40,732 nt of DNA, taken from a virus. Lineage: Duplodnaviria; Heunggongvirae; Uroviricota; Caudoviricetes. This document shows positions 1-40,732 of this stretch, piece after piece. The stretch spans positions 1 to 40,732 of the IMG/VR virus record IMGVR_UViG_2859827302_000005; one strand, written 5' to 3'. How positions within the stretch are numbered: position 1 is the first letter of the stretch; each line of letters opens with the position of its first letter. The notes beneath the pieces are model-generated. The model was not told where the DNA came from. It did no database searches and was given only the letters and a program-made list of their open reading frames with translations. The translations under genes were made by a program, and so were the position numbers.

Positions 1-171
1 TCAATAAATCCCATCATTGCGATCAACCTCATCCTTAACCATTGATGCGAGCAGTTCTTCCAGTTTCTGCGCTGACAGCTTTACCTGGTGATCTTCAGCA
101 TCTTCCCGGGCTATTGTGGTTCGCGCAGTGGCTGATTTTGCTGACATCACCACAGGGGGCAGACGGACCAT
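1..171 (-). CDS. hypothetical small protein (56 aa)
   Basis: ORF ending with a stop at window position 1-3; ATG at 171-169 preceded by GGAGG about 11 nt upstream. The longer 93-aa version in the ORF track overlaps the tfa-like remnant and is discounted. No family recognised. Confidence 0.3.
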   Translation of the reverse strand: MVRLPPVVMSAKSATARTTIAREDAEDHQVKLSAQKLEELLASMVKDEVDRNDGIY

Positions 172-233
172 TGAACCATGGCCTCCGGAACAAATAAGGG
201 CAAAAATAACAACCACTATCGAAAGCTCACAAA

Positions 234-554
234 CTAACCGCAGCACGTTCCTGCATACGACGTGTCTGCGGCATAATCCCAATGATTACTCCCTGACAGG
301 ATTTGCAGGCCACTCAATATCGGTGCAGTTGATGTATCAACACGATTCAACAATACCCGATATTTATTCCATGCCTCCAGCAACGATCTTTCTTCCTCCG
401 TTGCGATTTCCAGATCTACAGCATCCTGCAGTGGCGCAATATACTCACTGAATTCCTGGATGTAGAACTGTGTGGTGGCGGTCTTCCAGCCATTCGGCTC
501 CTGCTGTATCGAAGCATACCAGGCTATTTCAATATCGCTATGCTGCGGCAGCAT
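234..554 (-). pseudogene. tail fiber assembly (Tfa)-like remnant with a C-terminal frameshift
   Basis: Translation contains the Tfa motif [39 protein letters not shown]. Relative to the intact tfa at 1334..1918 one nt is missing (ccgatatt vs cctgatatt), so the reading frame runs into an unrelated tail. The N-terminal half differs from lambda Tfa. Confidence 0.5.
236..450. repeat. direct repeat copy A (tfa 3' end plus hairpin), about 215 bp
   Basis: Aligns by eye with 1285..1500 at roughly 85-90% identity. Includes the inverted repeat ccgcagcacgt...acgtgtctgcgg. Confidence 0.6.
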
Positions 555-622
555 TTAACCCCTTGTAATTCATCGCCATAATTGATTTAATTCACAAATA
601 AAACTATAACATGGTGAAATCA

Positions 623-1279
623 ATGAAAAAAAACACAGATGATGGGGCTAAAATTTACACACCACTTACCCTAAAGCTTTATGACTGGTGGGTTTTGGGA
701 GTATCAAATCGGCTTGCATGGGGATGTCCTACAAAGGAACACCTTCTTCCACACTTTCTGGAACATGTAGGTAACAACCATCTGGATATTGGTGTTGGAA
801 CTGGGTTTTACCTTACTCACGTACCTGAGAGTAGTCTGATATCTTTAATGGATTTGAACGAAGCTAGCCTGAACGCGGCATCTACAAGGGCTGGGGAATC
901 AAAAATTAAACATAAAATTAGCCATGATGTTTTTGAACCTTATCCCGCGGCGTTACATGGTCAATTTGATTCCATTTCCATGTTTTACCTTCTTCACTGC
1001 CTGCCTGGAAATATATCTACAAAAAGCTGTATAATACGCAATACGGCGCAGGCCTTAACTGACGATGGAACTCTATACGGAGCCACAATTCTTGGCGATG
1101 GAGTTGTGCACAATAGCTTCGGTCAAAAACTGATGCGCATTTACAATCAGAAAGGCATCTTTTCAAACACAAAAGATTCCGAAGAAGGCTTAACACATAT
1201 ACTCTCAGAGCATTTCGAGAATGTTAAAACCAAGGTTCAAGGTACTGTAGTAATGTTTTCCGCTTCAGGGAAAAAATAG
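623..1279 (+). CDS. class I SAM-dependent methyltransferase (moron; substrate unknown)
   Basis: Motif I HLDIGVGTGFY followed by an acidic beta-2 end (LMDLN). Visibly AT-rich, on the strand opposite to the phage late genes. GGTGA Shine-Dalgarno 5 nt before the ATG at 623; an alternative ATG lies at 611. Confidence 0.65.
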   Translation: MKKNTDDGAKIYTPLTLKLYDWWVLGVSNRLAWGCPTKEHLLPHFLEHVGNNHLDIGVGTGFYLTHVPESSLISLMDLNEASLNAASTRAGESKIKHKISHDVFEPYPAALHGQFDSISMFYLLHCLPGNISTKSCIIRNTAQALTDDGTLYGATILGDGVVHNSFGQKLMRIYNQKGIFSNTKDSEEGLTHILSEHFENVKTKVQGTVVMFSASGKK

Positions 1280-1319
1280 CATCCAACCGCAGCACGTTCT
1301 TGCTTAAGACGTGCTGCGG
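1271..1319 (-). terminator. putative intrinsic terminator downstream of tfa
   Basis: Perfect 11-bp stem ccgcagcacgt/acgtgctgcgg at 1287..1319, followed on the minus strand by a T-rich tract (ttggatgctatttttt). Confidence 0.4.
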
Positions 1320-1500
1320 CATAATCCCAATGATTACTCCCTGACAGGGTTCGTAGGCCACTCAATATCAGGTGCAGTTGATGTATCAACACGGTTCAGC
1401 AACACCCGATACTTTTTCCAGGCTTCCAGCAATGAGGTTTCTTCCTCCGTTGCAATTTCCAGATCTGCAGCATCCTGAAGCGGCGCAATATGCTCACTGG
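1285..1500. repeat. direct repeat copy B (3' end of intact tfa plus downstream hairpin)
   Basis: Homologous to 236..450; together the two copies flank the methyltransferase gene. Confidence 0.6.
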
Positions 1501-1918
1501 CTACCTGCATCAGGTTGTTTTTTGTTTCTTCCGCCTCCCGGATCCGGAACATTTTTTCTGCTTCCGTACCCTTCACCCAGGCTGTGCCGTTCCACTTCTG
1601 AAACTCCCCTTCCGGCGATAACCAGGTAACATTTTCCGGTAACGGACCGAGTTCAGAAATAAATAACTCGTCCCCTGACGCTACGTCATAAACCGTTTTA
1701 CCCCGATGGTCTTCAACGAGATGCCACGATGCCTCATCACTGTTGAAAACAGCCACAAAGCCAGCAGGAATATCTGGTGGTGCAATATCGGTACTGTTTG
1801 CTGGCAGACCTGTATGAGGCGGAATATATGCGTCACCTTCACCAATAAATTCATTAGTTCCGGCCAGCAGATTATAAATTTTTATGGTCCGTGCTTGTTC
1901 ACTCATTCTGAATGCCAT
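1334..1918 (-). CDS. tfa: tail fiber assembly protein Tfa (lambda orf-194 type)
   Basis: 194 aa, near-identical to lambda Tfa as I recall it (MAFRMSEQ...[12 protein letters not shown]). Its ATG overlaps the stf stop codon. Confidence 0.9.
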
Positions 1919-4893
1919 TATGCAAGCCTCACAATATAGTTAAATGCGATGTTTTTGACGGTGTTTTCCGCGTTACCAGCAGCGTTAACGGTGATGGTGT
2001 GTCCATGTGAACCAATCGCAACGGAGTGCGTATGCGCACCAATACCTACAGTATGTGCATGTGCGCCAGAACTTGCTGCAGTACCAGACAGCGAGTGGGT
2101 ATGAGCACCTGCTGACTGTGTCTGAATACGTTGATAATACGATCTACGGGAAGAAGTCCCCGGGCTTACTTGATACTGTGAATCCTGGACATAAGTGAAC
2201 CCACCGCCATCATAAAATGCTAACGCAGAACCGCCGCCTCCTGGCCAACGAATACCATTACCATGAGTATGATCACCGGCAGACCCCGTAGAGCCACTCA
2301 GACTGTGCGTATGCGCCCCGGTGTTATTCGTGGATTTGGTTCCGTAATCAAACGACGATGTGTTTTTCGTCCCCAAATCCGTACTGGATGCGCTGGCGCT
2401 GTGGGTGTGCGATTTAATGCCGTCCTGTTCCTGAGACAATACGGCACGACCACTGGCGGGTTTGCCCTTAATCGTCCAGCCACGCATATCAGGGATCACG
2501 CCTGACGGATAAGCGGCTGCAAGTTTCGGGTATGCAGATTTGTCAAAAGTCTGCCCCTGCATCAGGGCATAGCCAGACGGAACGGTATCTGATGGCCACG
2601 GGATTGGTGCGCCAGGCGGATAAAACTGCTCTGATGGCGTATAGAGTGCATAAACTGTACCGTCCGTTAACCCTTCCGGCTTATTAGCAGAATATGCTGG
2701 TGACGTATGAATCGTCACGCTGGCATTACTGGTATAATCCCATTGAATATTTACACCAGTCGCATAATTTCCGATTGCAACGTAAATATCGTAAGTATCA
2801 CCAGATGTATTGACCCAGGCAAAATTTGTAAACCCTGTCGATGTGCGCTGCCATAAAGCACCAGTAATCCCCTTCGGATTACCATTACCTGCACGCAAAA
2901 CAAGTTCAGATATACCTGCCTGTTGAGGTGACCCCACGTTAAATCCCGCACCACCAATCAACGTAATTGAAACAACAGAACTCGCCTGTGGCATGGTTAC
3001 CGTTGCTAATTTGAACCAACCAGCACCACCGCTGAATGACATTGTTGTTGAGTTAAGCGTACCAATATCTTTCGGCGTCAGTGTTATATCCGCTGAAAGC
3101 GCCTTACCATTCACCTTACGGGCAGAAGGTACCCGACCATTCGCATTATCATTAGCTGCTTTCACTGCTTTCGGTGTCGCGGCAAGCGTTTCAGATGCGC
3201 TGTTGGTTGCACTACTGAGCTGGACAATTCCTTTTTGTGCTGTCGTAGCGTCCTGAGCAGTATATTTCCCGTTAGCAAGGTCATAGGCTGCCTTTACCGA
3301 CTTTGGCGTTGCCGCCAGCATTTCAGATGTGCTGTTGGTCGCGTTGCTAAGCTGAACTATCCCTTTCTGTGCTGTCGTTGCATCCTGTGCGGTGTATTTC
3401 CCGTTAGCCAGCTCATACGCGGCCTTAACGGCTTTTGGCGTTGCCGCCAGTGACTCGGAAGTGCTGTTAGTCGCACTGCTGAGCTGTACTATCCCCTTTT
3501 TCGTCGTGCTCGCATCCTCAAGCGCCACGGCGGATGCAATATCCTCTGCCCGTTTTGCCGCTGTCTCAGCGCGCGTTGCCGCGGATTCCGCCGTACTTTT
3601 GCTCTGAGCTGCCGCCGTCGCACTGCCAGCTGCCTCTGTCGCCTTCGTGGATGCCGTCGTGGCGCTGCCCTTTGCTGCTGACGCCTGTCTGGTCGCCTCA
3701 TCTTTTGAAGCAGACGCAGATGATGCCGATGACGCCGCCGAACTGGCGGACGATGCGGCAGCCGTTTTTGAGGATTCTGCGCTGGTTTCCGACGCTTTCG
3801 CGTTCGTCTCGGATGTCTTCGCTGCGGAAGCAGACCTCGCTGCTGCGCTGGCCAGTACAGCGGCTTCGCCAGCCTTCGTTGTGGCTGTTGAAGCAGACGA
3901 TGCAGCACTTTCTGCAGATTTTCCGGCGGCGGTGGCACTGGCTGAGGCCTGCCCGGCACTTGTTGACGCGGCACTGGCAGATAATGCAGCCGCTGTTTTT
4001 GAGTCTGCCGCAGCTGAGGCGCTCTGTCCCGCTGCCGTTTCAGAAGACCTGGCGTTCGTCTCGGACGTTTTTGCCGCCTTCGCAGAATTTGCTGCCGCCG
4101 TTGCCGAGGAAGCTGCGCTGCTGGCGCTCGAGGCTGCGTTCGTTTCTGATGATTTTGCCGCCTCTTTTGAAGCCGACGCATCCCGTGCTGAAGTGGCTGC
4201 TTCTGACGCTTTCGTGGTCGCGGTGGATGCAGAAGTGGCTGCTGATTGTTGTGACGCTGCCGCATTCGTTTCTGACGTTTTCGCGGCACTGGCACTGGTA
4301 GCTGCCGCGCTTTTTGAGGACTCTGCAGCAGCAGCACTTTTCGATGCTTCACTGGCCTTTGTTGATGCCGCTCCTGCGCTGGAAGACGCTGACTGAGCCG
4401 ACGACGCGGCCTGTCCGGCTGACGTGCTGGCTGCGCGTGCTGAGCCTGCAGCATCAGTCGCATGGGTTGCCGCCTCACGGGCTGATGTGCGGGCATCGCT
4501 GGCTGACTTCTTCGCGGCTGCCGTGTTCTGTGCCACTGCGGACGCGTTACGCGCCACCTCTTCCACCATCAGTTCAAAACGGCGCAGTGCCTCTGGCCGG
4601 ACATCATCCTCCGTCATTGCACCGAGGAAATCATTCAGTGTGCCCGGCTTTGAGTCCTCATATACGGTGATAATCCCGGCGTGTGACGGCGGGAATCCCT
4701 CCACCAACAGACTGACGCTGTACTGACCATACTCGACGTCCATTGTATAACGCCCGGCTTCATCCGGATTTTCTGAGGCCACTGTGTTCACCACCACCGT
4801 GGTGCTGTTGCGCCTGGCCTTTAGCTGAATGGTGCAGTTTTGTATCGGCTTACCTGCACCATCTTTCAGTACACCTGAAATCAGTACTGCCAT
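1918..4893 (-). CDS. stf: side tail fiber protein Stf (StfR-like, 991 aa)
   Basis: Lambda Stf N-terminus ([32 protein letters not shown]). Long Ala/Ser/Thr-rich low-complexity shaft, three tandem 44-aa repeats, and a C-terminal tip with HTHSLSG/HxH repeats. Confidence 0.9.
3100..3500. repeat. three tandem ~132-bp repeats inside stf
   Basis: DNA repeat starts at about 3225, 3358 and 3489, encoding three copies of [44 protein letters not shown]. Confidence 0.5.
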
Positions 4894-4902
4894 ATTCCCC
4901 CC

Positions 4903-4931
4903 ACAAAAAAGCCCGCCTGAACCGGCGGGCT
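4903..4931 (-). terminator. intrinsic terminator downstream of lom
   Basis: Stem agcccgcc/ggcgggct with a 6-7 nt loop, followed on the minus strand by TTTTTTGT. Confidence 0.6.
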
Positions 4932-4957
4932 GTCATAACACTGTGTTACCTGGCTAA

Positions 4958-5557
4958 TCAGAATTTATAGCCGACACCAACGATGAAACTGTTGGTACGC
5001 CAGTCACCACTGCCGGAGCCTTCATAAGCAATATCAATGGCCACGGATTCGGTCGGGTTAAACTGCACGCCAGCCCCCCACGCCAGAGACGTGTTGCTGT
5101 GGCGACCGTCATCACTTCCGGTCAGCACATCGTGCGTTTTCCCCTTGTTGTCAGTTACACGGAGATAATCCCCGGAAAAAGTCGACACACGACTGTAAGT
5201 CACACCCGCCATCGCATACGCGCTGAACCATTCATTCACGCGCACAGACGGCCCCGCCATCACGCTGAACCAGCGGTTACGCACGGAATCTTCATGCCAG
5301 CGGGTATCGCTGTAATGCGTTTTTTGCTCATCTTTGGCATTGGCATAACTGAATGACGTCACCAGCCCCAGCGTGTCCGTAAACTCATAACGGTATTTCA
5401 CGTTAATCCCGTTCAGATCATCGCTGCCTGGCATATCAGTATGGGTCTGAAGATACCCGGCGCTTAGTGTGGACTGATGCTCTGCTGCGCTCGCTGGCAT
5501 ACCAGCGGCAACCAGCCAGACTACTGCGGACAGAATAACAGCACATAATTTACGCAT
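4958..5557 (-). CDS. lom: outer membrane protein Lom (Ail/Lom family)
   Basis: 199 aa with signal peptide and beta-barrel pattern ending ...FIVGVGYKF. Canonical position after J. Confidence 0.9.
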   Translation of the reverse strand: MRKLCAVILSAVVWLVAAGMPASAAEHQSTLSAGYLQTHTDMPGSDDLNGINVKYRYEFTDTLGLVTSFSYANAKDEQKTHYSDTRWHEDSVRNRWFSVMAGPSVRVNEWFSAYAMAGVTYSRVSTFSGDYLRVTDNKGKTHDVLTGSDDGRHSNTSLAWGAGVQFNPTESVAIDIAYEGSGSGDWRTNSFIVGVGYKF

Positions 5558-5624
5558 AATTACCTCTCGCTTTTCTGCAATAAAAAAGGCACCATTTCTG
5601 GTGCCCGTATCTGGGTTATAAAAT

Positions 5625-8600
5625 TCAGCTAATCGTGATGCCTGTAGTGGCTTTCTTCATCACCACAACCAGCAAATCGCTGATACTTGCTGTGGGATAC
5701 CAGTTATTTACCAGCCATGCTGACACCGAAAACTCCAGTGTCATGTGACCGTGACCGGCAGGCATATCAATAACGCCACTGTAAATCAGCGTATTATCCA
5801 GCGCGGTACGGTTATAAATTTCAGCACCGTTTTTCCGCACTATCAGACGGCATGAGGAGTAAATATCAGTATGCTCTCTCTCATGCTTAGCGCCACTGAA
5901 TGCCACCGCCGGAATAACAATTTGCCGGTCAAACGGCTGATCGTCATAAACCCTGACGGTAATGGTCCCTGATGGCCACCGCTCCGGTGCACGGGAGTCC
6001 CGGGGGAAAGCTTTGCCCACTGTTTTAACGAGATCGCCTTCAATCTGGTTGGCGGACAGTTTTCCCAGAACCCGACAGTTCTCGTTAATCGTGACGTTGT
6101 TGAGCGTCCCGGAGTTCGCATTCACGTTACCGCTAATATCGGCATTTTTCGCCGTCAGCCGCCCGTCCGGTGTCAGGGAAAATGCCGGAGGATTACCGCC
6201 GCTGGTAATGGTGGGAGCCGTCAGGCGTTTCAGGAACACGTCGTTCATGAATATCTGATCGCCCTGACCAACAAACATCGGCTTTGTGTTGCCATTCGCA
6301 GGATTAATCATCGCAATCCTGTCTGCCGCCAGCAGCACCTGACTCTGCATTCCTGCTGGCGTATTCTCAATACCGGCACCGATACCCGCAATATAAAGGC
6401 GTCCGTCCTTCATCTGTTGCAGCTTCACAGCCCACATGCTGTTCAGATTATTATTTGTATCAACCTGAACCTTCTGTATCTGCTGGATTGCCGCACTCTG
6501 GTCTTTCAGTTTCTTATTGACAGTCTGCGTGATTTCATTGCTGACATCCGTAATGGACGTCCTGATTTCAGCCAGGTCAGGCGCAAGCTGACCTTTATCA
6601 ATCTGCGTCCACAGCTCCTGAGCCAGATGGGTTTTCCCTATCTCGCCTTTGAAAAAATCCAGATAACCGGATGCATCATCACTCGGCTGACCAACAGCCT
6701 CCACGAATGCCGATTTGCCAACGGTGTTCACACTGCGAACGTAAAAATAATAATCATGGCCCGGTTTGATATTGATACTGGCGGCTATCCAGTACAGCCC
6801 CGTGCCAAGATAGCGCGCTGTGGTTTCAACCTTCCTGATATCGGTAATCCGCTTTTCCGAAAACCAGAACTCAAACTGTACCGTCGGGTCATAAACGGCA
6901 AGATGCGGCGTGGCGGTTATCTGAAAATAGCCCGACGTCAGCTCAATCCGCGACGGCGCTGCCGGTGCGGCAATCCGGAACGATACCGACGCCGGATCGC
7001 CCTGCTGTCCCCACGCATTTACCGCCCGGACCGTCAACATGTAACGCCCCAGCGCCAGCTGCCTGAAGCGGTATGTGGTTTCCGTCGTCCGGGCCGTGCT
7101 GACCAGCCGCTCACTGCCATCGTCCGCTGTCACGGTCAGGCGAAGCAGGAAGCTCACGCCCTTCACCACCTTCGGCGTGTCCCAGCGGGCCAGTACCTGA
7201 TACTCCCCGCTGTCTGCGGTGACTTCGGCAGTCAGGTGCTGCACCGCTGGCGGCGTGACACCATTCACCGTGCCGCTCTGGTCGCCGTCAAAGTGCGCCC
7301 CGTTATCCACGATGGCTTCTTTTTCCGGTACATGCTGCACGGCGGTGATGGCATACGTGCCGTCATCGTTCTCACGGATACTCACGCAGCGGAACAGGCG
7401 CTGGCGCAGCGTCGGCAGCTTCAGCCCCCACACGCTGTATTCGGCAACGCCGTCAGGAACACGGCTCACTTTCACCTTCACGCCGTCGGTGACGGACTGG
7501 ACCTCCACGCTGACCGGATTCCCCTGTCCGTCAACCAGGCTTATCAGCGTGGTGCCGGAGGATGGCAGCGTGATTTCACGGTCGAGCGTCAGTGTCCGCG
7601 TCTGGCTGTTCACCGCCAGCACGCGCCCGCCGATGCTGATACCCGCATAGTCATCATCACAGATTTCAATGACATCGCCCGGTACATGGCGAAGCCCTTC
7701 TGCACCCACGCTGAAGTCCACGGTCTGCGTTTCCAGCAGCTCCGTTTTAATCAGCCACAGCCCGGCGCGGTGTGCCTGCCCCCGGCTGGTACAGCCAAAG
7801 GCATCCATCTTCGTGACGTTACGACCGTAACGGGCAATGGCCTGCGTATCTTCAACAAGCTCTGTCGCCGTCTCCCAGCCGTTATCCGGGTCAATCCAGT
7901 TCACCTCAACGGCATTATGGCGGTCCTTCAGGGCGCTGAAGCTGTAGCGGAACGGCGCGCCATCATCCGGCATCACCACATTACTGCGGTTATAGGTCCA
8001 CACCTTATCCGACGGTCGGTCCTGCACGAACGTCAGCGTCTGCCCGTTCCATACCGGCATACAGCGCATCGCCGAACAGAAATCACTGAGCACATCCCAC
8101 GCCTTACGCTGTGTGGTCAGGTAAGCGTTACAGGTGATGCGCGGCTCCGTGCCACCAAAGCCATCCGGCACTGACTGATCGCAATACTGGCCGATGACAT
8201 ACAGCGCCCATTTGTCCACATCCGCCGCACCAAGACGTTTCCCCATGCCGTAGCGCGGGTGGGTCAGCATATCCCACAGACACCATGCCATGTTGTTGCT
8301 GTATGCCGGTTTAAACGTCCCGTCCCAGATACCGCTGTATTGCCGCGTCTGCGGGTTATAGTTCGATGGCACCTGCAGAATGCGCCCGCGAAGATGATAA
8401 TTACGGCTCACCTGCTGGCTGCCGAACTGTTCCGAGTCCACCTGCACGCCGACCAGTGCCGTGTTCGGGTAGCACTGTTTCACATCGATGATTTCAGTGT
8501 ATGACGACCAGAGCGTTTTGTTCTGCAGCTGGTCTGTGGTGCTGTCCGGCGTCATCCTGCGCATCCGGATATTAAACGGGCGCGGCGGCAGGTTACCCAC

Positions 8601-9104
8601 CACCACCGAGGCCAGATACTGCGAGGTGGTTTTGCCCTTAATGGTGATGTCTTTTTCCGTCACCCAGCCACCGTTACGTTGTATCTGAACCAGCAGGCGG
8701 ACTTCCGACGGATTCCTGTCACCCTTTGAGGTGGTTTCCACCAGTGCCTGCACACCGAAGGTAAAGCGCAGACGGTCGATGTTTGCAGACGTGATGGTCC
8801 GGGTGATCGGCGTGTCGTATTTCACTTCCGTACCCAGCACCGTCTCGGAACCGGAGGATTCAAATCCCTCCGGCGGTGTCTGCTCCTGCTCACCTGCCCG
8901 GAACACCACCGTAACACCGGAGATGTTGGTATTCCCCTCACTGTCCAGCACCGGTGTACTGTTCAGCAGCACGCTTTTTAATCCATCCACCGGACCTTCA
9001 ATCGGCCCTTCGCTGATGGCATCGATCACACTCAGTAATTGCGTGGATTTCAGGTTGTCCTTCGCTTCGCGCGGGGTATGCCCCTTACTGCTTCCTTTAC
9101 CCAT
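5625..9104 (-). CDS. J: tail tip / host specificity protein J
   Basis: 1159 aa; N-terminal about 800 aa near-identical to lambda J as I recall it. The C-terminal receptor-binding region (ends ...[14 protein letters not shown]) differs from my recollection of lambda J, so the receptor may differ. Confidence 0.9.
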
Positions 9105-9114
9105 TCCTCACACT

Positions 9115-9146
9115 CCATAAACAACAAAGCCGCCCAAAAGGCGGCT
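9115..9146 (-). terminator. putative intrinsic terminator between lipoprotein moron and J
   Basis: Stem agccgcc/ggcggct with a short loop, followed on the minus strand by TTGTTGTTTATGG. Confidence 0.45.
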
Positions 9147-9170
9147 CATGAGTTACGGCAGGATTAACTA

Positions 9171-9509
9171 TTATTTACATGCATTAACACTATCAGCAAA
9201 AATTTTTGGCGTTAATGCTGGTACACGTTCATAAAGAGTAAAACTACTGCCATTTCCTGCTTTTTTGATATCAAGCACAATATCATATCCCCCCATAGCC
9301 TGTGGAACTAAAAGGCTTACCCCATTCTCAATAGGAAGGGATGTTATAGGTGTTCCATTACCAGCCCATTGTCTGGATATGCAGCCTGACAATTCATCAA
9401 TATTTTTTAATGAATTACCTTCCATTACAGGTTTTCCGGATTTTACGTAATCCAAAGATTTACATCCTGTTAAGGCAATAATCGTGCAGAATAAAATCGT
9501 TTTGTTCAT
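9171..9509 (-). CDS. putative lipoprotein (moron between I and J)
   Basis: 112 aa from the ATG at 9509; the ORF-track start at 9521 is a TTG. Signal peptide with lipobox LTGC (MNKTILFCTIIALTGC). AT-rich; lambda has no gene at this position. Confidence 0.6.
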   Translation of the reverse strand: MNKTILFCTIIALTGCKSLDYVKSGKPVMEGNSLKNIDELSGCISRQWAGNGTPITSLPIENGVSLLVPQAMGGYDIVLDIKKAGNGSSFTLYERVPALTPKIFADSVNACK

Positions 9510-9581
9510 ATAGCTAACCAATAGAATAATTATCAGTGTTCGATATAAATATTAAATCAGTTAGAACATGAGTAAATAATA

Positions 9582-10230
9582 TTACCGCCCAATTACCACA
9601 ACCTGACCACCATCCCCTTCATCTGCCGTGCTGATCTCCTGAGATGCCACACGTGACCCCACGCGCATTTCACCGTACAGAACAGGCAGGACATTGCCCT
9701 GGGCAACCATGTTATCCAGTGAGGAGAAATAGGTGTTCTGTTTGCTGTTTGCCGTTATCCGTTGTCTGTGTACGTGGAGTTTTGGGTTTAGGGGCCAGCA
9801 TCTGTGCGACACCACCAAGCGTCATCGCTGCCCCCATAGAAAAGAGAATGTTACTGAAAGCGATACTGATTCCTGGCATCCAGATTGCCGTAGCAATCAG
9901 CGCCGCACCCAGCACTGCCTGAAAAACACCACCACTTTTGGCACCCGCCAGACGCGGTACGATGTGGATCACGGCACCATTTGCCAGCGGCTCATTAAGA
10001 CGGGCAGATAATTCGTTTTCGCCTGCATCACGCCCGGCAATGCGCACCTGATACCAGCCCTCATTCAGTTTCTGGCGAAACGCCGGGAGCTGTGTGGCCA
10101 GCGCCCGGATGGCTTCGGCCCCCGTTTTCACACGAAGGTCGATGCGGCGACCAAATCGTTGTAAATCCCCGTAAAGGCAGATGCGTGCCATGCCTGGTGA
10201 CGCCAGAGGGAGTGTGTGCGTCGCTGCCAT
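9582..10230 (-). pseudogene. I: tail assembly protein I, frameshifted by a 7-bp tandem duplication
   Basis: N-terminal 172 aa match lambda I and then stop prematurely. The lambda-like C-terminus (NTYFSSLDNMVAQGNVLPVLYGEMRVGSRV...VVVIGR) continues in another frame to 9582. Plus-strand TGTTTGC occurs twice in tandem at 9739..9752. Confidence 0.8.
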
Positions 10231-10871
10231 TTGTCGGTGTACCTCTCTCGTTTGCTCAGTTGTTCAGGAATATGGTGCAGCAGCTCGCCGTCACCACAGT
10301 AAATGGCGGCATGATTCGGCACCGATGAACCAAAACAGCACAGCAGCACATCGCCCGGCTGCGCCGCTGACAACGGCACCTGATACAGCCCTGTGGCCTC
10401 CAGATTATCCAGATAGAGATTCTGACCGTGACGCCACCAGTCATCCCCGCGATGAAAATCCGGCATCTCAATCCCCGCCAGATGATAAGCATCCCGGAAC
10501 AGCGTGTAACAGTCCGTCACCCCGTGCTCAAAGCGCCGCCCGGTGAGATGCGGCACACAGCGGAACTTGTGAATCGCCCCCCGGCAGACCAGCCACCACG
10601 GCAAATCACTCTGCACCTGCAGCCGCCGGTCAGCCTCACTCAGCCAGGGCAGACCACCGGGATGACTGTGGACCAGTGCCACAATCTCACCCTGCATCTC
10701 TGCCTGCAGCCAGTCCTCCGGAGCCATCCGGAAATAATCCTCCGGCTCACCGGAAATATTCACGCAGGGAAAATATCTTTCCCCCTCCGGCGCTCTCACC
10801 ACGAAGCCGCACGACTCCGCTGGCGCACATCGCCGGGCGTGCGCCAGAATCGCTGATTCTGTCTCTGTCAT
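10128..10871 (-). CDS. K: tail assembly protein K (NlpC/P60 and JAB/MPN-like)
   Basis: Strong match to lambda K (MTETESAILAHARRCAPAESCGFVV...). Start taken at the internal ATG at 10871. Confidence 0.85.
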   Translation of the reverse strand: MTETESAILAHARRCAPAESCGFVVRAPEGERYFPCVNISGEPEDYFRMAPEDWLQAEMQGEIVALVHSHPGGLPWLSEADRRLQVQSDLPWWLVCRGAIHKFRCVPHLTGRRFEHGVTDCYTLFRDAYHLAGIEMPDFHRGDDWWRHGQNLYLDNLEATGLYQVPLSAAQPGDVLLCCFGSSVPNHAAIYCGDGELLHHIPEQLSKRERYTDKWQRRTHSLWRHQAWHASAFTGIYNDLVAASTFV

Positions 10872-10875
10872 GGGA

Positions 10876-11574
10876 TTACTGCGAAAGTTTGTTAATGGAA
10901 AGGAAGCCGCCAAAGTTGCCGACGTTATTGCGAAACTTACAGCCGCTCAGGCATTTGCTGCATTTATCCTTCGTGATATCGGACGTCGGCTGGTCATATT
11001 CATCCGCGACTGCCGGACCGTGATAACCGCACTCATCACCGCGATAGGTCCAGGTGCAGGTGTTGGCCAGCATGATACGTCCCGGAAAAACAGCGCCATC
11101 CGTTTCCGTCGGCGTGGACAGTACAAAGGAGGCACTCACCGCGCTCAGTTCGCTGCACTGCTCGATGCGCCAGCGGCTGATCACCTCCTGCTCCGGATCG
11201 GCGTCACTGTTTCCGTTGACGAAGTTCACCGCATCCAGAAAACGGGCGTAAACCTTACGCCGGACCACCGTTCCGCCGACCAGACTCTGCATATCTTCCA
11301 CCATACCGGTGACCATACCGTACAGGTTAGAAACCGTCAGCGTGGGGCGCGTACTGGTGCCTTTGCCATTCAGTTCAAAACCACTCCCCTGAATGGGATA
11401 CGGCTGATACTGTCGCCCCTGCCAGGTGACCGGCTCACCTTTTTCGTTCTGCTCATTACAGAAAAAATAACGTTCTCCACCGACCTCTGTCAGATCGATT
11501 TCCCAGAGCACCACGCTGGCCGACTGCTCCGCACGGGTGCATTCATTCAGTGTTTCCTGCCGGATATCCTGCAT
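10876..11574 (-). CDS. L: minor tail protein L
   Basis: 232 aa, lambda L-like (MQDIRQETLNECTRAEQSASVVLWEIDL...). Confidence 0.9.
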   Translation of the reverse strand: MQDIRQETLNECTRAEQSASVVLWEIDLTEVGGERYFFCNEQNEKGEPVTWQGRQYQPYPIQGSGFELNGKGTSTRPTLTVSNLYGMVTGMVEDMQSLVGGTVVRRKVYARFLDAVNFVNGNSDADPEQEVISRWRIEQCSELSAVSASFVLSTPTETDGAVFPGRIMLANTCTWTYRGDECGYHGPAVADEYDQPTSDITKDKCSKCLSGCKFRNNVGNFGGFLSINKLSQ

Positions 11575-11903
11575 CAGTTCACCACCTGTTCAAACTCTGC
11601 GCTGAACTCAACACGCAGCATACTGACCCGCGACGACCATTTTGCGCAGGTCACCTTTATCTGCCGCCACTCATAAGGCGGCGTCCACAGAAAGGATTTC
11701 CAGCCCCCGTGCTCAGCCAGAAACGACTCAAGCGCCGTGGCCTCCCAACGGGGAACAGAAAGCGTCACGCTGTACGTTTTCAGGTCGGCATTCAGCCCGG
11801 CAGGCGCTCGCTGGGAATAGCCATCACCAAAGCGCACTTTCCTGACGGAAGGGGCTGAAGCCACATCCATACCGGGTTTCACTTTCCAGCGGAAGGTCTT
11901 CAT
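11574..11903 (-). CDS. M: minor tail protein M
   Basis: 109 aa, lambda M-like. Confidence 0.9.
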   Translation of the reverse strand: MKTFRWKVKPGMDVASAPSVRKVRFGDGYSQRAPAGLNADLKTYSVTLSVPRWEATALESFLAEHGGWKSFLWTPPYEWRQIKVTCAKWSSRVSMLRVEFSAEFEQVVN

Positions 11904-14473
11904 CGTCCACCTCCGGAGAACAGACCACCATCGCGCATCTGTGCCTGAATTTCATCACGGGCACCCTTGCGGGCCATGTCATACACTGCCTTCAGCATCT
12001 GTGGACCTGGCAGACCATTCGTACCGTCGTTCTGAATCACCACGTTGTTGTTCTGCTCAAATCTGATACCCTCTGAACGCCGCATTTGCGCCGGACTTCC
12101 GGTGCCACCGACATAACCGCCGGTGGCATAGCCGCGCATCAGCCGGTAAAGATTTCCCACGCCAATCCGGCTGGTCGCCTCCTTCGTGAAGACAAACTCC
12201 CCGCGATGAACAATCCCCGCAGGTTCATATTTACCCCCCGTCCCCGTAAATCCCCCGGTCGCGAAATGGAAGTTCGCCGCCGCAGCCTGAATGGCTGTAC
12301 CGCCTGACGCGGATGCGCCGCCACCAACAGCCCCGCCAATGGCGCTGCCGATACTCCCGACTATCCCCACCATCGCCTGCTTCAGAAAAATCTCTGTCAG
12401 CATGGACAGCACAGAACGGGTGAAACCACGCCAGTTCTGTTCGCTGCCGGTCAGCATCGCTGCCATATTCTGTACAATACCGTCAAAGGTCTGCGTGGCC
12501 GCGTTTTTAACCTGCGAAAAACTGTCCGTCGCACTTTCCGCCCACTCGCCCCAGCCGGACTTCATCCCGGCCATCCAGCTTCCACGAAGCTGCTCCTCCG
12601 CAGACCAGGTGTTCTTCAGTGCAGATGTGGCCTTCGCCAGCGCAGCCGGATTATCACCGTACACCTCACGAAGGCGCTGCTCTTCCGACTCCCGCTGCGC
12701 CTGACGGTCGGTGAGTCCGCGTGCTTTTGCGCTGATTGCCGCCTGCTTCGCGCTCTGCTGCTGTTCAAACCGCGCCGCCTGCTGTGCCAGCTCATTCAGC
12801 CGTTTCTGGTGTTCAATCTTGTCGCCCAGCTCAGCCAGCTGGCGTTTGTACTCCAGCGTTTCTTTCTCATGGGCCAGCAGGGATTTTTCCTGCTCAGATA
12901 ACTGCCGTTTCGTGGCGGCCTCTTTCAGGACCACATACTGATTTTCCGCTTCCCATAAATCCCGGCGCTGCTGGCTGATTTTCTCATTCACACCGCTGTG
13001 TTTTTCCAGCGTCCTGAGCTCGGTTTCAAGCGCCAGCATGGCTGCATGCGCCCGGTCTTCCTGGCGCTCACCGGCAGACACCTTCACACCTGACGGCTTT
13101 TTCAGCGTCGATTCATAATCCTTTTTTGCCGACGCCATCAGCGTGTTGTAATCCGCCTGCAGGATTTTTCCGTCTTTCAGGGCCTTATTCAGCTCTTTCT
13201 GACGGGCGGTATATTTATCCAGCGGCGTCTGCAGGCGCTCATACGCCTTCTGCGCCTCTCCGGTATACTTCAGCTGTGACGCCTCACGCTCAGCCCGGTC
13301 CCTTGCCGCCAGTTCACCGGCTTTTTCCATATCCGACTGCAGCGTGGCCGCTGCCAGACCCAGACGGGCATTTTCCCGGTCATCCCATGCCCCCTGAAGG
13401 TTCGCACGAAAAGAGGAGGTCTTTCCCCGGCGCTGGCTCCGGCTCTGGTACCACTGCCATTTTTTATCCGCCTCATCAAATGCCTTCTGCGCACTGGCGA
13501 GCATATCCGCTGAGGATTCAGGACGACCGATATCCAGAATGGCATCCCACATCGATTTGAATGCCTTCCCTGTTTTATCCGCCCAGGTCTCCAGTGTTCC
13601 CATGTTTTCTTTCAGGCGACGGGTCTGCTCATCAAAGCCTTTCGTGGCGATATCGTTCGCCGCCTGCAATGCCCCGGCCTCGTCTCCGGAACGCTGCAGC
13701 TGTGCAACATACGCAATCTGCTCTGCCGTCACGTTACGGAACTGGCGCGCCATCGCCATCAGTCCCGACGTCGGGTCAGTGGTCAGCTTCCCGAAGGCTT
13801 CAGCGACTTTATCCACCTCCACACCGGATGCAGACGCAAAACGCGCGACACTCTGGTTGATGGCATCAAACTGTTCACCACCACGCACACCGGCATTCAC
13901 CAGGGCTGCCAGTGACTCTCTCGCCTGGTTAAACGTCAGCCCTGCTGCCTGCCCGGCTCTTGAGAGAGTCAGCATACGATCGGCAGTCAGTCCGGACTGA
14001 TTACCGGAAAGAACCAGGGTTTTATTAAACGCTGAAAGCGTGGAATCTCCCTGGTACCAGGCGTACACCAGCGCACCTGTCGCCACCGCCAGCGAGGTGA
14101 CTCCGACCATCGGCAGGGTGATCGCACCGGCGAGCCCCCTGAACATGGGGATCATCCCGCCGAAGGAGTCCTTCACCTGACCGCCCTGTTGCAGCAGGAT
14201 CAGCCAGGGATTCTGACCACCGGCAAGCTGCGTGGCGATATCCGTAAACTGTGCGGGCAGGGTTCGCATGGCCGCTTTATACTGCCCGACGGAAATCCCG
14301 GCTTTTTGTGCAGCCAGCGCCTGGCGGCTCAGGCCCTGTTCAACAGCACTGGCGGTTTTTCTGGCGTCGGTATCCATACCTGAAAAATGACGCCTTACCC
14401 GGCTCATCTGCTCATCGAAACGGACAGCATCCAGACTCAGGTCAATAACAAGATCACCAACCGGCTGGGACAT
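11900..14473 (-). CDS. H: tail tape measure protein H
   Basis: 857 aa, lambda H-like, with coiled-coil middle and Gly-rich C-terminus. Confidence 0.9.
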   Translation of the reverse strand: MSQPVGDLVIDLSLDAVRFDEQMSRVRRHFSGMDTDARKTASAVEQGLSRQALAAQKAGISVGQYKAAMRTLPAQFTDIATQLAGGQNPWLILLQQGGQVKDSFGGMIPMFRGLAGAITLPMVGVTSLAVATGALVYAWYQGDSTLSAFNKTLVLSGNQSGLTADRMLTLSRAGQAAGLTFNQARESLAALVNAGVRGGEQFDAINQSVARFASASGVEVDKVAEAFGKLTTDPTSGLMAMARQFRNVTAEQIAYVAQLQRSGDEAGALQAANDIATKGFDEQTRRLKENMGTLETWADKTGKAFKSMWDAILDIGRPESSADMLASAQKAFDEADKKWQWYQSRSQRRGKTSSFRANLQGAWDDRENARLGLAAATLQSDMEKAGELAARDRAEREASQLKYTGEAQKAYERLQTPLDKYTARQKELNKALKDGKILQADYNTLMASAKKDYESTLKKPSGVKVSAGERQEDRAHAAMLALETELRTLEKHSGVNEKISQQRRDLWEAENQYVVLKEAATKRQLSEQEKSLLAHEKETLEYKRQLAELGDKIEHQKRLNELAQQAARFEQQQSAKQAAISAKARGLTDRQAQRESEEQRLREVYGDNPAALAKATSALKNTWSAEEQLRGSWMAGMKSGWGEWAESATDSFSQVKNAATQTFDGIVQNMAAMLTGSEQNWRGFTRSVLSMLTEIFLKQAMVGIVGSIGSAIGGAVGGGASASGGTAIQAAAANFHFATGGFTGTGGKYEPAGIVHRGEFVFTKEATSRIGVGNLYRLMRGYATGGYVGGTGSPAQMRRSEGIRFEQNNNVVIQNDGTNGLPGPQMLKAVYDMARKGARDEIQAQMRDGGLFSGGGR

Positions 14474-14867
14474 ATCTCACACCTCCCGGAATCCCCGCTG
14501 AAGCCATCATTAATGCGGCATCATCCACCATGACATCCGCCACATCCGCAGACGATAAAATATCGCGCCCTCCGTCCCCACCGAACCGGACGCCTCCGGC
14601 AAGTCCTGCCGCTTTCTGCATCAGCATTTTGTCCTCATCCGGCCTCTCCACCTGCTCTTCCTCATGCCGGGGGACAAGCAGACTGAAATCAGAGGGATGC
14701 ATATCCGGATCGCAAAAAAACAGGCTGAGTACAGCGTACGTCAGCCCGGAAAAATGCATATCCAGCTGGGTATCCTGAAAATAATGCGTGCGGTAAAAAC
14801 GGTGCCAGTCGGCATATTCGGTGGATGTCATCCCGGCAAGCATGGCGCGCCAGTCGGGTCTCCCCAT
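14454..14867 (-). CDS. T: tail assembly protein T (T portion of the G-T fusion)
   Basis: The -1 frame downstream of the G slippery site encodes ...GKVFDGELNFALRLAREMGRPDWRAMLAG... Confidence 0.8.
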   Translation of the reverse strand: MGRPDWRAMLAGMTSTEYADWHRFYRTHYFQDTQLDMHFSGLTYAVLSLFFCDPDMHPSDFSLLVPRHEEEQVERPDEDKMLMQKAAGLAGGVRFGGDGGRDILSSADVADVMVDDAALMMASAGIPGGVRYVPAGW

Positions 14868-14893
14868 CTCACGCGCCAGTCTGAGGGCAAAGT

Positions 14894-15325
14894 TCAGCTC
14901 GCCGTCGAAGACTTTCCCGCAGAAAAATCATCATCAGTCAGCGTGTTATTTTTCGCCACTTCAGTAATATCAGTATCCGGACGAACAGCTTCGATCATCC
15001 CGGACAGGCACAACACCACGTCTTCCGCCCGGGCAATGGCATCGGCAGGCCAGGTGGTGAGCACTTCCTGCTCTATCTTCATCACGGCCTCATTCATTGA
15101 CGGTGACTGCGTTTTCTGTGGATGGTTATGCCACAGGGACATCGCCACCAGAAACGCGCCGGTTCTGACGAGATCTTCCACGCTTACCTGCAGGTTGCCG
15201 CAGGATTCTGCCTGTTCTGCACGCCGTTTCAGGAGGGCAAGATGCTCGATACGCTGCAGCGCAGACAATTCGGAAAGCGTGACAGACACACCGTTATATT
15301 CAAATTGTTCTGTTTTCAGAAACAT
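14894..15325 (-). CDS. G: tail assembly chaperone G
   Basis: 143 aa, lambda G-like (MFLKTEQFEYNGVSVTLSELSALQRIEHLAL...). Confidence 0.9.
   Translation of the reverse strand: MFLKTEQFEYNGVSVTLSELSALQRIEHLALLKRRAEQAESCGNLQVSVEDLVRTGAFLVAMSLWHNHPQKTQSPSMNEAVMKIEQEVLTTWPADAIARAEDVVLCLSGMIEAVRPDTDITEVAKNNTLTDDDFSAGKSSTAS
14912..14918 (-). other. programmed -1 ribosomal frameshift slippery heptamer G GGA AAG (G to G-T)
   Basis: Plus-strand ctttccc is gggaaag on the minus strand, in the X XXY YYZ frame near the G C-terminus (…DDDFSAGKSSTAS). Confidence 0.7.
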
Positions 15326-15338
15326 GTATTACCTCCGT

Positions 15339-15944
15339 TTACCCTGCAGCGCCCGCTTCAGTAACGGTGACTTCAGCCACTGCGGCGAACTGACCATTTC
15401 CGCTCACCACAGGGATCTGCACCTTACCTGTCGCCACGCCGTTTACCGTAATTGTCATATCTTTCACACTAATGGTGGCTTTCGACGGATCGGCGGAAAC
15501 CGCTCTGAACGTCTTGTCGGTTGCACTTTCCGGCTCAAAAGAAACCGTCAGGGTGGTTGTTTTCCCTTTTGCCACCGTACCGGATGTCGGCGTCATCTTA
15601 ATCGCACTGACCGGCGTAATTTTGCTGCGTTCTTCCGCTACAGAAGGTTTACCCACGTTAGTGACTTTCACCGTGCGGGTGATCACTTCTTTCGCCGTCA
15701 CGGCCTTACCGATACTGCTGACCCAGCCACGAAACACATCCACCGTGCCATTCGGAAAACGGATTTTATAGGCCCGGACATCGCCGCTTTCAAACCAGCC
15801 TATAAGCCCTTTCTGGCCTTCCTCTCCCGGTTTCCAGGCCAGCGTAAAACTGGTATCACCTGCAGATTTCTGCCCCTGCCCGGTCGCGGTCCAGTCCGCG
15901 TCTTCATCATCCAGGTAGTTATCATCGTAGGATTCTGCCGTCAT
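15339..15944 (-). CDS. V: major tail tube protein V, N-terminally shortened relative to lambda V
   Basis: 201 aa, aligning with lambda V from about residue 51 (TAESYDD...). The ATG lies 7 nt after the U stop, with an in-frame TGA 11 codons upstream. Confidence 0.8.
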
Positions 15945-15951
15945 CTCGCCC

Positions 15952-16347
15952 TCACATCTCGTATGTAATGGAATAAGTCAGATCTGCAGAACTCCATAAC
16001 GCCATATCGTCATCACGACGATACTCATAGCCCTGCGTAACCATCGTGGTAATCAGTCCTGCCAGTGCCGGGATCGCGGTCATCGCCGGGTAAATCCGGC
16101 TTTCCATCCACTGTTCAAGCTCTGAATCCGGTACCTGTGCCGGTAAAAACACCTCAATATGCAGCGTGGCCCGCCAGGTATCTGCATCCAGCTCTTCACC
16201 GGTATACTCTGCATCCGTCAGATAAACCGCGATCGCAGGAAAATCCTCTTCGTCAAAAACAACGGGGCGACCATCAAACAGCGTCGCCCCGTGTTCATGC
16301 TGCTCGAGTGCATCCAGCACTGCGGCACGAATGTCAGTGTGTTTCAT
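15952..16347 (-). CDS. U: tail terminator protein U
   Basis: 131 aa, lambda U-like, ending ...LTYSITYEM. Confidence 0.9.
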
Positions 16348-16877
16348 CGTTTTATTGCAATCCTCAGTTGTTGTTTCAGCGCGTATGCCAGTTCTTTAGG
16401 CAGGCGTTCACGCCGGATACGGTCAACATTCTCATCAAATGCCTGTTTCAGTGGGGCCGCCATCGGGATTTTCACCACATCAATGGGGTAACGGTTTTTC
16501 CCGGCCACACGCTGCATGACATGCCAGCGACCATTTTTTAATCGCTGAATAAATGCCCGCTGATACCGATGCTGACCGGCTTTAAGTATGCTGTTCGGGC
16601 GACGCCCCAGCATCCTGATCCCCAGCTTAATCACAGGGAGATCACCGCGGTTAACGATAATTCTGGCATTCGGATTTCTGACCGTCGCCCGTTTCAGTCT
16701 GGACCGTTCCTTAACCAGTTTCCGGCGAACCTTTGTCTCCCGGGCAACCTGTGATGAAGACTGATTAATCGCCGTTGTGGCCACGCGGTTAATGGCCATT
16801 GCTGAAGCCGCCGGAATGGCGTTTTTACGAACCCGGCTCAGATTGTCAATCGCCTGATCAAGCCCTTTTATCGCCAT
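16344..16877 (-). CDS. Z: tail completion protein Z
   Basis: 177 aa, lambda Z-like (MAIKGLDQAIDNLSRV...). Confidence 0.9.
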   Translation of the reverse strand: MAIKGLDQAIDNLSRVRKNAIPAASAMAINRVATTAINQSSSQVARETKVRRKLVKERSRLKRATVRNPNARIIVNRGDLPVIKLGIRMLGRRPNSILKAGQHRYQRAFIQRLKNGRWHVMQRVAGKNRYPIDVVKIPMAAPLKQAFDENVDRIRRERLPKELAYALKQQLRIAIKR

Positions 16878-16892
16878 AATTTCACCCTGCGT

Positions 16893-17246
16893 TTATCGTC
16901 GCCGGTTAACTGCGGGTAGTTGACCACGGTTGAGCCAGAGATAACAGCTGCCCCCGTCATCCGGAGAAATACGATCCACCCAGAACATCTCGCCGTTAAT
17001 GGTCAGCGTGTCACCACGCCGCACGGCACGCACCGTATCCGTCCGCACAAATAATGACGGGCTGCTTCCTTCAATACGGACCCCGCCACCGGCAAAACCC
17101 AGCGACTCCGGATCGTCAAAAACCCCCTGAACTTCGCTTCCACGCTGTGCTCCCGAGGTGAACTGCGCACAGAGCCCCATCACTTCAACAATCGTGCTGT
17201 CCACCCCGGCAAGGGCAGCATCAAAGGCATTCTGAAAATCACGCAT
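16893..17246 (-). CDS. FII: head-tail joining protein FII
   Basis: 117 aa, lambda FII-like (…GDTLTINGEMFWVDRISPDDGGSCYLWL…). Confidence 0.85.
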   Translation of the reverse strand: MRDFQNAFDAALAGVDSTIVEVMGLCAQFTSGAQRGSEVQGVFDDPESLGFAGGGVRIEGSSPSLFVRTDTVRAVRRGDTLTINGEMFWVDRISPDDGGSCYLWLNRGQLPAVNRRR

Positions 17247-17622
17247 GCTCAGCCGTTCCGTGCTGTATCATGGCTGTCGCCAGTGGTGATGGCACCATAA
17301 CACGCATGCCCCGGTACGTCAGTTCAACGGGACGGCCTGTCTCCGGGCAATACCCCATCACATGCAGGCATTTCCGCACACGGACCGCTTTAACATCATC
17401 CGTAGCATCCGTGTTGTTCAACTGCTCACCATCGTCTGTGTGATTTTGATCAGCCCCGCTCTCATCAGAGTGCATAATGCCCTCCGGGGAAACAGCAAAC
17501 TCCTCTTCCCACTCAGACACACGTTGAGCAATATCCGCAGCACTCCCCGACATATCCGCCTCGCGCCCCAGCAGGCCAGCCAGTTGACGAAGACGATTCA
17601 GATTTTCTTCTTTTGTTGCCAT
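17239..17622 (-). CDS. FI-position protein (putative DNA packaging protein; positional analog of lambda FI)
   Basis: 127 aa acidic protein between E and FII. Sequence does not match my recollection of lambda FI, so the call is by position only. Confidence 0.5.
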   Translation of the reverse strand: MATKEENLNRLRQLAGLLGREADMSGSAADIAQRVSEWEEEFAVSPEGIMHSDESGADQNHTDDGEQLNNTDATDDVKAVRVRKCLHVMGYCPETGRPVELTYRGMRVMVPSPLATAMIQHGTAEHA

Positions 17623-17672
17623 CTCAGCCTCCTGTGAAAAAAGACACGGGGCATTTCGCCCCCGCTCACGGA

Positions 17673-18701
17673 TTATTTCACCTGTACCACCACAAACTCA
17701 TCCGGATCCGGCAGCACCATCAGCGGTGCGGACTGCGTCATGGTGAATTCACGGGCCGGATCGCCCACAGTCAGCCAGTGTTTCGGATAACGGGAAGAGG
17801 CCACCACACCTTCGGACAACGCCTGCGCATCCTGAATGGCACCATAGCAACGAATGCCCTCTGCTGCCGTATTCCCCAGGACCAGTGTGCCCTCCGGCAG
17901 ATAACGTTTTTCGGTACCGTCCTCTGCCACATAAGACGTTTTCGCCACCACAATGGCCAGATCGCCGTAATACCCCTTGAAGGACACCACCGCCCCCAGG
18001 TCTTTCACTGCCGTTTCGAGTTGTGAATTTGAGCCGCGACGGGTATCCAGTTTTTCGCGGAACAGCTTAAAGCCATTCAGCAGACGCCAGACCGTACCGT
18101 CCATAATGGCGATATTCACAAGGCCGCTGGCCTGATCGCAGTAGAGGTCAATATCATGCGTCGGATCAAACGTATCACGGTCCTGCTCAGACCATTTTTT
18201 ACCGTCAGCCAGCTCAATGTTATTTCCTTCAGAGCGCCCGAAATCCACCTCGACAGTATCAAACTGATCCCCTTCCATGGTGTATTTGCCATACAGCACG
18301 GCATTCACCGCCTGCATTTCTTCCACCTGGACAATGGCGTGCTCTTCCTGTTTGAGGTTATCGGTAATGATACGCAGACGACGGTAGGCCGGGTCGTTCA
18401 GCTGAGCCGGATCTTCACCAGGAAGGCGCTCAACCGCCTGCTGGTAATTAAATTCGTGTTTGGGCTTGACGTAGCCCGGACGTAACACGCGGGTTTCACC
18501 ACCGCGATGGCGAAGCACTTTTCCTTCAACGATCGGGGAGACATAGGCCGCCACCGGCGTTTTTCCGGTAATTTTGTCCAGCATCACCTCTTCGGTGTGG
18601 AAATTCACCGTACGGCGGAAAAACAGCTCCAGAAACAGCGCACGGAATTTAACTTTTTGTTCGGTATAACCGAGTAACTGGCGGGTCGTAAACAATCCCA
18701 T
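17673..18701 (-). CDS. E: major capsid protein E
   Basis: 342 aa, lambda E-like (…YVSPIVEGKVLRHRGGETRVLRPGYVKPKHE…). Confidence 0.9.
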   Translation of the reverse strand: MGLFTTRQLLGYTEQKVKFRALFLELFFRRTVNFHTEEVMLDKITGKTPVAAYVSPIVEGKVLRHRGGETRVLRPGYVKPKHEFNYQQAVERLPGEDPAQLNDPAYRRLRIITDNLKQEEHAIVQVEEMQAVNAVLYGKYTMEGDQFDTVEVDFGRSEGNNIELADGKKWSEQDRDTFDPTHDIDLYCDQASGLVNIAIMDGTVWRLLNGFKLFREKLDTRRGSNSQLETAVKDLGAVVSFKGYYGDLAIVVAKTSYVAEDGTEKRYLPEGTLVLGNTAAEGIRCYGAIQDAQALSEGVVASSRYPKHWLTVGDPAREFTMTQSAPLMVLPDPDEFVVVQVK

Positions 18702-18758
18702 AAATCAGTTCCTTTCATTAAGAAATCAGTCAGGCCAACGCGGTGGCCTGATAACGTG

Positions 18759-19106
18759 TTACGGCAGCGCCGCGTGACTCAGGGCGGTGCCGGCAAAGGC
18801 ATTTGCCTTTTTGTGTTCATCCACACTGTCAGGCCAGCGGATTGCCTCCGTCGCAAAGGTCCCCGACTTGTAATACGTCAGCACCGCCTCTGTGCCTTCA
18901 AGCGGCAGTACCAGTATGCCAACCGCACTACCGGCTTTCTGTCCGTCCCAGACCACCAGTTTCCCGGTGGCCCCATCCAGCATCAGGGGTGTCAGTGCCG
19001 GTGTTGCCGAGGAAATCCCGCTGCTGCCTGTGGCGGTGTGAGCCGGATCATTACCGGCAAAAATACGTACTTCCGCACGCTGTTCAGTGATGGTTTTCTT
19101 CACCAT
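18759..19106 (-). CDS. D: head decoration protein D
   Basis: 115 aa, lambda D-like (…DPAHTATGSSGISSATPALTPLMLD…). Confidence 0.9.
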   Translation of the reverse strand: MVKKTITEQRAEVRIFAGNDPAHTATGSSGISSATPALTPLMLDGATGKLVVWDGQKAGSAVGILVLPLEGTEAVLTYYKSGTFATEAIRWPDSVDEHKKANAFAGTALSHAALP

Positions 19107-19176
19107 ATTGTTAAAACCTCGTATTGATGTTCAGCACTGACTTCATGGCATGGCCATGAGCATTTTCACGTCCGCA

Positions 19177-20649
19177 TCACCGTCTTCTGACGCCTGTGAC
19201 ACGCTCCCCCTGGACCGCAGCCGGTGAATGGTTCGCCATGAAATGTTCAAACAGGGCGGTTGTGGATGCAGAGACCGGTTCTGCCTTACCTGATCCCGCA
19301 GCCAGCACAGCCCGGGCGCTCTCCACGGTCATTCCCGGGCAGGCAGCCAGCTGTTCAGCCTGCGCCTCAGCCCCTTTTGCCTCATCCAGTGCCATGATCT
19401 GATCACGGAGTGATGGTCCGGCATTCGCCTGCGGTGAAGCAGCCAGGATCGGGCGGGCTTTTTCCACCGTCATCTCCGGCATCGCCGCCAGCGTTGCTGC
19501 CAGTTGTTCACGACCGTTCGCTTCTTCACACGCCATAATGCGATCGGCTTCACTCTGCGCGGATGCCACCGGCTGCTGCGGTGCCGCCGCGGCCAGAATC
19601 GCCCGGGCCTGTTCAACGCTCATGCCCTGTTGCCCTGCCAGCATCGTGGCAAGCTGTTCACGTCCTTTCGCTTCCTGGCATGTCAGGATCCCCATCACTC
19701 GCTGGTTCTCCTGCACGGCGGCTTCCGTTGCAGTTAATTGCGGCATAGTGCCTCCTCTGACATTACTGTTCAGCGCCGTGGCCATCACACTGATGGCATC
19801 CGACGCATTGATTAATTCATCCGCCAGCCCGGCCTCAATGCCGGACTGACCTTCAAAAACGGCGGCCTCTGTTCCCGTGACCGCATCCACAGACAACCCG
19901 GTATACATCGCCACTTTTTCGGCAAACATCCGGTGCGCCGCATCAATCCGCTGCTGCATATCCTGGCGAACCTCTGCCGGCAACGCTTCAAACTGATTGC
20001 CATCCACCTTGTGCGCCCCGGCATAAATCAGCGTGATATCCACACCGGCCTGCGCCAGATGACCGGCATAGCTGACATGGCTCATCATCACGCCAATGGA
20101 GCCGATACGGGATGTCTGGGTAACCAGCCGTCGGGAGCAGGCCGACGCCAGCAGCATGGCTGCAGAACAGGCCGTGTCATTGCACAGTGCCCAGACCGGC
20201 TTCTGCTGACGGAGGCGGTAAATCATGTCAGCGCAGTCAAACGCGCCGGCGGCCTGCCCGCCCGGACTGTCAATGTCCAGCAGTATGCCCCGCACCTGGC
20301 TATCTGCCATTGCCTGCTGAAGACAGGCGACAATGCCGTCATAGCCAGTCATTCCGGAAAATGGCCGCATCCCCCCCAGCCGGTGCACCAGCGTGCCGGT
20401 CACCGGCAGTACCGCAATACCGTTCACCACCCGGTAAACACGGGCCGGTCGTTTACCTCCGGCCATGTACTCGTCCGTTTCAGCCAGCATTCCGGGAGCA
20501 TCAAGCTGTACCTGCTGTTGTGGTACCGAAAGACTTGCTGCGCCCATCTCGCGCCCGAGCGCGCAAAAGAAAACCCGCGCATAGGCGGGCTCCAGAAGCA
20601 GCGGTTCATTGAATGCTGCGGCAATAATGTGTGAAAGATTACGTCTCAC
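19177..20649 (-). CDS. C: head maturation protease C (S49 family) with nested scaffold Nu3
   Basis: 490 aa. N-terminal ClpP/S49-like protease region; C-terminal scaffold region with three tandem ~45-50 aa repeats. Confidence 0.85.
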   Translation of the reverse strand: MRRNLSHIIAAAFNEPLLLEPAYARVFFCALGREMGAASLSVPQQQVQLDAPGMLAETDEYMAGGKRPARVYRVVNGIAVLPVTGTLVHRLGGMRPFSGMTGYDGIVACLQQAMADSQVRGILLDIDSPGGQAAGAFDCADMIYRLRQQKPVWALCNDTACSAAMLLASACSRRLVTQTSRIGSIGVMMSHVSYAGHLAQAGVDITLIYAGAHKVDGNQFEALPAEVRQDMQQRIDAAHRMFAEKVAMYTGLSVDAVTGTEAAVFEGQSGIEAGLADELINASDAISVMATALNSNVRGGTMPQLTATEAAVQENQRVMGILTCQEAKGREQLATMLAGQQGMSVEQARAILAAAAPQQPVASAQSEADRIMACEEANGREQLAATLAAMPEMTVEKARPILAASPQANAGPSLRDQIMALDEAKGAEAQAEQLAACPGMTVESARAVLAAGSGKAEPVSASTTALFEHFMANHSPAAVQGERVTGVRRR

Positions 20650-22231
20650 GTGGTGTTGTCTCCTCTTCCTGCCTGCGACTCTCCGCTATCTGCTGCTGAT
20701 ACGCCTGCGCTATCCACACCGGACGTGAGAGTCCGGCTTTTTCCCGCTCTGCAGATTCCCTGACCTGCTGGCGGAAAATGTCCTGATAATCCTCGCCCAT
20801 CAGCGCCAGCTCTTTCTCATACGTGCTCAGTCCGGCCTCAATGCGCATCACTGATTCCTGAACCTCCTTGAGCCCGTCAATGGCCATTCTTCCGGCTCCA
20901 ATCCACTCAGCCCGTGACCAGGCTGATCGCGCCTGATAAAAATCAAAACGTGCCCGTGGCGGACGAATAATCCCCCGAAGAAGTGCCTCTTCCAGCCAGC
21001 AGGAAAACATCTGCGTGGCCAGCCGGGACGCAATAAATTTTCGCCGCCCCATAAAATAGCGCCACGACTCATTGGCGGATGCGCGGGCACTTGAATAACT
21101 GACCTTCGAGTAATCACGGGACAACTGTTCGTAGGAAACGCCAAGACCGGCGGCGATATACCGCAGCAGCGCCTGTTCAAGCGCCGAAAATCCATTGTCT
21201 GAATCCTGCGCGGTCTGAAGTTTCAGATCATCACCGGGGAAAAGGTGCGGAATTTTGACACCGCCCAGCGTCACGCTATTCGTGTCATACCAGGTGGAGA
21301 ACTTATCCAGAATATTAATAAGCGGATTATCCTTCTGCCCCTGCGGCGCACCGGCGATATATTCAAAGGCCTTTTCGGTATCAAGGTCACTTTCAATCGT
21401 CGCTGCATACATCGCCTTCACTATGGCCGACTGAAGCTGTGTTGCCTGCAGGGAATCCAGCATCTTCAGCCGTTCCATAACGCTGTAAAACTGATTGGCT
21501 CCACGGGTCTGCCCGTCCTCCACCGGCTCGAAAATATGCAGCATGGCCGGACGCCCGGTGGGTAGTTCACGCGGGATCCGTTCCCATCGTCCACTCCCGG
21601 AGCGAGGAAAATCATCCTCACAGATATGGTACGCAACGGCACGGCCATATCGATCAACCTCCACACCAGCCCGCAGAAAACGGTTCCCGATACCGTGTCC
21701 TGGCGTGTCCACCCGTTTCGGACTCACGGCTTTAAAACGCGTACGAAACAGTTGCGTACTCTCCGTATCCCAGACCGGCTGCACAAAGATTTCGCCGTTA
21801 AACGCATGAACGCCCACACCTTCACGGATAAATTCCGTAAACGTGCGTTTCCCTTCCACGTCGATCTCACCAAACATCCCTTCTGCGTATTCTGACCAGG
21901 CCGCCTCCACCTCATCGACAAAACTTTTTGCCGCGGTCTCCCGCATCCCCAGCCAGCGCCAGTTCGGACGGTAGCTAATCAGAAACATATGCCCGACAAT
22001 GTGATCCTTATGCAGGGCCACCGCATTGGCCGCTATTCCGTTATTGCGCACCAGATCATCTGCACGGGCATTCCCCAGACGCAACGCGGGCAGCAGGGCC
22101 GCATCGGCACTCTGCGAGGGTGGCAACCACTCTGCCATTTGCCCGCCAAATCCTGCACCGCCACCGGTGTAGCTGAGGCTCTCCCGAAGCGGAACGCCGT
22201 TCACATCAATCAGGACAGGCGTTCGTTTCAT
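20639..22231 (-). CDS. B: portal protein B
   Basis: 530 aa, lambda B-like. Confidence 0.9.
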   Translation of the reverse strand: MKRTPVLIDVNGVPLRESLSYTGGGAGFGGQMAEWLPPSQSADAALLPALRLGNARADDLVRNNGIAANAVALHKDHIVGHMFLISYRPNWRWLGMRETAAKSFVDEVEAAWSEYAEGMFGEIDVEGKRTFTEFIREGVGVHAFNGEIFVQPVWDTESTQLFRTRFKAVSPKRVDTPGHGIGNRFLRAGVEVDRYGRAVAYHICEDDFPRSGSGRWERIPRELPTGRPAMLHIFEPVEDGQTRGANQFYSVMERLKMLDSLQATQLQSAIVKAMYAATIESDLDTEKAFEYIAGAPQGQKDNPLINILDKFSTWYDTNSVTLGGVKIPHLFPGDDLKLQTAQDSDNGFSALEQALLRYIAAGLGVSYEQLSRDYSKVSYSSARASANESWRYFMGRRKFIASRLATQMFSCWLEEALLRGIIRPPRARFDFYQARSAWSRAEWIGAGRMAIDGLKEVQESVMRIEAGLSTYEKELALMGEDYQDIFRQQVRESAEREKAGLSRPVWIAQAYQQQIAESRRQEEETTPRET

Positions 22232-22434
22232 AACCTCACTCCCAGCGGACGACGGCGACGGCGGGTTGTCCCCAGTACCGACTCCGCATCATTGATCGCC
22301 CGGTTAAGCTCATCCAGAGAAGCTGCCGTATATTCAATTCTGCGACCATCTTTCTGGACAGACACCACCCGTTTACCGGTTAATAAATCAAGGCGCGCCT
22401 GACGCAGCGCCTGCAGTTCAGCGACTGTAACCAT
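22228..22434 (-). CDS. W: head-tail joining protein W
   Basis: 68 aa, lambda W-like (…LTGKRVVSVQKDGRRIEYTAASL…). Confidence 0.85.
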   Translation of the reverse strand: MVTVAELQALRQARLDLLTGKRVVSVQKDGRRIEYTAASLDELNRAINDAESVLGTTRRRRRPLGVRL

Positions 22435-24346
22435 TCACTCCTCCGGACAGCTTCGCTGCCAGTTCTTTAAGGGTTGGCCGGGTCGTCTCTTCTTCCCGGG
22501 ATTTTGCCAGTACAGCCAGATCAAGCTGCCAGCGTTGCACGGACACACGTAATGCCGCGTAGGCATACACCAGGCAGTCCAGCGCTTCGTTACGCCGCTT
22601 TTTGTTATCCCACAGCAGACGCATCTTTCCTTTTTCCCACTTCTCCACAAGCTCTTCCGCCACCAGTTGCTGCGCCTCTGTCTGCGAAAAAATCTCCGGA
22701 TCATCAGGAAAACGGATGGCATACGACGTGGCTTCATCCACAGGCGTGGGATCGGCTTTCATACGGGCATAGAGAATTTCTTTTGCGGTGTCCGTCCCCA
22801 CTTCACACAGATACACGCCCCGCTGATTGCGGGTTTTTGGCATGGTGATCACCGGCTTGCCATAGACAGATGCGCCTTTTACCGGCAGCACCCGGAAAAC
22901 ACCGTGTTTTTTTGACCTCTGATAAACGATTTCGCCATCAATCCCCCCGATGTCCCAGCAGACACGGGAAATAGTCATTTCGGTTCCGTCTGCATGGCGG
23001 TATTTTTTGTTGATCGCCGCATCCACACGTAATAGCGTCTCTTCCTCATCGGGACGCCCCATAATGATGATTTTATCCACCAGAAAGGCTTCCTCTCCCG
23101 GAGCCCATCCCCAGACATACATCTCAAAACGGTTTCGCTGCGAGTCAATGCCCGCCGTCAGATAAACCACCCGGGCAGGCACCGCCGTCGTGTAACGCAC
23201 AACCTTATCCATCAGTACCTGGTGATCGAGTTTTTCGCCCACGGCCTCTTCCCAGGTCTCGCCCAGCGTGGTGTTCACAAAGGTTTTCAGGCCGTTGGGA
23301 TCTTTCAGTGCATCCAGCCAGTCATAGACAATCTGTACCCAGGTGGTGAACGGACTGTACGCCGTCCAGATATGGAAAGTGATGGAGCGCGGCGGTGGAA
23401 TTTCATCACCCCGGGCGCTGAAAAACATCAGGCCGTCACGGGTCCACATGCCCGTGTTTTCACAGATCCACCGCCCGTTACTCTGGTCAAGCTCAGACTG
23501 ATGGATCACACAGCCATGATGCTCACAAAGGTAGAAAACACTTTCTGGCTTATTCTTCTCCCACTTAAGACCGAAAGGCGAGGCATCATCGCCAAATTTC
23601 AGATACTGCTCCTCCCCACAGTGCGGACAGGGCACATAAAAACGCATGAAGTGTGCCGACTCGTTAGCGGCTTTTTCGATCTGGCAGGAGCCTTTGATTT
23701 TAGGCGTCGAGCCGCGAATGGATTTTGGCCATACAGAGCCCTCAATACGTTTATCCCCCAGCAGGGTTGGCGAACCCTCTTTTTCAACATCCGGTTCGAA
23801 CGAGGAAAGCTCGTCATAACAGACCACATCCACGGATTTTTCACGGTAGTTTTTTGCTGCCGCACCACCCAGACACCAGAACCCCACACCGGAGGAAAAA
23901 CGCTTCAGGGTGAGCGTATTATCGCGGTGTTTTCTTCCGAACCATGGAGCCAGCTCCAGCAATGCAGGAACATCCCTTATCGTTGGCTCAACATGAGATT
24001 TCATAAAATCTTCAGCAGCTGAGTCCGTGGGCTGAAAAAGAAGGCTGTTGCGTGATTTATGCTCAATAAAATAAGCCTCCACTCCCAGCAACATCTTTGT
24101 ATAACCAACACGGGCAGATTTAATCAGGTTAACCGTACGAATCAGATCGTTGCCCATACAGTTCATGATGCCAACCTGAAACGGCAGTGTTTCCCACCGC
24201 CCCGGGGTATAAGACGACTCTTTAGGAAGGTAATAATGTTTATTGGCCCACTGAACTGTCGTCAGTGGAACAGGAATAATGAGAGATAAAAGCCCTGTAG
24301 CTATCGCACCGGCTGCATTAGCTGCCTTCTGCGCGTCTGAAATCAT
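22418..24346 (-). CDS. A: terminase large subunit A
   Basis: Lambda A-like throughout (…[25 protein letters not shown]…). Start taken at the internal ATG at 24346, overlapping the Nu1 3' end as in lambda. Confidence 0.9.
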
Positions 24347-24866
24347 CGATCCACCCGCCCACGTTTTCACCGGCCTTAGCTGAAACATTGGAGGCTTTCG
24401 CGATTTCAGTTTTCACCACATCAAGGTGTGATGGTGAAATGTCCGGATATTTACGCTGTAATGTCAACGGCACACGCACAAGTATCCCCGAAATCTCCTG
24501 TGCCACACGTTGCAGAATGAAGGTAAACAGTTCAGTTTCCAGCACTACTCCGTCTTCACGGGCATTTTTCAGTTCCTGCGCATCTGCCTGCGCTTTTGTG
24601 AGCCGGTAGCGTTCATAGTCAATGGTGCCGGGTTGTAAATCTGACTCCGCTGCCGCACGCAAATCGTCCAGTTCTTTGCGGAGCTTTTCGTTTTCGATAT
24701 CAGTTTCCCTCTGCGCATACCACTGAATTGCCATGGCAGTATCAAATACAGATTCAATGCCCTTACTACCTTTGGAGGCGCAAGGGAGTCCCTGAGACTG
24801 CCAGCGTTCAATCGTCCGCGGGTCCACGTTGAAAATTTCGGCAAGCCTCTTTTTATTAACCTTCAT
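24318..24866 (-). CDS. nu1: terminase small subunit Nu1
   Basis: 182 aa, lambda Nu1-like ([28 protein letters not shown]…). Confidence 0.9.
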
Positions 24867-25043
24867 GAAAACAACCCATTATCAAATACAAGGCCCGACA
24901 TGAAAACGCCAGAAAAAGGCATTTTCGGACACTTTCATGTCGGACCTTTACGGATGCAATATTAAAAAAAAACAAAAAGTTATATTCGAGAAGTACCGAC
25001 ACGATTTTCCCTGAAAAATTTTCATAAATAGTGAAAAACCGCG

Positions 25044-25055
25044 AGGTCGCCGCCC
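25044..25055 (-). other. cosN cohesive-end sequence (GGGCGGCGACCT on minus strand)
   Basis: Minus strand reads ggggcggcgacctcgcggtttttcactatttatgaaaatttt, matching the lambda left end as I recall it. cosB would extend toward Nu1 (about 24867..25043). Confidence 0.65.
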
Positions 25056-25308
25056 CGTAACGGCCCGGATCGCCGGAAAGGACCCGCAAAAATGATAATG
25101 GTTATCATTTTCAATGTAGTCCGGTTTCTTCCACCATCGCACCGGACAGGCGACTATGAGGGGACAACGCCGCGCTCCGTTAACGCGGTAAACCCCGGTG
25201 TGTATCGTTTTTGATTATCCCCGCACACTCGCGCAGAGGAGTCTCCCGGTCGGGCTGCGGTCTCTGTTAATGCGGGGATACGGCGACAATACCGCGCATC
25301 AGCAAAAC

Positions 25309-25776
25309 TTATTTCAGGCACTGAGTGCGGATATATTCCTGCGCCACTTCCAGCTGCTTCTGCATCAGCATCAACCGCTCTCTGAGAGTGAAATAATCCC
25401 GTTCAGCGGTGTCTGCCAGTCGGGGGCCGGTTGCATTATCCACGCCGGAGGTGGTGGGGGCTTCACGCACGGTACCGGGGCAGGTGGCGTTGATCCGCAG
25501 GCGCTTACGACCAGCGGCAACGTCAGCGCGCAGAGTTTCATTTTCAGCTCTCGCATCGGCTAATTCCCTCGAGTATCTGGCATCAAGTGCAGCAACATCA
25601 CGCTGGCGCTGCTGCATATCAGTAATGGTTGCATTTGCCTGCTCCAGCTCACTGACTTTTTTATCGCGCTGCTCTTTGTAGGTTATGGCGTTATCACGGT
25701 AATGATTCAGCCCCAGACTAAGCGCACCACAGGCCACCAGCAGGGCAATGATGACCACGCACAGTACGCGGTTCAT
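25309..25776 (-). CDS. Rz: i-spanin Rz
   Basis: 155 aa, lambda Rz-like (…NHYRDNAITYKEQRDK…). Confidence 0.9.
   Translation of the reverse strand: MNRVLCVVIIALLVACGALSLGLNHYRDNAITYKEQRDKKVSELEQANATITDMQQRQRDVAALDARYSRELADARAENETLRADVAAGRKRLRINATCPGTVREAPTTSGVDNATGPRLADTAERDYFTLRERLMLMQKQLEVAQEYIRTQCLK
25371..25541 (-). CDS. Rz1: o-spanin Rz1 (lipoprotein embedded in +1 frame of Rz)
   Basis: MKLCALTLPLVVSACGS lipobox followed by a Pro-rich region, nested inside Rz. Confidence 0.8.
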   Translation of the reverse strand: MKLCALTLPLVVSACGSTPPAPVPCVKPPPPPAWIMQPAPDWQTPLNGIISLSESG

Positions 25777-25942
25777 TTCACCACCAGCGTATCTGACCGA
25801 TGAAATAACCGGAGGCCATAATCACAAACACCAGCCAGATAAGAATGAACTTCCAGGTGGATAATTTTTCAGCCATCTCCCGAATCAGTTTGCTAAAATC
25901 AAACACACTTTCTCCTTTGACTTTTCCAGAGTCAGGAAACAC

Positions 25943-25976
25943 AAAACCCCGCTTGCAGCCAACAAACGGGGTTTTT
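25943..25976. terminator. hairpin with flanking A/T runs (possible bidirectional terminator) between R and Rz
   Basis: aaaaccccg...cggggtttt with a roughly 15-nt loop, flanked by A-run and T-run. Confidence 0.35.
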
Positions 25977-26065
25977 ACTTTTATTCACTTAGTTTTTGTC
26001 AGTTCGCAGGATTTCGTGTTATCCGTCCGTGTAAGCAAACCGCATTTTTCAGCAAAATATTCTGC

Positions 26066-26599
26066 TTATCTGTCGATACCCCAGCACGCCAGCGCGCTCT
26101 CCTGGTCACGACGGGATACCTGACCGTAGCAGTTGTTTGAACGAATACGGCAGTCTCTGCCACCGTCCTTAATCCACCAGCGAATCGCCTCACACGCTCC
26201 CCTGCGATCACCTGCATTAATTCGTTTATAAAACGTCGACGGGAAACACTTACCGGGACCAATGTTGTACGGACAGAATGACGCGATCCCCGCTTTCTGG
26301 GGTTCGCTCAATGGCACTCTGATGTTTTTCTCCACCCATGCCAGCGCCTTATCACGCTCAATGGCGTTAACCCGGTCGCATTTTTCCTTCGACAACTTCA
26401 TGCCCGGAACGACAGGTTTGCCATCCACCAGGATGGCACCGCGGCAGATGGTCCAGATACCCGCGCCATCACGGTATGCCGTGGTGTGGTTACCTTCCTT
26501 TTCATCCAGAAACTGGTCGAGAATGTCAGGCGCAGGCGCACCAGCGGCAATCAGCGCCAGAACGGCAGCCGACAGGCCGTATCTGATTTTTGCGTTCAT
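26066..26599 (-). CDS. R: SAR endolysin (lysozyme), RrrQ-like
   Basis: 177 aa, near-identical to my recollection of the E. coli Qin-prophage lysozyme RrrQ, with an N-terminal signal-arrest-release segment. Confidence 0.9.
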   Translation of the reverse strand: MNAKIRYGLSAAVLALIAAGAPAPDILDQFLDEKEGNHTTAYRDGAGIWTICRGAILVDGKPVVPGMKLSKEKCDRVNAIERDKALAWVEKNIRVPLSEPQKAGIASFCPYNIGPGKCFPSTFYKRINAGDRRGACEAIRWWIKDGGRDCRIRSNNCYGQVSRRDQESALACWGIDR

Positions 26600-26704
26600 G
26601 GATATTTATCAGGATTTATCGGTTTCTGAGCCCTGGATATGTTTATCAGTTCCAGCCTGTTGCCTCAGGCTGCTAACAGGTCAATACAATCATGAGGATT
26701 ATTT

Positions 26705-26977
26705 ATGGACAATAACACCATTTCTCTACAGGAGTTGCTCGACAGCATTTCCAGGCTTCGGGAAGACGTGAATACCCTTACCGTCGCCTTCTCATATCTG
26801 GCATTCTCAATTCCAAGGGAACAGATGCAATCAACGCTGGCATCAATCCAGTTTGAATCATGCAATCCCAAATGGTCTCAGGAACAACAAGACTCTTTCA
26901 GGCGGCTTGCTGTATTACTGGATGAAAAATATGCTGGTAAAATTACCATTTCGGCGGACTCTTCAGAGAACCCGTAA
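26705..26977 (+). CDS. hypothetical 90-aa protein, convergent ORF inside the lysis cassette
   Basis: Strong GAGGA Shine-Dalgarno 7 nt before the ATG, with a possible TTGCCT/TACAAT promoter upstream. 3' end overlaps the ydfR-like gene by 35 nt. No family recognised. Confidence 0.4.
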   Translation: MDNNTISLQELLDSISRLREDVNTLTVAFSYLAFSIPREQMQSTLASIQFESCNPKWSQEQQDSFRRLAVLLDEKYAGKITISADSSENP

Positions 26978-27287
26978 TTATTCCCGGTAGTTTTCCTCTG
27001 TAGGTTATCAACACATCCTGCGCCTCTAAAATTACGGGACGCTTTTCCGGCGACTGCTCATCCCCTTCACATAACCCGGCAGCAACATCCAGGAAGACCT
27101 GTCTGATGCTCCTTCTGGCTGCTGCCTCATAAAACTCCAGCGCGGCACCTTCAACACGGTCCAGCGCGATGTCCAGGTCAAAAATTTCACCGTCAAAGCG
27201 TTTTTTGTCCCGTAACGCTAAAGTTACCGTAACTTTATTCTCAAAATTGCGGATCCCTTTCACAATCAGTTCATAGTTTTGAGTCAT
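26943..27287 (-). CDS. ydfR: YdfR-like lysis-cassette protein (DUF1327-like)
   Basis: 114 aa between holin and endolysin, as in the Qin essQ-ydfR-rrrQ arrangement. GGAGAG Shine-Dalgarno. Confidence 0.6.
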   Translation of the reverse strand: MTQNYELIVKGIRNFENKVTVTLALRDKKRFDGEIFDLDIALDRVEGAALEFYEAAARRSIRQVFLDVAAGLCEGDEQSPEKRPVILEAQDVLITYRGKLPGIITGSLKSPPKW

Positions 27288-27291
27288 TGAA

Positions 27292-27507
27292 TTACTCTCC
27301 CCGTGCCGCCTTACGACGGTCCTCTCTGATTTTGAAATACAGGTTAGTCAGATATGTCAGCAGCCCAAACAGCAGACTCCCCAGCACGCCTATTGCCGCC
27401 CACTGAGACGGGGAAACCCTGTCCAGCAACTGCAGGAACCAGTAGCCCGTTCCCACCGCTGACGTGGTGTATGACACACCTGTTGTGATTTTTTCCATCT
27501 GGTACAT
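27292..27507 (-). CDS. S: class II holin (S21/EssQ-like) with dual-start motif
   Basis: 71 aa, [28 protein letters not shown]…, two transmembrane segments. Dual starts at Met1 and Met4. Confidence 0.8.
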
Positions 27508-27618
27508 ACCCCGTCTCCCGTTATCCGGAAGCTGACAACAATAAAAAAAGCCACCAGTTAAGTACTGATGGCTCTGATAACTCATGCAGGCCTCTCAGAC
27601 GACCCACTGGATTTGCCC

Positions 27619-28524
27619 CTATATTTCCAGACATCTGTTATCACTTAACCCATTACAAGCCCGCTGCCGCAGATATTCCCGTGGCGAGCGATAACCCAGC
27701 GCACTATGCGGATGCCATTCGTTATAATGCTCGAACGCCTCTGCAAGGTTCTTTGCTGCCGTTAACCCGTCTGGTTTGGGCATGATACTGATGTAGTCAC
27801 GCTTTATCGTTTGCACGAAGCTCTCTGCTATTCCGTTACTCTCCGGACTCCGCACCGCCGTGTTCTTCGGTTCAAGTCCCAACATCCGGGCGAACTGGCG
27901 TGTTTCATTAGCCCGGTAGCATGAACCATTATCCGTCAGCCACTCCACTGGAGACGACGGAAGATCGTTGCCGAAGCGGCGTTCCACCGCTCCCAGCATG
28001 ACGTCCTGTACTGTTTCACTGTTGAAGCCGCCGGTAGTCACCGCCCAGTGCAGTGCCTCACGATCACAGCAGTCCAGCGCGAACGTGACACGCAGTCTCT
28101 CTCCGTTATCACAGCAGAACTCGAACCCGTCAGAGCACCATCGCTGATTGCTTTCTTTCACGGCCACTCTGCCTGTATGTGCCCGTTTCGATGGTGGTAC
28201 AGCAGGTTTTCGCTCAAGCAACAGCGCATTCTGGCGCATGATCCGGTAAACACGTTTGGCATTGATCGCAGGCATACCATCAAGTTCTGCCTGTCTGCGA
28301 AGCAGCGCCCATACCCGACGATAACCATACGTGGGCAGCTCTCCGATAACATGGTGTATACGGAGAAGCACATCCGTATCATCAGTGTGACGACTGCGGC
28401 GGCCATCCATCCAGTCATCGGTTCGTCTGAGAATGACGTGCAACTGCGCACGCGACACCCGGAGACAACGGCTGACTAAGCTTACTCCCCATCCCCGGGC
28501 AATAAGGGCGCGTGCGCTATCCAC
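27619..28524 (-). CDS. insD: IS2 transposase OrfB (InsD)
   Basis: 301-aa ORF with DDE integrase-like sequence; in IS2 it is expressed as a frameshift fusion with InsC. Confidence 0.9.
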
Positions 28525-28847
28525 TTTTTTGCCCGTCCATATTCAACGGCTTCTTTGAGGAGTTCATTTTCCATCGTTTTCTTGCCGAGCAGGCGCTGGA
28601 GTTCTTTAATCTGCTTCATGGCGGCAGCAAGTTCAGAGGCAGGAACAACCTGTTCTCCGGCGGCCACAGCAGTAAGACTTCCTTCCTGGTATTGCTTACG
28701 CCAGAGAAATAACTGGCTGGCTGCTACACCATGTTGCCGGGCAACGAGGGAGACCGTCATCCCCGGTTCAAAGCTCTGCTGAACAATTGCGATCTTTTCC
28801 TGTGTGGTACGCCGTCTGCGTTTCTCCGGCCCTAAGACATCAATCAT
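28482..28847 (-). CDS. insC: IS2 OrfA (InsC)
   Basis: 121 aa, [41 protein letters not shown]…, helix-turn-helix. Confidence 0.9.
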
Positions 28848-28993
28848 CTGTACTCCAATGACTAGTCTAAAAACTAGTATTAAGACTATCACTTATTTAA
28901 GTGATACTGGTTGTCTGGAGATTCAGGGGGCCAGTCTACCCACTGACACTACCGGTGAGTTTAACGATACCTTCCATTTGACTGGCTCACTTT

Positions 28994-30850
28994 TTATGAT
29001 GATGCCGGTGCATTTATCTCCAGCACCAGACTTTCTATCTCAACGCCATACGCTGCATTTTTGGTAATATCCGTCAGCGTCAGCGCATTCAGCCCCAGTG
29101 TCAGACTGTCTTTTATGACCTGGAATGCCGGGCCAGCCACTCCATTCAGTTTCGGAGTAACCGTGGCACTGCCGGCGGTGAACACCAGCTCCAGCGTCTG
29201 CCAGTCGTTACTGTAATTCCCGAACTCGCCCAACTTTGTGTTTCCGGCTTTCTTGTGATGCATCAGATTCAGTTTGCCGTCTGTGGTCTGGGTGAAGAAC
29301 GACATCAGGAACGGGTTACCAGTCCCGGTCATCGCCACGACGTCAGGTAACGCTACATCGGTATACAGATAAATTCCCAGACCGAACTGGTTGTTGGTCA
29401 GTGCGCCTGACAGTCGAAACTTACAGCTCAGTCTGCCACCCCGTGTCAGCAGGGAGACTGCGTCATCCACCGGATGCATCAGGGACCAGGTTTTATTGCT
29501 CTGCTTGGTAACCTTAAACACACCATCTTCCAGCGCAACACTGCCGCCGGTGATGGTCCAGCCCTGCGCAGCAGCCTCTCCGGCTGTCGGCAGCAGGGAG
29601 ACTGTACGAACGGATGTGTCACCATCAGACGGCCCCGATGGCGTGTCGCCGCCGGGCGAGGGTTTAATCTCCGGTGCGGTACCGCTGATGAAGGCGCTGG
29701 TTCGACCAACTGCGTTCAGAATAGCGGTTGCCAGGCGATCCGAAATAATGCCCCTGCGCGCCCATGAACTGAAATGTGTCGGACGATTTGACGATACCCA
29801 ATTACCATTACTACGGGATTGCGCGCCGTAATAACCTGCATCAGCAATATCCGGGTCTTCTGCCGGTAAGTTGGTGGGCGTGTTGTTGCCGTTACCGTCG
29901 GTCATGAACGGCACAAAGAAAACGTTGTCGCTCTCCCTGTTTTTGTACGCGCCGTAGACGGAGTCATACTGTGTGCCGTATGTGTTTTTCCAGTAATACG
30001 TCGTGTCGCCACAAATCCACGGTACAACTGCAGCACTGCCGCCATGGCACTGCGCGTTAAATCCGGAAAGGTCAGTACGGAACTGCTTCAGCATGGCCGT
30101 GAACAGGTCCGGTTGCTGTGCGTAGGTGGCAGCGCTCATGTCAAATTCGCCCTGCATCCAGCACACCGCCAGCAACACATTTTTCGGGTTCTTCTGTAAT
30201 GCCGCTTTGGTGCGTGCGATCAGGTCCTGATATAACGGTTTACCCACACCCCAGCGTGCCGAATCCTGGCTGGCCCCCGTGTCCGCACTGAATGTCCCCT
30301 CCGCGCCCTGGGTGAATGCCGAACCACCACGACAGCATGGTACCAGCAGGATCCCCGCGTTATTCGGGATATACGGAAGCAGTTTTTTGGCAATATGTAA
30401 GCCCTGGCCGACACAGCCGTACTGCCCTTTGCTCAGGTCTGCCTTCGGATGATTCAGTGCGCTCATATCCTGAACATCATGCAGGCAGTGGTCTGCCGGA
30501 ATGATGTCGTTAAATGCGCATGCTTTACCACCGGGAGTCACTGTGTTGCGACGGGCCAGTTGCTTAATACGTGGGTGGGGCGCATCGTAAGAATCCGGAA
30601 GCGGAAGCCCTTCACCGTAAGCCATGGCATTGGATTGCCCGGCCAGTACGATGACGTAGTACCACTCCGGCTCAGTTGCACCACTGACGACCACATCACC
30701 TTCTGCTGCAATCGCCTGCATCAGGGTATAAGGGGTTATGGCCACCGGACTACCAAACGGCTGCCAGCCCTCTTTCAGTTTATGTGTCAGCTTTTCCGCA
30801 AGATCTGACGGCGACGCCGCCCTGACAACATCATAGTGTTTAAATGCCAT
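28994..30850 (-). CDS. nanS: prophage sialate O-acetylesterase, NanS-p-like (SGNH hydrolase plus C-terminal domain)
   Basis: 618 aa from the ATG at 30850 (alternative ATG at 30865; the ORF-track start is a TTG inside IS1). SGNH motif VIVLAGQSNAMAYGE. Sits between the tRNA/stx slot and the holin, as nanS-p does in Stx phages. Confidence 0.7.
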   Translation of the reverse strand: MAFKHYDVVRAASPSDLAEKLTHKLKEGWQPFGSPVAITPYTLMQAIAAEGDVVVSGATEPEWYYVIVLAGQSNAMAYGEGLPLPDSYDAPHPRIKQLARRNTVTPGGKACAFNDIIPADHCLHDVQDMSALNHPKADLSKGQYGCVGQGLHIAKKLLPYIPNNAGILLVPCCRGGSAFTQGAEGTFSADTGASQDSARWGVGKPLYQDLIARTKAALQKNPKNVLLAVCWMQGEFDMSAATYAQQPDLFTAMLKQFRTDLSGFNAQCHGGSAAVVPWICGDTTYYWKNTYGTQYDSVYGAYKNRESDNVFFVPFMTDGNGNNTPTNLPAEDPDIADAGYYGAQSRSNGNWVSSNRPTHFSSWARRGIISDRLATAILNAVGRTSAFISGTAPEIKPSPGGDTPSGPSDGDTSVRTVSLLPTAGEAAAQGWTITGGSVALEDGVFKVTKQSNKTWSLMHPVDDAVSLLTRGGRLSCKFRLSGALTNNQFGLGIYLYTDVALPDVVAMTGTGNPFLMSFFTQTTDGKLNLMHHKKAGNTKLGEFGNYSNDWQTLELVFTAGSATVTPKLNGVAGPAFQVIKDSLTLGLNALTLTDITKNAAYGVEIESLVLEINAPASS

Positions 30851-30930
30851 GGTTCTTTCCACCATCTGAAAAATGGGTGATGCTGCCAACTTACTGATTT
30901 AGTGTATGATGGTGTTTTTGAGGTGCTCCA

Positions 30931-31206
30931 GTGGCTTCTGTTTCTATCAGCTGTCCCTCCTGTTCAGCTACTGACGGGGTGGTGCGTAACGGCAAAAGCA
31001 CTGCCGGACATCAGCGCTATCTCTGCTCTCACTGCCGTAAAACATGGCAACTGCAGTTCACTTACACCGCTTCTCAACCCGGTACGCACCAGAAAATTAT
31101 TGATATGGCCATGAATGGCGTTGGATGCCGGGCAACTGCACGCATTATGGGCGTTAGCCTCAACACGATTTTACGTCACTTAAAAAACTCAGGCCGCAGT
31201 CGGTAA
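30931..31206 (+). CDS. insA: IS1 InsA
   Basis: 91 aa, [43 protein letters not shown]…. Confidence 0.9.
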
Positions 31207-31250
31207 CCTCGCGCATACAGCCGGGCAGTGACGTCATCGTCTGCGCGGAA

Positions 31251-31628
31251 ATGGACGAACAGTGGGGATACGTCGGGGCTAAATCGCGCCAGCGCTGGCT
31301 GTTTTACGCGTATGACAGGCTCCGGAAGACGGTTGTTGCGCACGTATTCGGTGAACGCACTATGGCGACGCTGGGGCGTCTTATGAGCTTGCTGTCACCC
31401 TTTGACGTGGTGATATGGATGACGGATGGCTGGCCACTGTATGAATCCCGCCTGAAGGGAAAGCTGCACGTAATCAGCAAGCGATATACGCAGCGAATTG
31501 AGCGGCATAACCTGAATCTGAGGCAGCACCTGGCACGGCTGGGACGGAAGTCGCTGTCGTTCTCAAAATCGGTGGAGCTGCATGACAAAGTCATCGGGCA
31601 TTATCTGAACATAAAACACTATCAATAA
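31251..31628 (+). CDS. insB: IS1 InsB frame (C-terminal part of the InsAB' transposase)
   Basis: …[51 protein letters not shown]…; expressed by -1 frameshift from insA. Confidence 0.8.
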
Positions 31629-31886
31629 GTTGGAGTCATTACCTGAAAAATGATTCTTTAAAATACCTGACATGTAATACAGAAAAAAACAAAACCATAC
31701 CTTAAATAAAAACCTCATCATCAAGCAGATATGCATGGATAAACTACAAGACGAGATATAAACCACCATGCATTTAAATAAACAATAAACAACATCAGAA
31801 AAATAATTCTGCTCTATGGTTTACAATCAAAAATATCATTTATACTTTTCAGAACATCACCAGCAAGACATAAACAAGGAAACTAA

Positions 31887-32222
31887 ATGAAGTGGATTGT
31901 GATTGATACAGTTATCCAGCCATCATGCGGAATATCTTTTTCAGTCATATGGAGTAAAATAAAATTAATAATCTGGTATCAATCGGATGCTTTCTTACCT
32001 CCTGAAAGTATATTTACACTGACTCACACAGGCATCATGCTCAATAACAAAGTGCTACCTGTAACCATTTACAACGTAGTGCCATTCAATAAAACATTCT
32101 GGAATTTAATCAAAAACAGCCAGGAATGCCCTACAAATACAGATAACGTATTGAATGAATGCTTTAATAACCGTTGCACTCTGCAAATATGTCCTTATGG
32201 ACTAAAACAACAAAGTCCATAA
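31887..32222 (+). CDS. hypothetical 111-aa protein, AT-rich, Cys-rich C-terminus
   Basis: AAGGA Shine-Dalgarno 7 nt before the ATG, very AT-rich upstream region, opposite strand to the late genes. Five Cys in the last ~35 aa. No family recognised. Confidence 0.45.
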
Positions 32223-32257
32223 GGAGTTTACTCACATCTGACAAAATCAATATAAAC

Positions 32258-32455
32258 AGCCCCTCCGTAGAGGGGCTGGAGAGTGGCGCTATGTGCCATT
32301 GCATGGTGCCGGGTGCCTCCCGGTGAATTCAGTACCAGCACCTGAATCCGCGATTATCCCATATACCTACTCGCTGATTGCCCCTCCGCACAGGGGGATT
32401 CACCATGCGAAATTTTTTAACAAACTTCCCGCTGGCCAGACAATAATCGCCAGCC
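32258..32455. repeat. structured non-coding element, paralog 1 (candidate sRNA or recombination element)
   Basis: Shares ordered conserved blocks with 32721..32920: GC hairpin agcccctccgtagaggggct, gcatggtgccgggtgcctcccggtgaattcag, a hairpin attcag-N9-ctgaat, agggggattcaccatgcga, and ttttttaacaaa…gccagacaat. No conserved ORF. Confidence 0.4.
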
Positions 32456-32720
32456 TGAATTATGAGCAACGTAGCATTTTACGGGAAAACTGTTTTCTGC
32501 AGTAAAAAGGCCCGCCGGAGCGAGCCTGGAAGGATAGCGGTCATGTGATGCCGGTTTCCCGGTAACTCAGCATCGGTATCTGAGTCAACGTTTTCTCTAC
32601 TGGGTCATTTCCGATACGTTCCGCCTTCCGGCAGACTTTCATCACGTCAGAAAATATAGCACCCTGAGTAACAGGACAGTACTCAGAATTCAGGAAACTG
32701 TGACACATCCTGCACAGAAA

Positions 32721-32920
32721 AGCCCCTCCGGAGAGGGGCTGAAGTATAGCCTAATTTCTGTCTGTCGCATGGTGCCAGGTGCCTCCCGGTAAATTCAGCC
32801 TGTCTACTGAATTTGCATGTTCTCTGGATCATACACTTTGCCAGATGCCCCGCCGCTGAGGGGGATTCACCATGCGATGTAATTTTTAACAAATTCTCCG
32901 GCAGCCAGACAATCATCAAG
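32721..32920. repeat. structured non-coding element, paralog 2
   Basis: Same block order as 32258..32455. The internal hairpin keeps its stem but changes its loop (aaattcag-N8-ctgaattt). Confidence 0.4.
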
Positions 32921-33109
32921 CTGTGGAATTGTGAGGTATTTAAAAATTTCAACGGGTAACTGATACCCTGCTAATCGCCTGATGCTTTCTTTTTCAGCAA
33001 CGGGAAAGCAACAACCACCACACCCGCCACCAAAACATCATCAGACAGCACCGACATTATCCGGCTGCTGAAGTCCACCATCACCACCAGAAACAACAGG
33101 AGTGCAACC

Positions 33110-33157
33110 ACAGCTGCTTAGAAGGCAATTGCTCTGTCCGGCTGAGCTAACAACGCA
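33110..33157 (-). pseudogene. tRNA-Arg(UCU) argO-like remnant (5' half only)
   Basis: Minus strand GCGTTGTTAGCTCAGCCGGACAGAGCAATTGCCTTCTAAGCAGC gives acceptor 5' strand, D-arm and anticodon arm (loop CTTCTAA). No T-arm or complementary acceptor 3' strand follows. Confidence 0.3.
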
Positions 33158-33170
33158 GAATACCGATAAA

Positions 33171-33247
33171 TGGACCGCCATCGAGAACTCGAACCCCGCG
33201 CAACCAGCTTCGAAGGCTGGCGCTCTATCCCGATGAGCTAATGGCGG
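33171..33247 (-). tRNA. argN: tRNA-Arg (anticodon UCG), argN-like
   Basis: Manual fold: 7-bp acceptor CCGCCAT/ATGGCGG, D-stem GCTC/GAGC, anticodon stem CCAGC/GCTGG with loop CTTCGAA, T-loop TTCGAGT (T-stem with two G-U pairs), 3' CCA encoded. Confidence 0.7.
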
Positions 33248-33254
33248 TATGTGA

Positions 33255-33330
33255 TGGTGGCCCTTGCTGGATTTGAACCAGCGACCTGGCGATTATGAGT
33301 CGCTCGCTCTCACCACTGAGCTAAAGGGCC
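33255..33330 (-). tRNA. ileZ: tRNA-Ile2 (anticodon CAU, lysidine type), ileZ-like
   Basis: Minus strand GGCCCTTTAGCTCAGTGGTGAGAGCGAGCGACTCATAATCGCCAGGTCGCTGGTTCAAATCCAGCAAGGGCCACCA, close to E. coli ileX as I recall it. Confidence 0.85.
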
Positions 33331-33370
33331 GGGAGCCGCATAATAACGACGCGTAATTAATTCTGCAATA

Positions 33371-34429
33371 TCATCCGTTCTGGCTGACTAAATCCTGTAC
33401 TTCCCGAACCGTCTGCTCAAAACGTCCGGTCTCCAGCTCAACGCCAATCGCACGACGCCCGAGCGCCAGTGCCGCTTTTACCGTTGAACCTGAGTCCATA
33501 AAAAAATCTGCAACCAGGTCACCCGGACGACTGCTTGCGCTGATTATCTGCTGCAGCATTTCTGCCGGTTTTTCGCACGGATGTTTCCCGGGATAGAACT
33601 GCACCGGTTTATGTGTCCACACATCCGTGTACGGCACCTGCGCCGTCACACCAAAATACCGCCGCAGATGCTTATATTCACTCTGCAGCTCCACATACTG
33701 CCGGTTCAGTGACGTATACGTATCCACCAGCTGGTAGTGGGGCTTTTCCAGTTCACCGCGCTGATGTTTCTCTTCTGCCACCCGGGCAAACAGCGACTGT
33801 AATTTCAGATAATCGCTTTCGTTCGGTAGCTGCCACTGACTGGCACTGAACCAGTGCGACACCATGTTTTTCTTTCCTGTGGCATCTGCAATCTGTTTTG
33901 CCGTTATCCCCAGGGCCGCGCGCGCATCACGAAAGTAAGAAATCAGCGGGGCCATCACATGCTGTTTCAGTGCACTGCCCTTCGCCGCATACCCGGCATC
34001 TTTCGGACGATACGGCCCCTGATAATGTTCCGCGAACAGAATGCGCTCTGTGGCGGGGAAATACGCCCGCAGGCTTTCCTTGTTGCATCCGTTCCAGCGT
34101 CCGGACGGCTTCGCCCAGATAATATGGTTCAGCACACTGAAGCGTTCACGCATCATGATTTCGATATCAGATGCCAGGCGATGACCACAGAACAGGTAAA
34201 GACTTCCGGCAGGTTTCAGCACCCGCCAGAACTGCGCCAGACACTGGTCCAGCCACTTCAGGTAATCATCGTCGCCCTTCCACTGGTTATCCCAGCCCTC
34301 AGGCTTCACTTTAAAGTACGGCGGGTCCGTGACTATCAGGTCAACAGAATTTTCGGGTAACGACCGGATAAATTCCAGGCAGTCGGCGTTGATTAACTCA
34401 CAACTGGATATTTTTACAGTATTAGCCAT
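33371..34429 (-). CDS. orphan DNA N6-adenine (or N4-cytosine) methyltransferase, beta class
   Basis: 352 aa with an N-terminal DPPY motif (LIVTDPPYF) and a C-terminal SAM motif (DLVADFFMDSGST). No adjacent restriction endonuclease gene. Confidence 0.85.
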   Translation of the reverse strand: MANTVKISSCELINADCLEFIRSLPENSVDLIVTDPPYFKVKPEGWDNQWKGDDDYLKWLDQCLAQFWRVLKPAGSLYLFCGHRLASDIEIMMRERFSVLNHIIWAKPSGRWNGCNKESLRAYFPATERILFAEHYQGPYRPKDAGYAAKGSALKQHVMAPLISYFRDARAALGITAKQIADATGKKNMVSHWFSASQWQLPNESDYLKLQSLFARVAEEKHQRGELEKPHYQLVDTYTSLNRQYVELQSEYKHLRRYFGVTAQVPYTDVWTHKPVQFYPGKHPCEKPAEMLQQIISASSRPGDLVADFFMDSGSTVKAALALGRRAIGVELETGRFEQTVREVQDLVSQNG

Positions 34430-34565
34430 AGATCAATAAGCACTTCTCTGATAGGCTCATACCGCTTTTGCGCAAAGCAGATGGGCCTGAGGTTTGCTTG
34501 TGAATCCAACGCATGAGCAGATGGCTGGTGGGTGCCCCTAACACCCACCAGCCGCCCATTTACCA

Positions 34566-34594
34566 CAAATAAAAAAGCCTTCACTGCGGAAGGC
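34566..34594 (-). terminator. intrinsic terminator immediately after the small ORF
   Basis: Stem gccttc/gaaggc with loop actgcg, followed on the minus strand by a long T-run (plus-strand aaataaaaaa). Confidence 0.5.
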
Positions 34595-34778
34595 GTCTGT
34601 AACAACCGAACTGATAGTCTGCCAGACCCGCCATAACCAGCTGGGTCAGTATTAACTGGCAGCGTTCGCGTGAAAGGTAAGTATTCTGCGCAATCTCCCC
34701 GACTGTCGCCGGGTCGTTAACGCTTAATTCATTAAACACCACTCTGGCGGTTTCTGTCATATCCTGCTGTTTTAGCAT
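34581..34778 (-). CDS. hypothetical 65-aa protein
   Basis: MLKQQDMTETARVVFNELSVNDPATVGEIAQNTYLSRERCQLILTQLVMAGLADYQFGCYRRLPQ; GGAAAAGGG Shine-Dalgarno-like sequence upstream. Lies between two terminators. Confidence 0.4.
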   Translation of the reverse strand: MLKQQDMTETARVVFNELSVNDPATVGEIAQNTYLSRERCQLILTQLVMAGLADYQFGCYRRLPQ

Positions 34779-34898
34779 GTCTTTTTCCCTTTTCCGGTTA
34801 ACGTGACACACCAATAACTCTTGTCGAAAAAGCCAGCAAGCTGAAAGACAGGTATTCACCGCCACCAGCGCGTTTACTGTACTGACGCGATTTCAGTC

Positions 34899-34923
34899 AT
34901 AAAAAACCCGCCAGGCGGCGGGG
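34899..34923 (-). terminator. tR'-like intrinsic terminator downstream of Q
   Basis: Stem cccgcc/ggcggg with a 4-nt loop, followed on the minus strand by TTTTTT. Lies about 80 nt after the Q stop, where pR' and a short leader are expected. Confidence 0.55.
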
Positions 34924-35004
34924 TGTAAAAAATCTTCTAACGTCAGGCATAAAACGCCCATCGTTAGAGCAAATTTACCACAGATTCGGGAAAAATCAAC
35001 AACA

Positions 35005-35826
35005 CTATCGCGTTACCCTCTTTAACTGCCGCTCCGCCCATGCCTCTTCAATGTCAAACCGAACCACCAACGTATCGTAAAAGCGTTTCACTGATTTTTT
35101 CCACGTATCAAGCGTGATAGCACTCGTCACTTTGCATATGGCATTAAATGCCTCCGTTGATGGTAGTCTTTCACAGCCACGACCACCACAACGCTGGCAG
35201 TCTCTGATAACAGGCATACCACGTTTTACCGACTCTTCACGATGAATGGCGACACCACGCCCACGGCAATCCTTACAGGCGGTGGAAACCTCACCCTTTC
35301 CGCCACACTCCGGACAGGCAACTTTTACCACCTCCCTGACTTTTTTCCATTCTTCCCAGTAAGACGGATACACACCTTTCGTACACTTTGCCCATACCGG
35401 CGGCTTACCATCCGGATACTGGACCTTGTTTGTAAAAACTACGCTTTCAATAAATTTTTCCCCATAGCAACAAGGGCACTGCTTTTTACTCGCTGCGCTG
35501 CGGGCATAATCCTCAAAAGCGTACGAAGCCATAATGCGCATCACTACCGGTTTTATTTCTGCCGGAAGTTTTCTCAACGCCGCCACACGATCGCACCGAC
35601 TGAGTGCATAATCTGCCAGTAATTCTGTTGCCCGCGCCCTGTCATTCATACTGATGCCCATTTTCCCCAGGAACGCAGAAAACCCCATCTCAGCCCGATT
35701 CTGTGTCATGCCCTGCGCGGCCATCACATCAGTGATACTCAGCGCATCTTTTGACGTTGAGGCCGATACATCGGTCAGGCCAGGGGATTTTGGGGAGTAG
35801 TATTTCGGTAAATCTTCCAGTTTCAT
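35005..35826 (-). CDS. Q: late antiterminator Q (Q82/YdfT-like, zinc-finger)
   Basis: 273 aa with CxxC…CxxC motifs (CPECGGKGEV…CKDCRGRG, CQRCGGRGCERLPSTEAF) resembling the phage-82-type Q family as I recall it. ATGA overlap with the rusA stop. Confidence 0.65.
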   Translation of the reverse strand: MKLEDLPKYYSPKSPGLTDVSASTSKDALSITDVMAAQGMTQNRAEMGFSAFLGKMGISMNDRARATELLADYALSRCDRVAALRKLPAEIKPVVMRIMASYAFEDYARSAASKKQCPCCYGEKFIESVVFTNKVQYPDGKPPVWAKCTKGVYPSYWEEWKKVREVVKVACPECGGKGEVSTACKDCRGRGVAIHREESVKRGMPVIRDCQRCGGRGCERLPSTEAFNAICKVTSAITLDTWKKSVKRFYDTLVVRFDIEEAWAERQLKRVTR

Positions 35827-36197
35827 TTTTTGACCTGCTCTTCATGCATTATGGGGTAAATCTTCACCCCCATACGTCCACCAGATACTGGCTGACCACG
35901 AACGATATTGATTTCATCAAACTGCTCATCGTCCATTAACACTCCCGCATGCGTCAGCGCATCCAGCGGTGCTTTCAGGATATTGTCCAGGTCGCGACGA
36001 CGCTTATCCGGTGGCTCTGCAATCACCTTTATCGCCAGCCTTCCGGACAGGCTTAATTTCAGCCGCTGCTGGCGAACAATAAGCGCCACAGCCCGGCGAT
36101 AACGCTTTCCCTCCTCCGAGATAAAATATGTGCTGCCACGGCGTCGCCAGTAAGTGTTCACCGTCGGCGGGTAAGGTAAAACCAAATCTATGAGCAT
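35823..36197 (-). CDS. rusA: Holliday junction resolvase RusA
   Basis: 124 aa with the RusA signature …PDKRRRDLDNILKAPLDALTHAGVLMDDEQ…. Confidence 0.85.
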   Translation of the reverse strand: MLIDLVLPYPPTVNTYWRRRGSTYFISEEGKRYRRAVALIVRQQRLKLSLSGRLAIKVIAEPPDKRRRDLDNILKAPLDALTHAGVLMDDEQFDEINIVRGQPVSGGRMGVKIYPIMHEEQVKK

Positions 36198-36209
36198 CAG
36201 TCACCTCTT

Positions 36210-37256
36210 TTACCCAAGCACGCCAGTTGCAAAGGCGTGATCAAGAAAACGAAAAATTAAATCAACCTGAGAACCATGCTTTTCTTCGAACGCCAGAGGA
36301 TCCGCATGAAGCTCGTTGTGATGCTCCCGACACAGCGGTAGCGTGAAAATATCGTGAGATTTTGTCCCCATTCCGCCCTGACCATGACCAATCAGGTGAT
36401 GGGGATCGTCGGCTGGCTTACCACAACACGCACACGGCTGTGTCTTCACCCAGCGTGTGTATTTCTCGTTAACCCAGCGGCGACGTTTAGGTCGTTTCAT
36501 GAAAGATTCCGGAGACTCAGGATCAACGGCAATGCTGACCACCGTCTCTTCCTGTGGCGGGTTTTGCTGGTGGGCGTGAGGCAGCGGCGCAAGATTTTTT
36601 GTGCGCTGCTTCAGTATGCTGGTGGCGGTCTGCTCTCCCGGTACGATGTCGCTTTCACGGTACATTGAGCGGATTTTTTCCGCACGCAACCCCAGCGAAC
36701 GACGTAATACCGCTTCCGGTAGCGCGTCCGCCACCTGATTGCGGACCGCCCACCAGGATAATTCAGCCAGCGATAATTCCCGTTCCTGCGAGCCATTCAT
36801 TGCATGGCGTATGACGTCAATCATCCATGCAGACAGGTTTTGGTGAGCAAGTTGCCCGAGTGATTCGGAGGTCTGGTCGCGCAGCTGGTTGTCGCAGTGC
36901 CAGCACAACACCATTGCGCCGGTACCATAACGGTGAATGACGGTTTCACTGTGGTGATAATCGCCGTGTGGCCACTGGCAGGATTTAACATGGCGCAGTA
37001 ACCAGTCAGACAATGCGCCAGCGCCACCAGCAGCACGAATCACTCGTTCGTCGCTGAAAAATGGCAGTAATGATTTATCCTCCGCCAGCGGCTGGCGAAC
37101 GGCAGGAACGACCCCGGACGGCAGATTACGCATGCTTTTCGGTTCCGGCTCCACCAGTACCCGGGTATTGTGGAATACCGGCATGGATTCACGGCCCGGC
37201 TTAACGATCACCAGCCCGAGTTCCGGTACCAGAACAGGTCGAAGTAATACCCGCAC
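36210..37256 (-). CDS. ydfU: DUF968/YdfU-like protein with C-terminal HNH-like motif
   Basis: 348 aa. C-terminus CACCGKPADDPHHLIGHGQGGMGTKSHDIFTLPLCREHHNELH has Cys and His-Asn-His motifs. ORF-track start is a GTG; an ATG lies 24 codons in. Confidence 0.7.
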   Translation of the reverse strand: MRVLLRPVLVPELGLVIVKPGRESMPVFHNTRVLVEPEPKSMRNLPSGVVPAVRQPLAEDKSLLPFFSDERVIRAAGGAGALSDWLLRHVKSCQWPHGDYHHSETVIHRYGTGAMVLCWHCDNQLRDQTSESLGQLAHQNLSAWMIDVIRHAMNGSQERELSLAELSWWAVRNQVADALPEAVLRRSLGLRAEKIRSMYRESDIVPGEQTATSILKQRTKNLAPLPHAHQQNPPQEETVVSIAVDPESPESFMKRPKRRRWVNEKYTRWVKTQPCACCGKPADDPHHLIGHGQGGMGTKSHDIFTLPLCREHHNELHADPLAFEEKHGSQVDLIFRFLDHAFATGVLG

Positions 37257-37257
37257 G

Positions 37258-37536
37258 TTATCTCCAGATGCGTTGCTGGTATGTGCGGGACAGACGCGGT
37301 GGGCGTTCGGAGTAAGGAAGCCTGACGGAGATTATCCAGTGACGGTAGTCGAGGCTAAGGGCTTTTTTAACCTCGCATCCGCGCCTGCGGTAACACTGAA
37401 TGAGCCATTCGGCCTGTTCTTCAGTGCATGAGGGATGCTGGTACCAGTCTGACTTAAATGCGTGAGAATACCGCTCGTGCGTGTGGGCAAGAACGGTCGA
37501 ATTATCATGTTTGTAATATTTTGCGTTGCGTGCCAT
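37258..37536 (-). CDS. hypothetical 92-aa phage protein
   Basis: ATG with GGAGA Shine-Dalgarno; its stop abuts the DUF968 start. No family recognised. Confidence 0.5.
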   Translation of the reverse strand: MARNAKYYKHDNSTVLAHTHERYSHAFKSDWYQHPSCTEEQAEWLIQCYRRRGCEVKKALSLDYRHWIISVRLPYSERPPRLSRTYQQRIWR

Positions 37537-37602
37537 CGGTTTTCTCCGGTGGCACGGTGTTACTCAGCGGGAGTTCAGCCCCGCGCAAGATTGTAGATGA
37601 GT

Positions 37603-37854
37603 TTATTCTTCTGAAAAAGCAGAAAAGCCAGCTTTTATTCCGATCTCTTTCAATACCTGTAATGAAGTGACAAACTCACCGTCGCGCAAGATAAATCCGT
37701 CCGTCACTCGGGCATCCACAAAATTAATTAACGCAGCCCCATTTTTTTGCAAACACACAATGCGGTAATGACTAACAATATTTCCATTTTCAACGCACAC
37801 AGCATAGAGGCCATCTTCACAAAAAATTTTACGCAGTTCTTCGATGTTCATCAT
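37603..37854 (-). CDS. rem: Rem-like small prophage protein (83 aa)
   Basis: Same size as the Qin-prophage Rem and adjacent to hok, as in Qin. GGAAGG Shine-Dalgarno. Assignment by size and position only. Confidence 0.45.
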   Translation of the reverse strand: MMNIEELRKIFCEDGLYAVCVENGNIVSHYRIVCLQKNGAALINFVDARVTDGFILRDGEFVTSLQVLKEIGIKAGFSAFSEE

Positions 37855-37965
37855 CAGAATCCTTCCGGATAATTAGCTCTCCCCTTTAAGGGACCATCCC
37901 TCTTATCCCTGCGCGCTACTTAAGTATTTTTGATTCTATTCCGGCACCGTCCAGAACTTCAAATG

Positions 37966-38000
37966 CGTTGAAAATAAAAACAAAAACCCGCCGAAGCGGG
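37966..38000 (-). terminator. intrinsic terminator at the 3' end of the hok mRNA
   Basis: Stem cccgc/gcggg with loop ttcg, followed on the minus strand by TTTTTGTTTTTATTTT. Confidence 0.65.
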
Positions 38001-38070
38001 TTAAGTGCGGGTGCGTTGAGAATGCCTGCCACATCAGAGGTGGCGAGGGATTTCTCCCTCGCCGGGTCTC

Positions 38071-38226
38071 TTACTCCTCAGGTTCGTAAGCTGTGAAGAC
38101 AGCGACCTCCGTCTGGCCGGTTCGGATTCGTACCTCGCAGAGGTCTTTCCTCGTTACCAGTGCCGTCACAATGACGGTTAAACAGATGACGATCAGGGCG
38201 ATTAGCATCGCCTTTTGCTGCTTCAT
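38071..38226 (-). CDS. hok: Hok-family type I toxin
   Basis: MKQQKAMLIALIVICLTVIVTALVTRKDLCEVRIRTGQTEVAVFTAYEPEE, 51 aa. Confidence 0.9.
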   Translation of the reverse strand: MKQQKAMLIALIVICLTVIVTALVTRKDLCEVRIRTGQTEVAVFTAYEPEE

Positions 38227-38283
38227 AGCCTGCTTCTCCTTGCCTTTCGGCACGTAAGAGGCTAACCTACGTGTGTAGAGCAT
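38071..38283 (-). CDS. mok: Mok (overlapping reading frame that drives hok translation)
   Basis: 70-aa ORF in the same frame, extending 19 codons upstream of hok. Confidence 0.6.
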   Translation of the reverse strand: MLYTRRLASYVPKGKEKQAMKQQKAMLIALIVICLTVIVTALVTRKDLCEVRIRTGQTEVAVFTAYEPEE

Positions 38284-38300
38284 AGATATGGCCTCAGATT
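38230..38300 (+). ncRNA. sok: predicted Sok antisense RNA (approximate position)
   Basis: Placed by analogy with hok/sok loci, antisense to the mok start region. Boundaries not determined from sequence. Confidence 0.3.
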
Positions 38301-38517
38301 AATGTTAAGCGTCTTGCCGGACGCGTAATGTTAACTGGGGCTTTTCTCTATCTGCCTTTTGGTGTTCATGCCTGAGACAGATAGCCTCAAGCACCCGCTG
38401 CAATTCTACTTAACTCTCCTTTTCCCGCAAACCGTTTTTATCCCCAGCGGCAAATCGAATACACCACCAGCGCCACCGCCATCGCAATTCCTACCGTTGT
38501 TAATGCTTCAGGCCAGG

Positions 38518-38754
38518 TCATCGTAAAATATCCTCCACGCTTATCAGTCCGTTCCGCTCCAGATAACTCATCGCCTTATCCGGTAATTTGCAGTCTGGCT
38601 TCGCTTTCCTCAGTTGCCAGGTTAACTGCTTTACCAGCATGGTTAACTCATCGACCAGACGCTGATATCCCACTGGTTTGTATTCATGCAATTTACCGGC
38701 TGGCTCTGCTGCCAGCGATACCAGTGCGATTTCCAGAACAGCAATATCCATCTT
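38518..38754 (-). pseudogene. C-terminal part of a 114-aa gene split by IS2 copy 2
   Basis: Reading frame is continuous with 40091..40198 once IS2 and one TSD copy are removed (…IIRTYK|MDIAVLEIALVSLAAEPAGKLHEY…). Confidence 0.6.
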
Positions 38755-38765
38755 TGGATTTGCCC

Positions 38766-39671
38766 CTATATTTCCAGACATCTGTTATCACTTAACCCAT
38801 TACAAGCCCGCTGCCGCAGATATTCCCGTGGCGAGCGATAACCCAGCGCACTATGCGGATGCCATTCGTTATAATGCTCGAACGCCTCTGCAAGGTTCTT
38901 TGCTGCCGTTAACCCGTCTGGTTTGGGCATGATACTGATGTAGTCACGCTTTATCGTTTTCACGAAGCTCTCTGCTATTCCGTTACTCTCCGGACTCCGC
39001 ACCGCCGTGTTCTTCGGTTCAAGTCCCAACATCCGGGCGAACTGGCGTGTTTCATTAGCCCGGTAGCATGAACCATTATCCGTCAGCCACTCCACTGGAG
39101 ACGACGGAAGATCGTTGCCGAAGCGGCGTTCCACCGCTCCCAGCATGACGTCCTGTACTGTTTCACTGTTGAAGCCGCCGGTAGTCACCGCCCAGTGCAG
39201 TGCCTCACGATCACAGCAGTCCAGCGCGAACGTGACACGCAGTCTCTCTCCGTTATCACAGCAGAACTCGAACCCGTCAGAGCACCATCGCTGATTGCTT
39301 TCTTTCACGGCCACTCTGCCTGTATGTGCCCGTTTCGATGGCGGTACAGCAGGCTTTCGCTCAAGCAACAGCGCATTCTGGCGCATGATCCGGTAAACAC
39401 GTTTGGCATTGATCGCAGGCATACCATCAAGTTCTGCCTGTCTGCGAAGCAGCGCCCATACCCGACGATAACCATACGTGGGCAGCTCTCCGATAACATG
39501 GTGTATACGGAGAAGCACATCCGTATCATCAGTGTGACGACTGCGGCGGCCATCCATCCAGTCATCGGTTCGTCTGAGAATGACGTGCAACTGCGCACGC
39601 GACACCCGGAGACAACGGCTGACTAAGCTTACTCCCCATCCCCGGGCAATAAGGGCGCGTGCGCTATCCAC
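38766..39671 (-). CDS. insD: IS2 transposase OrfB (InsD)
   Basis: 301 aa; one amino-acid difference from copy 1 (K vs Q). Confidence 0.9.
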
Positions 39672-39994
39672 TTTTTTGCCCGTCCATATTCAACGGCTTC
39701 TTTGAGGAGTTCATTTTCCATCGTTTTCTTGCCGAGCAGGCGCTGGAGTTCTTTAATCTGCTTCATGGCGGCAGCAAGTTCAGAGGCAGGAACAACCTGT
39801 TCTCCGGCGGCCACAGCAGTAAGACTTCCTTCCTGGTATTGCTTACGCCAGAGAAATAACTGGCTGGCTGCTACACCATGTTGCCGGGCAACGAGGGAGA
39901 CCGTCATCCCCGGTTCAAAGCTCTGCTGAACAATTGCGATCTTTTCCTGTGTGGTACGCCGTCTGCGTTTCTCCGGCCCTAAGACATCAATCAT
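39629..39994 (-). CDS. insC: IS2 OrfA (InsC)
   Basis: 121 aa, identical to copy 1. Confidence 0.9.
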
Positions 39995-40090
39995 CTGTAC
40001 TCCAATGACTAGTCTAAAAACTAGTATTAAGACTATCACTTATTTAAGTGATACTGGTTGTCTGGAGATTCAGGGGGCCAGTCTAATCTT

Positions 40091-40198
40091 ATATGTGCGG
40101 ATGATGTCATGGTCGATTGTGCCCGGTATGCACAGTCTCTGTGCTTCAATAGTCTCCTCTGCGTGAGCTATTAACTGCTCTCTGGTAAAAGTCGTCAT
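40091..40198 (-). pseudogene. N-terminal part of the IS2-split gene
   Basis: [36 protein letters not shown], then the TSD; start ATG overlaps the stop of the upstream small ORF (ATGA). Confidence 0.5.
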
Positions 40199-40362
40199 GC
40201 CGTAGCCCCTTCTTGATATTTTTCAAACCAGAACACAACCGGCTCTGCTTCCAGCGATGCCAGCGCAATCCGTGCCAGTTCCATTTGTTCACCACGGGTA
40301 AGCCCGTTTTCAAGCGGGTTTTTAATGAACAATTCAATACGTTCTTTGGTAATAGTGGTCAT
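40195..40362 (-). CDS. hypothetical 55-aa protein, paralog-like to the IS2-split gene
   Basis: [55 protein letters not shown]. Below the ORF-track size cutoff. Shares the MTT…L(A/V)SL(E/A)AEP pattern with the downstream gene. Confidence 0.35.
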
Positions 40363-40364
40363 GT

Positions 40365-40732
40365 GTGAGGTAGCCTGAGTTTAACGGACACTCCTTCCTG
40401 AAATAGAATGGCATCAGAAGGAGCTAATAATGAGCAGAAAAAACCAACGTTACTCTAAAGAGTTCAAAGCCGAAGCTGTCAGAACGGTTCTTGAAAATCA
40501 ACTTTCGATCAGTGAAGGCGCTTCCCGATTATCCCTTCCTGAAGGCACTTTAGGACAATGGGTTACCGCCGCCAGAAAAGGGCTCGGTACTCCTGGTTCC
40601 CGCACGGTGGCTGAACTGGAATCTGAAATTCTGCAACTGCGTAAGGCGTTAAATGAAGCTCGCCTTGAGCGAGATATATTAAAAAAAGCAACAGCGTATT
40701 TTGCACAGGAGTCGCTGAAAAATACGCGTTAA
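40365..40732 (+). mobile_element. partial IS3-family element (IS600-like?), left end only
   Basis: Begins TGAGGTAGCCTGAGTTTAACGG… about 65 bp before an IS3-family orfA. The element runs off the window. Confidence 0.6.
40430..40732 (+). CDS. IS3-family transposase OrfA
   Basis: 100 aa, MSRKNQRYSKEFKAEAVRTVLENQLSISEGASRLSLPEGTLGQWV…, helix-turn-helix and leucine zipper typical of IS3-family OrfA. Confidence 0.8.
   Translation: MSRKNQRYSKEFKAEAVRTVLENQLSISEGASRLSLPEGTLGQWVTAARKGLGTPGSRTVAELESEILQLRKALNEARLERDILKKATAYFAQESLKNTR

Follow-up and report, generated by a model that had tools for sequence, protein, structure and literature searches.

What is encoded by the AT-rich, plus-strand open reading frame (ORF) that lies between a tRNA pair and the esterase gene nanS-p in a lambdoid prophage, close to where Shiga-toxin phages carry stxAB? 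The ORF is found in a window of 40,732 nucleotides, the whole stretch of DNA analysed (IMG/VR record IMGVR_UViG_2859827302_000005; Caudoviricetes; Table 1). It is flanked on one side by genes for tRNA-Arg and tRNA-Met(CAT) (33171-33330, minus strand) and on the other by nanS-p (28994..30850, minus strand), the product of which is a 618-aa esterase with DUF1737, SASA and DUF6645 domains. A preliminary description of this DNA, made from the sequence alone, took the ORF for a candidate new moron occupying the stx cargo slot.

Table 1. Positions of iraL and the adjoining features in the window.
Feature	Position	Strand	Basis and remarks
IS1, complete, 768 bp	30876..31643	+	InsA/InsB family matches; uninterrupted sequence in DA33133 for comparison
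AT-rich iraL cassette	31644..32256	+	31.8% GC; spans from the IS1 end to the downstream hairpin
iraL promoter region, -100 to -1	31754..31853	+	Homology to the CFT073 -100..+33 fragment
iraL 5' UTR, 33 nt	31854..31886	+	Start 31854 mapped by homology to the CFT073 5'-RACE start
iraL ribosome-binding site, AAGGA	31876..31880	+	6 nt before the ATG; read from the sequence; part of the 5' UTR as published
iraL coding sequence, 111 aa and stop	31887..32222	+	ORF list and identity to CFT073; RssB anti-adaptor, IraM/IraL family
STnc100-family sRNA, match 1	32248..32436	-	Rfam, 131.7 bits (gathering score 47); convergent with iraL
G+C-rich hairpin	32257..32278	.	34 nt past the iraL stop; terminator-like site on the minus strand
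STnc100-family sRNA, match 2	32712..32905	-	Rfam, 140.5 bits (gathering score 47)

In the ORF list of the window, the ORF runs from ATG to TAA, and its length, strand, AAGGA ribosome-binding site and AT-rich upstream region are all as first described. The GC content is 34.8% in the ORF and 28.0% in the 243 bases upstream (31644-31886), against 53.1% in the whole window. The cassette shows 97-99% identity with its counterparts in CFT073, DA33133 and phage vB_EcoS-640R1, and a megablast search of complete E. coli genomes with positions 31630-32560 gives matches of 97-99% identity in more than 1400 genomes. When the ORF alone is used at a threshold of at least 95% identity, about 1415 records are recovered from 5426 complete E. 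coli genomes (about a quarter); at about 70% nucleotide identity, the same search also recovers K-12-type iraM. On these sequence comparisons the ORF is a conserved gene, and a chance ORF is excluded. Readings of 31887..32222 as a chance ORF or as an IS fragment are both rejected, as the gene is conserved and matches a family model. The preliminary description had itself named two outcomes that would speak against it, namely lack of conservation and a match to an IS or phage housekeeping fragment; neither was found, indicating that the gene is real.

The identity of the gene is given by its protein product, all 111 residues of which are identical to CFT073 WP_000871291.1 (c1429). In the CFT073 potB prophage (NC_004431.1), the gene for this protein, also of 111 aa, occupies positions 1343465-1343800; a tRNA/DUF3927 block lies on one side of it and a DUF1737/holin block on the other, and it is on the strand opposite to them. 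At the nucleotide level, 335 of the 336 positions of the coding sequence (99.7%) are the same, and the single difference is synonymous; the whole coding region thus has at least 95% identity to CFT073 iraL, and there is no overlap with iraM matches. The CFT073 potB-island gene was named iraL, formerly ycgW (Hryckowian et al., 2014, mBio; PMC4045071), and bears the locus tag c1429 (PMC12890032). The ORF is therefore almost certainly iraL, encoding a prophage-borne RssB anti-adaptor which, expressed from its own promoter, would stabilise RpoS during growth of the lysogen. Given the 100% identity of its product to IraL, a protein already studied by experiment, the gene is not a new moron: iraL is already known, and its naming, mapping and functional characterisation date back to 2014. 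The other half of the original proposal stands: as an AT-rich gene with a promoter of its own, oriented opposite to the late operon and located in the accessory zone between Q/tRNA and nanS-p, iraL is an accessory gene of the moron type.

The profile and structure searches suggested at the outset place the protein in the IraM/IraL/RssC family of anti-adaptors. IraL scores 162 bits against the NCBIfam model NF007393 (IraM; cut-off 121), with residues 1-110 aligned to profile positions 1-113 of 114, and matches phrog_4407 in PHROGs (E 3e-73). In a search of PDB sequences it matches the IraM chain 8twd_A (E 9e-32) with about 65% identity over residues 1-78. In every match listed by the megablast search of complete E. 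coli genomes, the RefSeq label of the ORF is 'anti-adapter protein IraM'. The overall amino-acid identity between IraL and K-12 IraM is 61.7% in our alignment and 58.9% in the published comparison (PMC4045071). A local Pfam-A scan gave zero matches at E<=10 for IraL, K-12 IraM and other IraM-family paralogues; this contradicts a precomputed protein-collection table, which lists PF11183 (PmrD) for nearly all IraM-family proteins. The conflict appears to be a difference between libraries and does not count against family membership.

The function of IraL has been established on the identical protein in other strains. In a CFT073 library, IraL was identified through its enhancement of a sigma-S-dependent reporter, and it binds RssB and stabilises RpoS in log-phase growth (PMC4045071). 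[quoted passage not shown] Expression of iraL rises in a CFT073 fur mutant, as seen in later work, and on a shift to 37 C (PMC12890032), and the gene has been associated with uropathogenic as well as Shigella lineages. By extension, the product of the window gene would be a cytoplasmic protein of about 12 kDa which binds the response-regulator-like adaptor RssB, such that RssB could not hand sigma-S (RpoS) to ClpXP. Sigma-S would then last longer, and the general stress response would be elevated in exponential phase. What is observed in the window itself is the identity, family, fold and prophage position of this protein and its gene, together with an intact promoter and ORF.

The structural basis for such an activity is known for IraM. 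In the crystal structure of the IraM(1-78)–RssB complex (PDB 8TWD), IraM forms a PmrD-like beta-barrel (Brugger et al., 2023; PMC10844676), occluding the alpha4-beta5-alpha5 face of the RssB receiver and remodelling the interdomain linker, whereby sigma-S is excluded (PMC10844676). For IraL, an AlphaFold model built on a 16-sequence alignment had a pLDDT of 35.8 and was replaced by one built on a 50-sequence alignment from the representative search, for which pLDDT is 83.7 overall and about 87-96 in the core, with a helix at residues 69-77. This predicted structure superposes on 8twd_A with a TM score of 0.90 and an rmsd of 1.2 A. Residues 1-78 are predicted to adopt the family fold, an antiparallel beta-barrel of the PmrD type flanked by a hairpin, together with one helix. 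The IraM residues in contact with RssB are largely conserved in IraL. All five residues of cluster I, which contacts the RssB N-terminal domain, are identical. In the two clusters which contact the RssB C-terminal domain and linker, three of five are identical in cluster II, the others being the conservative changes T13S and L75I, and two of four are identical in cluster III, the others being H63N and I64V. In two-hybrid assays, IraL binds only the RssB N-terminal domain and IraM binds both RssB domains (PMC4045071); the four substitutions would fit N-terminal-domain-only binding by IraL.

The same fold raises the question of whether IraL might be a PmrD-like connector, protecting not RssB but a different response regulator, such as PmrA. 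The IraL model has a TM score of 0.73 to PmrD 4hn7 (PmrD structures range from 0.71 to 0.73), and the IraM-family profile reaches PmrD chains weakly, with E values of 0.019 (residues 1-76) and 0.43. On the other hand, identity to PmrD is 14-20%, the five RssB N-terminal-domain contacts are all retained, and the identical protein has been shown to bind RssB and stabilise sigma-S, making this role highly improbable. A reading as a PmrD orthologue is likewise rejected on the identity and the profile E values. IraL resembles PmrD in fold only; sequence comparison does not place it in the PmrD family (PF11183).

Expression of iraL from its own promoter is indicated by comparison with CFT073. [quoted passage not shown] The leader of 33 nt that results agrees with the '-100 to +33' construct of the same study, whose promoter fragment gave functional iraL expression in K-12 and in complementation; in K-12, log-phase sigma-S was raised by a fragment extending from -100 through the whole of iraL (PMC4045071). 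The -100..+33 fragment of the window is identical to that of CFT073 at 128 of 133 positions, the five substitutions including those at -1 and -28, and the mapped start is conserved. Natural iraL promoters are at least 96% identical to that of CFT073 (PMC4045071), and the window copy, at 96.2%, is inside that range. TATACT is present at 31841-31846, 7 nt before the start, and the candidate -35 element would be either TTTACA at 31820-31825 (15-nt spacer) or GGTTTA at 31818-31823 (17-nt spacer). Because of its 15-nt spacer, the TATACT/TTTACA pair was missed by a consensus promoter scan, and the position of the start site rests on the published RACE sequence instead. The gene would thus be transcribed from a sigma-70-type promoter of its own, opposite to the phage late operon, and for this reason could be expressed in a growing lysogen.

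The GGTTTA sequence overlapping the -35 region resembles half a PhoP box. This, together with common family membership and the 61.7% identity to K-12 IraM, could be taken to mean that the window protein behaves like IraM, being induced by PhoP/PhoQ on Mg2+ starvation and binding mainly the RssB C-terminal domain. But the half-site is single, without a second repeat at 5-nt spacing, and the protein is identical to IraL, not to IraM. IraL and IraM sequences form separate groups without overlap (PMC4045071), and K-12-type iraM, with about 70% nucleotide identity, is located at a different locus beside e14. An IraM-type behaviour is accordingly quite improbable, and the IraL-type assignment is retained.

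Upstream of the promoter, the preliminary description did not mention a copy of IS1, which separates the AT-rich upstream region of iraL from nanS-p. The element is flanked by a 9-bp target duplication, TGAAAAATG (30867-30875 and 31644-31652); it ends 211 nt before the iraL start site on one side and lies 25 nt upstream of the nanS-p ATG (30850, minus strand) on the other. The exact IS1/iraL junction was not found in one piece in any of the complete E. coli genomes searched. As IS1 is located between the late promoter side and the nanS-p, lysis and structural genes, it may be polar on late transcription. It might also be supposed that IS1 and prophage decay have cut the normal control of iraL, leaving a gene that is silent or misregulated and makes no functional contribution. 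Upstream elements could have been lost, or read-through from IS1, which has the same direction, could alter regulation; the presence of IS2 at two further sites (from 27608 and from 38755) and the five substitutions in the promoter fragment point the same way. However, the coding sequence is intact with its one synonymous change, and the fragment sufficient for expression lies wholly on the iraL side of IS1 and within the natural range of promoter identity. Loss of function is thus considered unlikely, and, judging from the sequence, the window copy of iraL would be expressed and active in its own strain despite IS1.

The two IS2 copies (about 27608..28938 and 38755..40085, minus strand; TnpA/TnpB matches) are near-identical and in the same orientation, 11,147 bp apart. 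They bracket nanS-p, IS1, iraL, the sRNAs, the tRNAs, a methylase gene, Q and rusA, up to hok/sok. Recombination between them could delete the bracketed segment, or the segment could move as a composite unit. Given three IS elements, the prophage is probably defective. Other RNA genes were also seen in the window: a sok antitoxin RNA (38221..38396, minus strand; Rfam, 117 bits) adjoins the hok-like region, and an IS009 sRNA (1377..1575, minus strand; Rfam, 221 bits) is located in the tail-fibre region. The tRNA at 33255..33330 (minus strand) is called Met(CAT) by ARAGORN, and its homologue is labelled tRNA-Ile in RefSeq (DA33133, CFT073 and O157 prophages), the latter label corresponding to a lysidine-modified ileX-type tRNA.

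Downstream, iraL converges with the first of two STnc100-family sRNA matches; STnc100 has been related to PasD sRNAs (2026 preprint). The hairpin at 32257..32278 consists of 9 pairs and a T tail on the minus strand, with an RNA fold z-score of -3.95. The convergent STnc100-family sRNA has its terminator stem here, and the hairpin is possibly a shared two-way terminator which would also end iraL transcripts. A 70-aa ORF on the plus strand (32293..32505) is wholly antisense to the STnc100 match and has no family match. The annotation of this ORF is 'hypothetical protein' in vB_EcoS-640R1, whereas RefSeq treats it as a fragment of a pseudogene, and it is probably not a gene.

The relationship of iraL to the stx position differs from that first proposed. 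In agreement with the preliminary description of a missing toxin operon, the ORF list of the window has no stx-sized ORF between the tRNAs and nanS-p. In an O157:H7 Stx2c prophage, Q is followed by three tRNAs, by stx2A and stx2B, and then by an IraM-family gene that is on the opposite strand and precedes the esterase gene; the product of this IraM-family gene is 75% identical to IraL. In a tblastn search of phage records, IraM-family genes were found in 46, and 32 of these are named Stx2-, Stx2a- or Stx2c-converting. A segment of about 190 bp just past the iraL stop, which Rfam identifies as the STnc100-family sRNA on the minus strand, is common to hundreds of Stx phages; in an Stx2a phage it directly follows stxB, as it likewise does in Stx2c, and the window copy aligns with these post-stxB segments. 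As stxAB is located between the tRNAs and the STnc100-like segment, and the IraM-family gene lies beyond this segment and coexists with stx, the anti-adaptor gene forms a separate cassette neighbouring stx. iraL is therefore located beside the stx slot, not in it, and Stx2/Stx2c phages carry both stxAB and an IraM-family paralogue.

This arrangement also bears on the implication that the ORF might be a new secreted or membrane-bound Cys-rich virulence factor in place of Shiga toxin. A position in the lambdoid accessory zone, a foreign base composition and a Cys-rich tail would accord with such a factor, but the paralogues coexist with stx2 in the same phages. The checks proposed for a signal peptide or transmembrane segment found neither kind in IraL, the highest 19-residue hydropathy being 1.44, and the protein has the cytoplasmic beta-barrel fold of IraM and a known cytoplasmic partner. 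The probability of this reading is close to negligible; for a secreted toxin, it is in practice refuted by the 100% identity to IraL. That the anti-adaptor cassette and stx are neighbours able to coexist, not alternatives, goes beyond the available literature. Directly adjacent to the stx position, lambdoid prophages have a gene by which the general stress response of the host is regulated. A literature search found no functional study of the IraM-family paralogue of Stx2 phages, which could link carriage of Stx prophages to RpoS control.

The Cys-rich character first attributed to the ORF leads to the C-terminal tail. The cysteines of IraL are at positions 14, 81, 92, 97 and 102. Five had been described as clustered near the C-terminus; four are indeed in the tail, and the peptide quoted then itself has only four, but the fifth, C14, is N-terminal. 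A profile search of 1.84 billion representatives recovered 93 relatives of IraL, 48 of them at E<=1e-10, and all the named relatives are called IraM (Citrobacter, Salmonella, Enterobacter, Cronobacter, Kosakonia, Intestinirhabdus and Dryocola). Conservation was assessed in 45 sequences from Escherichia, Citrobacter, Salmonella, Enterobacter, Cronobacter, Kosakonia and other genera: IraL and K-12-type IraM were aligned with 43 full-length proteins, each representing a cluster at 50% identity. In this alignment, C81, C97 and W72 are present in all 45 sequences and C92, C102 and P103 in 44, these being the most conserved positions; C14 is a cysteine in only three. The tail motif of the IraM/IraL family is C-P-x-N-x8-C-x4-C-x4-C-P-[YF]-G, and IraL contains its C-x10-C-x4-C-x4-C-P-[YF]-G element with C81, C92, C97 and C102.

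This conserved tail is absent from the IraM crystal construct, and was called less conserved and flexible; full-length IraM was unstable, insoluble and proteolysed, and the tail was thus removed for crystallisation (PMC10844676). In the IraL model the tail has pLDDT values of 51-71, and the tail peptide alone gives chance-level matches to PDB sequences (E>0.5). No published function for the C-terminal tail of IraM or IraL was found in a literature search. Because the tail cysteines are among the most conserved residues, and insolubility and proteolysis would be expected of an unmetallated or oxidised Cys4 site, we tentatively suggest that residues 79-111 might constitute a Cys4 metal-binding (probably zinc) or redox-sensing module which governs the stability or activity of IraL/IraM, instead of being a mere appendage. 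If so, zinc or oxidative status could directly affect anti-adaptor activity and, through it, the amount of RpoS. The conservation itself goes beyond the available literature, as the tail is the best-conserved part of the family and is missing from the only crystal structure.

Among known systems, the closest to the window is the potB iraL of CFT073, which shares the protein, the start site, and the position and orientation in a lambdoid prophage. The gene order Q, tRNAs, DUF3927, sRNA, iraL (opposite strand), esterase/DUF1737 and holin is the same in CFT073, DA33133 and vB_EcoS-640R1. The two loci differ in that the window has a DNA methylase gene after Q and a full-length nanS-p, whereas an IS200 and a truncated form of the DUF1737 gene are found in CFT073; CFT073 also lacks the IS1 present 211 nt upstream of the start in the window, and five substitutions separate the promoter regions.

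K-12 IraM (ElbA/YcgW) shares with IraL the family NF007393, the PmrD-like barrel and the invariant C-x10-C-x4-C-x4-C tail. In contrast to prophage-borne iraL, K-12 iraM is located next to e14, beside ycgX/bluR; IraL is 4 residues longer, and the reported regulation also differs, IraM being PhoP-induced on Mg2+ starvation and IraL acting in log phase. PmrD (4HN7, 2JSO and 2RQX), which protects phospho-PmrA, is like IraL in having an unusual beta-barrel and in binding a receiver domain, but it has no Cys4 tail and its partner is PmrA, not RssB, in addition to the 14-20% identity. The paralogue of Stx2/Stx2c phages (WP_001303568.1 in O157:H7; phages 2851 and 1717) is of the same family as IraL, with 72-75% identity, and its gene has the same orientation, lies immediately before the esterase gene and is convergent with an STnc100-like sRNA. 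These phages differ from the window in carrying stx2AB between the tRNAs and the sRNA/anti-adaptor cassette, and the paralogue has 107 aa, compared with 111 in IraL.

Follow-up and report, generated by a model that had tools for sequence, protein, structure and literature searches.

Two structured non-coding elements in the late region of a prophage, which a first-pass annotation of the sequence had judged likely to be undescribed, are copies of a catalogued prophage sRNA family, Rfam RF02076 (full name 'Gammaproteobacterial sRNA STnc100'), and relatives of EcOnc27/sRNA103 and PasD1/PasD2, which have already been published. They lie in a 40,732-nt stretch of Caudoviricetes DNA (IMG/VR record IMGVR_UViG_2859827302_000005), analysed at its full length and called the window below. 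Both units are real, as that annotation had stated, but a third, diverged unit with its own terminator lies between them (32648..32501) and had been missed; the three are referred to here as A, B and C, in the order in which they follow one another on the minus strand (Table 1). The array is likely to encode three base-pairing sRNAs of the Hfq type that are transcribed independently and use a variable linker as the seed, and its terminators may in addition keep read-through transcription out of the lysis genes. Any novelty would lie in the recurrent tandem triplet together with its unannotated middle subtype, i.e. a variant inside a known family.

Table 1. Coordinates of the three sRNA units, their predicted parts and the neighbouring features in the window
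Feature	Position	Strand	Basis or remark
Unit A, STnc100-family sRNA gene	32717..32912	-	RF02076, model R1, terminator scan, fold
Unit A promoter	-35 TTGTCT 32912..32907; 18-nt spacer; TGn 32891..32889; -10 TAAAAA 32888..32883	-	inferred by PasD alignment
Unit A predicted start	~32875	-	inferred by alignment to PasD
Unit A helices	P1 5' 32875..32868; P3 32814..32791; P4 32789..32775; P1 3' 32774..32767	-	
Unit A single-stranded linker GACAGACAGAAAUUAGGCUAUACUUC	32766..32741	-	
Unit A terminator	32740..32721, then TTTC (UUUC)	-	terminator scan
Unit B, diverged third paralogue	32503..32661	-	sub-gathering Rfam score, model R1, terminator scan
Unit B promoter (predicted)	extended -10 TGcTATATT 32661..32653	-	without a good -35
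Unit B predicted start	~32647	-	
Unit B P1, GUGAUG/CAUCAC	32645..32640 with 32550..32545	-	
Unit B helices	P2 32635..32620; P3-equivalent GACUCAG/CUGAGUU 32586..32564; P4 32562..32551	-	
Unit B linker AUGACCGCUAUCCUUCC	32544..32528	-	
Unit B terminator	32527..32508 + UUUUU	-	terminator scan
Unit C, STnc100-family sRNA gene	32252..32443	-	RF02076, model R1, fold
Unit C promoter	-35 TTGTCT 32443..32438; TGn 32422..32420; -10 TAAAAA 32419..32414	-	predicted
Unit C predicted start	~32408	-	
Unit C helices	P1 5' 32408..32401; P2 32396..32381; P3 32349..32325; P4 32323..32309; P1 3' 32308..32301	-	
Unit C linker AAUGGCACAUAGCGCCACUCUCC	32300..32279	-	
Unit C terminator	32278..32257, then TTTAT (UUUAU)	-	terminator scan
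Q antiterminator (PF03589)	35826..35005	-	
DNA methylase	34429..33371	-	
tRNA(CAT)	33330..33255	-	ARAGORN and Rfam call 'Met (CAT)'
tRNA-Arg(TCG)	after tRNA(CAT) in minus-strand order		
Truncated argO, 5' half of tRNA-Arg(UCU)	33157..33115	-	comparison to Sakai argO
DUF3927 small membrane-protein gene	32971..33111	-	Pfam PF13064, E=3.8e-18; directly upstream of array
iraM-like ORF, 111 aa	31887..about 32225	+	RefSeq IraM label in 99.5 % identical region
IS1	~30890..31640	+	insA 30931..31206, insB 31251..31628
SASA/NanS-type esterase	beyond IS1, downstream of array		

Two family members and a diverged relative

The Rfam scan that the first-pass annotation had called for returned full-length RF02076 matches (model positions 1-206) on the minus strand for unit A (140.5 bits, E=3.9e-31, 32905..32712) and unit C (131.7 bits, E=6.9e-29, 32436..32248). 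At full length and with scores above the gathering score of 47 bits, both are members by the rule of the family, and their mutual similarity (about 75 bits in nhmmer) is far beyond chance. The functional strand of the array is the minus strand, which corrects the orientation given at first, and the blocks that had been listed are at the positions reported for them, except that the limits drawn around the units take in some 35-45 nt of promoter DNA. Both published STnc_100 qPCR primers (PMC12370729) are present in the unit C sequence.

Unit B falls below the gathering score (30 against 47 bits) and is a non-member by Rfam's own rule, yet it is a significant relative when the STnc100 model is run in E-value mode (E=3.2e-4, 32676..32501). 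Its kinship was also assessed with R1, a covariance model built from 31 non-redundant family members, none of them B-type, with which the whole window was scanned with filters off. R1 recovers unit B over its whole length, P1-P4 and terminator all aligning in register (42.3 bits, E=8.3e-10, 32648..32501), next to unit A (141.8 bits, 32876..32714) and unit C (154 bits), and in that scan it finds three units only, the next match reaching 17 bits without terminator or context support.

The predicted RNAs (32875..32717 for A, 32647..32503 for B and 32408..32252 for C) are about 145-160 nt long and have better folds than dinucleotide shuffles (z = -3.0, -2.6 and -3.3, respectively). In the shared fold, P1 encloses P2, a variable insert (V1), P3 and P4, and is followed by the single-stranded linker and the terminator. 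Neither the minimum-energy nor the centroid fold pairs the linkers of A and B, and that of C is mostly single-stranded. The minimum-energy fold of unit B has the same overall architecture, with an alternative pairing drawn in place of P3; its P1 differs from that of A and C by three double changes, all of which preserve pairing. A terminator scan returned nine terminator-like sites against 1.4 expected, three of them strong, on the minus strand and within 520 nt, and the GC-rich stems with tetraloop that the first-pass annotation had noticed are the intrinsic terminators of A and C on that strand. It was also right that the units have no open reading frame in common: an 89-aa minus-strand frame runs over one of them and a 70-aa plus-strand frame over the other.

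Covariation and modularity

Homologues were collected by an exact 16-mer scan of viral contigs, which gave 120 loci; nhmmer identified 164 units in them, 101 of them unique, and the structure was evaluated on 31 non-redundant sequences (alignment A2). In this set, 97.6 % of the cells are paired compared with 93.1 % in shuffles, a value reached by none of 500 shuffles, and sliding the partner columns leaves just 37-53 % paired. Changes on both sides affect 19 of the 34 base pairs, compared with 4.2 in shuffles, and this covariation supports the idea of selection on RNA structure. Compensatory changes occur in five of eight pairs of P1, the long-range pairing GCAUGGUG/CACCAUGC that had been suspected at first, in all eight pairs of P3, which is the attcag/ctgaat hairpin of the first-pass annotation, and in six of eight pairs of the terminator. 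P2 and P4 are invariant among the 31 sequences; for P2 and for part of P1, sampling accounts for some of the constancy seen, because the exact 16-mer used to collect homologues covers the 5' strands of both helices (it is carried by 80 of 88 sequences). The family thus has the RF02076 structure, a long-range helix enclosing hairpins and followed by a 3' terminator hairpin, and the R1 alignment matches unit B to every helix. One viral contig carries on its minus strand (L009, 2269..3395) a tandem of four strongly diverged STnc100-like units (43-64 bits in nhmmer), two of which are the source of most compensatory changes in P1 and P3.

Conservation is distributed very unevenly along the RNA. Mean pairwise identity amounts to 0.90 and 0.79 in the scaffold and 0.82 in the terminator, and to 0.32 in insert V1 and 0.34 in the linker. 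The linkers, 17-26 nt long, are wholly different between paralogues A, B and C, and the 31 sequences carry 16 linker types and 19 V1 types in shuffled combinations, the insert of unit C, for example, being found with five different linkers. Judged from these alignments, the family looks like a fixed scaffold with exchangeable cassettes. So large a conserved scaffold, with invariant P2 and P4 loops, is unusual for an Hfq sRNA, and it may have another partner.

Genomic setting

The array is located in the late region of a lambdoid prophage and is co-oriented with late transcription; the minus-strand order is Q, methylase, tRNAs, DUF3927, the three RNA genes, convergent iraM, IS1 and esterase. 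It had been placed in the stx-equivalent slot, but it sits just downstream of that slot, which is taken here by the truncated argO tRNA and the DUF3927 gene. All recognised upstream neighbours, in the window and in 125 fetched loci, are on the same strand as the array and encode Q, the methylase, DUF3927 or Stx2B, with DUF3927 the nearest upstream gene in 33 of 125 arrays. The downstream neighbour, where recognised among the 125 arrays tallied, is the esterase in 69, convergent iraM in 31 and a holin in 12, esterase and holin lying on the strand of the array.

Several neighbouring features deserve a brief description. The argO half matches Sakai argO from its first base through the anticodon loop, bar one base, and breaks off where the DUF3927 gene begins; ARAGORN calls no tRNA at this place. 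The counterpart of tRNA(CAT) is annotated as tRNA-Ile in RefSeq (strain 10, which carries a near-identical prophage region) and as ileZ (anticodon cat) in Sakai Sp5; ileZ is of the lysidine-modified Ile2 type, and the Rfam score is 72.5 bits in the window, strain 10 and Sakai alike. The iraM-like ORF, which is AT-rich and has no Pfam family match, ends in a perfect 12-bp hairpin (32192..32225, loop AAAACAACAA) that stops 27 nt from the predicted end of the convergent unit C; one Stx2a phage record likewise carries an iraM annotation. By its insertion, IS1 separates iraM from the beginning of the NanS-type esterase gene, whose true start is likely MAFKHYDVV, about 40 nt inside the listed 631-aa ORF. 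Elsewhere in the window, a sok antitoxin RNA (RF01794, 117 bits) is encoded in the early region at 38396..38221 on the minus strand, as part of a type I toxin-antitoxin system of the hok/sok kind (strain 10 has a hokD annotation in the matching region), and a full-length match to Rfam IS009 (RF02111, 221 bits) lies at 1575..1377 on the same strand.

Distribution of the array and the B-type triplet

When the 761-bp array was used as a query, matches were found in 2868 of 5426 complete E. coli genomes, at up to 12 places per genome, and the whole array (at least 80 % coverage) in 653. Unit B occurs in 673 of the 5426 genomes, in two alleles between which P2 covaries and the linker is identical, and it is never annotated in those 673 genomes; RefSeq/PGAP labels none of the copies examined. 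Among phage records, the matches are overwhelmingly to Stx-converting phages, and one record labels the feature 'Gammaproteobacterial sRNA STnc100'.

At the viral loci, an STnc100-type unit precedes every B-type unit, and another such unit follows 40-41 nt downstream of B in 15 of 16 loci and in the window; at locus L032, a truncated B-type unit is separated from the next unit by 1.7 kb. Every B-type unit for which downstream DNA was available has STnc100-type neighbours on both sides. These flanking units come in several sequence variants, and the triplet therefore exists in more than one allelic form. Tentatively, the succession STnc100-type/B-type/STnc100-type could represent an undescribed tandem sRNA cluster, with a middle subfamily missed by Rfam annotation, that evolves by exchange of linker cassettes on a fixed scaffold; the scaffold with its invariant loops could have a binding partner of its own.

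Predicted promoters and start sites

The mapped 5' end of PasD2 (RNA-seq and northern blotting, table S6 of PMC8550237) aligns to the G of GCAUGGUG, which puts a conserved TTG(T/C/A)CT-N18-TAAAAA at -35/-10 in every aligned family member. Positions 1-29 of the RF02076 model precede this start and hence appear to be promoter DNA and not RNA. In the STnc100-type genes, TGn precedes the -10 hexamer, and the extended -10 of unit B, TGcTATATT, is kept in all B alleles. By this alignment, the promoters of A, B and C would be of the sigma-70 type and used at the corresponding start sites. A generic promoter scan did not call the TAAAAA hexamer, which is without the usual final T, as a -10 element. 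In Salmonella LT2, RpoD was found bound at STnc100 promoters (PMC10794520).

On the plus strand, promoter-like sites (TTAACA-16-GACAAT, 9 of 12 matches) are present at 32417..32444 and 32886..32913, in units C and A. Since they are the reverse complement of the minus-strand -10/-35 blocks and have no conserved counterpart in the Sakai or PasD copies, they are treated as mirror images and do not count as evidence for antisense genes, although divergent antisense transcription may occur.

Relation to known sRNAs

Members of the family are known to be expressed. EDL933 transcribes 11 STnc100 copies, and northern blotting confirmed one of these (PMC5331693), and STnc_100 was found in outer-membrane vesicles of STEC (PMC12370729). 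The copy that follows stx2B overlaps the Hfq-crosslinked EcOnc27 of Tree et al. 2014, alias sRNA103 (PMC12711010, PMC7873438, PMC4104026), and SNPs in this copy are among the features that predict HUS (PMC12711010). The name sRNA103 comes from Gruber & Sperandio 2015; effects on fimZ and espA have been published, with no established mechanism. Convergent sRNA genes at the moron site were described in eight Sakai prophages by Tree et al. 2014 (PMC4104026).

The Sakai Sp5 copy/EcOnc27 has helices P1-P4, the terminator and the promoter-like block in common with units A and C, and it occupies the same position, downstream of Q and tRNAs and upstream of the NanS esterase. It scores higher with the Rfam model than the units described here (207.7 compared with 132-141 bits), and differs in the variable insert and the linker. 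The order in Sp5 is Q, three tRNAs, stx2AB, STnc100 (starting 75 nt after stx2B), convergent AsxR and esterase, so a single STnc100 gene is paired there with convergent AsxR, whereas a tandem triplet faces convergent iraM in the window. AsxR and AgvB share the prophage region, Sakai AsxR being convergent with and adjacent to the STnc100 copy, but belong to a different and much shorter family (the AsxR model has 53 positions).

The second group of relatives, PasD1 and PasD2 (Pearl Mizrahi et al. 2021), was recognised as structurally homologous to STnc100 in a preprint by Zhu, Shabalina & Storz 2026 (bioRxiv 10.64898/2026.05.13.724894). According to PMC8550237, PasD1 and PasD2 are abundant and detected by northern blotting at the predicted sizes, their linker is complementary to CUCACAGG, the motif of their RIL-seq targets, and the Pas sRNAs as a group show Hfq-dependent stability; in table S2, the PasD transcript level shows no significant drop in an hfq deletion by RNA-seq. 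In EPEC E2348/69, PasD1 and PasD2 each directly follow a DUF3927 gene, an upstream neighbour that they share with the array along with the promoter layout, the start position, the 5' scaffold (GCAUGGUGAAUCC..., P2, P3) and the design of scaffold, linker and terminator. P4, the 3' strand of P1, the linker and the terminator, on the other hand, differ in sequence (about 20 bits in nhmmer), and while the units here are tandem, the Pas copies are far apart and not tandem duplicates, according to the preprint. An identification of the units with PasD was considered and dropped: the seed CCUUGUGAG is absent, only the 5' scaffold is shared (alignment A1), and there is no near-identity extending to the GGCUGCGC terminator.

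A further candidate, IpeX of DLP12, which we took to be a possible K-12 member of the STnc100 family, was likewise set aside, the DLP12 late region of MG1655 having no STnc100 match. A search of the literature by linker sequence found nothing. In OmrA/OmrB, the seed-bearing 5' end is the conserved part, unlike in the present array, where the structured body is conserved and the presumed seed is divergent. Like PrrF1/PrrF2, they otherwise resemble the array in being adjacent paralogous sRNA genes with their own promoters and terminators, a comparison taken from the preprint of Zhu et al.

A proposed mode of action and its alternatives

The units have the two features of the Hfq-dependent base-pairing class, a U-tailed intrinsic terminator and an accessible single-stranded segment, Hfq binding itself being predicted. 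The U-tail is the usual Hfq-binding module, and association of A, B and C with Hfq would be expected by analogy with EcOnc27 and PasD. Each gene would be transcribed from its own sigma-70-type promoter, TTGTCT-N18-TGnTAAAAA in A and C and the extended -10 TGcTATATT in B, starting at the first base of P1 and ending at the strong intrinsic terminator. The linker would then serve as the seed for pairing with target RNAs on Hfq, as proposed by analogy with PasD, whose RIL-seq seed is in the same linker; this presumed seed position is transferred from an RNA that shares only the 5' scaffold with the units (about 20 bits in nhmmer). Three such genes would provide the lysogen with three targeting specificities on one scaffold, and when Q is lacking, the three tandem terminators would stop transcripts from the tRNA/moron region before they reach the lysis genes.

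Could the units instead work mainly in cis, as a triple terminator barrier that insulates the lysis genes in lysogeny and is read through by Q-modified polymerase, the RNAs being by-products? In favour of this are three strong terminators packed into 520 nt and oriented with late transcription, at a fixed position between Q/PR' and the lysis genes, and reviews find it unclear why the sRNAs are arranged as they are here (PMC7873438). A terminator, however, needs only the last ~30 nt, and what is conserved and covarying in these units (P1 5/8, P3 8/8) includes a scaffold of about 110 nt upstream of it; moreover, each unit has its own conserved promoter-like block, and relatives accumulate as stable transcripts. 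We consider a mainly cis-acting array unlikely, and a terminator role in cis is probably additional to, and not exclusive of, the base-pairing function proposed above. Less likely still, by a good measure, is that the RNAs are anti-sRNA sponges like AsxR/AgvB that titrate a core-genome sRNA and do not regulate mRNAs. This idea draws on AsxR directly adjoining the STnc100 copy in Sakai Sp5 and on the linker of unit A, which contains GACAGACAG (32766..32758), nine nucleotides perfectly complementary to CUGUCUGUC in the 3' part of GcvB (K-12 gcvB, L126 297-502). The complement is real, but the A/GcvB duplex (-16.2 kcal/mol) is equalled or bettered by 31 % of shuffled linkers, B and C do no better than chance, and the GcvB sponge idea was abandoned for this reason. 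Nor are the units the published anti-sRNAs that had been put forward as candidates: neither AsxR (RF02703) nor AgvB (RF02702) has a match in 31600-33400 even at E<=5, although the AsxR model finds Sakai AsxR (88 bits) as a positive control. Finally, the PasD RIL-seq partners given in the part of PMC8550237 that lists them are nearly all mRNA segments.

The abundance of copies, with as many as 12 places in a single E. coli genome, and the pseudo 'hypothetical protein' fragments that PGAP puts over some of them could suggest MITE-like mobile repeats, recombination sites or protein-gene remnants. High copy number would, however, be expected if each lambdoid prophage contributes one copy, and every copy examined, in the window and the 125 fetched loci, has the same prophage position and the same orientation. 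A repeat scan of 31600-33400 found only the paralogous blocks and internal helices, with no bracketing or terminal inverted repeats and no target-site duplication. Against a coding origin speak the lack of a shared ORF, insert length differences that are not multiples of three, and substitutions that preserve base pairs and not codons. A mobile, recombinational or coding origin is thus scarcely credible. The reading of the elements as prophage regulatory sRNAs under selection for RNA structure, which the first-pass annotation had favoured, agrees with the Rfam matches, the covariation and the published close relatives.

Implications

The two flagged elements hold no new kind of biology; they extend a known family to the prophage of a non-Stx E. 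coli. Variation of clinical relevance just downstream of stx2 has been connected with this family (PMC12711010), and a large proportion of E. coli genomes carry its sRNA genes without annotation. About 29 nt of promoter DNA appear to be part of the Rfam model, which misses the diverged subtype represented by unit B. The triplets, with their shuffled linker cassettes, offer a natural system in which to study how phage sRNAs gain new targets.

Follow-up and report, generated by a model that had tools for sequence, protein, structure and literature searches.

Three phage tRNA genes, ileZ, argN and argO, form a cluster that is annotated as such in AP012533.1 and that stands directly upstream of stx2A in Stx2 phages. 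The tciA-tciB pair, whose names were assigned 'by homology' (P1 record; PMC9603915) and whose putative functions are tellurite/colicin resistance and inhibition of cell division, sits among phage tRNA genes in unrelated phages too, namely P1, where tRNA-Asn and tRNA-Thr precede tciABC and tRNA-Ile(CAT) (L054 11349-13009), and JLK-2012, with tRNA-Asn/Thr/Gly, tciA and tciB (L007 1650-2644), making the association of tRNA genes with tciAB a recurrent one. TciB of P1 is a full-length member of PF13064 (DUF3927; 106 bits), and the full-length homologues are proteins of about 54 amino acids, MTVK(L/M)RLAxVALLLFLVVMVDF(S/T)SRIMSVLADGVLVxGxVVVxFPLxKK..., that carry two hydrophobic segments. Judged by pairwise dN/dS values of 0.11-0.35, at dS of up to 0.9, the family is evidently under purifying selection. 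A TerB-domain gene, tciA, lies directly upstream of tciB in 12 of 12 full-length loci (L007, L009-L019), with a 4-nt overlap between the tciA stop and the tciB start in most of them and a 1-nt overlap in P1; a few of the 12, L009 for example, have a longer TerB ORF in place of the 143-aa gene. When TciA/TciB were searched as a defence system in PADLOC, no meaningful match came up.

The locus described here belongs to IMG/VR virus record IMGVR_UViG_2859827302_000005, analysed over its whole length of 40,732 nt (the window). It sits among the accessory ('moron') genes in the late operon of a lambdoid prophage and reads on the minus strand, where rusA is the most upstream gene of the order collected in Table 1 and where two terminator-like sites lie between Q and a small ORF that precedes the DNA methyltransferase and, after it, the tRNAs. 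Only ileZ and argN are called as tRNAs in the window by ARAGORN, and Rfam at its gathering threshold agrees; the former is tRNA-Ile in the RefSeq annotation of the DA33133 relative and ileZ in Stx2a_F723. Beyond the scar the order continues with two STnc100 copies, an iraM-like ORF on the opposite strand, IS1, a SASA-type esterase and the lysis genes.

Table 1. Features of the window, in the order in which the late operon is read
Feature	Position	Strand	Evidence or remark
ORF pair (301 aa + 136 aa), IS2/IS3-family-like	38766-40039	-	identical in size to the pair at 27619-28892
sok antitoxin RNA	38221-38396	-	Rfam, 117 bits
rusA	36197-35823	-	
Antiterminator Q	35826-35005	-	PF03589
Two terminator-like sites	34922-34907 and 34594-34577	-	
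N6/N4 DNA methyltransferase	34429-33371	-	PF01555
ileZ, intact phage tRNA, anticodon CAT	33255-33330	-	ARAGORN tRNA-Met(CAT); Rfam tRNA 72.5 bits
argN, intact phage tRNA-Arg, anticodon TCG	33171-33247	-	ARAGORN; Rfam tRNA 50.3 bits
argO remnant, 5' 42 nt of tRNA-Arg(UCU), pseudogene	33115-33156	-	identity to intact argO
Deletion joint	33114/33115		blastn collinearity on both sides; L013 3368-4021 (654 bp) missing
5'-truncated tciB-like gene, codons 8-54 + stop	32971-33114	-	PF13064, PHROG 1470
CA-rich tract	33009-33042	+	91% C+A; antisense of second hydrophobic segment of tciB remnant
STnc100 sRNA, first copy	32712-32905	-	Rfam RF02076, 140.5 bits
Terminator-like hairpin of first STnc100	32740-32721		
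STnc100 sRNA, second copy	32248-32436	-	Rfam RF02076, 131.7 bits
Terminator-like hairpin of second STnc100	32278-32257		
iraM-like ORF, 111 aa	31887-32222	+	
IS1	30931-31628	+	insA/insB-like ORFs
SASA-type esterase ORF	30889-28994	-	
ORF pair (301 aa + 136 aa), IS2/IS3-family-like	27619-28892	-	
IS009 RNA	1377-1575	-	Rfam, 221 bits

The first half of the scar, which begins 14 bases beyond argN and reads GCGTTGTTAGCTCAGCCGGACAGAGCAATTGCCTTCTAAGCA from 33156 to 33115, is the 5' part of argO. Together with one upstream base (33157-33115) it is identical to intact argO at 43 of 43 positions (L010; other alignments agree), and intact argO of Stx2a phage F723, of phage PhiR49_2 and of many prophages begins with exactly these 42 nt. 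The kept part, GCGTTGT-TA-GCTC-AGCCGGACA-GAGC-A-ATTGC-CTTCTAA-GCA, comprises the acceptor 5' strand, the D-arm, the anticodon 5' strand and the loop CTTCTAA, and homology stops after GCA, with 3 of the 5 nt of the anticodon-stem 3' strand in place; the last 35 nt, which would supply the rest of that strand, the variable loop, the T-arm and the acceptor 3' strand, are gone. Alignment to intact argO thus bears out the preliminary description, in which a truncated, argO-like third tRNA with anticodon UCU and with neither T-arm nor acceptor 3' strand had been recognised; of the arms said there to be kept, the acceptor 5' strand and the D-arm are present, and the anticodon arm is not whole. No complete cloverleaf was found for argO by ARAGORN, the check that had been proposed for a third tRNA, or by Rfam at the gathering threshold across the whole window. 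At relaxed thresholds Rfam returns a partial tRNA signal at 33147-33113 (model positions 10-42 of 71; 14.2 bits against a gathering score of 29; E=8.9), so the identity of the fragment is established by homology, over tRNA positions 1-42 only, and not by the covariance model. Since the cloverleaf cannot form without a T-arm and an acceptor 3' strand, argO function is lost. In the predicted fold of the remnant transcript, the tRNA hairpins are not kept in the minimum-free-energy structure, which is no better than that of shuffled sequences (z=+0.33), and the in-frame TAA of the anticodon loop ends the reading frame just upstream of the tciB remnant.

The second half of the scar is a decapitated member of the TciB family. 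The longest ORF left in it (33111-32971) begins with GTG and encodes 46 aa, and the 36-aa hydrophobic ORF with an ATG start (33081-32971) that had been noticed earlier exists as the inner part of this longer one. The 46-aa product matches PF13064 at 65.6 bits, well above the cut-off of 25 (E=3.8e-18; profile positions 11-50 of 53), as well as the PHROG 1470 'TciB-like' profile (E=1.1e-18; positions 10-51 of 54), and the remnant is 57% identical to TciB of P1. The earlier guess that the ORF might specify a small membrane peptide was the right one, the peptide being of the TciB/DUF3927 family on the strength of the Pfam match, and RefSeq/PGAP label the equivalent ORF at the joint 'DUF3927 family protein'. 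A tblastn search with TciB against the phage collection gave no match, the low-complexity filter likely masking the hydrophobic peptide. Both hydrophobic segments and the KKK tail are preserved in the window. The first 7 codons are missing, and with them the positively charged N-terminus MTVKxRL, so that what remains is neither a full-length protein nor one with a native start; the overlapping TerB-domain tciA that would stand upstream is deleted.

The two halves meet at a joint, ATTGCCTTCTAAGCA|GCTGTGGTTGCACTC, at which argO nucleotide 42 is connected directly to tciB codon 8 at 33114. The event that produced it can be read from an undeleted reference allele, the prophage L013 (GCA_050197635.1), to which the window is collinear on both sides: by blastn, window 34500-33115 corresponds to L013 1983-3367 at 90.8% identity, and window 33114-32846 to L013 4022-4298 at 86.3%. 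The undeleted order is methyltransferase, ileZ, argN, argO, hairpin, tciA (TerB), tciB and STnc100. The 654 bp that the window lacks comprise the 3' 35 nt of argO, a 170-bp spacer with a terminator-like hairpin (L013 3417-3434, GGCTCGCTTTTGCGGGCC followed by T6), the whole of tciA, which encodes a TerB-domain protein of 143 aa, and 7 codons (21 nt) of tciB. The ends are flush, with no microhomology and 0 bp inserted. Intact argO, tciA and tciB occur together in several backbones (L010-L015, L018, L019), and four of these (L011-L013, L018) share the exact upstream context of the window, with Q, the small ORF, the methyltransferase, ileZ, argN and an intact argO, followed by the 170-bp spacer, tciA and tciB. 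An insertion, to yield the undeleted allele, would have needed to make a tRNA and an ORF whole at once and without error, so the direction must be that of a deletion. These comparisons, with the distribution described below, show a single 654-bp deletion, fix both of its ends and show that it arose once and is widely inherited.

The feature is thus, with high confidence, a deletion scar, consisting of a 654-bp loss, a dead argO half and a decaying tciB remnant on the late transcript. Its ancestor would have carried Q, a small ORF, an N6/N4 DNA methyltransferase, ileZ, argN, argO, a terminator-like hairpin, tciA and tciB, followed by the STnc100 sRNA, an iraM-like gene, the SASA esterase and the lysis genes, with tciB specifying a 54-aa DUF3927 protein of two hydrophobic segments whose start overlapped the tciA stop. 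One flush-ended deletion of 654 bp then fused argO nucleotide 42 to tciB codon 8, killing argO, taking out the hairpin and all of tciA, and leaving tciB uncoupled from tciA and with neither a start codon nor a Shine-Dalgarno sequence. The scar would since have been carried passively on the Q-antiterminated late transcript, its argO half as an inert leader and its tciB remnant poorly or never translated and decaying; the segment most likely does nothing.

The scar is widespread. In a search with 61 nt centred on the joint, 325 of the 5426 complete E. coli genomes proved to carry it, as did 4 records of the phage collection, three of them deposited as partial genomes; the exact 30-mer of the joint recurs in the type strain of E. 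albertii and on 29 contigs of IMG/VR. A count of 712 genomes, obtained with a 281-nt query at >=80% coverage, was rejected, as it included two-piece matches of the M45 type, in which argO is intact and followed by about 500 bp of other DNA. The joint does not vary among 37 sequences that carry it, and the scar around it is nearly invariant: the argO remnant (42 nt) has 1 variable site and the tciB remnant (144 nt) has 2. Upstream of the scar, argN and the spacer fall into at least three haplotypes, one of them with argN decayed, and the Q types differ between carriers, a pattern that fits one ancestral event spread among prophage backbones by recombination.

Most carriers have gone one step further than the window. 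In 29 of the 37 sequences the second hydrophobic segment has lost 1 more nt, which yields a 38-aa product that ends in ...LVAGVWLLLSRC*; frameshifted alleles outnumber in-frame ones by 29 to 3 when the window and four loci fetched by means of the in-frame protein are left out. All 60 of the 60 best E. coli matches carry the frameshift, and in the protein collection the frameshifted product is found on at least 1000 contigs, as against 45 for the 46-aa product of the window (P0013, named from Shigella dysenteriae in its sources). The in-frame allele also occurs in L020-L023 and in about 50 blocks of the assembly collection. The window, as far as allele comparison tells, holds the earlier, rarer and still in-frame state, most carriers being frameshifted, and the frameshift points to decay of the remnant. 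The very low diversity of the scar implies a short age, and the prevalence of the frameshift could therefore reflect one haplotype hitch-hiking and not repeated loss.

Erosion is also seen at other members of the tRNA cluster. Degenerate sequence that ARAGORN does not call occupies the argN position in 813R8 (L006 ~2620-2700) and M45 (L002 2424-2523); it occurs with intact argO in M45 and mEp460 and with truncated argO in 813R8. As argN decay accompanies either state of argO, the three-tRNA cluster erodes independently at different members.

A different and very common arrangement is found in the M45-type loci (L002 2598-3231; L003, L008), where an intact argO is followed by about 500 bp of AT-rich DNA, within which lies an unannotated ORF of 117 aa (L002 2711-3064), and then by a DUF3927 gene. 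The N-terminal third of this gene is rewritten (VIAYCFCEWHC...) and its C-terminal two-thirds are in frame, giving a product of 43 aa that at least 999 contigs carry. The arrangement has the look of a second and independent event in which canonical tciA was lost and the 3' part of tciB kept, and the retention of the reading frame might hint that this part of tciB is worth keeping.

The explanation that competes best with a dead scar, if still an improbable one, is that the truncated ORF continues to work, with a 46-aa (GTG 33111) or 36-aa (ATG 33081) TciB' being made and retaining some TciB activity without TciA. Its frame is open in the window and in L020-L023, the hydrophobic segments and the KKK tail are intact, PGAP calls the equivalent ORF a family protein, and the independent M45-type lineage keeps its N-terminally rewritten version on many contigs. 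How translation would begin is the difficulty, since the native start, its Shine-Dalgarno sequence and the 4-nt overlap with the tciA stop have all been deleted. The anti-Shine-Dalgarno energy at GTG 33111 is -1.4 kcal/mol, which amounts to no Shine-Dalgarno sequence, compared with -6.4 at the native tciB start; a weak GGUGGUG match before ATG 33081 reaches -6.2 kcal/mol and speaks for the shorter product, but it abuts the ATG with almost no spacing. The loss of the positively charged MTVKxRL N-terminus counts against a working peptide as well, as does the frameshift, which destroys the second hydrophobic segment in about 90% of unselected carriers. Somewhat less probable again is the more specific proposal that a decapitated TciB', of 46 aa or in its 43-aa M45-type form, is produced by initiation at a non-canonical start and works by itself as a small membrane peptide; if true, it would explain why two independent rearrangements have kept the C-terminal two-thirds of tciB in frame beside STnc100.

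The deletion scar also accounts for the composition of the tciB remnant, in which the preliminary description had seen a possible sRNA seed or decoy. The CA-rich tract on the plus strand is real and is the most CA-rich 34-mer in the entire 40.7-kb window. The codons opposite it specify valine, glycine and leucine (GTN, GGT, TTG), with 12 Val codons besides Gly and Leu, and between lineages of the family the differences within the tract are mostly synonymous, with the peptide conserved. Given these synonymous differences within the GU-rich stretch and the dN/dS range of the family, the CA-richness is best read as a by-product of the valine-rich codons of a membrane segment and not as an RNA-level signal. 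That the GU-rich stretch of the transcript serves as an sRNA seed or as a decoy for sRNAs or Hfq is accordingly very unlikely. The tract is a compositional extreme, it precedes STnc100, a bona fide family of prophage sRNAs, by 66 nt, and sRNAs and anti-sRNAs encoded in prophage late regions offer a precedent (bioRxiv 10.64898/2026.05.13.724894). Against this, it falls entirely within a Pfam-supported coding region whose constraint is that of a protein (dN/dS 0.11-0.35), its fold does not depart from that of shuffled sequences (z=+0.33), no Rfam family matches it at E<=10, no promoter-like or terminator-like sites were found to bracket it, and in most carriers the 1-nt deletion falls inside it. 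No sign was seen of a discrete transcription unit, of a conserved structure or seed independent of coding, or of likeness to a described family, and the sRNA suggestion is left unsupported; a GcvB-like or other seed need not be invoked, as the coding-level pattern of variation already accounts for the tract.

Equally improbable is the model first put forward for this locus, in which the break is a tRNA-targeted recombination point where stx cargo was swapped for other cargo. The position of ileZ-argN-argO directly upstream of stx2A in Stx2 phages lends it plausibility, and the homology of the window to those phages does end at the break (286 nt, ~93.7%), where the alignment that had been called for places it. 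The cargoes, however, part company elsewhere: in the Stx2 phage, the tciAB prophages and PhiR49_2, the shared sequence runs through argO and the hairpin and for another 15-25 nt, after which stx, tciA or other cargo follows, and the boundary between stx and tciAB cargo is by this alignment about 40-60 nt downstream of intact argO, after the shared hairpin, and not at the break in the window. Relatives with argO, tciA and tciB are collinear with both flanks of the break, so no cargo was exchanged there, and what happened was the loss of 654 bp from within a single type of cargo. The appeal to tRNA 3' ends as recombination targets fails likewise, as the break lies inside the anticodon stem, without microhomology. 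No sign of an att-type event was seen at the break: nothing is inserted, no integrase adjoins it and no tRNA 3' segment is repeated. The flank 33400-32500 showed the 3' part of argO in no second copy, and ARAGORN reports no further tRNA-like gene in the window. The ORFs beside the break are the methyltransferase, the iraM-like gene and IS1. An integrase/att integration site was considered and rejected, given the collinearity of both flanks with undeleted relatives and the 0 bp inserted.

Least credible of all is the retention of the 42-nt argO half as a functional tRNA-half-like RNA, or as a processing or stability element for the downstream message, which its complete identity to functional argO, its single variable site among 37 carriers and its place directly 3' of argN, whose maturation would presumably make a nearby 5' end, might recommend, but its low diversity is common to the adjoining, decaying ORF and thus reflects the youth of the scar and not selection, its predicted fold drops the tRNA hairpins and is no better than shuffles, and the acceptor/T-arm helix that RNase P substrates require is missing.

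Several neighbouring elements deserve mention in their own right. The terminator-like, T-run hairpin right after argO is common to the tciAB prophages (L013 3403-3445) and to Stx2 phages (Stx2a_F723/L004 2821-2870), where stx2A begins just downstream of it. The two STnc100 copies, with a mean column identity of 82% in their alignment, each close with a terminator-like hairpin, and the first starts only 66 nt past the stop of the tciB remnant; a 70-aa ORF antisense to the second, called by gene callers in relatives, is probably spurious. The iraM-like ORF is annotated in RefSeq relatives as anti-adapter IraM, with a precomputed match to PF11183 (PmrD), and had no Pfam match at E<=1 in our own scan. 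IS1 lies between this ORF and the SASA-type esterase ORF, and in relatives without IS1 the two genes adjoin. The two ORF pairs of identical size suggest two copies of one IS within the prophage, which, with IS1 added, is probably IS-riddled and defective. Hok and Rem are encoded beside the position of sok in relatives.

The scar illustrates the erosion of the Q-to-lysis accessory region in lambdoid prophages, in which a tRNA gene and the tciAB module were lost in one step and the result afterwards spread between prophage backbones by recombination. For annotation, a 'DUF3927 family protein' at this joint is best taken as a 5'-truncated and usually frameshifted pseudogene and the argO half as an unannotated tRNA pseudogene, and the exact joint offers a handy lineage marker for this prophage segment in Escherichia and Shigella. 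It affords no new insight into cargo exchange in Stx phages.

No description of this truncation or deletion was found in the literature on ileZ/argN/argO, on DUF3927 or on argO with Shiga toxin, and the pieces themselves are already known, one being a pseudogene of a familiar phage tRNA and the other a truncated member of a catalogued family. With argO of 933W-like Stx phages and other lambdoid prophages, the remnant shares an identical first 42 nt, its place after ileZ and argN, and its position downstream of Q, here also of a DNA methyltransferase; it differs in the want of the last 35 nt, in not being a tRNA by ARAGORN or Rfam and in having no stx downstream. With TciB of the P1 tciABC operon (PF13064, PHROG 1470) it shares the two hydrophobic segments and the invariant core FLVVMVDF..RIMSVL.D..LV, and differs in lacking the first 7 codons, the start, the Shine-Dalgarno sequence and the upstream partner tciA (TerB). 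Undeleted alleles of the L013 type have the same order, from Q and the methyltransferase through the tRNAs to tciB and STnc100, at 86-91% identity, and the window lacks their central 654 bp. The frameshifted scar alleles (WP_000226111.1; E. coli DA33133; vB_EcoS-813R8/733R4/640R1/716R1) have the identical joint and remnant and carry a D-to-G codon change and the 1-nt deletion, with a product of 38 aa, whereas the window keeps the original frame and 46 aa. Set beside these systems, the scar is an ordinary and widely inherited one, and is neither a new RNA nor a marker of Shiga-toxin replacement.
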